Below are positions 1-64,000 of a stretch of DNA of 64,000 nt, piece by piece. Both the position numbers and the translations under genes were made by a program. Each line of letters opens with the position of its first letter. The first letter of the stretch is position 1. The notes under the pieces were generated by a model, which ran no database searches, was not told the origin of the DNA, and worked only from the letters and a program-made list of their open reading frames with translations. Source of the DNA: a virus (lineage: Duplodnaviria; Caudoviricetes); the IMG/VR virus record IMGVR_UViG_3300027996_003878; one strand, 5' to 3'.

Positions 1-3000
1 CATCTGCCGGCTGAAATCTATCCTGCCTAACCAAATGAGCTTTATTTCGATTTGTATAAAGACCTTTGCCAATTATATCTAAAGTTGTAGGAATATACTC
101 CCCTGGGTTATGTCCATAAGTTAAAGTCAAAGTGGTCCTAAATTCACTGCCATAAGTAAAACTGTGACTTATACTTTCTGTATAAAACAATAAGTCTCGA
201 TCTTCTATATAATAAACCTCACCCGGTTGAATATACTCATTCCCAACAACTGTTGCAGATGCCGTGAATATCTTTTCCCTTTCCATGTTTAATTGATAAA
301 CCGCATACGGAGCACATTGAGTATATGGATTTTCGAAATAAGGAGCATTAATAGAGCCAGCCTGTCTAAAACCATATAAGCGCCACATATCATAATCTAC
401 GGCAAATGCCGTAGAAAAACCATTGCCGCCTTGACCAATCTCTAAGCCCGAAGGCTCCCTAACTAAAGCCTTCCCGAGCCTTCCATTGACTTGCACAATC
501 GTTCTATCAGGAGGACGCTCTCTTAACTCAAATGATATTAACTTTTCACCAGAAATGATATATCGATTTCCAGAACCGGGACCATAATCATCATAACTCT
601 CATCTTCAATCATACTTTCAAGCAACTCAGGAAATTCTTCTTTATTATTTCCCTTCAGCAGGTTAGTGTAAAGTACCATTTTTGGATTATTGTTCGCCGC
701 ATTCCCTTGCTTTAAATTACTTATAGCATTGGACAAAGACTTTATTAAACTTTGCCTTTCACTTTCATATGTAGCTATGTCTGACGTAACTTTAATGACA
801 TCTGATTGATTTAATCTTTGCGTTGAATTTGTTGACAGAATATCAGTAAAGCTTAATAAGTTTGGAGAATTAGTTCTTCTTTTTAATCTTTGGGCTATTA
901 CACTTATTCTATCTGTTATATTTTTTTGTGAAGCGTTATTTCCAAATTTATTATCTAAACTAATTTGTAGCTGCTTGTTAATATTGAAATGTTTTCTTTT
1001 TTCTAAATTTGTATTTAAAGATTGGCTTATAGGCTCTAGCGCTCTATTGATTTCTCTTTCTTTTCTTTCAGGATCACTTTCATAAAATAACTTTCTAAAG
1101 TCAGAGCCGGCAATAGTACCATTGCTTATATTCGCAGAAAGTAAATCAATATCAAATTTGTTTTTTATATTATCATCCGTTATAAATCCAATAGCTGCTG
1201 CTCTTATTCTTATTTCATCTTCAACTATTTCTAACTGATCTGTTAAACCTTCAACCTGATTTACAAACAAACTGGTTAGAAACTCTGGGAATATCTTGAT
1301 GCCCTTTGTCAGGCTATCATTAATCATTTTTTCAAAAACAGAGCTGGGCATCCTATTATACTTTGGCGCACGTGCTCGAATATGCCCCTGACTGTCTGCA
1401 AAAATTTCAAATTGAAGTAATCTAGCAATATCTCCCAGCGAATCAAATACGTTTCTATATGAGCTATTAAAGGTTTCCAAATTACCAAGAGCCTCCTCAA
1501 AAACCTGAAGGTCATAATTCTTGTCATAAGAATCATCTACAATAAACAAATTTGGATCTTCATTTGCTTTTACCTTCCAGAGGCGACGTTTAGTTAAATA
1601 GTTCAATCTCTTTCTAAGTTGAGTTCTCGCTCTAGCAAGTTCACTTTGCCTTCTAACGTTACCCACATTCATAATAGAAGGATTAAATGAAATGTCGTCA
1701 CCAGCGATTACTAAAGTTTTACTTTGCTCCAGAGCTTGATTTAGAGTTTCTGTAAAAGTAGTTCTCTCTAATTCAATCTGCCTATCTAATTCGATAATTT
1801 GCTCCGTTAAACTTTGTGTTGTAGGATCAACTGTAACTTTCGAAAGTAATGCTTCGTCCTGATAAAACTGAGGAACATTATTAAACTGAGAGACAGCCTC
1901 TGTCAGTAAGTCAAACTTTTTAGCTCTTTCTTTAATTAATACTGATAATTTCTGATTTGATTGCTCTATATCAAATTGACCCGAAGCTAAGAATTTATAC
2001 GTCTTATCATTTATCTCTAACTCTTTGAATGGAGTAAAGTTACCCCACGTTGCATTGGTTGAAGAAATTTCACCCAATAAGGCTTTAAGAAAAGATGCTG
2101 AGTTGCGATTATTTGTGTAGGGGTCTCTAAACGAAGAGTCAGATTTAATCGCAGAACGAATAAAGTTATTAAAATTATATGGCTCACCAGTTACCAACAA
2201 TGAGATAACGTTCATCGCATCTTGGCCTGCATATGGACTTGTCGTAATTTTTTGAGACGATTCGCTTGGCAGCGAGCCTAATCCATAAGAGCCTCCTGGT
2301 CCAAATAATACTAAACTGCCTATCCCTTCTTTCCAACGATAGATAAGCCCATCAGGGTTATTAAACTTCTTTCTAAAAAAAGCTGAAGAAATTTTTTCAA
2401 TTTCAGATGAATTATTATAATTTTCTTTCGTCGCCTTTTGGCCGACATTTTTTCCAGCTTTATACCTTAATAGACCTGAATCAAGTCTATTTATATTTTC
2501 ATTAAGCCACGGCGGTAAGCCATCTTTTGTCTCTGAAAAACCTGTCGCGAGGTCAAACTTAAGATCAAAGGGCGTTAGCGGGTCATACAACGCTCCATTA
2601 TAAACAGAAGAAGATGGGTTTACATTTACCTGACCAAGTTTAAAGTATTCTGAATTATCTGACAAAGTAACTGTCAGGCGATACCTGCCTCCATTGTAAC
2701 TATGAACTGCATTCCCAACCAAGCCGGAAAAAACGCAGGTGCCAGCGGCTTGCCTTGTAAAGTCATTTCTAAGAAGGTTATAAAGCCATAAAGGAAATTC
2801 AGGGCCAGCAATTGAATTTTTTTCAATTTCTATCCAACTATCTTCAATTCCATCATTTTTGCCAAATAAAGCTTTTAGATCTGAAAAAGCTGAATTGACA
2901 TCCCCTATAGTGCTGTTTAATTTACTAGTAAGAGACTGACCTTTGTATGTTGCATTCATCCCTTGAATGACTTTTCTATCAACGCCTGTTTTTGATGATA

Positions 3001-4288
3001 CAAAAATAGAAACCACATCTAATGGCTGTATAATTGACTTGTTGCCAAAATGAAGACGCATTTTACGTCGAACAAGATTCGTTCGTTCATTGAATTTAGT
3101 GATTTCTGACTTCGTAGTTTCTCTTAAGCCAATAGATGTATACAAATTAGAAATTATTTGTTTGAATATATCAGCCTCACTGCTTGATATGTCTAATCCC
3201 AAAAAACTAACTTGAGCCGGTGGCTCTTGTGATAGTCCGTTAGGGCCTTCAAACGCACTTGGATCTAATTTGACGGGGGATGTACTTGGATCTAGTAAAT
3301 TTATTCCAAAATTACCACCTTCAAACGTAAACTCTATTTCGCGCCCCTCCTCTTCAATAATAGCCCTTACTTTTTTAAATAGTAAAGACTGCTCGTTTAC
3401 AAGGAATTCAATTCGAGACACACCACGCGACATGCGAAGTTCATTTAACTTCAGACGAAGGTCTTGAGTAGCTTGCTCTAATTGCTTTTCACTAATTCTT
3501 AAAAAATTATTTTGGTCCGCTCTACTTGCAGCTTCAGAAATCGCTCTATCAATATCATCATTTGAAATGATCATCAATGAGTACGGATCTTCTATGCCAA
3601 GACTCGCACTACCGCCTCCTAATTTTGTAGAATTAGTACAATTAAACGTACTTACTAGCGTCAGCTCAAAAGTACCATTGCCCTCTCCTGTATTTGACGC
3701 ATATGAAATTTGCTTATCATTAATCCACGTTGTTATAAAATTTGGATATGATAAATATTTTACTTTTCTAATTGTTTCTAACTTTTGCCTTGTTTTTTCA
3801 TCTATCAAATTAGGCTTAAAAGCATTTATACTATCTATCGCAGAAAATACTAGAGGCAATGCAAAATCACCCACAGATCCGTTTTCTGCAACTATTCTTT
3901 CTATCTTAGACAATCGCTCATATGCAGCAATGACTTCACATTTTTGCTCAAATAATTTTTTACTGGCACGAATAAATAACTTTTCATCAGCATCCATCAA
4001 ATCCGTTCTATAATTTTCGGACAATGATGAAAACATTCTTTTCTTTACAACAACCGTGACATCCGGCTCTTGAATTAATATTTGAGAAATACGAGGTTTG
4101 ATTCCTTGTATTGTTCCAGATTCCGTGTAAGAACGCTGCGCACTTCTATCAATGTTTTTGGCAAAGCCACCAAGAGCTGCATAAGGTATGTTAACTCCAC
4201 CTATATTCGTATCTAAGCTTCTTGTTTTGTTTTCAGCAATTCCTATTTGATCTAAAAAAGAATTACTTAGGTCTTCTAAAAAGGGCAT
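1..4288 (-). CDS. Large baseplate hub-like protein (T4 gp27/VgrG/late-control-D-like), 3' end beyond window
   Basis: Missing from the ORF track because it runs off position 1. ATG at 4288 (MPFLEDLSNSFLDQIG). The same frame was read open at spot checks near 4288, around 200-600 (ISFELRERPP...ATVVGNEYIQPGEVYY...FRTTLTLTYG, a hub-type C-terminal pattern) and at 2-60. It lies directly downstream of tape measure and tube-initiator genes. Confidence 0.7.
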   Translation of the reverse strand, partial: MPFLEDLSNSFLDQIGIAENKTRSLDTNIGGVNIPYAALGGFAKNIDRSAQRSYTESGTIQGIKPRISQILIQEPDVTVVVKKRMFSSLSENYRTDLMDADEKLFIRASKKLFEQKCEVIAAYERLSKIERIVAENGSVGDFALPLVFSAIDSINAFKPNLIDEKTRQKLETIRKVKYLSYPNFITTWINDKQISYASNTGEGNGTFELTLVSTFNCTNSTKLGGGSASLGIEDPYSLMIISNDDIDRAISEAASRADQNNFLRISEKQLEQATQDLRLKLNELRMSRGVSRIEFLVNEQSLLFKKVRAIIEEEGREIEFTFEGGNFGINLLDPSTSPVKLDPSAFEGPNGLSQEPPAQVSFLGLDISSSEADIFKQIISNLYTSIGLRETTKSEITKFNERTNLVRRKMRLHFGNKSIIQPLDVVSIFVSSKTGVDRKVIQGMNATYKGQSLTSKLNSTIGDVNSAFSDLKALFGKNDGIEDSWIEIEKNSIAGPEFPLWLYNLLRNDFTRQAAGTCVFSGLVGNAVHSYNGGRYRLTVTLSDNSEYFKLGQVNVNPSSSVYNGALYDPLTPFDLKFDLATGFSETKDGLPPWLNENINRLDSGLLRYKAGKNVGQKATKENYNNSSEIEKISSAFFRKKFNNPDGLIYRWKEGIGSLVLFGPGGSYGLGSLPSESSQKITTSPYAGQDAMNVISLLVTGEPYNFNNFIRSAIKSDSSFRDPYTNNRNSASFLKALLGEISSTNATWGNFTPFKELEINDKTYKFLASGQFDIEQSNQKLSVLIKERAKKFDLLTEAVSQFNNVPQFYQDEALLSKVTVDPTTQSLTEQIIELDRQIELERTTFTETLNQALEQSKTLVIAGDDISFNPSIMNVGNVRRQSELARARTQLRKRLNYLTKRRLWKVKANEDPNLFIVDDSYDKNYDLQVFEEALGNLETFNSSYRNVFDSLGDIARLLQFEIFADSQGHIRARAPKYNRMPSSVFEKMINDSLTKGIKIFPEFLTSLFVNQVEGLTDQLEIVEDEIRIRAAAIGFITDDNIKNKFDIDLLSANISNGTIAGSDFRKLFYESDPERKEREINRALEPISQSLNTNLEKRKHFNINKQLQISLDNKFGNNASQKNITDRISVIAQRLKRRTNSPNLLSFTDILSTNSTQRLNQSDVIKVTSDIATYESERQSLIKSLSNAISNLKQGNAANNNPKMVLYTNLLKGNNKEEFPELLESMIEDESYDDYGPGSGNRYIISGEKLISFELRERPPDRTIVQVNGRLGKALVREPSGLEIGQGGNGFSTAFAVDYDMWRLYGFRQAGSINAPYFENPYTQCAPYAVYQLNMEREKIFTASATVVGNEYIQPGEVYYIEDRDLLFYTESISHSFTYGSEFRTTLTLTYGHNPGEYIPTTLDIIGKGLYTNRNKAHLVRQDRFQPAD

Positions 4289-4323
4289 CGATATCTTCCT
4301 GCGCTCTGATAAAAATGTTAAAA

Positions 4324-5232
4324 TTAAAAGTCAAAGGGTGTACTGAATAACTGATCTGGATTTTGCAATGTTTCCACCAAGTTTGATCCAGATGACTGAC
4401 GCTGCCCCGCAGCAGTCGCCTGTTCTCCAATTACCAAACCTCCAAAGCTATAAGGGGTGCCTAATTCGGGATCTGAATTGCTAGGTCCAGAAACCGCACT
4501 ACGATGCCATGGAAAAAAGTTCTGACGAAATCCGCGCTTTTGAGTTACTGTAAAATTAATACTATAATAAAATAAGCCAATTTTATCCGCAGACTCTGTT
4601 ACGGTAAAATCATTAAAGTATCCACGGTATACCTCTCCACTCCAGTACATCTCTACTGTAAATGCCAATGCCGCTAATGAAGGTGCCTGAGATGCTCTGT
4701 GTGGGCCTGGAGTCTCAGCCCCAAGTAAAGTTGCAAGGAAAGGCTGCGACTCCTCAAGGGCGTCTCCAATCCCAAAAACACCATTACTAAACTGATTTCT
4801 TTCATTTTCCGCAGCTAAATAGAGGGCATAGGGATCAAACGCAGCTTGTTCGTTCCTGTAAACGTCGTACAATACATTTATACCCTCAATGCCGGATGAA
4901 CCCGTAGTGCCTTCAATAGCTAATGTTGTTAACTGCTCGCCCCAATATTGTAATATATAACCACCCTTCGTCTTTGTGGCTCCAGGTATATCTTTTCTAT
5001 AATTATATCGTATCGATTGAGGGTTAATATACATCTCTACGATGGGTCCGTCGGGAATCAGCCAACGAACCATATTTCTTACGCTATAAGCTGGGCGATT
5101 ATTTCTTATCCTTCCCTGCCTTGTTCCCAAACCACTACTTGAAGGCACAGCTGGAGAGGCGAAGGAATTGCCTTCTAAAAATTGACCGGCTATATCAAAA
5201 AAGTCATTTGATTGTTTTGGTTGAATTGGCAT
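4324..5232 (-). CDS. Baseplate / tail tube initiator protein
   Basis: 302 aa with MYINPQSI...TKGGYILQYWGEQLTTLAIEGTTG, a pattern typical of tube-initiator proteins; follows the tape measure gene. Confidence 0.6.
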   Translation of the reverse strand: MPIQPKQSNDFFDIAGQFLEGNSFASPAVPSSSGLGTRQGRIRNNRPAYSVRNMVRWLIPDGPIVEMYINPQSIRYNYRKDIPGATKTKGGYILQYWGEQLTTLAIEGTTGSSGIEGINVLYDVYRNEQAAFDPYALYLAAENERNQFSNGVFGIGDALEESQPFLATLLGAETPGPHRASQAPSLAALAFTVEMYWSGEVYRGYFNDFTVTESADKIGLFYYSINFTVTQKRGFRQNFFPWHRSAVSGPSNSDPELGTPYSFGGLVIGEQATAAGQRQSSGSNLVETLQNPDQLFSTPFDF

Positions 5233-5241
5233 TTTTTATCC

Positions 5242-7272
5242 TTATAATAACCCAGAATCTATCTTGCGTCTTCTATCTGCATAATTTTTAATTGCTTTTT
5301 GTGCTATGGCGTCACCGCAAGTTTCACATGTAATATTTAATCGAAGCTCTCTTGTATCTTGTCTGGCCGCCGGAGGTGCCTGCGGCTCTGTTGTGGTTCT
5401 TCGCCCAGGAGTTATGGATGCTGCTTGTGGAACTACTGCACCAAGTTTGGGTCTGCCGGTTGCAGCTGGAACTTCCTTTCCTCTTCCTTCTTTTGCAGGC
5501 TCCTGTTTTTCGTCGGCTGGTTCAATTTTCTTTTTGAGCGCCATAATTGCCGTTCCCAAGCTTTTCGCAAACTCTTTCAACTTCTTTGTTGATGACACGG
5601 TTGCCACTGAATAACTTCTAAATACCTGTAGAGCAGATCTGCGCGGAGAGGCGCCTTCGACTTGTGCAAATGCATCTTCACGAGTTTCTTTCATCCTTTC
5701 CGCTCTGCCTGGAAGAACTTCTCTAGCCAACTCGGCGGCTGTTTTTGAAGTGGAAACTTTAATTAATTCCAGCTCATTTATCATTGAATTAAATTGACTG
5801 GAATGCCTTTCTTGTATCTTTGTTCCAAGATCAACTTTGTCTGCCAAATTTTTATCTTCTTGTTTTAAAATTTTAGCAAACTCCCCTGGATCCTGTTGCT
5901 TCAAAGCTCTAATGATTAATTGAGCTTGACGCTCATTTTGAGCAATTGCGTTTGGACCCTGAGTTAGGAGCTGTAGCTGTTTTGTATACTGCCTTGCACC
6001 TCCCTCTGTTGCAGCCGCTTCTTCCAGGCCAACAATTCTTCGCCCAAATTGCCTTCTTAAAGATTTCTCTACATCCTGAAATACAGCGCCAAGGTCCCCC
6101 TTCTCCAGGGCTAAGCTCATTTTAAAAGCACCCCGCAGGCCTCCCACTCCACCGGCCATACCCGAAGTAAATGCCCTTTGCGCTATAGTCATTTGAGATA
6201 TATTACGTGTAACACCCTGTACTAATTGTGAAATTGCTCTGGGTCCAATATTAGAGCCTTTCAATGCATCGCTAAAACGACCAAGTATTTCTAAGACCCC
6301 TTTTGTATTGTCTCCAAAAAACTTAAAACTATCAGCAGCTGAATTTGTATATTCTTGCACTGTCCTTAACGGAAGTCCTAATTTGTCAGCCGCGACGCTC
6401 ATATTAGAAATAAACTTAAGAGCCCCTTCACCTTTTATACCAAGATTGTCAAAAGCTTGTGTTTGCAATTGTATAACTTTTGATAGACTTTGACCTGTGC
6501 CTGCGGCCAAACGGACTCTTGCGGCAAACATTGACATTTTTGCTCCGACACCACCCGGACCTGCAACTTTCGTGCTAAAAGTATCAAGCCTATCGGGAAG
6601 TTCTTTTAATGAATCTTCAAACTTTGCAACTTGACCTATAGTTAGACCGCTTTCATTTGCCAGCGCTTTAAGATTTCCAATATAACCTAATGTCGTATTT
6701 CCAAGATTGTCTATACTGCTACCCATGCCTTCAAGCATCATGGAAAATTGCCCTGCCGCAGCGGCTCTTTTCATGAAGCTAGCTTCCAAATTATTGAACT
6801 GATCAGCTGCCTTGGCAGTGTCTTCGCCAAGTTTTTTAATGCCTTCAAGTATCTTTCCGTCAAAGGTTTTTCTTAAGCTTTCAGGAAGTAACTTAAGTGC
6901 CTTATCAAATTGTTTAAAGCTTGTTTCCGCAGAGGCAAATTCGTTACCAACCGATGACCAGCCCCCTCCAAGATTTTTAAGCTCTTTACCTACCCCCAAC
7001 AGGCCAAGCCTTTGAGCAGCCATGACTTCCCCAACTTTCTTGCCAAGGTTTTTTAGTGAATTCGAAAGCTCTGGAGAGATTTTGATGTCAGCTAGCTTTG
7101 CCAAGTGATCTTTTGCTATCCGAGCTTTACTTCCAGCCGCCACAAAAGACTTTCCAAGGTTAGAAAGTTGAGCCATAAGCTTATTAGCAAAATCATTATC
7201 GCCTAACTGGCCAAGCGACTTTTTTATCTCGTCAATTTGACGCTGTATTTCTTTTAAATTTAGATCTGCCAT
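5242..7272 (-). CDS. Tail tape measure protein
   Basis: 676 aa, Ala/Gly/Leu/Lys-rich and predicted helical, immediately downstream of the frameshifted chaperone pair; C-terminal CETC motif. Confidence 0.75.
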   Translation of the reverse strand: MADLNLKEIQRQIDEIKKSLGQLGDNDFANKLMAQLSNLGKSFVAAGSKARIAKDHLAKLADIKISPELSNSLKNLGKKVGEVMAAQRLGLLGVGKELKNLGGGWSSVGNEFASAETSFKQFDKALKLLPESLRKTFDGKILEGIKKLGEDTAKAADQFNNLEASFMKRAAAAGQFSMMLEGMGSSIDNLGNTTLGYIGNLKALANESGLTIGQVAKFEDSLKELPDRLDTFSTKVAGPGGVGAKMSMFAARVRLAAGTGQSLSKVIQLQTQAFDNLGIKGEGALKFISNMSVAADKLGLPLRTVQEYTNSAADSFKFFGDNTKGVLEILGRFSDALKGSNIGPRAISQLVQGVTRNISQMTIAQRAFTSGMAGGVGGLRGAFKMSLALEKGDLGAVFQDVEKSLRRQFGRRIVGLEEAAATEGGARQYTKQLQLLTQGPNAIAQNERQAQLIIRALKQQDPGEFAKILKQEDKNLADKVDLGTKIQERHSSQFNSMINELELIKVSTSKTAAELAREVLPGRAERMKETREDAFAQVEGASPRRSALQVFRSYSVATVSSTKKLKEFAKSLGTAIMALKKKIEPADEKQEPAKEGRGKEVPAATGRPKLGAVVPQAASITPGRRTTTEPQAPPAARQDTRELRLNITCETCGDAIAQKAIKNYADRRRKIDSGLL

Positions 7273-7304
7273 AATATAGCTTTAATATTTTCTTTGTTAA
7301 TATT

Positions 7305-7655
7305 TTACTTTTTTCGTCTTCTTCGTCTTCTGGGCTTCGATCTTTCTCTTTCTTTTTGTTTCTCGATATCATTCATCATCATTTGAGTTGAAGCTTCAAA
7401 ATCTGTATCTGAAGATGAATAATCAGGATTTTCATCATCAATCATTTTCTGAGCCATTTCATGATTAGAAAAAGCTCCATTTAAAATGGCAAAATAACGC
7501 TCCGATTCATTCTTCTCCACATAATCTTGCTTCCAACTTTCATACATCCATAATTTCATTAAAGGATCTAGATCTTCTATCCATGGATCATTAGGAAGCT
7601 TTGAAAAGGTCTTACATAAGAACCACAGAAATCTATGATCTGGATCCTTTATTAT
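7305..7655 (-). CDS. -1 frame extension of tail assembly chaperone (gpGT-like)
   Basis: The -1 frame is open from the A7 run at 7655-7661 (IIKDPDHRFLWFLCKTFSKLPNDPWIEDLDPLMKLWMYESW) into the 7305..7559 ORF. Predicted fusion is 319 aa. Confidence 0.75.
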   Translation of the reverse strand: MIKDPDHRFLWFLCKTFSKLPNDPWIEDLDPLMKLWMYESWKQDYVEKNESERYFAILNGAFSNHEMAQKMIDDENPDYSSSDTDFEASTQMMMNDIEKQKERERSKPRRRRRRKK

Positions 7656-8263
7656 TTTTTTACAGAATCTACCGCTTCTGCAACTTCCTCTTTGGAGGAA
7701 TTATCTTTCAAACCATATTTTTCCTCAGTTTCCTCAACCAAAAGCAAGTATTGTTTATATAAAATATCAACAACATTCTCTTCTAACTCATGAATAAAAT
7801 TAACCTTATCCTTCATTGATGAGCTTCCGATTACATCATTAATATCATGCCCGTCGATAAGATAAAGAGAGCGCGCCAAAGTATTAGCCCTTAACTCAAA
7901 AGTAAGGGTGACATCTTGAAGATGAGACACATCCAATAACACCTGCCTTAACTCCCGAGATTTGAGAGTTCTAAGGGAAAACTGGACATTCTCAAAGGAG
8001 AAATCTTTTGTATTTCTACCTATTCCAGTTAGAATTTCCACCCGTTGCTTCGAATTAAAAGAAATGTTTTGTGCCGCTCGTAATTCCTCAATCTTTCGCC
8101 TTCGCAATGCCTCATAATCAACCTGCTCACCGGGCGAAACTGATGCAGCTTGGGGGCCGGGACCTTGCGCCTGACCTGAGCTATCTTCTACTGTAAAAAC
8201 CTTTTGATTCTGGGGGCCTGAAGAAAAAGTTGTCTTACCAATGGGACTTTCTATCTCTGCCAT
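7652..8263 (-). CDS. Tail assembly chaperone (gpG-like)
   Basis: 203 aa between tube and tape measure genes, ending GTA AAA AAA TAA (slippery A AAA AAA). Confidence 0.75.
   Translation of the reverse strand: MAEIESPIGKTTFSSGPQNQKVFTVEDSSGQAQGPGPQAASVSPGEQVDYEALRRRKIEELRAAQNISFNSKQRVEILTGIGRNTKDFSFENVQFSLRTLKSRELRQVLLDVSHLQDVTLTFELRANTLARSLYLIDGHDINDVIGSSSMKDKVNFIHELEENVVDILYKQYLLLVEETEEKYGLKDNSSKEEVAEAVDSVKK
7655..7661 (-). other. Programmed -1 ribosomal frameshift site A AAA AAA
   Basis: Seven A on the minus strand immediately before the stop. The -1 frame has no ATG of its own until 7559 and is closed by a TAA upstream. Confidence 0.7.
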
Positions 8264-8337
8264 TTTTCACCTTCTTGTATTAAAAATATGAACAATAAAA
8301 ATTATAAATTATAATCTTTATTGCTATAGTATATAAC

Positions 8338-8374
8338 AAAATATCCGCACCAAGATAATTTGGTGCGGATATTT
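8338..8374 (-). terminator. Intrinsic terminator after tail tube gene
   Basis: Perfect 15-bp inverted repeat aaatatccgcaccaa/ttggtgcggatattt with a 6-nt loop, followed by TTTTGTT on the minus strand. Confidence 0.7.
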
Positions 8375-8397
8375 AAAGTATCGAATTTTATAAAATA

Positions 8398-9030
8398 TTA
8401 TCCGTCAATAAAGGCATTTAAGAGGCCAGCGGCATCAAGGGCGCCGCGATACTTACCTCGGTCAGCCTCTCTTTCAAAAGGATTAACAAAGACAGGACCG
8501 CCATTGCCATTTCCAGCCGCGCTTACTACGTTACCATTTGTAGAAGCAATAATACTGTAGATGGACTCTGCCTGCCAACCCATCGTTTCAGCGATAATAA
8601 AACTTTCCGCGCTGTAGGTGTAACTTACACTATTGACCCAAACATTTTTAATTGTTGTGATAATTGCGTTATTCTCATCAGAATCAGCAAAAATATCATG
8701 TATTTCAATGTCAAAAGGTATTCTTTGAGCGTGAACATGAACGTATCCACGATCAAATGCCTCCAAAATACGTTGCTTATCAAAGCGTGTTCTATTGCAA
8801 CTTCCAGCTATTGTTGTACTTGACTGAGGGGCACTGTCAATGAGGCCGTCTGTCCCTACCTCTGCGATAGGCGCAATCGTCCTAGTTTCATTGACCTGTA
8901 AACTTTGCACGGCACCAACAATATTACCACCGCCAACCTTAATTATGATGTTAGTTGATAAATGAGTCGCCGTTCTATTATTACCTTGCGCGTCATCGAA
9001 AGCGGTTTTTGTATTACGAGCTGATGCCAT
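8398..9030 (-). CDS. Tail tube protein
   Basis: 210 aa, beta-strand pattern (NIIIKVGG..VGAVQSLQVNETR..IAEVG), directly downstream of sheath. Confidence 0.8.
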   Translation of the reverse strand: MASARNTKTAFDDAQGNNRTATHLSTNIIIKVGGGNIVGAVQSLQVNETRTIAPIAEVGTDGLIDSAPQSSTTIAGSCNRTRFDKQRILEAFDRGYVHVHAQRIPFDIEIHDIFADSDENNAIITTIKNVWVNSVSYTYSAESFIIAETMGWQAESIYSIIASTNGNVVSAAGNGNGGPVFVNPFEREADRGKYRGALDAAGLLNAFIDG

Positions 9031-9048
9031 ATATTATTCCTCAATAAA

Positions 9049-11508
9049 TTAGAGCAAACCTATGCTTACCTTAATATAAATCCAGTTAACTGGGTAAACT
9101 GGCTGAATTGCTACAGTTATATTCCATTGACGAGGCTCAACCTCATCCCGAACAACCTTCAAATCTCTGAAGTCTGTAATTAGTTTCGCGGAGATAAAGC
9201 TCGTTACCACATTATTCGCACGAGCCATCAAGGAGCCCTGTGTTGTCTCATCTTCGGCAGTACCAATAAAGCCAGTAAAAGCAGCTCTCATGCTCTTAGA
9301 GACTCTATCTCTAATGAAGACAATGCTTATCTCCTCCTCCTCTGGGAATCCACTTTGGGTTGTGGTCTTTCCCCAAATAACTCGGCCGCCGCCTGCGACC
9401 GGCTGAAGTACCGTCGCACCTGCTACTGCCAAGTTTTCCAAAGTAATTGGTCTGTAAAGCTTGTCTCGTAAGATTGAGAAGCCTGTCAAGACCTTGTTGG
9501 TAAGAGGTACTGACACAAGCGGAATGCCTGACAAGAAGCCTCCAGCCGCTGCGGCTTGGAAAAAACCGTCAACCTTCACTCTATCAGCTCCAATTTGAAC
9601 AACAACTTCATCTGGGTAAAAATAAACCACTCTGAAGGTGTTGCCATAATTATCTGGAATGCCATAATCTGTTAAGTCTTCAATGTTACCAGCCAAAACC
9701 TCAGTAACATCATCGCCTTGAATGCCCTCTAGAACACCCAAGTCTTCAACGGCGGCGGGCTCCGCTCCAGTAACATTTTCAGGCGTGAGACCTGCAATTG
9801 CTCCAATAAACAAGACCCTTTCTTTGCGATTCTTGATATTACTCATGGTTTCGCAATGAATTCTTGCAGCTTGGAAAATAGCACTTATTGTCTGAGAAGG
9901 AAGTGGGACTACGATATCACAATCAATCTTCTCTAAGGCCTCTAAGCCTGCCTGCCAACCTGGGTCAAAGAAATCTGCATCCTTAGTGTCAACAACCGTA
10001 GCTCGAAGTGATTCCCCGGCGCTTAGCGCTAAGTCATCTGTAAACAAAATTACAGAGCTTTGATCTGAGCTATCAATAACTTCAAACTCAATGCCAGTCT
10101 CAGCGGTGAATGGCACAAGACCAACAATTGTAGCCTTCCCATCAGTCACTGCGGAAATAGAATATGTCCCAGCATTTGCAGCTGGTGACAGTATCTTTAC
10201 ACTTCTGGTTGGACTTAAGTCATCTAATGTAAATAGAACTGTATCACTGCTCAGCTCAGCTGTAGTGGTTGGTACGCCCACTACTAACGCGCCATCATCT
10301 CCTTGTTTTTGAACAGAATCCTTTAAGATGACTGTGTAAGAATAAGTGTAGGCTGGACCAAAGTGAAAGCTATTAGGATCTGCTGTAATCGCAGGATCAT
10401 AAAATGCAACCTTATTAGGTACAATTTGTGTCTCTGTCTCTGTGATAGGATCCGTCACAAAGAAATTTATATTTGATCCTGTGTCAGGCGTTACATTCAA
10501 AGGTAAGGGGAACGAAAGATCATCCGCCGTAGCACCACCTGATGCCGATTCCTCTAATAAATATGAAACTCTTCTCGGCAAGCTAGGAGCACACTGAAGC
10601 GCCCAAACACCTGGCGGCCCATTTGCAAAAGCCAATTGCGCGCCAAGAGTTAGCCGATTTGCCAGACTAGCCTGACCGTGCTTTTGAGCTAATAAATCAA
10701 TATCACTAAAGAATTGAGGGTCATTTAATTCTGCTTCAGAAATATAAGTAGCTACGAGAGAGTCACCTGCCTGCAATGCTCCGCTCTGAACCTCAATAGT
10801 AAATACATCACCCTCAATAAAGGCACTTGAACCTTCTGTTATTGAAAATTGTAAAATCGTATTATCATTTACAACGCCATTCGACTCCCAAACTACCTGA
10901 TTTCCATTGTCATCAAGAATATTGCCACTTACAGAGCCAGTTGCTATAAACTTAGCATATCCATCAATTGGATTTCCATAACCATCTCTACGAACAGATG
11001 TGCAGCGAACAGTCCACGTTTCTGTAGGAGCGTTTAAATCAATTAACGTAAGGCCATTTATAGTGCCATTACCAACATTGATAGCATTTGGCTTATAAAA
11101 GGAGCCGCCCTGATCAACTAATGATGCTGTTTGGAGTTCAATACGACCATTACTAATATCAATTCTATAATCAAAAGAGGAGCTAAATCCAGGACTTGAA
11201 GGCGTAAATACCTGCTCTAAACCTACGAGAGGAATTCCATTCTTAAAAAGAGTTGTTCTATTCGAGACAACAGGCACAAAACTTAATAAAAAGTGCCTAC
11301 CATCACTGTTGTTTGTGGATGAGTAAGCAGGATTTAAACCATCATTGCCACCGCCAACAGCTGCGGATATTAATACTTCTTCACGAGCGCCTTCTCCAAG
11401 AATAGCCGTAAGTCTAACTCCGCCAGGTACAGCAACGCCCCGTGAATTAGTGACAACCTCGCTATAGACGCCTGGAAGTGCGTTAGTCGCTCCAGGAAAG
11501 TTTGGCAT
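9049..11508 (-). CDS. Contractile tail sheath protein with inserted domains
   Basis: 819 aa; N-terminal PGVYSEVV and C-terminal sheath motifs (EEISIVFIRDRV...EPRQWNITVAIQPVYPVNWIYI). Confidence 0.9.
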   Translation of the reverse strand: MPNFPGATNALPGVYSEVVTNSRGVAVPGGVRLTAILGEGAREEVLISAAVGGGNDGLNPAYSSTNNSDGRHFLLSFVPVVSNRTTLFKNGIPLVGLEQVFTPSSPGFSSSFDYRIDISNGRIELQTASLVDQGGSFYKPNAINVGNGTINGLTLIDLNAPTETWTVRCTSVRRDGYGNPIDGYAKFIATGSVSGNILDDNGNQVVWESNGVVNDNTILQFSITEGSSAFIEGDVFTIEVQSGALQAGDSLVATYISEAELNDPQFFSDIDLLAQKHGQASLANRLTLGAQLAFANGPPGVWALQCAPSLPRRVSYLLEESASGGATADDLSFPLPLNVTPDTGSNINFFVTDPITETETQIVPNKVAFYDPAITADPNSFHFGPAYTYSYTVILKDSVQKQGDDGALVVGVPTTTAELSSDTVLFTLDDLSPTRSVKILSPAANAGTYSISAVTDGKATIVGLVPFTAETGIEFEVIDSSDQSSVILFTDDLALSAGESLRATVVDTKDADFFDPGWQAGLEALEKIDCDIVVPLPSQTISAIFQAARIHCETMSNIKNRKERVLFIGAIAGLTPENVTGAEPAAVEDLGVLEGIQGDDVTEVLAGNIEDLTDYGIPDNYGNTFRVVYFYPDEVVVQIGADRVKVDGFFQAAAAGGFLSGIPLVSVPLTNKVLTGFSILRDKLYRPITLENLAVAGATVLQPVAGGGRVIWGKTTTQSGFPEEEEISIVFIRDRVSKSMRAAFTGFIGTAEDETTQGSLMARANNVVTSFISAKLITDFRDLKVVRDEVEPRQWNITVAIQPVYPVNWIYIKVSIGLL

Positions 11509-11563
11509 TTATATCCCTCTTTTGCTCAATAAAATAAGTCATAGATTAACGATAATATATTGT

Positions 11564-11607
11564 ATTATTACCTAACATTATTCCTAATTATTGCTAATTA
11601 TTGCCAA
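11564..11607. repeat. Four imperfect 10-12-bp tandem units upstream of sheath gene
   Basis: attattacctaa, attattcctaa, ttattgctaa, ttattgccaa in intergenic DNA. Confidence 0.6.
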
Positions 11608-11628
11608 ATAGATTTAACATTGATTTTT

Positions 11629-12420
11629 TCACAGATCAGATAGAGCGTCTAATAATTCGACGGTTGTATTTATTTGCATGTTTTCTGCATATCTTGGCGG
11701 CTCAGATTCAACATTACCAATATCAACACAAATATTAATTATATTAATTACAGAATCAACTGGAATTTTTCTTCTCCATTCACTTCTAATATCAAACGTA
11801 ATTGATTGTCTGAACAATTTATCATTTCGATCTTCTGACTCAGAGGGACCTCCAACAGAAACTTGCTTTATTACAACCCCAGAATCAATCATTTCTTGAT
11901 GCCTTAAGTCAACGAATAACAAAGAAACAAGCTCAACTATCTCATCTCTTGATCTTAAAGAACGAGTTATAACATCTACAGTTACACTTCCCTCCCAAGC
12001 GCCACTTCTAACAAAAAAACTAGGCGTAGAAACCAATTTTTCATTGCCATATCCATCTACATATCTAATGTTCTTCCATTCAACAACACCACGATTACGA
12101 CTCATTGATATTGGAACATAATTAGCTCCATTACTTTTTATATAAAGACCCGGATAATAAGCCACATCAAAGCGAAAATATTCACCAATAAATAATCTTG
12201 TTGTTTCATCATCATAAAGACCTGCATCACGAGGAAGCCCCGTATGATCAGGGGTATTTGGAAAGCCCCAGGCATCACGGCTATAATGATAATATGAGCC
12301 TTCGGAGAAAAAATTTCTTAATGTTTCAATAAATAATTGCTTAGGATATGATACCTGTGTGTTTTGAACATAATCATACAAATGATATAAATCTGTTTTG
12401 AATGTATTCGAGGTACCCAT
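11629..12420 (-). CDS. Tail terminator / tail completion protein
   Basis: 263 aa immediately upstream of sheath; WEGSVTVDVITRS..RDEIVELV..LF..QSITFDIRSEWRR pattern. Confidence 0.6.
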   Translation of the reverse strand: MGTSNTFKTDLYHLYDYVQNTQVSYPKQLFIETLRNFFSEGSYYHYSRDAWGFPNTPDHTGLPRDAGLYDDETTRLFIGEYFRFDVAYYPGLYIKSNGANYVPISMSRNRGVVEWKNIRYVDGYGNEKLVSTPSFFVRSGAWEGSVTVDVITRSLRSRDEIVELVSLLFVDLRHQEMIDSGVVIKQVSVGGPSESEDRNDKLFRQSITFDIRSEWRRKIPVDSVINIINICVDIGNVESEPPRYAENMQINTTVELLDALSDL

Positions 12421-12505
12421 TTATCTCACAACTAAAATAATATATCTATTTTTTATATCTTAATATGTATTCATTGCATTTACATTGAAATTAATAAATT
12501 AAGAA

Positions 12506-12709
12506 TTAGCCTTTGAAATCTGAGTATCGAAGCCACTCAAATTCATAACCCTCACTTTCAGGATCAAAGCCAAGCTCTCTTAAAATATCTTTAGCTTTTT
12601 TAATTCTGTCATCTCCGATCTTACAATCACAATACACCCTCATAACTATCGTTCTATAAACTTGAATAAATCCATAACCCTTACAGATTTTGCACGCCAA
12701 GAAGGACAT
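12506..12709 (-). CDS. Small Cys-rich (CxxCxGxG...CxC) zinc-finger-like protein
   Basis: 67 aa, CKICKGYG and YCDC; fills the gap between co-oriented genes. Confidence 0.6.
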   Translation of the reverse strand: MSFLACKICKGYGFIQVYRTIVMRVYCDCKIGDDRIKKAKDILRELGFDPESEGYEFEWLRYSDFKG

Positions 12710-12728
12710 TATATTACAGGATAATCAC

Positions 12729-15700
12729 TTACCATCTATAAGTTATAATACACTCAGATACATTTATAAACAAACTATTAGGATTTGTTTCAATCAAGCA
12801 TTGAAGCTTGAGAACCGGCTCGGTGCTAGGAATATTTCTAATTAATTCCAAATTAGGACCTGATAATGTATGATTTGTAGTACCGCCTGAAACCAACGGC
12901 TGTACATCAGGAGCCTGATGTCCGGCTCCCCCGATATTGTCTTGCAATACAAACAACGCTTGCTCGATTCCCACGCCAGAAATATTACCCGAAACTGTCA
13001 CTGTGACCTGTGCTGAAATAATTTCTACACCATAGGGAAGCATTGACGATAGCGGTATGGTCCAATTCCAAGCAACTCCCTGATTTAAATCACCATAATA
13101 AAGTTGCACTGTATTTCCAGCCGCATCATTCCATGAAGCATTTGAAAGAAGAACAAACCCGGTAGCAGGCGGCAGGTTAGCGGTATATCCAGCGCTATTA
13201 AAAGTGGCTGCGTTAGAATTAGCAGTACCAAGCTGACCATAAGCGCCATGAACAGGGACAACTTCTGTTTGGTTTTTATTAGCTGTAACAATAACATTTA
13301 AAGAATGATTGTCATTAACAACTTCTGTGTCGGTCCCTGCCTGATCAATTGTCGGAGAGTCAAAAAAATTATCTCTTACTAGCCCAAATGCCTGTGTATT
13401 ATCAGTGCTAATCTCAATATAACGGCTTATATCAAAGCCTTGTCTGTCAATTTTATTTGATTGAACAATAAACTCTCTTTCGCCTGTATAAACAGTTGAA
13501 AGAAGAATGCCATAACCATTTACATCTATACCTCTTATGATGTTTTCAGTTATCGTGCCAGATACAGATGAAAAAATACCCGCAAGGTAACCATAAAAAA
13601 CAATACCTGCGCCCTCATCGAAAGCCCCTCTATCGATTATATTTCTAGAAATAACAACTTCACCAACTGAGGAATTATTATTGTGAAAAACACTTATACA
13701 AGTGTACCCACCAACTATGGGCGAAGTTGTATAATTACTTAGGTACGTAACATCGAAGGCTGTAAGTCTATTATCAGTTATTGACTTTTGACTTGCATAA
13801 CCCCCAAATGGATCACTGCCAGTGCTTGAAACATTAATCCAATTGCAGGAGTTATTATGAATAGCGAACGATCCTGCTACCACATCAATATCATCGGCTT
13901 CTACAAGAAAGGTTCCGGTTGTCAAAATTGGATCAATATAATTAGCTATGTTGCCGATTAGATTACAAGAGTTATTTTGAATAACCAAGCCCTTTGTTCT
14001 ATTTGTCACCAACTCATAACTAAAGGTATTTGCAATTACCCCACCAACAAGGAAGCCGATAACGCCACAAAAATTGTTTTCAATAGTTGTATTTATTACA
14101 GAAAGCGAATTCAAATCATCATCTATAGTTCCAGTACTGTTCTCTTGTGTAATATAAATACCTTGCTTAAGATTACAGGTATTTCCTGAAATTTGACAAT
14201 TTGCCACTAAAGAAGGAGTCGTCGGTGCGGGTCCAGTAAGTTCACTTCTTATTATTGCAATAGCGCTTTGATCTCTGGCAGGAGAAACATCATTATCGTT
14301 AAAATTACAATCAATGACCCTTAATTCATTTAGTATGCCGTCTACACCTCGCTCCATACAAATATACGGTGGTCGCTGCTCTCCCGCACGCAAATCAGAA
14401 TAAAATGAACAATTTTCTATTGTTATTCTTTCAACAGAATCTGTGCCTCCAAAAATACATCCATTTGCACTGTTTATTTTATCATTAGCGCTATAAGATA
14501 GCCCAATTGGATCGTAATTAAATGTCAAGTTTCTAAATGTAATATCTTTATCAACCAAAAAGCCCTGATCAGAGCTTACATTTAGAACCGCTCCATCACC
14601 CTCAAAAACAACTCCGCGTTCTAGCTGCGTAAGATCTACCAGCTGATCAATATCAAATGTACCCTTTAATGTGACTAAATTTTTAGAATTCTCTAAGTTA
14701 TTAATCCAATTTATTAAAGGCTCAAAACTTTTAAAGTTACCATGAAACCCGCCAGAAGACAGCGTCAATGGTGGGTTGGTTGTTTCTGAAAATACAAACT
14801 TACGCAAGTCACTAACAGTGCCAGCTGTAAAAGACGATATAATTGCTGGCATAATTGCAATTGGCGTAAGATCTTTACGATCATTAATAAGTTCAGCAAA
14901 CGTCACAGACGGAACATAATAACTCGAAGCACCACCTGGCGTAGATGCAAAGAACTGTTGCTTCACAGATGTAACTATAATTGGTACTAAGTTATTATCT
15001 TCTGTAGCACATACCGCCCAGTTTACAACCTGTACATTCGGAGGGACTGGCAGCCCTGACGCATCATAAATCTCTGGTATTGTTACAGACGAGTTATTTA
15101 AAACACTTATCGCACCATTAACAAGAGCTAATCCGCCCTTAAAGAAAATCTCACGATCATCAGATGGATTTATATAGTCAAAATCCAGCCCCCGAATAAC
15201 ACCATTACCATGTAAATAGCGATCTCCGGCAGAAATAAATTCAATAGCTGAATCTGTAAAGTCAGTTTCATCGACACTTCCAAACTGCCTTCGATCTAAT
15301 ACATGCTCAACAATCTCCTTACCAAGCTCTGCCCTCCAATTTACCTCACATGTAGCTAAAAGAAGATTCTCATCATTGAGCTTTAAAGTTGGAAAAATCT
15401 CTATGTCAACATATCTATCTGGTGTAACTGTAACACCTGGATATACGTCAAAATCATTGAATTCTAAATCAATATAATCTACATTAGTTTCATCATAGAA
15501 TCTAACTGAAACATTTTTACGACCACGTGTTATCGGTCCAACATTTAAAATTCCAGGAATACCCAGCCCAGGCCTTTGACCGATATAACCATCGAACTCG
15601 CCAGATGCAATATTATAATTAGTTACATAAAGTCTAATAAATCTCGCATATTCAAGAGGATTTCCATCTCTGTAACCTCTAAACTTTGGAGAAACATCTC

Positions 15701-18050
15701 GTATATGCCATCTACTAGTCTCCAGCAACTCCGTCGTTCCAAGCTGCATTGGAATTCTAGCGCGCTCGTGAGTAAATGTAACACCTTCTTTATTTACATA
15801 GACCTCATGAAGTCTTGAGTAATTATCTGAAGATGGAGCGTCGTCAATAACGTTTTGTTTGTCAAAAGAAACAGAGTCTTCTGAGAAGAACAACTTAACC
15901 GGCAAACTAGGGGTTGAAGAGGAGGATACAGCATTACCTGTCGCATGAATGCCATTAATTACAGTAATATAAGTGCAGTCAGGCTGCCCAGCGCATTTTT
16001 CAAATGAAACTTCTTTTATGATAAATCTACCATAATCAACATCTTTATAAGCCGGATCTGTAAAGGAAACCGAGGGCTGTATTACTATTGTTTTACCCTT
16101 CTTAAGCCCCGCCGCCTCTAAATTCAAAGGCACCTTGTAAGTGACCTCTACAGTAAAGGCACCTACAACATTTCTGATAAAAATCTCGCCATCCCACGAA
16201 CCATCAGCATTTGCATTATAGGTAGGGGCAAAATCATCTCTCTTACGGCCATTAACAATATAATAACGCTGCTTTAAAGGGGGAATAACCTTTGTAGGCA
16301 GCTGTGCTGCTGTCACATCTGGGAAGCTTGCTTGATACGAAGGGCTTGCCGCATCCGCATGCGCAGCTCCAAAGCCAAGTGCATCAAAATTATCTAAAGT
16401 ATCCCCGCCTATTACGTTTTTTACATAAGAGCCCGTAACTAGCGTACCTGAGGAATTATCACCTGATATGATTGCAAAGCTAGCTCCGCCATAAGAATCA
16501 GCGAGCATTATGCCAAAATCACCCTTGTAAGCAAAAGTAATAAATCTGTAATTATACCCTAAGTTACGTAGGCTATTGTTAGTTTGCTGAACTACATCTT
16601 CTAAATTATATTTACCTGGAGTAACGCCTGCATTTCCAGTTACATCGATTGCAGGTAAGCTAATTACCTTTTCAGCAGGATTGCCCGTTGGGTAAAGCTC
16701 TAAATATAGGTTATAGTGCGTAGAGTCAAGTTGACCAGGATCAAAGCCCAAACCTAAGGCAGTCGCTCCTTTTGGATCAGAAACGATGAGGCTCGATAAT
16801 ATATTTGAAAAACTAGACGAAGGAATGGCGTTAGCAGGAGCTACTGCTAAAATTCCAGCAGTATCTCTGTCATATAATGGACGATCAATTCTAGCATAGG
16901 CATAACCATCATTGTACCCATCACTGTAACCATCGCCGCTATTGAAAAGATTAACGCCATTTAATCGGACAAACCATTCCAGCCCTGCATTATATCTAAC
17001 AGAATCAATAGGATACAGCGCCTCAATGCCGTTGCCGTAATTTATTCTGATTATATCACCGCTACGCACCTGGCTAAACTGCGAGTCAAATACATATGTG
17101 CTCTTAGGATTCTCAGGAAGAAACTTAACAATATCATCGCCAATAGATGTATTATCAACAGGTGACGTATTAGGATCTGTGACTAAATAAGTACTAACCG
17201 GAGTAGGAGGCACAACATTTTGCTTATACCCATCTGGTAGGTTAAAACCCTGAGCGCGAGTTATTCTGGGTATTGCATTTGCATGTTGAGTTGCCCGATG
17301 CTGTCCTAAATTTAAAACCTCAGCATCATCAATTGCGTCCAATGCCTTTTGAACATTATCAGCTGTTTGCGGGATTTCCTCAAACGAACTTGTATCCACC
17401 TGTATTGCTGATGCAACATGTGCGTCCAAGACTGCATTTTGATGCGCGTTGAAAGAATCATTAATCTGCTGTAAGGCCCTTCCAACCGTAGTGGCGCTTA
17501 ACGGATTTCCGTCTTTATCAACTAACCCTCCCCATACAAAAGCAGGATCTCGCGTATCACTCGGGACTGCATTTAAATCAATTTGACTAGCGACATGACG
17601 CGCCAAAGTTACGCCATCAGCTAGAACTGCAACTCCCTTAATATGAGATATTAAGTTTGCATCCGTTGTACTTGCAAAGGCAGCTAATGAATTTAACAGA
17701 GCCGAATTATCTGCAATAAGAGTATTAAGATCTGATGTTCCATAATCTAACGATAACTTAAACTCTTTTATACCTGCATTTGATGCAACTTGATTATCAA
17801 CGATTGGCAATGTAGCCAGACCAACGCTTGTAAGAGCAGAGGCCTTTATAGTGCCATCTGGATTTAAAGATGTATCCAATCTGGCCGCTACTGAACCAGC
17901 ACTTCCGGCAGGATTAATTCCTAATTCTTTTTCAATAGCAAATACAGCATCACGAAGCTGATTAATTGCCTCTGTGCCTAACTCTGATAAATTATCATCA
18001 ATTCGGATAATGGTATTATCATCATCAATATCAAAAGGGTAAACTGACAT
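12729..18050 (-). CDS. Giant fibre / collar-type structural protein with C-terminal beta-helix region
   Basis: 1773 aa; N-terminal AINQLRDAVFAIEKELG anchor-like segment; repeated (I/V)xxNx(C/I) beta-helix turns in the C-terminal third. Confidence 0.65.
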   Translation of the reverse strand: MSVYPFDIDDDNTIIRIDDNLSELGTEAINQLRDAVFAIEKELGINPAGSAGSVAARLDTSLNPDGTIKASALTSVGLATLPIVDNQVASNAGIKEFKLSLDYGTSDLNTLIADNSALLNSLAAFASTTDANLISHIKGVAVLADGVTLARHVASQIDLNAVPSDTRDPAFVWGGLVDKDGNPLSATTVGRALQQINDSFNAHQNAVLDAHVASAIQVDTSSFEEIPQTADNVQKALDAIDDAEVLNLGQHRATQHANAIPRITRAQGFNLPDGYKQNVVPPTPVSTYLVTDPNTSPVDNTSIGDDIVKFLPENPKSTYVFDSQFSQVRSGDIIRINYGNGIEALYPIDSVRYNAGLEWFVRLNGVNLFNSGDGYSDGYNDGYAYARIDRPLYDRDTAGILAVAPANAIPSSSFSNILSSLIVSDPKGATALGLGFDPGQLDSTHYNLYLELYPTGNPAEKVISLPAIDVTGNAGVTPGKYNLEDVVQQTNNSLRNLGYNYRFITFAYKGDFGIMLADSYGGASFAIISGDNSSGTLVTGSYVKNVIGGDTLDNFDALGFGAAHADAASPSYQASFPDVTAAQLPTKVIPPLKQRYYIVNGRKRDDFAPTYNANADGSWDGEIFIRNVVGAFTVEVTYKVPLNLEAAGLKKGKTIVIQPSVSFTDPAYKDVDYGRFIIKEVSFEKCAGQPDCTYITVINGIHATGNAVSSSSTPSLPVKLFFSEDSVSFDKQNVIDDAPSSDNYSRLHEVYVNKEGVTFTHERARIPMQLGTTELLETSRWHIRDVSPKFRGYRDGNPLEYARFIRLYVTNYNIASGEFDGYIGQRPGLGIPGILNVGPITRGRKNVSVRFYDETNVDYIDLEFNDFDVYPGVTVTPDRYVDIEIFPTLKLNDENLLLATCEVNWRAELGKEIVEHVLDRRQFGSVDETDFTDSAIEFISAGDRYLHGNGVIRGLDFDYINPSDDREIFFKGGLALVNGAISVLNNSSVTIPEIYDASGLPVPPNVQVVNWAVCATEDNNLVPIIVTSVKQQFFASTPGGASSYYVPSVTFAELINDRKDLTPIAIMPAIISSFTAGTVSDLRKFVFSETTNPPLTLSSGGFHGNFKSFEPLINWINNLENSKNLVTLKGTFDIDQLVDLTQLERGVVFEGDGAVLNVSSDQGFLVDKDITFRNLTFNYDPIGLSYSANDKINSANGCIFGGTDSVERITIENCSFYSDLRAGEQRPPYICMERGVDGILNELRVIDCNFNDNDVSPARDQSAIAIIRSELTGPAPTTPSLVANCQISGNTCNLKQGIYITQENSTGTIDDDLNSLSVINTTIENNFCGVIGFLVGGVIANTFSYELVTNRTKGLVIQNNSCNLIGNIANYIDPILTTGTFLVEADDIDVVAGSFAIHNNSCNWINVSSTGSDPFGGYASQKSITDNRLTAFDVTYLSNYTTSPIVGGYTCISVFHNNNSSVGEVVISRNIIDRGAFDEGAGIVFYGYLAGIFSSVSGTITENIIRGIDVNGYGILLSTVYTGEREFIVQSNKIDRQGFDISRYIEISTDNTQAFGLVRDNFFDSPTIDQAGTDTEVVNDNHSLNVIVTANKNQTEVVPVHGAYGQLGTANSNAATFNSAGYTANLPPATGFVLLSNASWNDAAGNTVQLYYGDLNQGVAWNWTIPLSSMLPYGVEIISAQVTVTVSGNISGVGIEQALFVLQDNIGGAGHQAPDVQPLVSGGTTNHTLSGPNLELIRNIPSTEPVLKLQCLIETNPNSLFINVSECIITYRW

Positions 18051-18101
18051 TACAACACCTTAATTAAATTAATACCCGTATTTGTTTGAATGTTTTAAGC
18101 A

Positions 18102-18422
18102 CTACTCAGATTTACTATTTAGCCAAGACTTTACTCTGTTATAAAGAAAACTAGAAAATAGACCACAAACACTTCCATATATAATATGGTTTAAAGTATC
18201 GCCTGCAAGCATTTCAGGCCAAGGAAACCTTGGGACTAATAAACCAAAAAGAGCACCATTTCCGATACCGCCTAATGGCAGAAAAAGCTCTCTCCAAAAA
18301 CGGTTTTCTGAAGCTTGCTTCCACAAACTTTCTACCATTGTTCTGATTACGTATGTGACAACATAAATGGCCAAACACAGAACCAATGTTTGCCAAGAAA
18401 AAAATTGTTCCAGAGCGCCCAT
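18102..18422 (-). CDS. Holin-like membrane protein
   Basis: About 106 aa from the ATG at 18422 (AGGA RBS upstream), three hydrophobic segments, basic C-terminus. Confidence 0.5.
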   Translation of the reverse strand: MGALEQFFSWQTLVLCLAIYVVTYVIRTMVESLWKQASENRFWRELFLPLGGIGNGALFGLLVPRFPWPEMLAGDTLNHIIYGSVCGLFSSFLYNRVKSWLNSKSE

Positions 18423-18491
18423 ATTAATCCTTATTTTGTTAAAATATTCAAACAAATACTCAACTTAAATACTCAATTATGCGCAATAAAT

Positions 18492-18524
18492 AATTGACAA
18501 TAATAAATAGATACATTGTCAATT
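18492..18524. promoter_or_regulatory. 10-bp inverted repeat containing TTGACA on both strands
   Basis: aattgacaat-N13-attgtcaatt in intergenic DNA upstream of the holin-like gene. Confidence 0.4.
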
Positions 18525-18540
18525 ACATAAAAATCACTTA

Positions 18541-21500
18541 TTACAACCAGGCATATTCTATTGAAATATAGCCGTTTAATTCAAAATTTATTAATTCAAG
18601 CACAGGATCTGTTCCTGGAAAATCTAACTGTAAAACAACATAAGGTTTTTGTACCGAATTAACAATGTAGTCTTTGTTTCCGGGAACTACTGACAAGGAG
18701 CCAAAGGCCGGAGAAACTACAACAATTGTATTTGTTAACGTAGGCTCGCCTTGTGTGGCCAACTTTAATGTAGCCCCTAAACTTTGTCCCGGCGTATTAG
18801 TCGTAAACTGTAAATTATTCTGCCTGACTGCAACAACGTAAGTATTATATGGCAATGCTTCATTTAGGGGCAGTGCCCAATAGTAAGATCTAGGGCTATT
18901 TGAAACATTTTGTAATATTGGAAGGTCTACATTTGCAAATAAAGTAACTGTATTACTACTAGCTACAACAGAGCTAGCAACATTAAAGGCAGGCGCAAAC
19001 GTGGTGTCGCCAAAAACAAATGCAGCAGCCGGTGTGGCTCCGTTATCTCCAGACCCCCACATTCCATGATATACACTGGCATTAAAATAGTCAGTTTGAT
19101 TTTTATTGCGCTCAACAACCCAAGAGCTGCTGAAATCCTGCACTAAACCAACATCGCCGCCGGCTTCAAAAAATCTATCATCAAAAGTATTGTCTTTAAT
19201 CCAGCCTGAACCAGATGCTGCGGTTACTTGAATGTAGCCTTCTTTCAGATCAACCAAGCTATGAGTTGATCTATCACGCCTCGAAAACATATTTCCGCAA
19301 ACAAGAGCCTCAGAATAAGCACCCGCCAAAGTTGATGGTTGATTATCAATCAAAATATTATTAACACCAAAATTAACTGCACTAGCAACACCTTCATCAT
19401 TTTGCATGTTTAATAAGTTATCCTGGATCAACAAAACTGAACCACTAACTATTAAACTTTCTGCACTGTTGGGCGGAGGTGCCGCTAGCCCCGCACCAAC
19501 ATTAACCACAGTAATGTTATTATTTGAAACAAAAATTGGAGATAACGACCTTCCGTCAGTAAATGCTGATGTATAATTATCTAAGTAGACACCTGTGTAT
19601 TGATCTATTGTAGTCAAAGATGTAACATACATCGGCTGAAGAGCGTTACATTCAACTTGATTTTCAGAAAAATTTATCTTACATTGTTCAGCATAGACCT
19701 GAACAACGCCTACTCCAGAATAATTTGTTATATTTTCAGTATGCGACGGATACCTTAAGGTTGTCCCTGCTCCACCGGCACTATAGTTAGATGATATAAA
19801 ATTATTACCGTAAATATTTATACACGGATTAAAGTCATCTGGAGTTATCTGACTTCTAAAAGAGATATCAACATCTAGCATTGTCAAATTCTCTCCAGTG
19901 GCGGCACCTCCTGATGCCCCTCTTGTAATAAAGTCATTACCAACAATATTTAGACCTGATGAGTCAGGAAGAAGACTAAATACATTCGATCCTCCGAATT
20001 GAAGTGGAAAGATGCAGTTTAAAAACCTGGAGCTAGAAACCGTTGCCTTCTCTAACGGAGCTACAAATAATGATGGTAATACAAATTCATCACCACTAGC
20101 TGCATCAATAATTTTTTGGTAAGGGCCATTGACGCGACAATTAAGCATTAATAGATCGCGAGCTTGCAAAAGTACAAACTTTTCAAAGCCACCCGGAATC
20201 GTTAACCCAGGATTAACAGGGGCCAAGGCGGTGAAGTCACTTGTAACCGAGATCTGGCAATTATCCATAAATGCGTGGACATTATTAGACGCATCATCAA
20301 TAAAGAAATAGTGCTGGTGGTCTGCAATTGGAGAGGCTTGAGATATTGGCTCTTCAGCTAAATTCAACACACAATCTCTTAAAATTATATTAGAGGAATC
20401 GTAAACTCCACCATTAACATAACCAATTGAAGCGATCTGACCAATGCCTCCCACATAACCACCACCTCTAACTACGCACTTTTGTACAAGCACCTCATCA
20501 GCGGTAGGTAGCAAAAGAGACATATTGTCATTCCAAGGAGCACCAGCTACAGGTTGCTTGTAAAAATTACAATTATTTACAATAATTGATTTTCTATCAT
20601 CAATCGATGGAGCTGGCATGGGCTCAACATAAAGAGTGCAATCTTCAAAAGAACAATCATCAACGTATATAGAACTATTCTGACCAAGATTAACATTCAC
20701 AGAATGAAAGTTTGCGCTTGCCCCGTCTGTTTGAAATCGAATAGATTTAAGATAACTACCGACAGAGAAAAAACGATTTCCAATAAGATCTGTTGCAACT
20801 GAAGAAATATTTAAACTTAAAATAGGATAACTTGATTCAGTTGATTTATTACCAATAAAACTATAATTTTTACCACCAACTCCAGTTGTTACAGTGTAAG
20901 TTCCCGTATTGACAATAACAGTTGTTGGATATTCAACATTGATATTTAAAAGCAAATCAATTGCATTAGGTCCAAAAAAATCACCAGAAGGATTATCAAT
21001 AGAGTCGCCGCCAACAACTACATACCAATCATTGTGAACGGTATTTCCCCAGTTATTTCCCGTCTGGACTGCTATAACATCCTCAACCACATTAACAAAA
21101 AATGTACTTTTGTTTTGAGGTAAACTAGAAGAAGGTGTGCCTGAATTTCCAGACAGGGCCAGGCGAACATCTGTCCCACCCGCTCCTAAAGTGGATAGAT
21201 AATAGCAATACCTCACAGTTGAGTTGCCGCCACTATCAAAGCCAACATGATAGTTGTTAGTTAAAGTGGCATTACACAAACTAAAAGTTACAAAAGAGTT
21301 TAAAGCCGGATCAATGCTAACCCCGTCTTCAACTCCAAATGTTCGAGCACGACAACTATCAACAGTAAGAAAGTCAATATCACCATTGCCAGGAGAGAAG
21401 TCTACAGCAATTTGCATTGCATCAAAAAAACACTGCCTCATCCTTAAATGAGAGGATCTTGCACTTACTCCGGTATAACCTACTGCTCTAAGAGTCTTTG

Positions 21501-22239
21501 CTCTACCAGCTACAGCTCCATAATTAATTCTTCCAATAAATTTCACATAATCGCATGTAAGATCAGATCCGACCTCACATTGAATCATGGGAACGGTAGT
21601 CATTGTAGAAATAGGATCTCCACCGCTCGTGACATTTCCATCTAAATTGTCAGCAATTATTAAATTAATAAATTTACAGGATCCAGGTTCGCCAACCTTT
21701 AGATCTAACTCACCACCACCACTATCTCCACCTATTGTAGTAGAAGTGGTATTTTCAGATATTAAGAATATAGGATTCTCTGAAGTCTCACCAACAATGA
21801 TTGTTCCATCAACCTCTCCCATAACAGAAATTCCATTAGGAACTGTTATGGTTTGTACCACAGCATACTTGCCCGCTTTAACAAGTATCCATCCACCATT
21901 CAGCAGCTTAGTATCAGCCGCAGCCGCATCAAATGCATCTTTGAACGTAGGATAATCTGTTGTAAATGCATTAAAATCACCTGGATTATCTGTAGTACCA
22001 ATACTTACAAAACTACCACCGCCTAATTTACTGACATAATCCGCTAAAAGCTCTAATGTACCTTGAACGTTAGGATGATAAAATTCGTTATTTAAAACAG
22101 TTAAAGGAGGCTCCATATCAATGTCCGGTGCGCCATGGCGAAAATCTTCACCACGATAATGAACATTGAAGTCCTGCTTGTGTACGGCTAAAAACCCACC
22201 TTCTTTTAACCGACCTGATCCTATAAATCGCTTTGCCAT
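18541..22239 (-). CDS. Large tailspike/fibre protein with parallel beta-helix repeats
   Basis: 1232 aa; GWILVKAGKY...ITVPNGISVMGE pectate-lyase-like entry motif, beta-helix turns, C-terminus similar to that of 12729..18050. Confidence 0.65.
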   Translation of the reverse strand: MAKRFIGSGRLKEGGFLAVHKQDFNVHYRGEDFRHGAPDIDMEPPLTVLNNEFYHPNVQGTLELLADYVSKLGGGSFVSIGTTDNPGDFNAFTTDYPTFKDAFDAAAADTKLLNGGWILVKAGKYAVVQTITVPNGISVMGEVDGTIIVGETSENPIFLISENTTSTTIGGDSGGGELDLKVGEPGSCKFINLIIADNLDGNVTSGGDPISTMTTVPMIQCEVGSDLTCDYVKFIGRINYGAVAGRAKTLRAVGYTGVSARSSHLRMRQCFFDAMQIAVDFSPGNGDIDFLTVDSCRARTFGVEDGVSIDPALNSFVTFSLCNATLTNNYHVGFDSGGNSTVRYCYYLSTLGAGGTDVRLALSGNSGTPSSSLPQNKSTFFVNVVEDVIAVQTGNNWGNTVHNDWYVVVGGDSIDNPSGDFFGPNAIDLLLNINVEYPTTVIVNTGTYTVTTGVGGKNYSFIGNKSTESSYPILSLNISSVATDLIGNRFFSVGSYLKSIRFQTDGASANFHSVNVNLGQNSSIYVDDCSFEDCTLYVEPMPAPSIDDRKSIIVNNCNFYKQPVAGAPWNDNMSLLLPTADEVLVQKCVVRGGGYVGGIGQIASIGYVNGGVYDSSNIILRDCVLNLAEEPISQASPIADHQHYFFIDDASNNVHAFMDNCQISVTSDFTALAPVNPGLTIPGGFEKFVLLQARDLLMLNCRVNGPYQKIIDAASGDEFVLPSLFVAPLEKATVSSSRFLNCIFPLQFGGSNVFSLLPDSSGLNIVGNDFITRGASGGAATGENLTMLDVDISFRSQITPDDFNPCINIYGNNFISSNYSAGGAGTTLRYPSHTENITNYSGVGVVQVYAEQCKINFSENQVECNALQPMYVTSLTTIDQYTGVYLDNYTSAFTDGRSLSPIFVSNNNITVVNVGAGLAAPPPNSAESLIVSGSVLLIQDNLLNMQNDEGVASAVNFGVNNILIDNQPSTLAGAYSEALVCGNMFSRRDRSTHSLVDLKEGYIQVTAASGSGWIKDNTFDDRFFEAGGDVGLVQDFSSSWVVERNKNQTDYFNASVYHGMWGSGDNGATPAAAFVFGDTTFAPAFNVASSVVASSNTVTLFANVDLPILQNVSNSPRSYYWALPLNEALPYNTYVVAVRQNNLQFTTNTPGQSLGATLKLATQGEPTLTNTIVVVSPAFGSLSVVPGNKDYIVNSVQKPYVVLQLDFPGTDPVLELINFELNGYISIEYAWL

Positions 22240-22370
22240 GTATTAATATCCTGCCTTAAGGTCCTGAAATACATAATTAAAACTAAAAAAAATACAATAA
22301 ATTAGTTCAATAACATATTAAAATATGAGTTGAATGTTTTTTTAATTCAACCAAATTAAAACAAAGCAAA

Positions 22371-23978
22371 TTACAAGATAATTTTATGAGTATGTCCTAG
22401 TACCTCTTGAACAACACCGTTTATAACTGGGTGATTGTGGTCTTGAGATATTGAAGTTGTTTGATTGATTTGAACCAATGATACAATCCCCTCATTGACA
22501 ACAACTTCATGAGTGTGCGGTAATATACCTCCAGGACCACTAACCATACCTATTGATGTAACTATTTTTTCGGGAAACTTTGAAGTGTCATAGATAGAGT
22601 TAACTTGATAAATAGGATCTGTCTTTCGAACTCTCTGAGCAGTAAACTTTTGCCCGCCAGAAAAACTATTTATCAATTTATTCCTGGTTACTTTTGTAAT
22701 TTCATATCTAAACTCTTCAGTCCCATCTTCATTAAATCTTATAATATAATCTCTGTCTTTAATAGCGGGAACAACTAAAGTCCAACATTCAGGAATTAAA
22801 ATAGATTCTAAGCCGCCTTCATTGGGAGCTAAGTCTTCGTCTGTCGCACCAAATCTGACTAAAATTCTTCCGTCACTTCTTCTTGGGTTGAAAAACTGAT
22901 CGAATCCAGAAACAAAACCTGTGCCAGCACAATATGGACAACGATCATCTGGATATTCAGTGGTAGCTACATAACAACTACAAGTAATATCTGTCCTCAT
23001 CCTTCTCAAAAGAACACATGGCTCACCGGTAACCTCCAACAAAACCTCTTGTCTTCTATGGTTTTCAGATTGAAGTGGAACTCCTCTTATCATTCTTCCA
23101 ACGCCTAAATATCCATCAGCGCAAAACTGCTCGCCGCCATAATATGTACCTATACACTTTCCCTCAAGCATGGCAACCGGATCGGTTCTATGCCATCCGG
23201 TATAATCATATGCCGGAAAATCTTGCTGAGAGGCATCGCTAGCACTTAAATCTGATGTTAAAATATCTTTAGTTCTAACTCGATAACCATCAGCGTTAGT
23301 CCGAGGAAAATTAGGATAAGTAAAACTTGCAGTCGCTTGAAATGCAACTACATTCGTATCTTCAATTCCCTCCCAAAAATAAACAATTGGATCTTGAAAG
23401 ACACGACCATCATATCCGTCAACATTATGTGGCCGAGCTGTAGTGTTTAGAAATCCCCTGTTTACAAAAGGATCTGTAACAATTAAAGATCCTGTAGGAA
23501 TATCCTTTGATGTATACCTTATTAACTCAGTCCCTATTTTTATAATTCCATATGCAGGAAACTCATTTATATCTGCAATAGGAATAATCGTATCAAACTC
23601 TGAAATATTACTGGTTAAAACTGTTTCTGGATAAATATGTAAATCGCCATCTTTTGGCAAAAGAGACAAGTTATACCAACTAGGATCATACTCTGTAGCT
23701 TTTACACCAAAATAATAAGTCTTTCCCGGCGTGAATCCAGAAATAGAAGCCGCAAAATACCCATCCCGAACAGACACATACTTAACACCCTCAGAAAAAA
23801 CATCATCTCTTACTGAAGAATAATAAATATTATAGGCAATATTATCTCCGTCAACCTTTGCAAAGGCCTGATTCCATTCAATTGAGATAGTATAGCCATC
23901 CCCCTTATTTGAAGCTGCTTTTATACCTCGATTAGAATGAGGTACGTATACAGGTATTCTGTCATTTAAACAGGGCAT
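22371..23978 (-). CDS. Neck / head-closure-type protein with N-terminal FN3-like domain, Cys finger and HxH tail
   Basis: 535 aa; ISIEWNQA..IAYNIYYS..FTPGKTYYFGVKA (FN3-like); CSC...CPYCAGTG; closure-like PECWTLVVPAIKDRDYIIR; C-terminal HTH/HNH/HTH. Confidence 0.6.
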   Translation of the reverse strand: MPCLNDRIPVYVPHSNRGIKAASNKGDGYTISIEWNQAFAKVDGDNIAYNIYYSSVRDDVFSEGVKYVSVRDGYFAASISGFTPGKTYYFGVKATEYDPSWYNLSLLPKDGDLHIYPETVLTSNISEFDTIIPIADINEFPAYGIIKIGTELIRYTSKDIPTGSLIVTDPFVNRGFLNTTARPHNVDGYDGRVFQDPIVYFWEGIEDTNVVAFQATASFTYPNFPRTNADGYRVRTKDILTSDLSASDASQQDFPAYDYTGWHRTDPVAMLEGKCIGTYYGGEQFCADGYLGVGRMIRGVPLQSENHRRQEVLLEVTGEPCVLLRRMRTDITCSCYVATTEYPDDRCPYCAGTGFVSGFDQFFNPRRSDGRILVRFGATDEDLAPNEGGLESILIPECWTLVVPAIKDRDYIIRFNEDGTEEFRYEITKVTRNKLINSFSGGQKFTAQRVRKTDPIYQVNSIYDTSKFPEKIVTSIGMVSGPGGILPHTHEVVVNEGIVSLVQINQTTSISQDHNHPVINGVVQEVLGHTHKIIL

Positions 23979-24066
23979 TTAAGATTAAACCTCCAAATAA
24001 ATAATATATTATTATGCTAAAGTAGCGCTAGCGAATCTAATTTTAAAATATCATATAGTAATAGAT

Positions 24067-24573
24067 TTAATTAATTTTAGATGATATTTGCAATAAATCT
24101 TTCTTTCTTTTTCCTCTCTCTTTTTTCGGGGCTTTATGATAATCTAAAACTTTATCTACATATTGATTAGCAACACCCTCGCCATACTCTTCAGACAAGT
24201 ATTCAGTTTGTGCTCGAAATCCTTCTTGCTCAAACTTGTTATCAAGATAATTTCCATCAGAAGCGCTCTGAGTCGGACCATCTCCAAAGCATTGCTGTAA
24301 AACATGCATAATCTCATGAACCATATAATGATCATCTGATTCAAAATCATCATCATTTAACAATGAATAGTTAAAATAAATAATGCCATGATCAGTTCTC
24401 GCTGATACGTCTAAGTCAGCAAAAGTCATTGGTATGTAATCAATTAAATTGATGTCCACTCCTGCCTCTTCAAACATACCTTTTACAGTATCGCTTTTTT
24501 TTATTCTTTGTCGAACTTTATCTATCAACTCAAGAAGTTCTTTGTGAGTTTTATGTTTAAGACTTGACCCCAT
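24067..24573 (-). CDS. HExxH zinc metallopeptidase-like protein (DUF4157-like)
   Basis: 168 aa; YMVHEIMHVLQQ followed by EQEGF. Confidence 0.6.
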   Translation of the reverse strand: MGSSLKHKTHKELLELIDKVRQRIKKSDTVKGMFEEAGVDINLIDYIPMTFADLDVSARTDHGIIYFNYSLLNDDDFESDDHYMVHEIMHVLQQCFGDGPTQSASDGNYLDNKFEQEGFRAQTEYLSEEYGEGVANQYVDKVLDYHKAPKKERGKRKKDLLQISSKIN

Positions 24574-24631
24574 TATAACTATATAAATAAATATACCAAG
24601 AACTTGAGTTACAGATATGAATACTTAAAAG

Positions 24632-25210
24632 TTATAAATACAAACCTAAAGCTTTGGATACTGATTGCTCAATCGTCTCCTTATTGTAACCAACAATATA
24701 ACCCTTAACCTTCATATCTCTGCCTATCACAACAAATGTTGGCCAACCGCGAACTCGCCAGCCATCATGCCCTTTTGTCTTAAGCAAAGCATAACTTCCC
24801 AGCAATACAGGCTCTTTTATCTTAAACCCCTCCGCCCAATGCTTAAGATATTTTTGATTTAGAGGAGACCACCCATCACCATCGGCAAGTATAGTCAAAT
24901 ATGAAAAGCCATATCGCTTATACTTATTTCTAGTAGATGTGACATCTTTAGCGGCAATTTTACAGACATAGCACCAGCCCGCGCTAAAATCTAATAGGAT
25001 GACCTGCCTATAATGTTTATATAGAGAGAGGGTATTTCCATTTTGGTCTTGCAGCGTGAAATCACAAGCAATATCCCCCACTTCATATCCACATCTATCT
25101 GACTCAAACTCATAATTATTATCATAATTAAAATTATTGAAATAATTTGAGCTGCATCTAGATAATAAAATAATAAAAAATAAAGTAAAAAATAATTTAA
25201 TTAAATTCAT
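24632..25210 (-). CDS. TlpA/ResA-like thioredoxin-fold protein with hydrophobic N-terminus
   Basis: 192 aa; DFTLQDQNG..VILLDFSAGWCYVC and GWPTFVVIG (cis-Pro loop); N-terminal signal/lipoprotein-like segment ending LSRC. Confidence 0.8.
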   Translation of the reverse strand: MNLIKLFFTLFFIILLSRCSSNYFNNFNYDNNYEFESDRCGYEVGDIACDFTLQDQNGNTLSLYKHYRQVILLDFSAGWCYVCKIAAKDVTSTRNKYKRYGFSYLTILADGDGWSPLNQKYLKHWAEGFKIKEPVLLGSYALLKTKGHDGWRVRGWPTFVVIGRDMKVKGYIVGYNKETIEQSVSKALGLYL

Positions 25211-25246
25211 AAAGTCCTTAAATAAATAGTAAATTATTATAATTGA

Positions 25247-25591
25247 CTAGATACTAAAAGACTCACCGCAGCCGCAAGAAGATCTGCTATCAGAATTAAC
25301 AAATTCAAACCCTTGATATTTTAAAGTTTTTTTCCAATTTAAAACAACACCATTTAAAAATAAAATACTTTTTTTATCACAGTAAACATAAAAATTTTTA
25401 CTATTAAATTGAAATTCAAAAACAATATCTTTATCTGTCGCACTTTTATCATCAAATTCAATGATATAACGAAAGCCGGAGCAGCCCCCACCCTTTACCC
25501 CGACTCTTAAAGCGCCCGAATTTCTTTCTTCCAGCTTTTTAGAAACCATTTCAATAGCTGATTCAGTTAAATTAAAAGTATACTCATTCAT
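25247..25591 (-). CDS. iscA: A-type Fe-S carrier (IscA/HesB family)
   Basis: 114 aa; LRVGVKGGGCSGFRY and CGCGESF with all three conserved Cys; overlaps the iscU stop by 8 nt. Confidence 0.92.
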   Translation of the reverse strand: MNEYTFNLTESAIEMVSKKLEERNSGALRVGVKGGGCSGFRYIIEFDDKSATDKDIVFEFQFNSKNFYVYCDKKSILFLNGVVLNWKKTLKYQGFEFVNSDSRSSCGCGESFSI

Positions 25592-26474
25592 TTTTGCTTT
25601 CTAGTAACCCTAACGCTTTTTGTTTGTTTTTATAATTATTAATCGCTGACTTAATTGCATCTTCAGCAAGAACTGAACAATGTATCTTGACTGGGGGTAA
25701 ATTCAACTCATCAACAATATCTATATTTTTAATGCTTTCAGCTTCTTGCAAGGTTTTACCTTTTAACCATTCAGTGACTAAGGAACTAGACGCTATAGCA
25801 GACCCGCATCCAAAAGTTTTATACTTGGCATCTTCAATTATGCCATCATCATTTACCTTAATCTGAAGCCTCATGACATCACCACAATTGTGAACAAATA
25901 TCCCCTTATGCTCGCTATCTGAAACTTTAGTTATAATAGAAAAATTTGATAAAGGCTCTACTGTTAAACAATAAACATCGCGCCTACCTGCCGGAATCAC
26001 TTCAATCACCTTAGGGCTAGAGCTGAATATTTCTTGCTTCAACATTCCCTTTTCAAAGCTTCGCGTAAATGGCATTAATCTTATATTTTTAGAATCAGCC
26101 GCTTTAACCCACCGGTTAGCTATATCACTTCTTGTCCTTATTAAATGATCCGTAGTACATTCAAGGAATGAGCCATTATCTAAAATCAACTTTACGCACT
26201 CAGCGCTCTCTTTTGTTAATCTGGGCAAATATCCATTAGAAATAACCACACCATCGTCATCTGAATAAGAATAAACAGAGGTATTTTTTTTTAATTCAGA
26301 TAATTGTTTTATTGAAATAACATCTTTATTTCGAGGCACTGCAACTAAAGTATCGCCAACAAGGCAAGCCGGAGAGCCAACCAAACCTGTACCAACATTA
26401 GAGTTATCTTTATCTAAAGTACCAACATTTCTTGGATTTTCAAAATGATCAATTACCTTTTTTGAATAGCTCAT
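25584..26474 (-). CDS. iscU: Fe-S scaffold IscU interrupted by a mini-intein
   Basis: N-extein MSYSKKVIDHFENPRNVG...GLVGSPA, C-extein CGDVMRLQIKV..KTFGCGSAIASSS..LPPVKIHCSVLAEDAIK. Spliced length is 136 aa. Confidence 0.95.
   Translation of the reverse strand: MSYSKKVIDHFENPRNVGTLDKDNSNVGTGLVGSPACLVGDTLVAVPRNKDVISIKQLSELKKNTSVYSYSDDDGVVISNGYLPRLTKESAECVKLILDNGSFLECTTDHLIRTRSDIANRWVKAADSKNIRLMPFTRSFEKGMLKQEIFSSSPKVIEVIPAGRRDVYCLTVEPLSNFSIITKVSDSEHKGIFVHNCGDVMRLQIKVNDDGIIEDAKYKTFGCGSAIASSSLVTEWLKGKTLQEAESIKNIDIVDELNLPPVKIHCSVLAEDAIKSAINNYKNKQKALGLLESKNE
25887..26366 (-). mobile_element. Mini-intein (160 aa, no homing endonuclease) in iscU
   Basis: Block A CLVGDTLV (Cys codon 26364-26366), block B ECTTDH, block F DVYCLTV..NF, block G GIFVHN ending at 25887, +1 residue Cys. 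Confidence 0.93.
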
Positions 26475-26511
26475 TTGGATATATATTAAACTATTCCTTT
26501 AAATTTAATTA

Positions 26512-27414
26512 TTAAAACAACTGACGCGCACGCAAATGACGAAGTCTTGCTATAGCTGGATTGCGTGATGCAGCGACAGTGAGTGTCCCCAAGCCCTTGG
26601 GAGAGGGTTTCATATTAAACTTGATAAGTTTAAGCTTCTCAAAGTGATTCTGTAACTCAGATCCATACTGAGAGTTTAACATATCTGAAACACTTGGCGG
26701 ATTAAAGTTAATCCCATTATCAGTAATGGTAAACTCTCTGCCTCTCTCAATTAGTGCTTTACTCGATAGCGCATGAATTACAGCACCTTGAACAATAATA
26801 TCGTGAAATTGATCAATAATCTGCGTATGATCAAATCCAAAAAAAGTAAAATGAGGTATTTCATTAAACATAGTTAATGAATTAGCCAAAAAAGTGACTA
26901 ATGTATCTACAGTGTAGATATCACAGTCAACATAAATTTCATTGCCAAACTCATCTTTACTTTTTGACTTACCCGAGCTGTTTAGCCGAGCTTTCAAAGT
27001 CTTTAAAAGCTTATTTATGTTTTGGATAGCAATTTGACTATAATTAAAGCCAGGATCGTCTCCCAGATGAACATATCCATCTGTATTAATTTGTGGCATC
27101 TGAGTATTCTGTACAACGAAATTAAATGATCCTGACACATTGAATCCATTTAATACGCCGTCCCAAATATCATTCCAAACACCCAACGAGGAGTTTAGTC
27201 CTATAGTAAAATCATAACCATAAAGACCTTCACTTAATCTATAAATACCAATACTTGTAGCAGCTAGCGCTACATTTCCACTTGGCTGTACTATTGTAAT
27301 TGTAGGAAATGCATCAAGATCTTTCGGATTGCCGTCTGAGCCTTTAAACAATGCTCTTAACTGAACAGTTTCAGTATAACCTACAACTTCTCCACGTGAT
27401 CGAAATACACTCAT
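26512..27414 (-). CDS. Head-tail adaptor / neck protein with N-terminal Ig-like domain
   Basis: 300 aa; beta-rich N-terminus (GLYGYDFTI..GVWNDIWDG) and helical C-terminus (DIIVQGAVIHAL..LIERGREFTITDNGINF) resembling neck proteins. Confidence 0.55.
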   Translation of the reverse strand: MSVFRSRGEVVGYTETVQLRALFKGSDGNPKDLDAFPTITIVQPSGNVALAATSIGIYRLSEGLYGYDFTIGLNSSLGVWNDIWDGVLNGFNVSGSFNFVVQNTQMPQINTDGYVHLGDDPGFNYSQIAIQNINKLLKTLKARLNSSGKSKSKDEFGNEIYVDCDIYTVDTLVTFLANSLTMFNEIPHFTFFGFDHTQIIDQFHDIIVQGAVIHALSSKALIERGREFTITDNGINFNPPSVSDMLNSQYGSELQNHFEKLKLIKFNMKPSPKGLGTLTVAASRNPAIARLRHLRARQLF

Positions 27415-27479
27415 AAAAACCTAAAAAAAAATAAATAATTCAAAAATATATTGAATTAATCATAAATTCAATTTTAATA

Positions 27480-27821
27480 TTAAGCAGGAGACACGGACGA
27501 TGTCCCAAACGGTAACGCTACATTAATTATATACAGGCCATACTGCGGAAAACCCGTCACAGGATGATTCCAAGAAATACTTACAATGTAAGAGCCAACC
27601 GCTGAGGCTCCCGTGGGAATGCTTACATTCTTCTTATAAACGCCTGTACTAACTTTATCCATCGCAACCGGGAATCCTGGAGATTGAGTGGAATCAGGCA
27701 ACACAACATAATCAACAACAGGAAGGCTGGCTGGATCTTGCCTGCTGCCATAACCATCTAACGTTTGAACGGCAACAGTAACAGTTTGCCCTGGATTTGC
27801 AAATATCACTGAAGTTGACAT
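27480..27821 (-). CDS. Small Ig-like virion protein (putative)
   Basis: 113 aa beta-rich; GVYKKNVSIPTG..VGSYIVSISW resembles the N-terminal domain of 26512..27414. Confidence 0.45.
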   Translation of the reverse strand: MSTSVIFANPGQTVTVAVQTLDGYGSRQDPASLPVVDYVVLPDSTQSPGFPVAMDKVSTGVYKKNVSIPTGASAVGSYIVSISWNHPVTGFPQYGLYIINVALPFGTSSVSPA

Positions 27822-27842
27822 ACAAATATAGTAAATTATGCG

Positions 27843-28262
27843 CTACTGCTCTTTACTATTAGTAGAGTTATCAGCCACCTCATAATCGCTGTAATCATCT
27901 GCAAACTTTTCGTCAGAAAAAATCAGCTCTTCGTAAGTTGGCTCTTCTATTTTTATTGGCGAGACTCTACGGGTTGGCATGGGTTGATTTGATATGTATA
28001 CGCCTGGCTTTACTATAACTTTAGGAGGCGTATCTCTAACCAATATCTTGTCTCTTTTTTTAAATAGAGATCCCGATTTAGAGGAATCTTGCAATTGCTT
28101 TAATGTATAACTAAAATGATTATTATCCAATAAATTATAACTACGGCCTACACGAATTGTAAGCGCCAAATCTGCCAAGCAAACATTCTGCTTGCTTATA
28201 TTGATAACCCAAAATGAGTGCTTTAAGTGGGCTCTTAAATCTTTTTTATTACGACGAGCCAC
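27843..28262 (-). CDS. Hypothetical protein
   Basis: 139-aa ORF in the operon, acidic C-terminus. Confidence 0.7.
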   Translation of the reverse strand: MARRNKKDLRAHLKHSFWVINISKQNVCLADLALTIRVGRSYNLLDNNHFSYTLKQLQDSSKSGSLFKKRDKILVRDTPPKVIVKPGVYISNQPMPTRRVSPIKIEEPTYEELIFSDEKFADDYSDYEVADNSTNSKEQ

Positions 28263-28265
28263 AAA

Positions 28266-28505
28266 TCACTTTATTACAACAACATCAATGGCCTTGTCTC
28301 GCCCTTCGTTGTTTTGCCCAATGCTAAATTCAACTTCATCTTCAGCTTTTAACGACTTAAACCCTTCACACTTTATATCTGAAAAATGAACAAATATGTC
28401 ATCCAATTTATTACCATCAGCATCTGTTCTCGATATAAACCCATAGCCAGCCTTTACATTAAACCAAACTACCTTACCCTTATATGTAGCACTTTCTTCC
28501 GACAT
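28266..28505 (-). CDS. csp: Cold-shock domain protein
   Basis: 79 aa; GKVVWFN.KAGYGFI (RNP1), IFVHFSDI (RNP2), GFKSL..EDEVEF. Confidence 0.93.
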   Translation of the reverse strand: MSEESATYKGKVVWFNVKAGYGFISRTDADGNKLDDIFVHFSDIKCEGFKSLKAEDEVEFSIGQNNEGRDKAIDVVVIK

Positions 28506-28559
28506 TATATCTCCATAAGAACAAATAAAATTATTTATACAATAATATTTATTTATGCG

Positions 28560-28841
28560 TTATTTTTCATCATTACCACCAATTATTGTATCATCAGCTC
28601 CCGGCAAAACAACTTGATCATTAACAACTAAAGGCCCACTGCACTGTAGGAACTTGTGCAACTCTACAAGACCCATAACAGATATATGCTTTCTTTCATT
28701 TTCATTTGTACATTTTTTTAATAACTTATCATATTTATTAAATATCATCTCAACATCATGACGGCAACCAAGCCGAGTGGCTGTATCTAAAACTCGCTTT
28801 CTTGATTCCGCTTCCGATCTTATCTTTTTATTTTTCTTCAT
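28560..28841 (-). CDS. Hypothetical protein
   Basis: 93-aa ORF between iscS and csp, same strand. Confidence 0.65.
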   Translation of the reverse strand: MKKNKKIRSEAESRKRVLDTATRLGCRHDVEMIFNKYDKLLKKCTNENERKHISVMGLVELHKFLQCSGPLVVNDQVVLPGADDTIIGGNDEK

Positions 28842-28848
28842 ATATTCC

Positions 28849-29943
28849 TTACTTTTTTAAATATATTTTAGACAATCTATCTACAAGATATAACGCATCA
28901 CTTGAGTCATACTGACCAAATGTAGATATTCTCAGGTAATCTTCGCCATTGCTTGGCCTTCCCAATTTTTGCATCAATGGGCTGCCTCCAGTGTACATGG
29001 AGCCACAAGCTGAGCCTAAACCAACATAAATTTTACTCTCAGATAACTTTAAAAGTAAGTCCATCCCTCCACCAGGAAACGGAGTGCGCACGAATGTTGT
29101 ATTTGGCGAGCGATTACTATCACTTCCTATGACTTCGAAACCAAGCTCTTTAAGGCTTTTCTCTAAAGTCATTTGAAAGTTACGCATTTTTTCCCTTCTA
29201 TATTCTAAAGTTGACAACGCCTCTTCTAAAGCAACCGCAGTGCCAACCACGCTGGCCACATCAGGAGTTCCGGGGCGATCAAGAAAATACCTACTACCAA
29301 GGCCAAAAGACCTCCATAAGTCTGTGTCTTTTATGTATATAAACCCAGCCATAAATCCTCCAAACTTATGGCCAGCAAAAACCCCAATATCTATATTATA
29401 ATCCGAAACTTTAAAAGGAACCTTGCCAATCGTTTGACTTAAATCAGATAACAAAAAGCTATCATTAAATTTTTCCAATGGTTGAATAATACCAGTTTCA
29501 TTTTGAACATGAATACAGCACACCCTTGAGCCCTTGGGTATGTTTTGATTTTTTAATACCCCATCTTTATCTACAGCCAACTCTCTTTTATTTCTGTAAT
29601 CCGCCATATAAGCGTCAAAAGACTGACTCATAGCAGGGTGTTCAGTGGGAGAGATAAATGCATTTTCCCAACAACCACTAGAATATCTTAAAATCTTACA
29701 TGCCCACTCGCAAGCCTGAGTGCAAGTTGATGTAATTACAATATTACTCGGACTTGCCGCGCCTATAGACTTTGCTATACGCGAACGAGCGTCCTCTAAC
29801 TTCATCGCAGCATCACGACCTATAGCAGAAGGAGAAAGGGGATGACCGTGACCAGCACGCGAAGAGATAAAGTCAGCATAGGCTGAAAGCGCTTTTTCAC
29901 TCAAAGGCACGTGAGCATTTGCATCTAAAAATAATTCTTTCAT
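28849..29943 (-). CDS. iscS: Cysteine desulfurase (IscS/NifS class V PLP enzyme), divergent
   Basis: 364 aa; LFLDANA, TEHPAM, HVQNETGIIQP, GHKFGG (PLP Lys), RPGTPDV, GSAC (catalytic Cys), LRIS. Confidence 0.88.
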   Translation of the reverse strand: MKELFLDANAHVPLSEKALSAYADFISSRAGHGHPLSPSAIGRDAAMKLEDARSRIAKSIGAASPSNIVITSTCTQACEWACKILRYSSGCWENAFISPTEHPAMSQSFDAYMADYRNKRELAVDKDGVLKNQNIPKGSRVCCIHVQNETGIIQPLEKFNDSFLLSDLSQTIGKVPFKVSDYNIDIGVFAGHKFGGFMAGFIYIKDTDLWRSFGLGSRYFLDRPGTPDVASVVGTAVALEEALSTLEYRREKMRNFQMTLEKSLKELGFEVIGSDSNRSPNTTFVRTPFPGGGMDLLLKLSESKIYVGLGSACGSMYTGGSPLMQKLGRPSNGEDYLRISTFGQYDSSDALYLVDRLSKIYLKK

Positions 29944-30028
29944 AGTTGGTATTTATTTTTAGATGCAATTAATCGAACTATTTGCTATTTAAAATTGAAA
30001 TAATAAAATTAAAATTCAATAAAAATAA

Positions 30029-30337
30029 CTAGACGGCCGCCCAGCCTTCTATTCGTATAGTAGCTGACATGCCAGCTGTAAGTCTAAACCATATAAATGA
30101 CACTCTTCTATTATTAAATATAAGATTCTGGCTCTCTGCCCCTGTAACCATATCGCCATGCAAGACATTACCGTTAAAAGAGTACTCAACATCGCCAGGC
30201 CCTTCATTCATCATCGTAAAGTTTTGAAGGTGTTTTATGTTAAAAACAACTTGAGCCTCAGCCGGGAAACTCCCGTTAGTTATTACAATTTTTCTAAAAA
30301 AATTAAAATCTGCACCTTGATTTATTTTACCAACCAT
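30029..30337 (-). CDS. Small beta-rich virion-associated protein, paralog B
   Basis: 102 aa, about 54% identical by eye alignment to 34604..34909. Confidence 0.75.
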   Translation of the reverse strand: MVGKINQGADFNFFRKIVITNGSFPAEAQVVFNIKHLQNFTMMNEGPGDVEYSFNGNVLHGDMVTGAESQNLIFNNRRVSFIWFRLTAGMSATIRIEGWAAV

Positions 30338-30343
30338 AAGTAA
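30290..30343. repeat. 54-bp exact direct repeat, copy 1
   Basis: ttttctaaaaaaattaaaatctgcaccttgatttattttaccaaccataagtaa, identical at 34862..34915. Confidence 0.9.
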
Positions 30344-30351
30344 ACTCCTTA

Positions 30352-32643
30352 TTACAACAAGCCCTTGCCATCACTCCAGTATACTCCTTCAATAATCACA
30401 CCCCACGAGATAGTATTCGGGGAATTAGGATTAACAGTATCTAGCTTCAACCGTATAGCAATTAAATCATCTTCATAAAAATCTGAAACATCATACGGTC
30501 CAAATTCAATTCTTTGTGCTTTATTTGGATCTGTAAAGTTAACAGTTGCAATATCGAATTGAGCCGCATAACTATCAAATGCCCGTGTATTAGCTAAAGT
30601 TCTTGGTATTGGAGTTATTCCACCCGCAGGATCCGCAACAAGCACGCCTTGTACTTCAATAGGCATTAGCGAAATAGCAAAATCATCACCTGCGGCATCG
30701 GTAGTGCGAGGGCTATAAATTAAAATTATATTTAACGGATAACTTGTATCCAGACCACGAGGTATGGTAAATTGGACGTAAAGCGCATCACTTGCACCGC
30801 CAAAGGTCGCCTGATCAATATCATGATTCCAACCTGTATTTCCTCCGCCTGTACCAATTGGAACTGATGCATTCGTCACCGTTCCATCTTCTGACCAAAT
30901 ATTACCAGCAGAAATAACCGTACCGCGCCATCGACCTAACCCAGAGCCTAACCTTTCTCCAACTTCATTAATACGTGTAGTAGATTCTTCAAGACAAAGG
31001 CGCTCCCATACAGGCGCTACAGACACAACTACATCAATTCTCCATCGAACCCAATAAGCGGTAACACCTAAAATAGTCGTAGTTTGCCAGTTTGTATCAT
31101 CATCAATGCCAAACGCATTAGCTTCTTCAGAATTTGCCCTAATAAACGGGTTGTTGCCATATCGGAAAAGCTGCTCGGTACTATAACCTAATGTACCTAT
31201 AGCCACCCAAGCAGCTCCATCCCATACTTCACATTTATATGACCCACCAACGCCGGCTGTTGTTTGGGCAAATCGATGACCCCAATGCTTCAAAGGATTA
31301 CCTGCCGGATCAACCCTTTCACTGCATACATAAATACAATGATTAGCCGCCGTGCCCTGATAAGAAAACGTAGATGAACTTCTACTTTGAGCTGCTGTCG
31401 TTACATCAGTCAAGTTGCCGCCCAAGGTTGTGCTTGTAGCAGTTGAATCGCTAGTAATCACCCTAATACCTTGACTATAATACTCCCCTTTACCCACAGT
31501 CAAAGAAGAGCCCAACTCTGGAAAGCCAAGACTCAAATTCCCTCCGATTAACCTTTGCGCCGGATCGAAGAGCAAATCCGCCTCTTGATTAAACTGCAAA
31601 ACGAAATCAGTATTTCCTGCCGCTGCTGGGGGAAAAGAAAATAAAGGCTGAAGGATTGTCCCTAAAATACGAACAATCGAACCAATTCCTGTTAAAAGCG
31701 GATCAACCAAAACGGAAAGCGTAACATTACCAATTCGACCGCCTATCAATGTTATTGAAGGACCGTCAGAAGTTAAATGCACCGCATTTGTACAATTAAA
31801 AATATTCGGAGAGTAAATTCGCGCTGTTGGCGTGCCAACACCGCCCAAAACAATAGCATCTACACAGTTAGGGTTTCCAATATTAAATCCCTGACACTGG
31901 TAAATGCCATTATCTTGAATAGAAATCATAGAAGCAATGGCGCCAGCGCTGTCCGGCAGGTGAACATCATCGAGTGCAAGAACTCCGCTATCAACTAGCT
32001 GGTACGAGTTAAGTCCTCCAAGCTCACAGCGAATATTTCCGCCAATCAACTTACCAGTGCCAGTTTTAAATATTCCAACACCTAATCCAGCACCACCCGT
32101 ACCCTCAATATTTATAGCCACAACAGAGCCTGTCCCAGCGTTATGAACAAGTCCAGCAAAAGCTCCAGCTGGAACTTTTATAGTAATCCCCTCAATCGCA
32201 GAATCTGCTCCCATTGTAATAATATCAGCTGTCCCAGCATTATCGCCAATATCAGTGACAGTCCACCCTGATCCTCGAAGAAGCACGCCAGGCGGAACTA
32301 AAAGGCCATCTTCCGTATATGTTCCCGGACGTACTTCTACTATGTCTCCAGCAGTAGCGATAGCCAAAGCTGCACCCACTGTAAGAAAAGGTAAGTCCTG
32401 CCTGTCAGCTGCGCCAGTGGCATCATTCCCGTAGACGGAGTCTACCCAGATTGAATCTCCAGTAAAAGTTCCAGAAAAACTAGGGAATGCCTGGTAAGCG
32501 CCGCCAAATGCTGAAACCTCCGCGTCGCCAGTTAATTGGTTTGCCCTAATCCTAACGCTAGTTGCAGATGAAACGGCTGCACTCTGACCGTCATCAAGCT
32601 CAATTACCTCTGACCCTGAAGGCCCTTTCGTTGAGATAGCCAT
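30352..32643 (-). CDS. Fibre/appendage protein with beta-helix domain
   Basis: About 763 aa from the ATG at 32643 (track uses GTG 32646); IWVDSVYGNDATG..PFLTVGAAL..AGDIVEVRPGTY entry motif; Gly-rich beta repeats. Confidence 0.6.
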   Translation of the reverse strand: MAISTKGPSGSEVIELDDGQSAAVSSATSVRIRANQLTGDAEVSAFGGAYQAFPSFSGTFTGDSIWVDSVYGNDATGAADRQDLPFLTVGAALAIATAGDIVEVRPGTYTEDGLLVPPGVLLRGSGWTVTDIGDNAGTADIITMGADSAIEGITIKVPAGAFAGLVHNAGTGSVVAINIEGTGGAGLGVGIFKTGTGKLIGGNIRCELGGLNSYQLVDSGVLALDDVHLPDSAGAIASMISIQDNGIYQCQGFNIGNPNCVDAIVLGGVGTPTARIYSPNIFNCTNAVHLTSDGPSITLIGGRIGNVTLSVLVDPLLTGIGSIVRILGTILQPLFSFPPAAAGNTDFVLQFNQEADLLFDPAQRLIGGNLSLGFPELGSSLTVGKGEYYSQGIRVITSDSTATSTTLGGNLTDVTTAAQSRSSSTFSYQGTAANHCIYVCSERVDPAGNPLKHWGHRFAQTTAGVGGSYKCEVWDGAAWVAIGTLGYSTEQLFRYGNNPFIRANSEEANAFGIDDDTNWQTTTILGVTAYWVRWRIDVVVSVAPVWERLCLEESTTRINEVGERLGSGLGRWRGTVISAGNIWSEDGTVTNASVPIGTGGGNTGWNHDIDQATFGGASDALYVQFTIPRGLDTSYPLNIILIYSPRTTDAAGDDFAISLMPIEVQGVLVADPAGGITPIPRTLANTRAFDSYAAQFDIATVNFTDPNKAQRIEFGPYDVSDFYEDDLIAIRLKLDTVNPNSPNTISWGVIIEGVYWSDGKGLL

Positions 32644-32798
32644 CACCTTACCTCGTAAATTCTAATTGGATGATCTTTTGGAAAAAAAAGCGTATACTTA
32701 CCATCCCCAAGGACGAGTCTTACAATTGAATTAGGATTGGCAGCTCGGGCAGCGTCAAACTCATTAAGGTTTAATATATCAACAATATTCATACTCAT
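32643..32798 (-). CDS. Small protein missed by ORF track (51 aa)
   Basis: MSMNIVDILNLNEFDAARAANPNSIVRLVLGDGKYTLFFPKDHPIRIYEVR; ATGA overlap with the upstream stop and TGATG overlap with the downstream start. Confidence 0.7.
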   Translation of the reverse strand: MSMNIVDILNLNEFDAARAANPNSIVRLVLGDGKYTLFFPKDHPIRIYEVR

Positions 32799-34603
32799 AG
32801 CTCACCTATAAAAGCTGCATGGCTAAAATCATTAGCTGGCAATCCCGCAAAGTCACTTTGTACGGAGCCAACAAGGACATCAGATAAAGCTGATCCAGCC
32901 ACTTGAAATCGAGTTGTTGCAGGAACTTCAAATACCAAGACCCCACCAGATTGAACTTCTATAGCATGATCAAGCGAATTGCCAAGACCCCACACAATAC
33001 CAGAGCTTATCACCTCTATTGTTCCAAACTCTTCTGCACGAAGAACTCTTGCCGCCGCACCTAGACTAATCAAATCTAGAACGCACCATTCGCCGCTTAT
33101 TAAAACCTTACCTGAATCCGCAGCAGAAATCGCCTTATCAACAACTGGACCACCAGCTGCCTGCTGACCAATGTTTCTAGAAAAAACATTCAACCTTGCA
33201 GCAGAACTAGAAACTGGAGTAGCGGAAAGGAACCAATTTGCATATAAAGAAAGACTGCAATTAAGAATCTGCGGTCTATCTGTAGAGTTTATTTTCGAGG
33301 CATATACTCCATTACCAAATGTACCGCCCCCTTGATAAAACATTTGATTGCACTCAATATCACAATATGTAAACGATAACGTTCCTCCATATACTTGAAT
33401 TTGTACATCAAAACCCCCCGGACTACGTAAGGCGAGGTCTCGAAAATAAGTGAACCCATCATTGACTTGAGTTATTTTTCCCGTAATCGATGTTAAAGTA
33501 ACTACATCATAAGTATCAGTCACACTAGGATCCGACAAAACAAATGTTGTATCATCAAAAAAACCAGAATACCTAGCGGTTTTAGCAACAGGCTCTAAAG
33601 TTAACCATGAAGCAGCGCCAGCATTTGCTCCACTTGTTAAAACACAAAGATTTCCAATACCACCACTAGCAGTGAAACTTACAGGCAAGGCTGCATCGTC
33701 AAAAGTACCTGCCGTAGTGCCGGTCACCCAAGGCGTTACTCCTGTAACACTACCAGAAAAAACCACAGTACGCTGCCCCTTATAGGTTATTGACCCATAC
33801 GGAGTAACTTGAGATACAGAAGCTGTGTTTTCAATGTCACCTACATAGTTAGAGGTGAATGTTACAGTCATATCTACTTCAAGAGGCTGATCTTGATCAG
33901 CAATACGTCTTTGAAATTCTTCATGACTAGCTAAAGCAGTTACAGCAGTGTTTCCGTCATTTTCATCGTCACCAGCTGCTTGATCAATAAACCAAGATGA
34001 TTGTTGACGCCAAGACAAGTGACTCTGAACCATTCTAATCCAACGACCAATACCCCCACTCGCTGTAATTACCGTAATCCCATCATCAACAAGAGTTGAC
34101 GTTTTATCTAGATACCACAGATCTCTAACAGATCTCATTGAAACAACAGAGCCATCATCAAGAGCTGCAATGCTAAGAGAACCTAACGCCATAACATTAG
34201 CAACAGCTAACAACGGCAGTGTAGTTGGCACCGGACCACCACCGCCGCCAGTAAATTGAGTAAATGTTAAAGGTGTAACCCCAACATCAATAGGATCAGG
34301 CGTTGATAGGTAATACAACTGACCTGCCTGCGTTCCCTCATTGCAAATTACCGCAAACCCAGATGTAACCAAGGCATTCGTACCAGCGTCAGGAGCCCTT
34401 CTCCAAGCACCAGCTGAAGCTAAGTAAACCCCATTTTCCACAGGATCAAGCTGATCTTTTAATAAGATCCTATCACCAGCAGCAGTAGGAACTCCATCTA
34501 CAGCAATTAAACCTCCCGTAGCAATATCTATATTGCCAGTAGAAGCAAGCCTAACGCTGTCCTTCCAGTCAATAGTACCAGGTATTCTTCCAAATGAAGA
34601 CAT
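32795..34603 (-). CDS. Fibre protein with WKDSVRLA..GDRILLKDQ..ENGVY N-terminal module
   Basis: 602 aa; the N-terminal module is a common phage fibre anchor; a GGGGG linker precedes a variable beta-rich region. Confidence 0.65.
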   Translation of the reverse strand: MSSFGRIPGTIDWKDSVRLASTGNIDIATGGLIAVDGVPTAAGDRILLKDQLDPVENGVYLASAGAWRRAPDAGTNALVTSGFAVICNEGTQAGQLYYLSTPDPIDVGVTPLTFTQFTGGGGGPVPTTLPLLAVANVMALGSLSIAALDDGSVVSMRSVRDLWYLDKTSTLVDDGITVITASGGIGRWIRMVQSHLSWRQQSSWFIDQAAGDDENDGNTAVTALASHEEFQRRIADQDQPLEVDMTVTFTSNYVGDIENTASVSQVTPYGSITYKGQRTVVFSGSVTGVTPWVTGTTAGTFDDAALPVSFTASGGIGNLCVLTSGANAGAASWLTLEPVAKTARYSGFFDDTTFVLSDPSVTDTYDVVTLTSITGKITQVNDGFTYFRDLALRSPGGFDVQIQVYGGTLSFTYCDIECNQMFYQGGGTFGNGVYASKINSTDRPQILNCSLSLYANWFLSATPVSSSAARLNVFSRNIGQQAAGGPVVDKAISAADSGKVLISGEWCVLDLISLGAAARVLRAEEFGTIEVISSGIVWGLGNSLDHAIEVQSGGVLVFEVPATTRFQVAGSALSDVLVGSVQSDFAGLPANDFSHAAFIGEL

Positions 34604-34909
34604 TTACATTTGACTCCATGCTTCTACCCTAACAATCTGACCTGGCGTTCTAGCGCGGAACCAAATAAAACTAACTCTACGGTTATCAAAAAATATAGCA
34701 CCAGTTGATGTTCCAGGGGTCAAATCACCATGCAAGACATTCCCATTAAACGAATACTCAACAATATCGTTCCCCTCATTTACTAATGAAAATGAAACTT
34801 GGTACTTAATATCAAATATAATATTCGCTTCATTAGGGAAATTAGGTGTATTAACAGTAACTTTTCTAAAAAAATTAAAATCTGCACCTTGATTTATTTT
34901 ACCAACCAT
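34604..34909 (-). CDS. Small beta-rich virion-associated protein, paralog A
   Basis: 101 aa; first 16 aa identical to 30029..30337. Confidence 0.75.
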   Translation of the reverse strand: MVGKINQGADFNFFRKVTVNTPNFPNEANIIFDIKYQVSFSLVNEGNDIVEYSFNGNVLHGDLTPGTSTGAIFFDNRRVSFIWFRARTPGQIVRVEAWSQM

Positions 34910-34915
34910 AAGTAA
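34862..34915. repeat. 54-bp exact direct repeat, copy 2
   Basis: Identical to 30290..30343. Confidence 0.9.
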
Positions 34916-35018
34916 TTCCTTGCTACTTAGCCACCTAAATATATGGTTACTAATTAGTATATAAATATCGACAAACGGTAAGGGTTATTGTAAATAATAT
35001 TAAGAGGTTGAGGTAAAT

Positions 35019-35050
35019 AAAAAAGCCCTCTCGAATGAGAGGGCTTTTTT
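35019..35050 (-). terminator. Intrinsic terminator after major capsid gene
   Basis: aaaaaagccctctc-gaat-gagagggctttttt; stem flanked by A and T tracts. Confidence 0.9.
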
Positions 35051-35071
35051 ATCTATTTAACTTAATTGATA

Positions 35072-36076
35072 TTAAGCAACAGACTTGTTGCCACGAGCAA
35101 CACCACGCGGGTTGGTGATGCCAATGCCAATGATTTCGCTGACAACCCAGCCAAGCTTAAGCTGCTTAGGCTCATCAGCCGGAAGGACCTCAATGTCCTG
35201 ACGAACAGGCATAACACCAACGAACTCAGGGTCAGCGCAAGCGTAAACAGTTCCAGGCGGAACAATCTTGCTAACCATGATGTCAGAGCCCCAAACGTGA
35301 GCATAAAGGCCGGTCTGAAGGATCTCGCGCTGCGTGACAGGATCAACCTCGCCACCGCCGGCACCCTGGCCACCGCCGGAAGCCCAGTTAAGGATATCAG
35401 TGAACTCGTTGATGTTCATGAAGAACTTGCTGGTGACAAGGTCCCAGCGATCAACTTGCTGCTTAAGCTCAACAAGATCGCGCTTAAGCATACCACCGTC
35501 AGCGATATCCTGACTTGTATTCTCAACGTCAGCAGCTGCATCGATAGCGGCGAAAACGTTTGCATCCTCTTGTGCCATGATCTCCTGACGAGCCTTCTGA
35601 ACTGCGCGGTCGATGACGTTAAAGCGGCGACGCTTGACCTCAGCGATACGAACAGTGGGGTTTGAGTAAAGCTCAAACTCAGGAACCGTAACACGATCAC
35701 CGAAAACTCGGCTCTCAGGACCCGTGCCATTGCTTGAAACAACAACAGCCGCAACATCAATATCACGATCATAAACAGGAAGGGCGCCTTGCGGTAACGG
35801 ATCGACTACAAGTGCTCTACGAGCAATTCCCTGATAATCTAGGTTTCGACGGATGGGGTTAGCCATTGCCTGAGCAAGAGCAACCTTGCCCTCATGAGTC
35901 ATGATAGCGCGTGAAATTAACTCATCACGCTGCTCAGCATTAAGGCCAGGCTGACCTGCGAGTGCAAGATTTGAGGGCGCATTGTCCTCTAAAATTGCAG
36001 CATACTTAGTAAGAGTCGTAAGCGCGTCCTTTAATGAGGAAGCGTTTAACTCTCCTTTTGAATTAAACATTGACAT
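35072..36076 (-). CDS. Major capsid protein (HK97 fold)
   Basis: 334 aa, high-expression GC-richer codon usage, follows protease/scaffold and decoration genes, ends at a strong terminator; RRNLDYQGIARRALVVDPLPQG and C-terminal GWVVSEIIGIGITNPRGV. Confidence 0.88.
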   Translation of the reverse strand: MSMFNSKGELNASSLKDALTTLTKYAAILEDNAPSNLALAGQPGLNAEQRDELISRAIMTHEGKVALAQAMANPIRRNLDYQGIARRALVVDPLPQGALPVYDRDIDVAAVVVSSNGTGPESRVFGDRVTVPEFELYSNPTVRIAEVKRRRFNVIDRAVQKARQEIMAQEDANVFAAIDAAADVENTSQDIADGGMLKRDLVELKQQVDRWDLVTSKFFMNINEFTDILNWASGGGQGAGGGEVDPVTQREILQTGLYAHVWGSDIMVSKIVPPGTVYACADPEFVGVMPVRQDIEVLPADEPKQLKLGWVVSEIIGIGITNPRGVARGNKSVA

Positions 36077-36089
36077 AATTTTTTTTACT

Positions 36090-36178
36090 CCAAAGTGAAG
36101 AGGTTACCTGCCTAAGCCAGTACCCTCGATTTATATGTTTAGAAGGCAGAGGCCTGCTATTCACAGGCCCCTTACCAT
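36090..36178 (-). promoter_or_regulatory. Two predicted hairpins in the leader of the capsid gene
   Basis: GGUA-AGGGGCCUG/CAGGCCUCU-GCC stem, then a GAGG..CUG/CAG..CCUC stem, then a GGAG RBS. Confidence 0.4.
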
Positions 36179-36231
36179 GCTTAACTAATAAGTTAAGAAA
36201 CTAAGCAAACTAAATAAGCTAAAATTATAGC

Positions 36232-36909
36232 TTAAAGCTCAGGATTCCAGTGGAATATAGCCTCGACAAATTGCGCCGCCGGAGCTGCTGCGCCCGGAGG
36301 AGAATTTTGCGCCTGAGTAAGGCTAAGAGGTGTTGTAACCAAAGAGCCGCTTGTAGCGAACTCAATGAAACGACCAAGAACAACAACCTCGAATGCGCTA
36401 CCTGCATCGGGGGTCAAAAGACCAGCAGCTGTTGCGAAAAGCGGGTCTCCACCAGCAAGAGCCGGGTTCGTGGGAAGAAGGCCACTATTGACCGTTGTAT
36501 CACAAGCATCCAATGTAACAGCATAAAGACCGGGCTTGTCCCAAAGAGTCCACTTACCAGAAGCTGTAGCTGTGTGCGGACCAAGAGCAGCACCGCCAGT
36601 TACGGTACGACCAGCGAGACCACCAACAACCTCACCAAACAATGTGCCATAATTTGTTGCACCGTCATCAGTGAGGAACAGCGGACGAGCGCCACCTGCC
36701 AATGTAGTCGTAGCAACAGGGCGGGTGTTATTTGATGCAACATAACCGTCCTCGATATCTGAAGCAGCTTCGTCTGTGCCGCCTGATGCAAGAGTTGCAA
36801 CAAAATCAAGAGTTGCAACCTCACCACCAAGGATAGTATTTGTCTGAGCGTCAAGCGCGTCAAACTGACCAAGAGGCTGAATACCGGGGTTTAAAATTCT
36901 TAAAGCCAT
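36232..36909 (-). CDS. Head decoration / minor capsid protein
   Basis: 225 aa, Ala/Gly/Thr-rich, directly upstream of MCP; LFLTDDG and PLFATAAGLLT motifs shared with 44208..44900. Confidence 0.65.
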   Translation of the reverse strand: MALRILNPGIQPLGQFDALDAQTNTILGGEVATLDFVATLASGGTDEAASDIEDGYVASNNTRPVATTTLAGGARPLFLTDDGATNYGTLFGEVVGGLAGRTVTGGAALGPHTATASGKWTLWDKPGLYAVTLDACDTTVNSGLLPTNPALAGGDPLFATAAGLLTPDAGSAFEVVVLGRFIEFATSGSLVTTPLSLTQAQNSPPGAAAPAAQFVEAIFHWNPEL

Positions 36910-37014
36910 ATCAATTCCTTTTTTTAGTACGTTAGTGTACTAATTATTTTGTTTCTTTCTTTCATCTAAGTCTTACGATATATCAATGAGAATAAAAATT
37001 TCTCATTATTATGA

Positions 37015-37028
37015 GCGTTTATTAGTAA
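37015..37028 (-). promoter_or_regulatory. Candidate late-promoter motif TTACTAATAAACGC, copy 1
   Basis: Exact 14-mer repeated at 43747..43760; both copies are intergenic and upstream of minus-strand head genes. Confidence 0.5.
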
Positions 37029-37070
37029 TAACAACAGCTTTCAATATCAAATTGAATTTATTATATAAAT

Positions 37071-47058: not shown

Positions 47059-47104
47059 AAAAAGCGGCAATACACTCCTAATACGTTTATAGGTGCATTG
47101 CCGC
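47059..47104 (-). terminator. Long-stem terminator after protease-scaffold gene
   Basis: GCGGCAAUGCAC/GUGUAUUGCCGC 12-bp stem plus an inner CCUA/UAGG stem, followed by U5. Confidence 0.75.
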
Positions 47105-47124
47105 CTTATTTCTGAAGTTTAGTA

Positions 47125-49398
47125 CTAGTAACGCTTGTTTGCGAAAGCTCTCTCAAGCTCAGCAACCAAATCAGACTTTTCTGCTTCAGGCGCCGGCAGC
47201 ACAACCTCACCCGTGCCAATCATTCCAACCTGCGGAATTGAAGCTGACTTTTGCATCGGCTGACGCTCAGCCCAACGCTTCATGCTATTAAAGCCCTCGT
47301 CATTCCACTTCATAATTTCGCTAACTTGCTCGTTAACCGCAGAACGGTCATTGTTAAGCATGCCACGGCGAACCATGTCGTAAGCTAGCTCATAAGCTCT
47401 AGAGATCTTCACCTTATAAGTTTCTTTTTCCTCTGCAACCTTCTTTGCGTCATATTCCTTAAGAAGTTCATCAGCGAATTCTTTTCCACCGTCTTTTGCC
47501 TGGCTAAGATAATCTTTCCAGTACGCAACAGCCGCTTCATCTAGACCCTGGCTGATTAAAGCCGGGAAGTCATTGGCTGGGTCAATACGGCCAGCCAAAA
47601 CCAACTTCTGAATGTCTTCAGCCATTTTACGGATACGAGGAGGGGCTTGAGCCACTTCCTTCATAGCCGCATGTTGCTCCTTAAGATCTTCGACTCTAGC
47701 CAAGTTGCCCTCTGCCGGCATATCAAGCTCAACAGTTGTGCCGCCTTCAGGATGAGCCTTGTCAAGCATGTCACTGTAATGAAGGCCCTCTTGAGCTAAC
47801 TTGGCGCGATAGAGAGCGCGACCCTCTTTCGTTGTAAGGTCAGGCTCATCAGAGGCCATGGTTGAGAGTTCACTCTTAACAGCGTCCATAACTAGTTTCT
47901 CCAAGTCAAAATCATTAACATCATCATGATCGCCATCATGCATCATGCCGTGGTCATGCATCATGCCGTGGTCATGCGTCATGTCATCCGACTCAAAAAC
48001 CTCTTTTGTTTTCTCTTCCTCTTCTTCTGTCTGGACCTTATCAAACGGGGAGGGCGGTAGCGGCTTTTGATCCTCGGTCAAAACTTTTGCAAGCTCGGCC
48101 CCGGCATCTTGAGCCTTCTTTTCCAAAGCAGCAGTGCCCTTTGCATATTTAACAAATGAATCCATCAACTTGTAGCAGTCAGCAAACGTCTTTTTCGTAT
48201 CAGCAACTGCATCCGAAACAAGACCATTGACATACTCTGTATCCGTTGCACTTAGCTTTGCCTTGTTCGCATAAATATGGGAAGCCAAGGAAAGCTCTTC
48301 AAAATGTTCCTTCAAATCAGCCTGAGCTTGCTTCATACCAACGATAAGGGCAGTGCCAAGCTTTTGCTTCATATTAACCAAGGAAGCCGTGGCAGGGGAA
48401 AGCTCCGCTAATTGAGCCATTTCATCCTCGGCCTCTTCGCCTTCCTTCTCTTCTTCAAGAGCTTCAACTGCCTCATCGATATCATCAAGAAGGCCTTTTG
48501 CCTGCTCAACGAGATCCGGCAAGAGCTTAGCCGGATCGGCGCCCTCTAGCTCATCAATAGCTGCTTCAGGCGTAGGCGCCTCTTCAGCCATCTCAGGGGC
48601 CTCAGCGGCGGGCTGCTCAGGAACCTCTTCAGGAGCCATCTCCATCTCACCCTCTAATCCAGCTTCAGGCATTGCCAACTCAGCCTCAGGCATCTCCTCA
48701 GCAGGCTGCGCTCCTTTGAAAAGAGCCGCAGCCTTAGCAAATCCGCTAGTACGAATGGTGCTCAGAATCTTTCGGCCAAACTGCTTAGTTGCAATTGAGT
48801 CATAAAGAACATCGGCCTTGTTGCCAGCAAGCTCAGCGACAGTAGCTGTGAGGATTAGCTTGTCATCTGCAAAAACTTGCCAACAAGATGCTGACGGATT
48901 ATCGGTACCATCAGCGGATGCTGCTTTAACAAACTTCGCGCTAAGTTTTGCGCGTAATAGCTTTTCTTTTTTCTCTAGATCGCCAGTGTATAGACCATCG
49001 GTATCTCCAACCTCCGGGAATGGACCTGAACCATTCATCTGACGATCCTCATCACGATCAAAAGGCTCTTTTGGATAAACCTGCGGCTCATTGGGGCCGC
49101 CGCCGCCTTGGTAATAAGCTTCTTTTTTAGCAAGATTATTTTTAGCCCTTTCAAGCGCCGCCTGACGACGAAGAGCGCGTCGCTCTTGCTCCGCCATACG
49201 CTGAAGCTCGCGCTTCTTCTCCGCATCTCCAGGGTGCAAACCATCAACCGGACCAGTACCATCGCCAAGACCCGTCATTTGCTTGTCCTCGGTATCGCGA
49301 ATCGCCTCCGCATCACCCATGGGCTCGTAACGAGGCCGTCCTGGAGTGGGTTCATTTACACCACCACCACCTTGAAAGTAAGCTTTCTTATTTGTCAT
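47125..49398 (-). CDS. Nested in-frame scaffold protein (internal start, 757 aa)
   Basis: ATG at 49398 (codon 443) preceded by GAGG at 8 nt and TTATATACTA at 49413..49422; AT-rich sequence upstream, GC-richer codons downstream. Confidence 0.55.
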   Translation of the reverse strand: MTNKKAYFQGGGGVNEPTPGRPRYEPMGDAEAIRDTEDKQMTGLGDGTGPVDGLHPGDAEKKRELQRMAEQERRALRRQAALERAKNNLAKKEAYYQGGGGPNEPQVYPKEPFDRDEDRQMNGSGPFPEVGDTDGLYTGDLEKKEKLLRAKLSAKFVKAASADGTDNPSASCWQVFADDKLILTATVAELAGNKADVLYDSIATKQFGRKILSTIRTSGFAKAAALFKGAQPAEEMPEAELAMPEAGLEGEMEMAPEEVPEQPAAEAPEMAEEAPTPEAAIDELEGADPAKLLPDLVEQAKGLLDDIDEAVEALEEEKEGEEAEDEMAQLAELSPATASLVNMKQKLGTALIVGMKQAQADLKEHFEELSLASHIYANKAKLSATDTEYVNGLVSDAVADTKKTFADCYKLMDSFVKYAKGTAALEKKAQDAGAELAKVLTEDQKPLPPSPFDKVQTEEEEEKTKEVFESDDMTHDHGMMHDHGMMHDGDHDDVNDFDLEKLVMDAVKSELSTMASDEPDLTTKEGRALYRAKLAQEGLHYSDMLDKAHPEGGTTVELDMPAEGNLARVEDLKEQHAAMKEVAQAPPRIRKMAEDIQKLVLAGRIDPANDFPALISQGLDEAAVAYWKDYLSQAKDGGKEFADELLKEYDAKKVAEEKETYKVKISRAYELAYDMVRRGMLNNDRSAVNEQVSEIMKWNDEGFNSMKRWAERQPMQKSASIPQVGMIGTGEVVLPAPEAEKSDLVAELERAFANKRY

Positions 49399-50724
49399 AT
49401 TGTTTTCCTCACTAGTATATAACTTGCCAAAATCCTGCTTTAATTCGTTTAAATTTGTAAGAAGAGAATTAATCGCACTCGAAATTTTAAAATATTTTGA
49501 ATCACGATTACTTAAAGAAGCAATTTTATTACCAGAATTATTTAATTCATCTTCTTGTAATTTGCATTCTTTATCATCCTCATTTTCCTGAAGTTGCTCA
49601 AGCTCACAAGTATCAGAGCTGTCATCCTGTTCCGCCTTCTCTTCCGCTTCGGCTTGTTCGGCTTCTTCTGCTCTTTCCTTGTACTCTTCTGCTTGTAGTG
49701 CGCTTAGCTTATCTGAGGCTTCATCTAATTTATGATAAGCATCATCAAAGCCCTCAAGAAGGTCGCGCAAATCTTTTTTCTTAGGCCTTTCTTCCTCAAG
49801 AAGACCTTCAAAAGCGTGAACTCCATCTCTCATAGATAACAAAGTGTCACGCAATGCCCCCAACAAGGCATCCTCTGAACCCTCGGCATCTTTCTCTTCG
49901 GCCTCTAGGTCAGAATCCTCGTGAGCGCTCTTTAAGAAAGCCTCTTTTGAGTCTATGTATTGAGCAATGCTATTAGCAGCAGCTACAATATGCCTAATCT
50001 TAGCGCGAGGATCTGCCCCACTTACTACAATTGAAAGTTCAATCGGATTCAAATCCACATTTATTTCACCATATGTAGTTTTACCTCTCATATGATTACA
50101 AAACTCACTTTCAACCGTAGCAACCTGACCACAGTCAAAACAAATTGCCTTGCCTACAGCGGTACCCATAGAGACTGACGCAGCATAACCGGTAGAAACT
50201 TTACGCGCCAAATCAGGATAATTCTTTTTGTCCAGAGCGCACAGCGCAATCACTCGCTTATTGGGATAATCATAATAGGTGTCAACAATAACACCACGAA
50301 TCATATCCACAGAGCTAGACTTATGATCCAAACAAAGAGGCTTACCAACCCACTTCTTGTGAGCCTTTATAAGCTCCTCTTCAGGAAAGATATCTGAATT
50401 ACTATTACGATAAGGCTTAATATTTGAATCGCTACAAACCCATCTCCATGAGCCATTGTCTTTTTTCCACTCTACAGTAACGTCGTTTCCAGTGGCATCT
50501 TTTTTTAGATTTGAATTGTCATCTAAAAGAGAGGCTTCTGCGGCATGCATCATAATTGCTGAAAAATACAAAAAATCATCAGCTTTTGGAGCTATAGTCT
50601 TTAACTCTGCCGCGACTTTTTTAAACCGCTCCAAAATAGAAGAATCAGACATCATGCTAACTGCTGACTGAATATTAGCAGTCGTAATTACTGTTGCTTC
50701 ACCTAACTTAATAATAGTTGACAT
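47125..50724 (-). CDS. Prohead protease fused to acidic scaffold
   Basis: 1199 aa; N-terminal LCLDH...VSMG...ELSIVVSGADPRAKI (HK97/assemblin-type His/Ser protease) with a CFDC..C.H insertion; Glu/Ala-rich coiled-coil C-terminal two thirds. Confidence 0.8.
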   Translation of the reverse strand: MSTIIKLGEATVITTANIQSAVSMMSDSSILERFKKVAAELKTIAPKADDFLYFSAIMMHAAEASLLDDNSNLKKDATGNDVTVEWKKDNGSWRWVCSDSNIKPYRNSNSDIFPEEELIKAHKKWVGKPLCLDHKSSSVDMIRGVIVDTYYDYPNKRVIALCALDKKNYPDLARKVSTGYAASVSMGTAVGKAICFDCGQVATVESEFCNHMRGKTTYGEINVDLNPIELSIVVSGADPRAKIRHIVAAANSIAQYIDSKEAFLKSAHEDSDLEAEEKDAEGSEDALLGALRDTLLSMRDGVHAFEGLLEEERPKKKDLRDLLEGFDDAYHKLDEASDKLSALQAEEYKERAEEAEQAEAEEKAEQDDSSDTCELEQLQENEDDKECKLQEDELNNSGNKIASLSNRDSKYFKISSAINSLLTNLNELKQDFGKLYTSEENNMTNKKAYFQGGGGVNEPTPGRPRYEPMGDAEAIRDTEDKQMTGLGDGTGPVDGLHPGDAEKKRELQRMAEQERRALRRQAALERAKNNLAKKEAYYQGGGGPNEPQVYPKEPFDRDEDRQMNGSGPFPEVGDTDGLYTGDLEKKEKLLRAKLSAKFVKAASADGTDNPSASCWQVFADDKLILTATVAELAGNKADVLYDSIATKQFGRKILSTIRTSGFAKAAALFKGAQPAEEMPEAELAMPEAGLEGEMEMAPEEVPEQPAAEAPEMAEEAPTPEAAIDELEGADPAKLLPDLVEQAKGLLDDIDEAVEALEEEKEGEEAEDEMAQLAELSPATASLVNMKQKLGTALIVGMKQAQADLKEHFEELSLASHIYANKAKLSATDTEYVNGLVSDAVADTKKTFADCYKLMDSFVKYAKGTAALEKKAQDAGAELAKVLTEDQKPLPPSPFDKVQTEEEEEKTKEVFESDDMTHDHGMMHDHGMMHDGDHDDVNDFDLEKLVMDAVKSELSTMASDEPDLTTKEGRALYRAKLAQEGLHYSDMLDKAHPEGGTTVELDMPAEGNLARVEDLKEQHAAMKEVAQAPPRIRKMAEDIQKLVLAGRIDPANDFPALISQGLDEAAVAYWKDYLSQAKDGGKEFADELLKEYDAKKVAEEKETYKVKISRAYELAYDMVRRGMLNNDRSAVNEQVSEIMKWNDEGFNSMKRWAERQPMQKSASIPQVGMIGTGEVVLPAPEAEKSDLVAELERAFANKRY
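47937..47983. repeat. 18-bp tandem repeat encoding HDHGMM
   Basis: catgcatcatgccgtggt twice plus a partial third copy. Confidence 0.85.
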
Positions 50725-50725
50725 A

Positions 50726-50890
50726 TTAATTCACCAAATCTTTACTAGATTCAATTTTATTACCATCTTTATTAGTATTTTTGATAACTTGACGCTCTGC
50801 CTCAGAGCCCTCTTTCAGAGGATTTTCCTCTGAGCCCTCCTCGGCATCAATAATATCTAATATTTCAACTTTTCCTCTTTTTATAATCAT
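50726..50890 (-). CDS. Small protein missed by ORF track (54 aa)
   Basis: MIIKRGKVEILDIIDAEEGSEENPLKEGSEAERQVIKNTNKDGNKIESSKDLVN; ATGA overlap with the upstream stop, ends 1 nt before the protease ATG. Confidence 0.65.
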   Translation of the reverse strand: MIIKRGKVEILDIIDAEEGSEENPLKEGSEAERQVIKNTNKDGNKIESSKDLVN

Positions 50891-51633
50891 GGTAAAATGT
50901 CTCCAACAGTTATGGGGGCACTTGAAGGCTCCCAGGGCTTATGCTTATCTGGCTGCCAAACCCTGGCAGTATCACTAGGGTTTAAAGGTTGATTTCCTTT
51001 GGTTATTTGAGGTGCTGCATTTTGTTCAACATTTTCAGAACGTTGCCTATAAAGCTGAACAATATAAGGCTCATCATTATTAACACTTACTTCATCAACG
51101 TCATCAGACCAACTTTTAGACAATATCTCATTACTTATATGAGCAATAGCCCTGTCTGTTATTACGTCCCTAGTTAAAGATATTTGTTTTATTAAATTTT
51201 TCGCACCAATAATTGCGCCTGACTTAAAATTTTCATTCTTTATATCGCCCAAATTATCTTTCAACATTAAGAAGCTTTTTTCCAAAGAGCCCACACTGTC
51301 ATTTGCCGCAGCGATTAACTCACTGATATTTTGATCTGGCAAAAAATTATTTAAATCTACAATAGCACTCATAGCTTGAGCTTTTAATTTATCTAGAACA
51401 GACTCTAGATATTTTGAATAATCATTTATCACGGTTCTTTTTTTCTGCACAACCTGCTCAGGAAAGACATCTACACTTTCAAATGCATCTATTAGAATAT
51501 GCAACTTACTAGCAAAAACGTCTAAAAGATTAGCTGCATCATTAAATGTTTCAATTGCCTTTGTTGCTATCTTTCTTTCATTATCAGTAACTGAGAAAGA
51601 AAGATCTATCATATTTGATATTTTTTTAAGCAT
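50887..51633 (-). CDS. Hypothetical helical head-region protein
   Basis: 248 aa, amphipathic helices. Confidence 0.7.
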   Translation of the reverse strand: MLKKISNMIDLSFSVTDNERKIATKAIETFNDAANLLDVFASKLHILIDAFESVDVFPEQVVQKKRTVINDYSKYLESVLDKLKAQAMSAIVDLNNFLPDQNISELIAAANDSVGSLEKSFLMLKDNLGDIKNENFKSGAIIGAKNLIKQISLTRDVITDRAIAHISNEILSKSWSDDVDEVSVNNDEPYIVQLYRQRSENVEQNAAPQITKGNQPLNPSDTARVWQPDKHKPWEPSSAPITVGDILP

Positions 51634-51684
51634 AACTATAAAATATAACTTTTATTATAATCACTATGAATGTTTAAATATTCA

Positions 51685-52488
51685 CTAAAATTGCACCCAA
51701 CCGCCGGTCTCAACCGGCCCGACGCCTCGAACTCCAGAATAATTATCATATCCACCAACCGCTGGCACTGTATGTACAGTATCCCCTTCACTTTGATAGC
51801 TTTTCAATATCTGTCTTAGTATTTCTTTCCTATACTTCAACTCCTTATGCTTTCTATCTCTACCCTTTTCATCTACAGGGTAATAAGGAGTCTGATGATA
51901 AAAATCAGTATACGGAGCCCACGACTGCCTGGGGGAATAAAAGGGAGGGACGCTCTCTAAACCAAACATGTCATAAAGCTGAAATCCAACATCTATATCT
52001 TGAACTTCATTTACATCACTTTTATGTGCATTCTGTATTAAGTCGCAATAAAAGCTCTCTGTATCTTCCTTAATTTTATCTCCAAATTGAAAGCCAAGCG
52101 CTTCTCGAATTGCATCCTCTGGCTTCCAATCACTATACTTAACTCTAAATAATGCCACTGCCAACCCGGCCCTATCACTGCCGTGCAAGCAATGAATATA
52201 AGTAGGAGTATTATCCAATAATAATGAAACTATATTTTTATTCAAAAAATCGGTAAAATATGTATTATTTGTTTCCCCACCGCTAAGAGGAATTACTACA
52301 TGCTCCATTCCTAATTTATTTACAATTGGAGCTATCAAAGATGCAATATTTCTATCTAAACTAATAATGCGATTTATTTTCTTTGACATCGCAATCAAAT
52401 CCTTTGCTGAAGGCGCTCCGCCCCTATAAATATCTTTGATTACTTTTTTAAATCGAGCTGGCATATCACAAACTTTCAACAATTCCAT
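51685..52488 (-). CDS. Protein-tyrosine/dual-specificity phosphatase-fold protein
   Basis: 267 aa; IYRGGAP, IISLD and the P-loop HCLHGSDRAG (CX5R). Confidence 0.85.
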   Translation of the reverse strand: MELLKVCDMPARFKKVIKDIYRGGAPSAKDLIAMSKKINRIISLDRNIASLIAPIVNKLGMEHVVIPLSGGETNNTYFTDFLNKNIVSLLLDNTPTYIHCLHGSDRAGLAVALFRVKYSDWKPEDAIREALGFQFGDKIKEDTESFYCDLIQNAHKSDVNEVQDIDVGFQLYDMFGLESVPPFYSPRQSWAPYTDFYHQTPYYPVDEKGRDRKHKELKYRKEILRQILKSYQSEGDTVHTVPAVGGYDNYSGVRGVGPVETGGWVQF

Positions 52489-53176
52489 CTAAAACCTCTC
52501 TAATATAAAGAGGCTCATGACCATTTAATATGGTTTTAATAAAAGTAATAGATTGCCCTAACGAAGCTGATGCAGGGGTTTTCTTTTGAGAAATTTCAAA
52601 CTCATTTAATTGGCTTATTTTCTGCTTTAGGCCTTGTAAAGATTTCTGTCTGTTTTCAATAGATATTCTACTTGTTAGAAATTTAACAATATCAGCAATG
52701 GCCTTCCCAGCAGATCTAGGCTCACCCATTTCAATCACACTAGCGCTTATCTTTAAAAGCCTATCCGGGATAGCAACCTCAGACTTTTTTATGGTATAAT
52801 TAACACAATACATAGCAGCAATTAACGCTGCGCCCTCGGGGTTTTTAATATTCGAATCACAAGCCCTATCAAAAACCTCTTTGAACTTCTTCATAAAAGG
52901 CTTAACTTTATCTTTATGATTCTTGTTTAGATCCCTCATGATTTTTGAATAAGAAAACTCTAAGTCATCATGCTCTTCTGATTCTTTTACCAAGCAGCGA
53001 AAGCTTTTGAGCGCTTTTTTTCTCCCTTTTGCCATATGCTTAAATACTTCAACCTGACGCAAGCGCTCTTCAGCCTCAGCCTTTGTGTCATATGTGCCAA
53101 GGTTCCTATGTTTTTTTGAGAGCACCCGATATTTTCCATCAGGCAAGCGCTTAATATAAGAATTTTTATTTAACAT
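52466..53176 (-). CDS. Hypothetical head-region protein
   Basis: 236 aa; N-terminal GKYRVLSKKHRNLGTYDTKAEAEERLRQVE module. Confidence 0.7.
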   Translation of the reverse strand: MLNKNSYIKRLPDGKYRVLSKKHRNLGTYDTKAEAEERLRQVEVFKHMAKGRKKALKSFRCLVKESEEHDDLEFSYSKIMRDLNKNHKDKVKPFMKKFKEVFDRACDSNIKNPEGAALIAAMYCVNYTIKKSEVAIPDRLLKISASVIEMGEPRSAGKAIADIVKFLTSRISIENRQKSLQGLKQKISQLNEFEISQKKTPASASLGQSITFIKTILNGHEPLYIREVLDGIVESL

Positions 53177-53498
53177 TTCGTAATTTCATTCGCTTGCTAG
53201 AGCTATTAAAAACATTAAATGTTCTAATGCCGCTAGAATTAACTTCAATTACAGTCTTTATAGACCAACAATTTATAAAGACTAAATTTTTTCTTTTACC
53301 GTAAGTACACTCTAAAACTAGAGCATCACCATGAACATCTTTTACAATTCCACATACAACGCTCTTATCATTTTCATCAGATTCAGAATACTTGTATGAA
53401 GAGTCAGTGTCCCCACAATAAACTTCAACCTGCTTACCCTCTAAATACGCAAGTATCGCAGCCCCAAATAGCGAATCATAATCTTTTGTTGAATTCAT
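53166..53498 (-). CDS. Small protein with possible Sm/LSm-like fold
   Basis: 110 aa; YLEGKQVEVY..GIVKDVHGDALVL..LVFINCWSIKTV matches Sm1/Sm2 strand spacing. Confidence 0.45.
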   Translation of the reverse strand: MNSTKDYDSLFGAAILAYLEGKQVEVYCGDTDSSYKYSESDENDKSVVCGIVKDVHGDALVLECTYGKRKNLVFINCWSIKTVIEVNSSGIRTFNVFNSSSKRMKLRNVK

Positions 53499-53501
53499 AA
53501 T

Positions 53502-55712
53502 TTACTCTTTACATTTTCCTAAATTAAGCGCCAGTGTGAACTTTCGATGGTTCTTCATCAAAGATTCTGCGCTCATTTTTTTTAATGGGACGCTTATCTC
53601 AGGATCTTTGAATACATTAGCTCTCACAAGTGGATGATGGCTAAGCGTTGATTCCATTGAATTTGAAACCATATTACATATCACAGCAATTCCCCTTACT
53701 AGCTCAAACTGCTCTTTGTCAGAATAAACTCTCAGCTCAACATCGCTCTGATCAAAGCCCTCCGACTTAAATATAGAAACTTTAATGCCTGCAAATTTAC
53801 GCAAAATATTTGCAGTTACTCTTGCATATTCTATTTTATCAGCTAGACTTGCATTTTCAGAGGACAACGCAATTAAATAAGAGTCTAGATTTAATTTTTT
53901 ATAGTCAAAATCAAAATTAGAGCTAGCTGATAACAATTTACTAATTGCAGAATCAAGCTCGATGCTATTGACCGGCGCTTCATCTTCTTTATCTAGAACT
54001 TGTTGAGGCGACTGCCTAGCCTTTTTCTTTTCCTCAGCGGAATATTCCGAAGACCAATTTTTAACTGAAAGATGTGGCACATGCTTTTGTGTTTCCAGCT
54101 TGAGATTTAAATGCTCAATTTTTGGAGCTATGTTATTAAAAAAATAAGCATACCTTCCAGTAAGGCCCTTTGCATAGTTTTTAATATTAGCGGTGTAATA
54201 CCCGCCAAGGCCCAAAGATACAGCTGCACTGCTAGGATCGCCTGCTTCAAAGTAGGCCAAGCTTGACTTGTATCTATCCCTACCTAACAGCTTCCAATAA
54301 TGCATCGCCCCCTCTTCAGGAGTTGCGTATGCTCTCCAACGATCTCCAGGAACTTCGAATGGCTTTCCTTCAGGAGTTTTTTCGTAAGCCTTGCTTCTAT
54401 AATAATCACCGCCACTGCTAATCCAGCCTGGCGTTGCCTTTATTCTTCCAATCGCATTATTAGGTAGTACAACCCGGTTGCCGCGTGAGCCATTTTCAAG
54501 CTCGCCTTGAGAATAACCGCCTGCTAATGCCTGTAAAGATGGCTTTTGTCCAAAAGCCATCTCATATCCTTTTGCCAAAATTTCAGCAAACTCTTCTTGG
54601 CTTACTGTTTTATTTTTGTCGTAAGGAACCTCTTTACCCGCAGCATATTTTAATAAATCTCTAAACCTATCGCTAGCATTGACGGTAGCGCCTTTATCCT
54701 CATCGATTATACTTTCCTCTTCTATTGGCTCTTCAAAAGAAGGTTCCTTTGTTTTTTCTAAGAATTGAAAGTCCTCAATATCAGATCTAGCAACAGATAC
54801 CTGGCCTGACTTAGATAAACCTAACGCCTCTGTCTTATCTCTAAGCTTTACCTTTAGTTTAAACCTTAACTTATAGTCATCATAATCTAATTCGATTGGT
54901 TGAGATAAAATTGTCACCAACAAAGAGCCAGGAACAGGCTTTTCGTCCTTTTTCATGAACGTTACTGGCTGTAGCGCCTCTATCTTAATTAAATTACCCT
55001 TAATTATTGCATCGCGTATTGCGTTTACACTATCATTATCAAGATGTTCAATTTTGTAAGGAGCCGGTATGGACTTTTGTATTTGACGTATAAGCGCAGC
55101 TTTATTTGCCTGTGTAAACTTTACTTTTGTAGGCGAATTATAGCTATCTTTAAAGTAAGAGATCTGATCAAGGGGAATATCATAAGATTGATTTATTTTT
55201 AAAAAATTACCAGAAAACTCAAACCCTGGAATGCTTTCTAATGTTTCTTGAGCCTTTTCAGCTGTATTCTGCTCGTCCTTAACTTTAACAGGAACTTTAA
55301 CAGGCGGTTTTTTTGCGGTATATGTAAACGGAACAGAGCTAGGGGCGTCATCAATGTTATCAATAACACTTTCTCCCAATTCTTTCTTTATATCTTCAGC
55401 CTCCGCCGCTGCTTCGCTCAATTCACCTGAAAGTCTTTTAACTTCGCTTAATGCAAAATCATATCCAGCAAGATTACCAGAATCAATATACTTCAATAAT
55501 TGTTTAGTTGCCTTATCCAGCTCTTTTATAATCTTCTCAGTTTTTACTGTCTTGACATTAAGCCTTCTTAAGTCAAATCTAAATTCAGGATCTGTTATCC
55601 AGTTCCATGCCTTTGACAAACTATCAACAATGTCTGCAACTTTAACAACATCATGAGAATCAGCCGCATAAAGCTTTAAAGTATATTTTCTAATATCTGA
55701 CACTTTAGGCAC
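53502..55712 (-). CDS. Large protein with GH73/FlgJ-like muramidase domain
   Basis: 736 aa; SQGELENG..NNAIGRIKA..WRAYATPEEGAMHY..LL..RY..GYYT at about 54140-54600. Confidence 0.65.
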   Translation of the reverse strand: MPKVSDIRKYTLKLYAADSHDVVKVADIVDSLSKAWNWITDPEFRFDLRRLNVKTVKTEKIIKELDKATKQLLKYIDSGNLAGYDFALSEVKRLSGELSEAAAEAEDIKKELGESVIDNIDDAPSSVPFTYTAKKPPVKVPVKVKDEQNTAEKAQETLESIPGFEFSGNFLKINQSYDIPLDQISYFKDSYNSPTKVKFTQANKAALIRQIQKSIPAPYKIEHLDNDSVNAIRDAIIKGNLIKIEALQPVTFMKKDEKPVPGSLLVTILSQPIELDYDDYKLRFKLKVKLRDKTEALGLSKSGQVSVARSDIEDFQFLEKTKEPSFEEPIEEESIIDEDKGATVNASDRFRDLLKYAAGKEVPYDKNKTVSQEEFAEILAKGYEMAFGQKPSLQALAGGYSQGELENGSRGNRVVLPNNAIGRIKATPGWISSGGDYYRSKAYEKTPEGKPFEVPGDRWRAYATPEEGAMHYWKLLGRDRYKSSLAYFEAGDPSSAAVSLGLGGYYTANIKNYAKGLTGRYAYFFNNIAPKIEHLNLKLETQKHVPHLSVKNWSSEYSAEEKKKARQSPQQVLDKEDEAPVNSIELDSAISKLLSASSNFDFDYKKLNLDSYLIALSSENASLADKIEYARVTANILRKFAGIKVSIFKSEGFDQSDVELRVYSDKEQFELVRGIAVICNMVSNSMESTLSHHPLVRANVFKDPEISVPLKKMSAESLMKNHRKFTLALNLGKCKE

Positions 55713-57030
55713 CCAAGAGTCCTTCTGCTATAGCAATTAGCTTTAAACTTGCGACTAAATCTTGATCTTCTATCTGACCAGCTCGCTCTAAAAGCCGCGA
55801 AGCTAGAGCGCGAGATTCACTGCCGTCCGCTATCTTATTTAATCTATAAAACAGACCAGCCGTTGCACTTTCCAAGCCTTCTCCAGCAACAAGAGGCTCT
55901 TTTTTCTCTTCCTTTTCTTCTACCTCTTCCTCTTCAACCAAAATCTCTCCCTCAGAAGACTCTTCATCCACCTTAAACTCACCAGCTGGCGCTATAGAAA
56001 GCTCCTCAGCGCTAGGAGGCGATTCCACCAAAATGGGGACGGGCGGCGGTGGAGGTATAACCGGAAGAGGCTCCGCCTCAATCCTTTCAACTTCTTCCTT
56101 TTGCCTTTGAATTTCTTTTTGCTTTGCCTCTTCGATCTTTTTTTGAGCCTCAGCTTCTGCCCGAGCCTTTTCTTCGGCTTTAGCTTTTTCTTTTCTAGCA
56201 GCCTCTTCAGCCTTCGCTCTCTCTTCTCTAGCAAGCGCCTCAGCTCTAGCCTTCTCCGCTCTAGCCGCCTCTTCAGCTTTAGCCCTCTGCTCTTCCAGTT
56301 GACGCTGGCGCTGCATCTCTATACGAAGCTCTTCCTGCCTTCTCTCTTCTAAAAGATTTTCAACATCTGTTTTCAAATAAGCATCATAAGTTTTGCCCAA
56401 CTGATTCTGAAAATCTTTTTGTTTTTTAGATATCTGGTCTAGTGTATTAACATAATCATATACATCACCACGAGAGCGCGCTTTTCCTAACTCATCCGAG
56501 AGTGCCTGTAATTGTTTTGTAGATACATCCAAAAGCCCCAACAACTGCCTTATAGCAAGTCTTTTTTCTGCCTCATATTTTCTATCTAATTTACGTACAA
56601 GGTACTCTTGCTTCTTTGACTCCCACCAGTCACGCAGCCCGGCCTGCTTTCCCAACCCTTCAAAGATCTGCTTGTCAAACTCCTCAGACACTTCTTTGGT
56701 ACCAATTTCTCGCAATAAATCTTTCCTTAAAGACTTAACCTTGTCACCGCTTGACTGAATCAAATTTAAATTGTTATTTATTTTTGCGAGCAAAATAGCT
56801 ACATCCATGTACCTATTGGCTTTAAAGGCACGCCTAGCTTTTTTTGCCAGCTCTTCTAAATCATTAACCCAATTATCAATATTATCATCAACTTCTCTTA
56901 GCTGAGTCATCAACTCTCGGTAAGCTGGAGAAAATCGCTCAGAAAAAGCCCGACCCCAACCGCTAGGAGTAAGCTTTTCTCTCCACCATGTACCCCTACG
57001 AGCTGCTATTATAAAAATATCTCGATTCAT
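55705..57030 (-). CDS. Head-region protein with charged EKARAE coiled-coil and Pro-rich tract
   Basis: 441 aa immediately downstream of portal. Confidence 0.7.
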   Translation of the reverse strand: MNRDIFIIAARRGTWWREKLTPSGWGRAFSERFSPAYRELMTQLREVDDNIDNWVNDLEELAKKARRAFKANRYMDVAILLAKINNNLNLIQSSGDKVKSLRKDLLREIGTKEVSEEFDKQIFEGLGKQAGLRDWWESKKQEYLVRKLDRKYEAEKRLAIRQLLGLLDVSTKQLQALSDELGKARSRGDVYDYVNTLDQISKKQKDFQNQLGKTYDAYLKTDVENLLEERRQEELRIEMQRQRQLEEQRAKAEEAARAEKARAEALAREERAKAEEAARKEKAKAEEKARAEAEAQKKIEEAKQKEIQRQKEEVERIEAEPLPVIPPPPPVPILVESPPSAEELSIAPAGEFKVDEESSEGEILVEEEEVEEKEEKKEPLVAGEGLESATAGLFYRLNKIADGSESRALASRLLERAGQIEDQDLVASLKLIAIAEGLLGA

Positions 57031-57123
57031 TATAAAACCTTTATATAGAAGTAATCAATAGTTATACTTCAATATACATAACAACTAATTGTTATGGCTT
57101 CTATAATTCAAAATAACATTTAT

Positions 57124-58836
57124 TTAGAAAGCTGGAGGTGAGGGAAGCTCAGACTCTCCTCCAGCTCCAGGAAGACCTGCGGCATTTGCCTCCTCTTCCT
57201 CGCCAGCAACGGGCTCAGTGATTTCATCTGAAGAAGAAATAGTGCGTAACTCATTTAAGGGCATCTTTGAAAGAACAAGCTTCTCTCTAGCCAAAATTGC
57301 CTCTTGAATAGATTCATCCTTCATTTTTCTTTGCTCATCCTCCCAGTCCAATCCCAAAGACCGATAAAGGGTTTGAATTGAAACTCTTCGAGGTTCGCCT
57401 GTTAAATTTTGAAGAACATTTATGTAGTCACCCAAATCAAATAACGACATGTGGTTCCATTCTACCTTTGGAACAATCAATATCTTTTTGCCATCTTTGT
57501 ATTCATAAAAGTCATTTATTTTAGAAATAGGCGCAAATATTTTACGTCGCAGCCATGAGCTTATCATATTCCTAAATTGCATGTATCGCTGCCTTAAGAC
57601 ATCTAAGGCAACGCCTCCATTTGCATACGTAACATCAGAGCCGCCATCCATCACAACAGAAGGAACCATCAGCCCTGTATAAATCTCTTTCAAAAGCTGC
57701 TGAACATCACCATTAATATCAATTATAGATCCTGATGCTCCAACTCTATCAATCTGAACGGCTTCATGAGTAAATATTTTAAAGTCTTTATCATACTGAG
57801 CTTGCTCAAACACCTGCCTCCAAGCCTCAAGGTCTGTTGGGCTGGGTTTATAAGAATCATTACCAACTTTAACCACAGTCAGTGGATTGATTAAATTCGC
57901 AGCTTGAGCAAACTTAGACTCCCTAAGTTGATCAAAAAGCATTAAAGTTCTGAATGAAGATACAATCAACCCCGTCCCTCGAACCTCATAAGGGCTAATC
58001 CTTCGAGCTATATGAGAACAATAAAAATTACTTAGAGGGATATTTTCACCACGTCGCACATGCTCAATAATACTACTATCAAGACGCTGACGCTGTTGAA
58101 TGTCAGAAGGTCTATTGGAATTCACAATTCTTCTTAAATTCTCATCAGGCCTTAAACTTATGATAGGCTCGCCCGCAACAACGGAGTGTTTCACCACTAT
58201 ATAGTCAGGATTTTGAATGGTGAGCCGGCTCCACTTACCCATACCTTCATTTAATTCTGCATAAACAAAAGCCTCACCTAAAACCCAATACTCTTGAGCT
58301 ATTTGAGTGCAAACATTTACAAGATTTAATTCATCATTCATTTCTTGAAAGAATCTTTGAACCTTTTCATTCTTACAAGTAATATTTAATTTAGAAATAG
58401 GATAAGTAGAGTGCAAAGAGATAGCATTCTGCACAATCGGATTCAAAGCAAAAAAAGCTCTACTCCAAGCATTTATAGTAGCACGATCTCTGGGCAGGTT
58501 GAGATTGCTAGTCAACCAAAGGGGGCTGTAAATTTCTGGTATTTGCCTTACAGTGCCACCAGAACCCCTCCAGCCGCCACCTCCAGAATTCGCAGCTCCA
58601 TCATCGGCATTTTTACGAAACGCCCTCATATTTGAGATAACGTTCCCAGCATCAGTAGAAGCAAACTTATCAATCATATAACCCGAGCCGCCTTTATGCT
58701 CTCGAAAATGACCCGCCGAAACTTCCTCTTCCAAAACACCTCTTCGATATTGACTAACCGATTTAGCCATATGTGGCGATACTATTGAAGGAAGCTTGCG
58801 CTCATTTAAAAATTTTTCAGAATTTGTCTCAGCCAT
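57124..58836 (-). CDS. Portal protein
   Basis: 570 aa; AINAWSR-like RATINAWSRAFFALNPIVQNAISLH, EYWVLGEAFVY, GTGLIVSSFR, QLLKEIYTGLMVP; located between terminase and head genes. Confidence 0.85.
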   Translation of the reverse strand: MAETNSEKFLNERKLPSIVSPHMAKSVSQYRRGVLEEEVSAGHFREHKGGSGYMIDKFASTDAGNVISNMRAFRKNADDGAANSGGGGWRGSGGTVRQIPEIYSPLWLTSNLNLPRDRATINAWSRAFFALNPIVQNAISLHSTYPISKLNITCKNEKVQRFFQEMNDELNLVNVCTQIAQEYWVLGEAFVYAELNEGMGKWSRLTIQNPDYIVVKHSVVAGEPIISLRPDENLRRIVNSNRPSDIQQRQRLDSSIIEHVRRGENIPLSNFYCSHIARRISPYEVRGTGLIVSSFRTLMLFDQLRESKFAQAANLINPLTVVKVGNDSYKPSPTDLEAWRQVFEQAQYDKDFKIFTHEAVQIDRVGASGSIIDINGDVQQLLKEIYTGLMVPSVVMDGGSDVTYANGGVALDVLRQRYMQFRNMISSWLRRKIFAPISKINDFYEYKDGKKILIVPKVEWNHMSLFDLGDYINVLQNLTGEPRRVSIQTLYRSLGLDWEDEQRKMKDESIQEAILAREKLVLSKMPLNELRTISSSDEITEPVAGEEEEANAAGLPGAGGESELPSPPAF

Positions 58837-58947
58837 ACTGCCCTTGAACTACCTATATATCTAACCGAAAATATTGACTCTAATTATAGAAACAAAACAA
58901 AATTTGAACCTCGACGCTAAACTGAATCAATCAATAAAAAATATATC

Positions 58948-59064
58948 ATGAACGCCAAGACTATTAATTATAAGGTATATTATGGTAAATTGAAAATTAA
59001 AAAAGGGGCTTTAGATGTAGATAAATCTAAGGAAAAAATAAACCGCATATTAATTGTTTTTTAA
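58948..59064 (+). CDS. Possible 38-aa leader ORF upstream of phoH
   Basis: MNAKTINYKVYYGKLKIKKGALDVDKSKEKINRILIVF; no clear RBS. Confidence 0.25.
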   Translation: MNAKTINYKVYYGKLKIKKGALDVDKSKEKINRILIVF

Positions 59065-59078
59065 ACCCAAAAAAATAT

Positions 59079-60371
59079 ATGAAAAAAACTTATATACTAG
59101 ACACTTCAATTATTATAAATGACCCAAATTGCTTAAATAGCCTCAAAGGAAATCAAATTGTTATACCAATAGATGTACTTAACGAGCTGGACAAACTTAA
59201 AACCTTTCAAGATCAAGTGGCAAAAAACGCCAGATTATTTATCCGTAAACTAGACGAATTAATAAAATTAAATCAAAGTAATAATTTAAAAATAGATGAA
59301 GATACATCATTAGAAATTGATACAGAAAAATACAATAACAAATTTGAAGATGAGGACATAATAGATAATAAGATTATATCTTGTGCATTTTATCAAAATT
59401 TAAAAAAAGAAAATGTAATATTACTTTCAAATGACATCAATTTAAGAGTTAGAGCTACCGCGTTTAAAATTAAATCAGAGGGATACAAGAAAAAAAGTAA
59501 TAACGCGACTGATTTATATAAGGGACACAGAGTTATACAAGACGACGAGCTTGGTAAAATATTATGTGAAGAAAAATACTTAACCATTTCAGATTATGAA
59601 GATCTAGAATCACTTAACCCTAATGAATTTGTGAATTTCGAAACATCAAGCGGTAATGGCATTTGCATCGGAAGAAGAATAGAGGATGCGCTTTGTATGA
59701 GAAAGCCGTCAGTCCTATGGGGGCTAAAGTCCAAAAATAGAGAGCAGGCATACGCTACTGATTTGCTTATGGATCCATCAATTCCATTAGTTACACTTAC
59801 GGGTAAAGCCGGAACTGGAAAGACAGTACTAACTGTAGCAGCTGGTCTCGATTCGGTCATAAATAAAAAAGCTTACAATCAATTGATTGTCTATAAGCCC
59901 ATGGAACCTGTCGGCAGAGAGGTAGGATACCTGCCAGGCAATTTGGAAGAAAAATTAGACCCTTGGGCTGAAGCATTAAAAGACAGTTTAAACTTTTTAA
60001 CATCCTCCGGCAATGGAAGCGGCAGAAAAAGCAGCTGGAAAGACAAGTTAAGCCAATACACCGATCAAATTACATTCGAAGCTCTTACATACATTAGAGG
60101 GCGAAGCATTACTAATGCTTACATAATTATTGATGAATGCCAAAACACAACAAAAGAGCAGATTAAGACTGTTTTAACAAGAGTTGGAATGAATTCAAAA
60201 ATAGTACTACTAGGGGATATTGATCAAATAGACCACAGCTATCTTGACGCTGTTAATAACGGTTTGACTTACACCATAGAAGCGTTTAAAGATTCAAATT
60301 TATCGGGGCATGTGACGCTTGAAAGGGGTGAAAGAAGCGATTTGGCCACAGAAGCAGCATTAAGATTATAA
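59079..60371 (+). CDS. phoH: PIN-PhoH (PhoH2-like) ATPase
   Basis: N-terminal PIN YILDTSIII..ELDKLK..DNKII..LLSNDINLR; GKAGTGKT Walker A; YIRGRSI, IIIDECQN, LGDIDQID. Confidence 0.92.
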   Translation: MKKTYILDTSIIINDPNCLNSLKGNQIVIPIDVLNELDKLKTFQDQVAKNARLFIRKLDELIKLNQSNNLKIDEDTSLEIDTEKYNNKFEDEDIIDNKIISCAFYQNLKKENVILLSNDINLRVRATAFKIKSEGYKKKSNNATDLYKGHRVIQDDELGKILCEEKYLTISDYEDLESLNPNEFVNFETSSGNGICIGRRIEDALCMRKPSVLWGLKSKNREQAYATDLLMDPSIPLVTLTGKAGTGKTVLTVAAGLDSVINKKAYNQLIVYKPMEPVGREVGYLPGNLEEKLDPWAEALKDSLNFLTSSGNGSGRKSSWKDKLSQYTDQITFEALTYIRGRSITNAYIIIDECQNTTKEQIKTVLTRVGMNSKIVLLGDIDQIDHSYLDAVNNGLTYTIEAFKDSNLSGHVTLERGERSDLATEAALRL

Positions 60372-60402
60372 AAAAAAGCCCAGAATAATCTGGGCTTTTT
60401 TT
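60370..60402. terminator. Bidirectional terminator between convergent genes
   Basis: aaaaaaagcccaga-ataa-tctgggcttttttt. Confidence 0.9.
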
Positions 60403-60412
60403 AGTGACTATA

Positions 60413-61381
60413 TCAAAGACCTACGGCTGCTGGATCTCTTACGATTTCAGGTAAGTCTACGTCTGCCTTTAATGATTTTTCCAATTCAGTCACAACTTGA
60501 TTTAAATCTTTAAAAGATTTCGATTGAGCGGGTTGAAAGCCCGAATTAGGGCCACTTAATCTTGCAACTTTTCTTAACCACTCTTGAACTTCCAGAGCCA
60601 TTAGATAGTTATGAATATTCTTAGAAATATCATTATAAGTTTTGCTTATATATGAATACAGCTTTTCAGCAGCCTTTAAGGCATTCTGCGGTGTGGGATT
60701 CCTTTCAAAATCAGCCTTTGCATTTTGATAATCTGAATTTTGACTCTTCCAACTAGCAAATTCACGCTTCGCTTTCTTAAGCTTCTCTTCTTTGCTTAGC
60801 TCAACTCCCTCTGGCTTGGCTGCTTCTTCAAGCATTCTCGTTAATTTGCCAACCTGAGAATCAAGGGCAGCACCACTCGGCTTTTGATCTACTCTAACTA
60901 CAACAGGCGCAATCTGATGACCAGAACCACCTTCAATGGCCTTTTGCAATTCTTTCACACTGCCTGTCAATTTTCTCAATTTTTCTAATTCATCTTCAGT
61001 ATCATAAGCATCATCTGCCAAATCTTTATCCGGGACATCCAATTTCATCCCTGGATAATATATGCCAAACAATTTTACAAAATCGGAAATGGCTTTTTGC
61101 GTAGCAGGCCCCCACTTACCGTCTTCTACAATCATATCAAGATCACTATCTAAACCGCTAGCAAGGCGATCTTTTACTCTCTTTAGAGCATTAAATGCAC
61201 GTTGAAAATCATAAACATCTCCAAAAGTATATTGTTGCGAAAAAGACCTTAACTCAAACTTTCTAGCAACCTTACTCAATCTGCTTGGAGCGCTTAAGGA
61301 GGCTTTATCTCGACGCCTGCCCTGCTTAAACTCAGCATTATAAATGCTAGCTAATTTTGAAATATCATTTACCAAACTCAT
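60413..61381 (-). CDS. Protein with peptidoglycan-binding module
   Basis: 322 aa; DFQRAFNAL..IVEDGKWGPATQKAI. Confidence 0.6.
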   Translation of the reverse strand: MSLVNDISKLASIYNAEFKQGRRRDKASLSAPSRLSKVARKFELRSFSQQYTFGDVYDFQRAFNALKRVKDRLASGLDSDLDMIVEDGKWGPATQKAISDFVKLFGIYYPGMKLDVPDKDLADDAYDTEDELEKLRKLTGSVKELQKAIEGGSGHQIAPVVVRVDQKPSGAALDSQVGKLTRMLEEAAKPEGVELSKEEKLKKAKREFASWKSQNSDYQNAKADFERNPTPQNALKAAEKLYSYISKTYNDISKNIHNYLMALEVQEWLRKVARLSGPNSGFQPAQSKSFKDLNQVVTELEKSLKADVDLPEIVRDPAAVGL

Positions 61382-61443
61382 TGCAATACCTTTGTTAAAA
61401 ATAAAAGCTATAGAATTACAAATTTATACTTAATTATAACCAT

Positions 61444-63345
61444 CTATCTCTTAACTGCCTCCATGCCTGGGACATAACCTACAACAACAGGCAATGAACT
61501 CTTACTTTTAGCATTTTCATTGATTAAATTAGGATTGTGAATTGAAAACGCATTTGTTATATCAAACTTATAAGCTAAATAGGCATTCAACATAGCCATA
61601 AATCCATCATTTGGAGTTGATCCTTTTACGTAACGAATGCCAGTATACCCAGCTCGATCAACTTTGGGCTTAATCTCCATAGAGCAACAATGCTGAACTA
61701 GCCACCCGACCTTTTCATAATCTCCAAATGGAAATCTTATCTTTCCTTGCTTCATTAAATCATAAAGCTCTGCAATGTAATAATCTCTCTCAAACATAAT
61801 AGTACTTGGAAAGAAATCTGTCTTATATTTTATATGGCCATTTAGCCTAGATACAGCCTGGCTCCCTAAAAACTTCTCGCCAAACTCACGCTGCAACACT
61901 TCAGTAAGGTCATTGGCAAAGCCAATATCTCCCACCCCCAAAGTAACGCTATATTGCCGATAAATTTGCTCAACAATAGCCCTTTTACTTTCAAAATCAT
62001 TTTTCTTTAACCTTGTTGCAAAGTCTATTGATAAAATATGAGGGCCATCTGCCACTAAAATGACTGCACAACTATATGATTGACCTTGTTGAGATCTTTT
62101 TCCGCCAGCTCCAGTATCAATATCAACCTTTTGACCCCAGTCGCAACCTAAATAAACTTTTTTATTCTCATTGTAGGATATACTGGCTCTAAATTTCCTT
62201 TCACGATCTGCGCAATGCTGATCTATTTGCTCTGGCGTAATCGGAGAGGCATCGCCTGAAAAAAACTCACCCAAAACCTCGTTTTGATAAGCCCTTTCCG
62301 TATTGATAGGATGATTTTCAGGCTTTTCAGACAGAATTTTTTCTTTTGTAAACTCTGGCATATATAATTGGTTTATATGATAACCAACAAATGAAGCATC
62401 TGGATTATCATTAAAAGCAATCCACTTACCTCGCTCTGCCGCCTGCCTTTTATCTTGCTCATGACCGCAGTGGGTGCATTTTACAATAAAACCATGCAGC
62501 CAAATTTTCTCCCAATCACTTCCAGGGCCATACAAAGGAAATGTTTCCTTGCAGCTCTCGCACCCCAAATGAAAATATTGTTGAGAAGAGGCGTTCCATA
62601 TGTTCCAATACTCTGACCCTCTTTGTTTAGGCGTTCCAAAATAAACCTGGATACCCTCGCCAACCCTGCCATACTGAGCTTTTGCTAATGTCTTAGTTGC
62701 ATTGCCTAATGCCTCGCCCTTCATGTCCTGAACTTCGTCAAAAAACAAAACATCAACAGTTCTACCGCGCAATCTGTCCCCATTTAATCCGGTTGACTCA
62801 ATCCATATATGATTACCACCTGCAAACTGTTTGAATTGCAAAGAATCATTTGATGAAGTGGATGTATCTAACTTGGCTTGCAAGAATGTTTTATTTCCGA
62901 AGTTAGATTTAGAATTATTATAGTCTTTATAAGGCATTGCGCTAGCAATCATAGAATTTAACTTAACCTTAGTATAGGCATAAGCTAATTCTAATTGAGG
63001 AAAGCAATGCATAATTCGAATCGGAGGCCGATTCGATGCGCCAAAAGAGCCTGACGCAACAAAAAACAATTCAAGCGCAGCTGCCATTGTAGTTGCGCCA
63101 ACCTGGCGTCCTTTAACAAGGACTACAGGTTTCGAATCTTTTTCTAAAGATTTTAAACCAATGTATCTATAGATATCAGCAAACGGCTTATAGCCATTAC
63201 CATTTAGTCTAAAAGGGCGGCCATCTAATGTTAAATATTTTTCACAAAAAGCAACAGGATCAATTGCTAACAGATTTTCTTTAATCTGAGAAAACAGATC
63301 TTCCTTGCTGCCCTTTTTTATCTTAGAGGCGGCATCTCTTTTCAT
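61444..63345 (-). CDS. terL: Terminase large subunit
   Basis: 633 aa; KGRQVGAT, VLFFDEVQD, GTPK, CESC..CTHC zinc ribbon, nuclease LGCDWG, GDIG and DGFMA. Confidence 0.9.
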   Translation of the reverse strand: MKRDAASKIKKGSKEDLFSQIKENLLAIDPVAFCEKYLTLDGRPFRLNGNGYKPFADIYRYIGLKSLEKDSKPVVLVKGRQVGATTMAAALELFFVASGSFGASNRPPIRIMHCFPQLELAYAYTKVKLNSMIASAMPYKDYNNSKSNFGNKTFLQAKLDTSTSSNDSLQFKQFAGGNHIWIESTGLNGDRLRGRTVDVLFFDEVQDMKGEALGNATKTLAKAQYGRVGEGIQVYFGTPKQRGSEYWNIWNASSQQYFHLGCESCKETFPLYGPGSDWEKIWLHGFIVKCTHCGHEQDKRQAAERGKWIAFNDNPDASFVGYHINQLYMPEFTKEKILSEKPENHPINTERAYQNEVLGEFFSGDASPITPEQIDQHCADRERKFRASISYNENKKVYLGCDWGQKVDIDTGAGGKRSQQGQSYSCAVILVADGPHILSIDFATRLKKNDFESKRAIVEQIYRQYSVTLGVGDIGFANDLTEVLQREFGEKFLGSQAVSRLNGHIKYKTDFFPSTIMFERDYYIAELYDLMKQGKIRFPFGDYEKVGWLVQHCCSMEIKPKVDRAGYTGIRYVKGSTPNDGFMAMLNAYLAYKFDITNAFSIHNPNLINENAKSKSSLPVVVGYVPGMEAVKR

Positions 63346-63356
63346 ATTAATCTTTC

Positions 63357-64000
63357 TTACATTTTATTTGGCATAAACTGCTTTAAAAAGTCTGTATTAT
63401 CTGCATCTGGATGCAAATCTAAACCAACACCTCTACCCAAATGATGATTAACTGATTGCTGACTTGTATTGCTGACAATGGATGAAATAATATCGCTTAT
63501 TAGCTTTGCAGCGTCATCATTATTTACGTGCTCAGGACTGCACTCCCTTGCAAACATATCTAAAATTTCACATTGAACAGCGGGCACTGCAATGTGGCCG
63601 TTGTGAGTATTCACCAGATTTTTTACAAATGCAATAACTCGCTCTTTAATATTATCGTCATCGCTAAACACGCATGCCACAAACGCTTTTTTTGAATTAT
63701 CAGCTTCTTTGTATCTTTGATTCGACTCAGAGTTCACTCTTTTTAAATACTCTGACAATCCCGTCCTGCGGTGCAAGTCCTCCACCGCCCCTTGTACGCT
63801 CGAAAAAACAGGACGACCGCTAACAATAGAAGATATTTGATCATAAATAGATTTATCAGAGGATGATCGCTGGCGAGCAACCTCTACCGCCGTAACAGCT
63901 GCCGGATCTGCAAGCTTATTTAGTCGATCAGCAAAATCATCTAACCAATCAACACGTTTACTAGACTCACGATCAATATAATGATTATTAGAGATTTTAA
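63357..64000 (-). CDS. Hypothetical protein, 5' end beyond window
   Basis: The frame of the track's 63357..63785 ORF stays open from its GTG to 64000 (..KISNNHYIDRESSKRVDWLDDFADRLNKLAD..), so the true start is outside the window. Confidence 0.75.
   Translation of the reverse strand, partial: KISNNHYIDRESSKRVDWLDDFADRLNKLADPAAVTAVEVARQRSSSDKSIYDQISSIVSGRPVFSSVQGAVEDLHRRTGLSEYLKRVNSESNQRYKEADNSKKAFVACVFSDDDNIKERVIAFVKNLVNTHNGHIAVPAVQCEILDMFARECSPEHVNNDDAAKLISDIISSIVSNTSQQSVNHHLGRGVGLDLHPDADNTDFLKQFMPNKM

What the first reader, a model, noticed from the sequence alone, without database searches (positions are those of the whole stretch)
25584..26474. Mini-intein inserted exactly at the first Fe-S ligand cysteine of a phage IscU
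Seen: a 160-aa insertion (CLVGDT...TTDH...VYCLTV...GIFVHN) splits GSPA|CGDVM, so the intein's +1 nucleophile is the Cys equivalent to E. coli IscU Cys37. The intein has no room or motif for a homing endonuclease. Established: Cys37 ligates the nascent cluster; inteins favour conserved active-site positions; the M. tuberculosis SufB intein shows redox/metal-sensitive splicing. Inference: the scaffold is inactive until spliced, and the Cys1, Cys+1 and block-F Cys could make splicing a redox or metal switch for phage Fe-S assembly. I do not recall an IscU intein, but cannot verify novelty.
Basis: partly seen in the sequence, partly recalled or inferred. Interest (0 to 1): 0.88.

Follow-up and report, generated by a model that had tools for sequence, protein, structure and literature searches.

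The report
Mini-intein in marine jumbo-phage IscU
The iron-sulfur scaffold gene (iscU) of an uncultured marine jumbo phage is interrupted, directly before its first cluster-binding cysteine, by a genuine self-splicing mini-intein that has lost its homing nuclease. It belongs to a large viral intein family that I could not find described in any paper, and nothing here shows that it acts as a redox or metal switch.

Summary
ORF 25584..26474 (-), 296 aa, is an IscU/NifU_N protein (Pfam E 2.8e-49). A 160-aa insert (aa 37-196; window 25887..26366) splits it between residues that align to 36 and 37 of solved IscU.

The insert has every class-1 intein feature: Cys1, block B TxxH, terminal His-Asn and Cys+1. 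It models as a compact HINT fold (pLDDT 93.9; TM 0.76/0.86 to the Npu DnaE intein) with no endonuclease.

It is not unique. 86 of the 120 best database hits are IscU proteins with an intein at the same site. They are either minis or forms carrying an HNH endonuclease, and they sit on phage-like contigs and giant-virus MAGs. Six also carry a second intein before the second ligand Cys.

Mini and HNH forms are interleaved on the intein tree. The window's nearest exteins are intein-free viral IscUs. Both fit a mobile selfish element that lost its nuclease.

The switch idea is untested. In its favour, block F position 4 is Cys in all 16 members of the window's clade. Against it, that position is Asp or Thr in most of the rest of the family.

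No paper in the searched library describes an IscU/NifU intein. This scan had already met such inteins at least seven times on other DNA. I class it as a new member of a known kind, of moderate interest.

The parts
25584..26474 (-). iscU precursor gene (296 aa plus stop): N-extein, mini-intein, C-extein
   Evidence: ORF list and translation. Pfam NifU_N E 2.8e-49 in two stretches. The identical gene is on at least 24 metagenomic contigs.
26367..26474 (-). N-extein, aa 1-36, ending GSPA
   Evidence: Aligns to residues 1-36 of IscU chain 2l4x. Coordinates.
25887..26366 (-). Class-1 mini-intein, 160 aa (protein aa 37-196). Key residues: Cys1, block B T71-x-x-H74, block F Cys133 (position F:4), His159-Asn160.
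   Evidence: Profile hits on PDB inteins, best E 4e-15. AF2 pLDDT 93.9. Foldseek: NpuDnaE 4kl5 TM 0.76/0.86, then Mtu RecA and Ssp DnaB mini-inteins. Family conservation: C1 52/52, T71 51/52, H74 52/52, N160 52/52. No HNH or LAGLIDADG.
25584..25886 (-). C-extein, aa 197-296 plus stop. It starts with Cys+1 (the IscU Cys37 equivalent) and contains the Asp39, Cys63, His105 and Cys106 equivalents.
   Evidence: Aligns to residues 37-127 of 2l4x.
25247..25591 (-). A-type carrier (IscA/HesB-like, 114 aa). Its start overlaps the iscU stop by 8 nt.
   Evidence: Pfam Fe-S_biosyn E 4.3e-13. An Fe-S_biosyn (IscA-type) gene lies directly beside iscU in the related intein-bearing contigs examined, downstream in the first three and upstream; none is called on the double-intein contig.
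24632..25210 (-). Redoxin / AhpC-TSA-type thiol-disulfide oxidoreductase (192 aa) with a hydrophobic N-terminal leader and a WCYVC motif
   Evidence: Pfam AhpC-TSA E 8.5e-9 and Redoxin E 9.4e-9. The leader and the motif are read from the translation.
28849..29943 (-). Class-V aminotransferase (364 aa), likely an IscS/NifS-type cysteine desulfurase, with GHKFGG and GSACGS motifs
   Evidence: Pfam Aminotran_5 E 2.6e-28. Motifs read from the translation. The desulfurase role is an inference.

Best explanation
The insert is a canonical class-1 mini-intein in the iscU gene of an uncultured marine jumbo myovirus of about 296 kb. That phage carries its own small Fe-S assembly set: an IscS-like desulfurase, IscU, an IscA-type carrier and a redoxin.

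The gene is translated as a 296-aa precursor. The HINT domain then excises itself in four steps. Cys1 makes an N-S acyl shift, the N-extein is transferred to Cys+1, Asn160 cyclises, and an S-N shift follows. The product is a 136-aa IscU in which the joining residue is the first cluster ligand.

The element belongs to a lineage of HNH-endonuclease inteins that home into this highly conserved site of viral iscU genes. The window's copy has lost about 200 residues of endonuclease and is now an immobile passenger. It is kept because imprecise deletion would destroy the scaffold's active site.

Splicing is most likely constitutive.

Shown here: intein identity, insertion site, fold, family, loss of the nuclease.

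Inferred: that it splices, that the precursor is inactive as a scaffold, and that it is selfish rather than regulatory.
For: - Junctions and catalytic residues are intact.
- The extein halves align without a gap to solved IscU, 1-36 and 37-127.
- The HINT fold is confirmed by profile search, by model and by Foldseek.
- The precursor model has both domains confident, pLDDT 90.8.
- 86 of the 120 best hits carry an intein at the same site, all with Cys1, terminal Asn and Cys+1.
- The nine larger inserts scanned all match HNH_3 (five above Pfam's cutoff, four below it), and one also has NUMOD3.
- The window's intein lies in a clade of 16 with SH-aLRT support 100: 8 HNH forms, 7 minis and 1 intermediate. 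Size classes are interleaved, and the starred branches alone force at least 6 changes.
- Against the HNH relative P0014, residues 1-102 and 128-160 align. About 211 nuclease residues are replaced by about 25.
- On the extein tree, intein presence needs 22 changes, at least 5 of them forced by supported branches. The window's nearest exteins are intein-free IMG/VR IscUs.
- GC content of intein and exteins is alike, 35.2% versus 34.5%. This suggests a long-resident element.
- A second strain at 99.3% identity keeps the intein in frame, with only conservative changes.
- Phage hallmark genes lie in the window. Relatives sit in phage-like or giant-virus contexts.
Against: - Splicing has not been observed for this or any IscU intein.
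- Pfam's Intein_splicing model scores below its gathering cutoff on this copy (20.4-23.1 bits against 35.8), although some relatives pass.
- The window's intein has a long terminal branch, 0.93. That could mean decay.
- Block F position 4 is Cys instead of the usual Asp throughout its clade. The chemistry or control of splicing may therefore differ from textbook class 1.
- The share of 86/120 is not a prevalence. The search admits only proteins of 163-518 aa, which excludes most intein-free IscUs of normal size.
Confidence: 0.8

Rival explanations
1. The intein is a conditional splicing switch. It is retained because its thiols (Cys1, Cys+1 and the clade-invariant block F Cys133) form a reversible disulfide or bind a metal. 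Mature phage IscU would then be made only when conditions in the infected cell suit Fe-S assembly.
For: - Block F position 4 is Cys in 16/16 members of the window's clade.
- That position lies next to both splice junctions in studied inteins (PMC2807308).
- A block F Cys forms a stress-induced disulfide that blocks splicing in the M. smegmatis DnaBi1 intein (PMC6195587).
- There is a precedent for an intein in another Fe-S assembly protein, SufB (PMC8891592).
- Inteins occupy two different ligand cysteines of IscU.
- The nuclease-free intein is kept in two strains.
Against: - No experiment exists.
- Across the 86 same-site inteins the block F position is Asp (33) or Thr (29) far more often than Cys. 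The regex scores 14 as Cys. Four more clade members that it left unscored also show Cys by eye, giving 18.
- Cys1 and Cys+1 are explained by splicing chemistry and by IscU function alone.
- Intein presence is patchy, and the window's nearest exteins lack it. The host gene therefore works well without it.
- A site before a conserved Cys is what any Cys+1-dependent homing intein needs.
Confidence: 0.13
2. The intein is degenerate and does not splice, so the phage iscU is a disrupted, non-functional gene.
For: - Long terminal branch of this intein.
- Sub-threshold Pfam score.
- The homing nuclease is lost.
Against: - All splicing residues are present: C1, T71, H74, H159, N160, C+1.
- The reading frame is intact in every contig and in a diverged strain with only conservative changes.
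- The model is a complete, confident HINT fold.
- The downstream iscA overlaps the stop codon, as in a working operon.
Confidence: 0.05
3. The intein splices by a block F nucleophile route related to class 3 rather than by the class-1 route, even though it has Cys1.
For: - Cys at block F position 4 is invariant in the clade.
- A few inteins with the class-3 triplet are known to begin with Ser or Cys (PMC2807308).
Against: - The class-3 signature is not met. Position B:12 is Ile76, not Trp, and G:5 is Val158, not Thr.
- Residue 1 is a nucleophile.
- Residue +1 is Cys, not Ser or Thr (sequence).
Confidence: 0.02

Closest known systems
Mycobacterium tuberculosis SufB (Pps1) intein
   Same: An intein interrupting an essential Fe-S cluster assembly protein, with Cys1/Cys+1 class-1 chemistry (PMC8891592). 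It is the standard example cited for stress-sensitive splicing in Fe-S biogenesis; that last point is from my own knowledge.
   Different: The host protein and pathway differ (SufB of SUF, not IscU of ISC). It is a cellular gene, not a viral one. The SufB intein is large, with an endonuclease domain. It does not sit at a cluster-ligand cysteine.
Engineered and natural mini-inteins of known structure (Npu DnaE, Ssp DnaB mini, Mtu RecA splicing domain)
   Same: The same HINT fold and size class. Foldseek TM 0.71-0.77 by query and 0.80-0.86 by target. Profile E 4e-15 to 1e-10.
   Different: 15-23% sequence identity. Different host genes. Block F position 4 is Cys here, where Asp is a very common residue in standard inteins (PMC2807308).
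HNH-endonuclease inteins at the same IscU site in uncultured phages (e.g. P0004, P0014, P0007)
   Same: Identical insertion point, GAPA|C...N|CGDVM. 44-55% identity in the HINT parts. The DVYC block F motif is shared. They fall in the same supported clade.
   Different: They keep a nuclease module of about 140-210 aa (HNH_3, in one case with NUMOD3), which the window's copy lacks.
M. smegmatis DnaBi1 class-3 intein (oxidative stress sensor)
   Same: It has a Cys at block F position 4. In DnaBi1 that Cys forms a disulfide under H2O2 and blocks splicing (PMC6195587). This is the best precedent for how a block F Cys could make splicing conditional.
   Different: DnaBi1 lacks an N-terminal nucleophile and has the Trp-Cys-Thr triplet. 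The window's intein has Cys1 and lacks both the Trp and the Thr.
Marine viral Fe-S assembly auxiliary genes (IscU and A-type carrier in environmental viral genomes)
   Same: An IscU plus an A-type carrier encoded by marine tailed phages (PMC5332604). The window has the same pair.
   Different: That paper mentions no intein. The window's phage also carries a desulfurase-like gene and a redoxin.

Membership tests
Class-1 intein (HINT splicing domain) | Cys or Ser as the first residue | tested here: met
   Cys37 of the precursor is intein Cys1. It is Cys in all 86 family members at this site.
Class-1 intein (HINT splicing domain) | Block B Thr-x-x-His | tested here: met
   T71-T-D-H74. Thr in 51/52 and His in 52/52 aligned minis.
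Class-1 intein (HINT splicing domain) | C-terminal (His)-Asn followed by a Cys, Ser or Thr +1 nucleophile | tested here: met
   His159-Asn160 followed by Cys197. Asn and Cys+1 are invariant in all 86.
Class-1 intein (HINT splicing domain) | HINT fold | tested here: met
   AF2 pLDDT 93.9 and pTM 0.89. The top 50 Foldseek PDB matches are all HINT-fold chains: 44 inteins, five bacterial or ciliate intein-like domains and one Hedgehog autoprocessing domain; best is 4kl5 at TM 0.76/0.86.
Class-1 intein (HINT splicing domain) | In-frame insertion in a host protein whose intein-free homologues are contiguous across the junction | tested here: met
   Residues 1-36 and 197-287 align to 1-36 and 37-127 of 2l4x. 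Intein-free viral IscUs are 66-82% identical to the exteins, apart from one more distant locus at 38%.
Class-1 intein (HINT splicing domain) | Pfam Intein_splicing (PF14890) above the gathering score | tested here: not met
   20.4 and 23.1 bits against a cutoff of 35.8. Among the nine relatives scanned, five pass (40.9-63.0 bits, e.g. P0014 at 58.8 and P0054 at 63.0) and four do not. This reflects a limit of the model's sensitivity, not a missing feature.
Class-1 intein (HINT splicing domain) | Demonstrated protein splicing | not testable with these tools
   This needs expression of the precursor.
Intein with homing endonuclease | HNH or LAGLIDADG domain between blocks B and F | tested here: not met
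   No such Pfam hit on the 160-aa insert. The model is a compact all-beta domain. The region that is HNH in P0014 is replaced by about 25 residues. It is therefore a mini-intein.
Class-3 intein | No N-terminal nucleophile, together with the Trp(B:12)-Cys(F:4)-Thr(G:5) triplet | tested here: not met
   Residue 1 is Cys, B:12 is Ile76 and G:5 is Val158. Only the F:4 Cys is present (definition from PMC2807308).
IscU / NifU_N Fe-S scaffold | NifU_N domain with the three ligand Cys plus the Asp39 and His105 equivalents | tested here: met
   Pfam E 2.8e-49. The CGD, GCGS and IHCS stretches all align to 2l4x.
Conditional (redox- or metal-gated) intein | Splicing rate changes reversibly with oxidant, reductant or metal | not testable with these tools
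   There is only indirect sequence evidence: the F:4 Cys is invariant in the clade (16/16) but not in the family.

The most novel reading that the evidence does not exclude
In this phage clade the invariant block F Cys, which replaces the usual Asp next to both splice junctions, works with Cys1 and the ligand Cys+1 as a thiol trap (a disulfide or a metal or Fe-S site). The viral IscU scaffold would then be released only under suitable redox or iron conditions during infection. This would be a post-translational gate on virus-driven Fe-S assembly, and the double-intein IscUs would be a two-key version of it.
Probability: 0.12. Interest if true: 0.75.

Novelty: new member of a known kind. Interest (0 to 1): 0.4.

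Why it matters
Inteins are well known, and they are common in phage replication and nucleotide-metabolism genes. A viral Fe-S scaffold as host, with the intein placed exactly at a cluster ligand, appears not to be described in the searched literature, yet it is frequent in marine viral sequence.

The system is compact: a 296-aa precursor and a nuclease-free 160-aa intein. It is a natural test case for whether inteins at active-site cysteines of metal-handling proteins are only parasites or also sensors.

It also supplies a set of closely related mini and HNH forms for studying nuclease loss, and a clade with an unusual Cys at block F position 4.

For annotation, IscU genes of about 290-520 aa in viromes should be read as intein-bearing, not as fusions or novel domains.

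Tried and rejected
- **Whole-genome search:** no genome is held for this window. I could not look for other inteins or Fe-S genes outside the 64 kb. Within the window, the family profile finds only this intein.
- **Cultured and deposited phages:** tblastn against 50,697 records found only intein-free iscU, plus distant RNR inteins.
- **Empty-site test:** a 36-nt junction of the intein-free allele had 0 matches in metagenome contigs and viral contigs. The control 36-mer of the occupied junction also had 0 matches. Those collections do not serve this phage, so the result says nothing.
- **Reads:** contigs of four seawater runs were laid on the gene. None joins across the intein. These are contigs only, so rare intein-free alleles would be missed.
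- **Expression:** no RNA holder is listed. This gives no evidence on expression.
- **Selection test:** nine contigs carry the gene with zero nucleotide differences. The one variant strain has only six differences. No dN/dS estimate is possible.
- **Profile search of 1.84 billion representatives:** 13,506 hits, but the top ranks are giant multi-intein proteins whose scores add up. This is uninformative about the IscU lineage.
- **Cysteine distances:** I could not measure them because model coordinates are not returned.
- **Class-3 mechanism:** considered and rejected on the missing Trp and Thr.
- **Chance or frameshift artefact:** rejected because both extein halves are in one frame, and because of the family evidence.

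Full report
**What is there.** The minus-strand ORF 25584..26474 encodes 296 residues. Pfam finds NifU_N in two separated stretches, E 2.8e-49. A script places a 160-residue insert at residues 37-196 (window 25887..26366). It runs from CLVGDT to GIFVHN and lies between an N-extein ending GSPA and a C-extein starting CGDVM. phmmer against PDB sequences aligns residues 1-36 to residues 1-36 of IscU chain 2l4x and residues 197-287 to 37-127. The residue after the insert is therefore the Cys37 equivalent. The alignment shows the CGD, GCGS and IHCS stretches intact, which hold the Asp39, Cys63, His105 and Cys106 equivalents.

**Is the insert an intein?** Pfam's Intein_splicing model is only sub-threshold on this copy, at 20.4-23.1 bits against a cutoff of 35.8. 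Stronger tests agree that it is.
- An alignment of 52 homologous inserts (A1) has Cys1, His74, Gly155 and Asn160 invariant. Thr6, Thr71 and Asp73 are nearly so.
- Its profile hits 50 PDB chains, nearly all inteins plus two intein-like BIL domains and one chain titled only as a hypothetical protein. The best is a DnaE intein at E 4e-15.
- The AF2 model built on that alignment has pLDDT 93.9 and pTM 0.89. It is a compact all-beta domain.
- Foldseek's top 50 PDB matches are all HINT-fold chains: 44 inteins, five bacterial or ciliate intein-like domains and one Hedgehog autoprocessing domain. NpuDnaE 4kl5 gives TM 0.76/0.86, followed by Mtu RecA and Ssp DnaB.
- A model of the whole precursor is also confident, pLDDT 90.8, with IscU elements on both sides of the HINT domain.
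- There is no HNH or LAGLIDADG match and no extra domain. It is a mini-intein.

**The organism and the neighbourhood.** The window encodes a major head protein (phrog_2522, E 7e-79), a protein with a weak, sub-threshold tail-sheath match (Phage_sheath_1C, 21.4 bits against a cutoff of 26.9), a large terminase and a PIN-PhoH protein. The identical IscU protein lies on at least 24 contigs, up to about 296 kb, from ENA, JGI and Logan samples. Sequencing runs that hold the stretch are seawater, marine and estuary metagenomes from 19 studies. This is an uncultured marine jumbo phage, most likely a myovirus if the weak sheath match is real.

iscU is followed by an A-type carrier whose start overlaps its stop codon (Fe-S_biosyn, E 4.3e-13) and by a redoxin with a hydrophobic leader. 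About 2.4 kb upstream lies a class-V aminotransferase (E 2.6e-28) with HK and SAC motifs, probably a cysteine desulfurase. Marine phages with IscU and A-type carrier genes have been described as carriers of auxiliary metabolic genes, with no mention of inteins (PMC5332604).

**The family.** The protein search returned 6,480 hits. Of the best 120, 86 are IscU proteins with an intein at exactly this site, GAP[A/E/S]|C...N|CGDV, shown both by pattern and by an HMM of intein-free IscU.
- All 86 have Cys1, a terminal Asn and Cys+1.
- Fifty-two are minis of 144-175 aa. Thirty-four are larger, 188-375 aa.
- The nine larger ones I scanned all match HNH_3, five above Pfam's cutoff and four below it. 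One also has NUMOD3.
- This share is not a prevalence. The search admits only proteins of 163-518 aa, which leaves out ordinary intein-free IscUs of about 127 aa.
- The contexts examined look viral. They have many small unannotated ORFs, an adjacent A-type carrier in four of the five, and genes such as RtcB, RNA ligase, ThyX, dCMP deaminase or a phiTE-type phage protein.
- A scan of IMG/VR with the intein alignment found three loci in giant-virus MAGs. Each has a site-a mini-intein in an IscU that carries an N-terminal extension.
- Thirteen other IMG/VR loci have intein-free IscU; twelve are 66-82% identical to the window's exteins and one is much more distant at 38%.
- No deposited phage genome in the INPHARED set has the intein.

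**Evolutionary reading.** On a tree of the HINT columns, the window's intein falls in a clade of 16 with support 100. The clade holds 8 HNH forms, 7 minis and 1 intermediate. Some pairs have nearly identical splicing domains but differ by the nuclease, for example P0007/P0008 and P0009/P0003. Over the whole tree the size class changes at least 15 times, and at least 6 of those changes are forced by well-supported branches.

Against the HNH relative P0014, residues 1-102 and 128-160 align at 44-55% identity. The intervening 211 or so residues are replaced by about 25. On a tree of the exteins, intein presence needs 22 changes, at least 5 of them forced. The window's nearest exteins are intein-free viral IscUs.

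Intein GC matches extein GC, 35.2% versus 34.5%. Together these give the classic picture of a homing intein that invades, loses its nuclease and lingers. The window's copy is at the 'lingering' stage.

A 99.3%-identical strain in two runs keeps the intein in frame. It has four conservative substitutions and one synonymous change in the intein, and one conservative change in the C-extein.

**The switch hypothesis.** Cys1 and Cys+1 are invariant, but that is expected from the chemistry of splicing and from IscU function.

The block F position is more informative. Among the 52 minis it is Asp in 27, Thr in 15, Cys in 8 and Asn in 2. In the window's clade, however, it is Cys in all 16, in the motif DVYC. 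According to PMC2807308, this position is usually Asp in standard inteins, is important at both splice junctions, and is Cys in class-3 inteins. In the class-3 M. smegmatis DnaBi1 intein, that Cys forms a disulfide under H2O2 that blocks splicing (PMC6195587).

The window's intein is not class 3. It has Cys1, Ile at B:12 and Val at G:5.

So there is a real clade-specific peculiarity that could support a thiol trap. It could equally be a neutral catalytic variant. The host gene clearly functions without any intein in close relatives. I put the switch at about 0.13.

**Novelty.** Full-text searches found no description of an intein in IscU or NifU. I searched intein with IscU, with NifU, with iron-sulfur cluster assembly plus phage, and with cluster scaffold. 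The only Fe-S assembly intein discussed is SufB. InBase could not be consulted.

Earlier notes of this scan record IscU/NifU inteins on at least seven other genomes, mostly LAGLIDADG or mini forms in uncultivated bacteria and archaea. One sits at the His-Cys ligand pair. None had a paper. I did not test those notes.

The viral HNH lineage found here, the double-intein IscUs and the DVYC clade add detail to them. The kind of element is ordinary. I class this as a new member of a known kind, of moderate interest.

Noticed in passing
Proteins P0015, P0047, P0061, P0063, P0081, P0099 (P0015 on locus L033:6001-7374): Six metagenomic viral IscUs carry two inteins. One is at the window's site, before the Cys37 equivalent. 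The second is a mini-intein of 146-174 aa at KTFG|C...HN|CGSA, directly before the second ligand Cys (Cys63 equivalent). The second inteins have Cys1, [S/T]xxH and a terminal HN. They are only distantly related to the first (profile E 1e-9 to 5e-6).
   Followed up: partly
L029:2818-3744, L030:2818-3744, L031:2854-3747 (IMG/VR, two of them giant-virus MAG contigs): On 41-52 kb IMG/VR contigs, two of them labelled giant-virus MAGs (the third is an identical gene on an unlabelled contig), IscU genes with an N-terminal extension of about 15-25 aa carry a site-a mini-intein of the largest sub-family (start CIHEDT or CIRGDT, end IIKN). The same intein site is thus used in phages and in large eukaryotic viruses.
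   Followed up: partly
window 24632..25210 (-), 25247..25591 (-), 28266..28505 (-), 28849..29943 (-): A small Fe-S assembly set sits among virion genes of the jumbo phage. It comprises an IscS-like class-V aminotransferase, IscU, an IscA-type carrier and a redoxin with a hydrophobic leader and a WCYVC motif. A cold-shock-domain protein lies between them.
   Followed up: partly
window 59079..60371 (+): A 430-aa PIN_4 plus PhoH fusion protein (Pfam E 1.3e-27 and 2.2e-46). It is the only long plus-strand gene among the ORFs of 120 aa or more in the window.
   Followed up: no
window 25841, 25925, 25937, 26023, 26050, 26124 (runs X10, X13): A second strain, 99.3% identical over 1.7 kb, occurs in other seawater runs. 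Five of its six differences in iscU fall in the intein (V184I, I180V, S151N, K142R and one synonymous). One falls in the C-extein (I212V). There are too few for a rate test, but this hints that the intein evolves faster than the exteins.
   Followed up: partly
Proteins P0006, P0012, P0013, P0108: Among the hits are tandem duplicated NifU_N proteins. One of these is from a firefly genome assembly. One further protein is an Aminotran_5-NifU_N fusion. None carries an intein.
   Followed up: no
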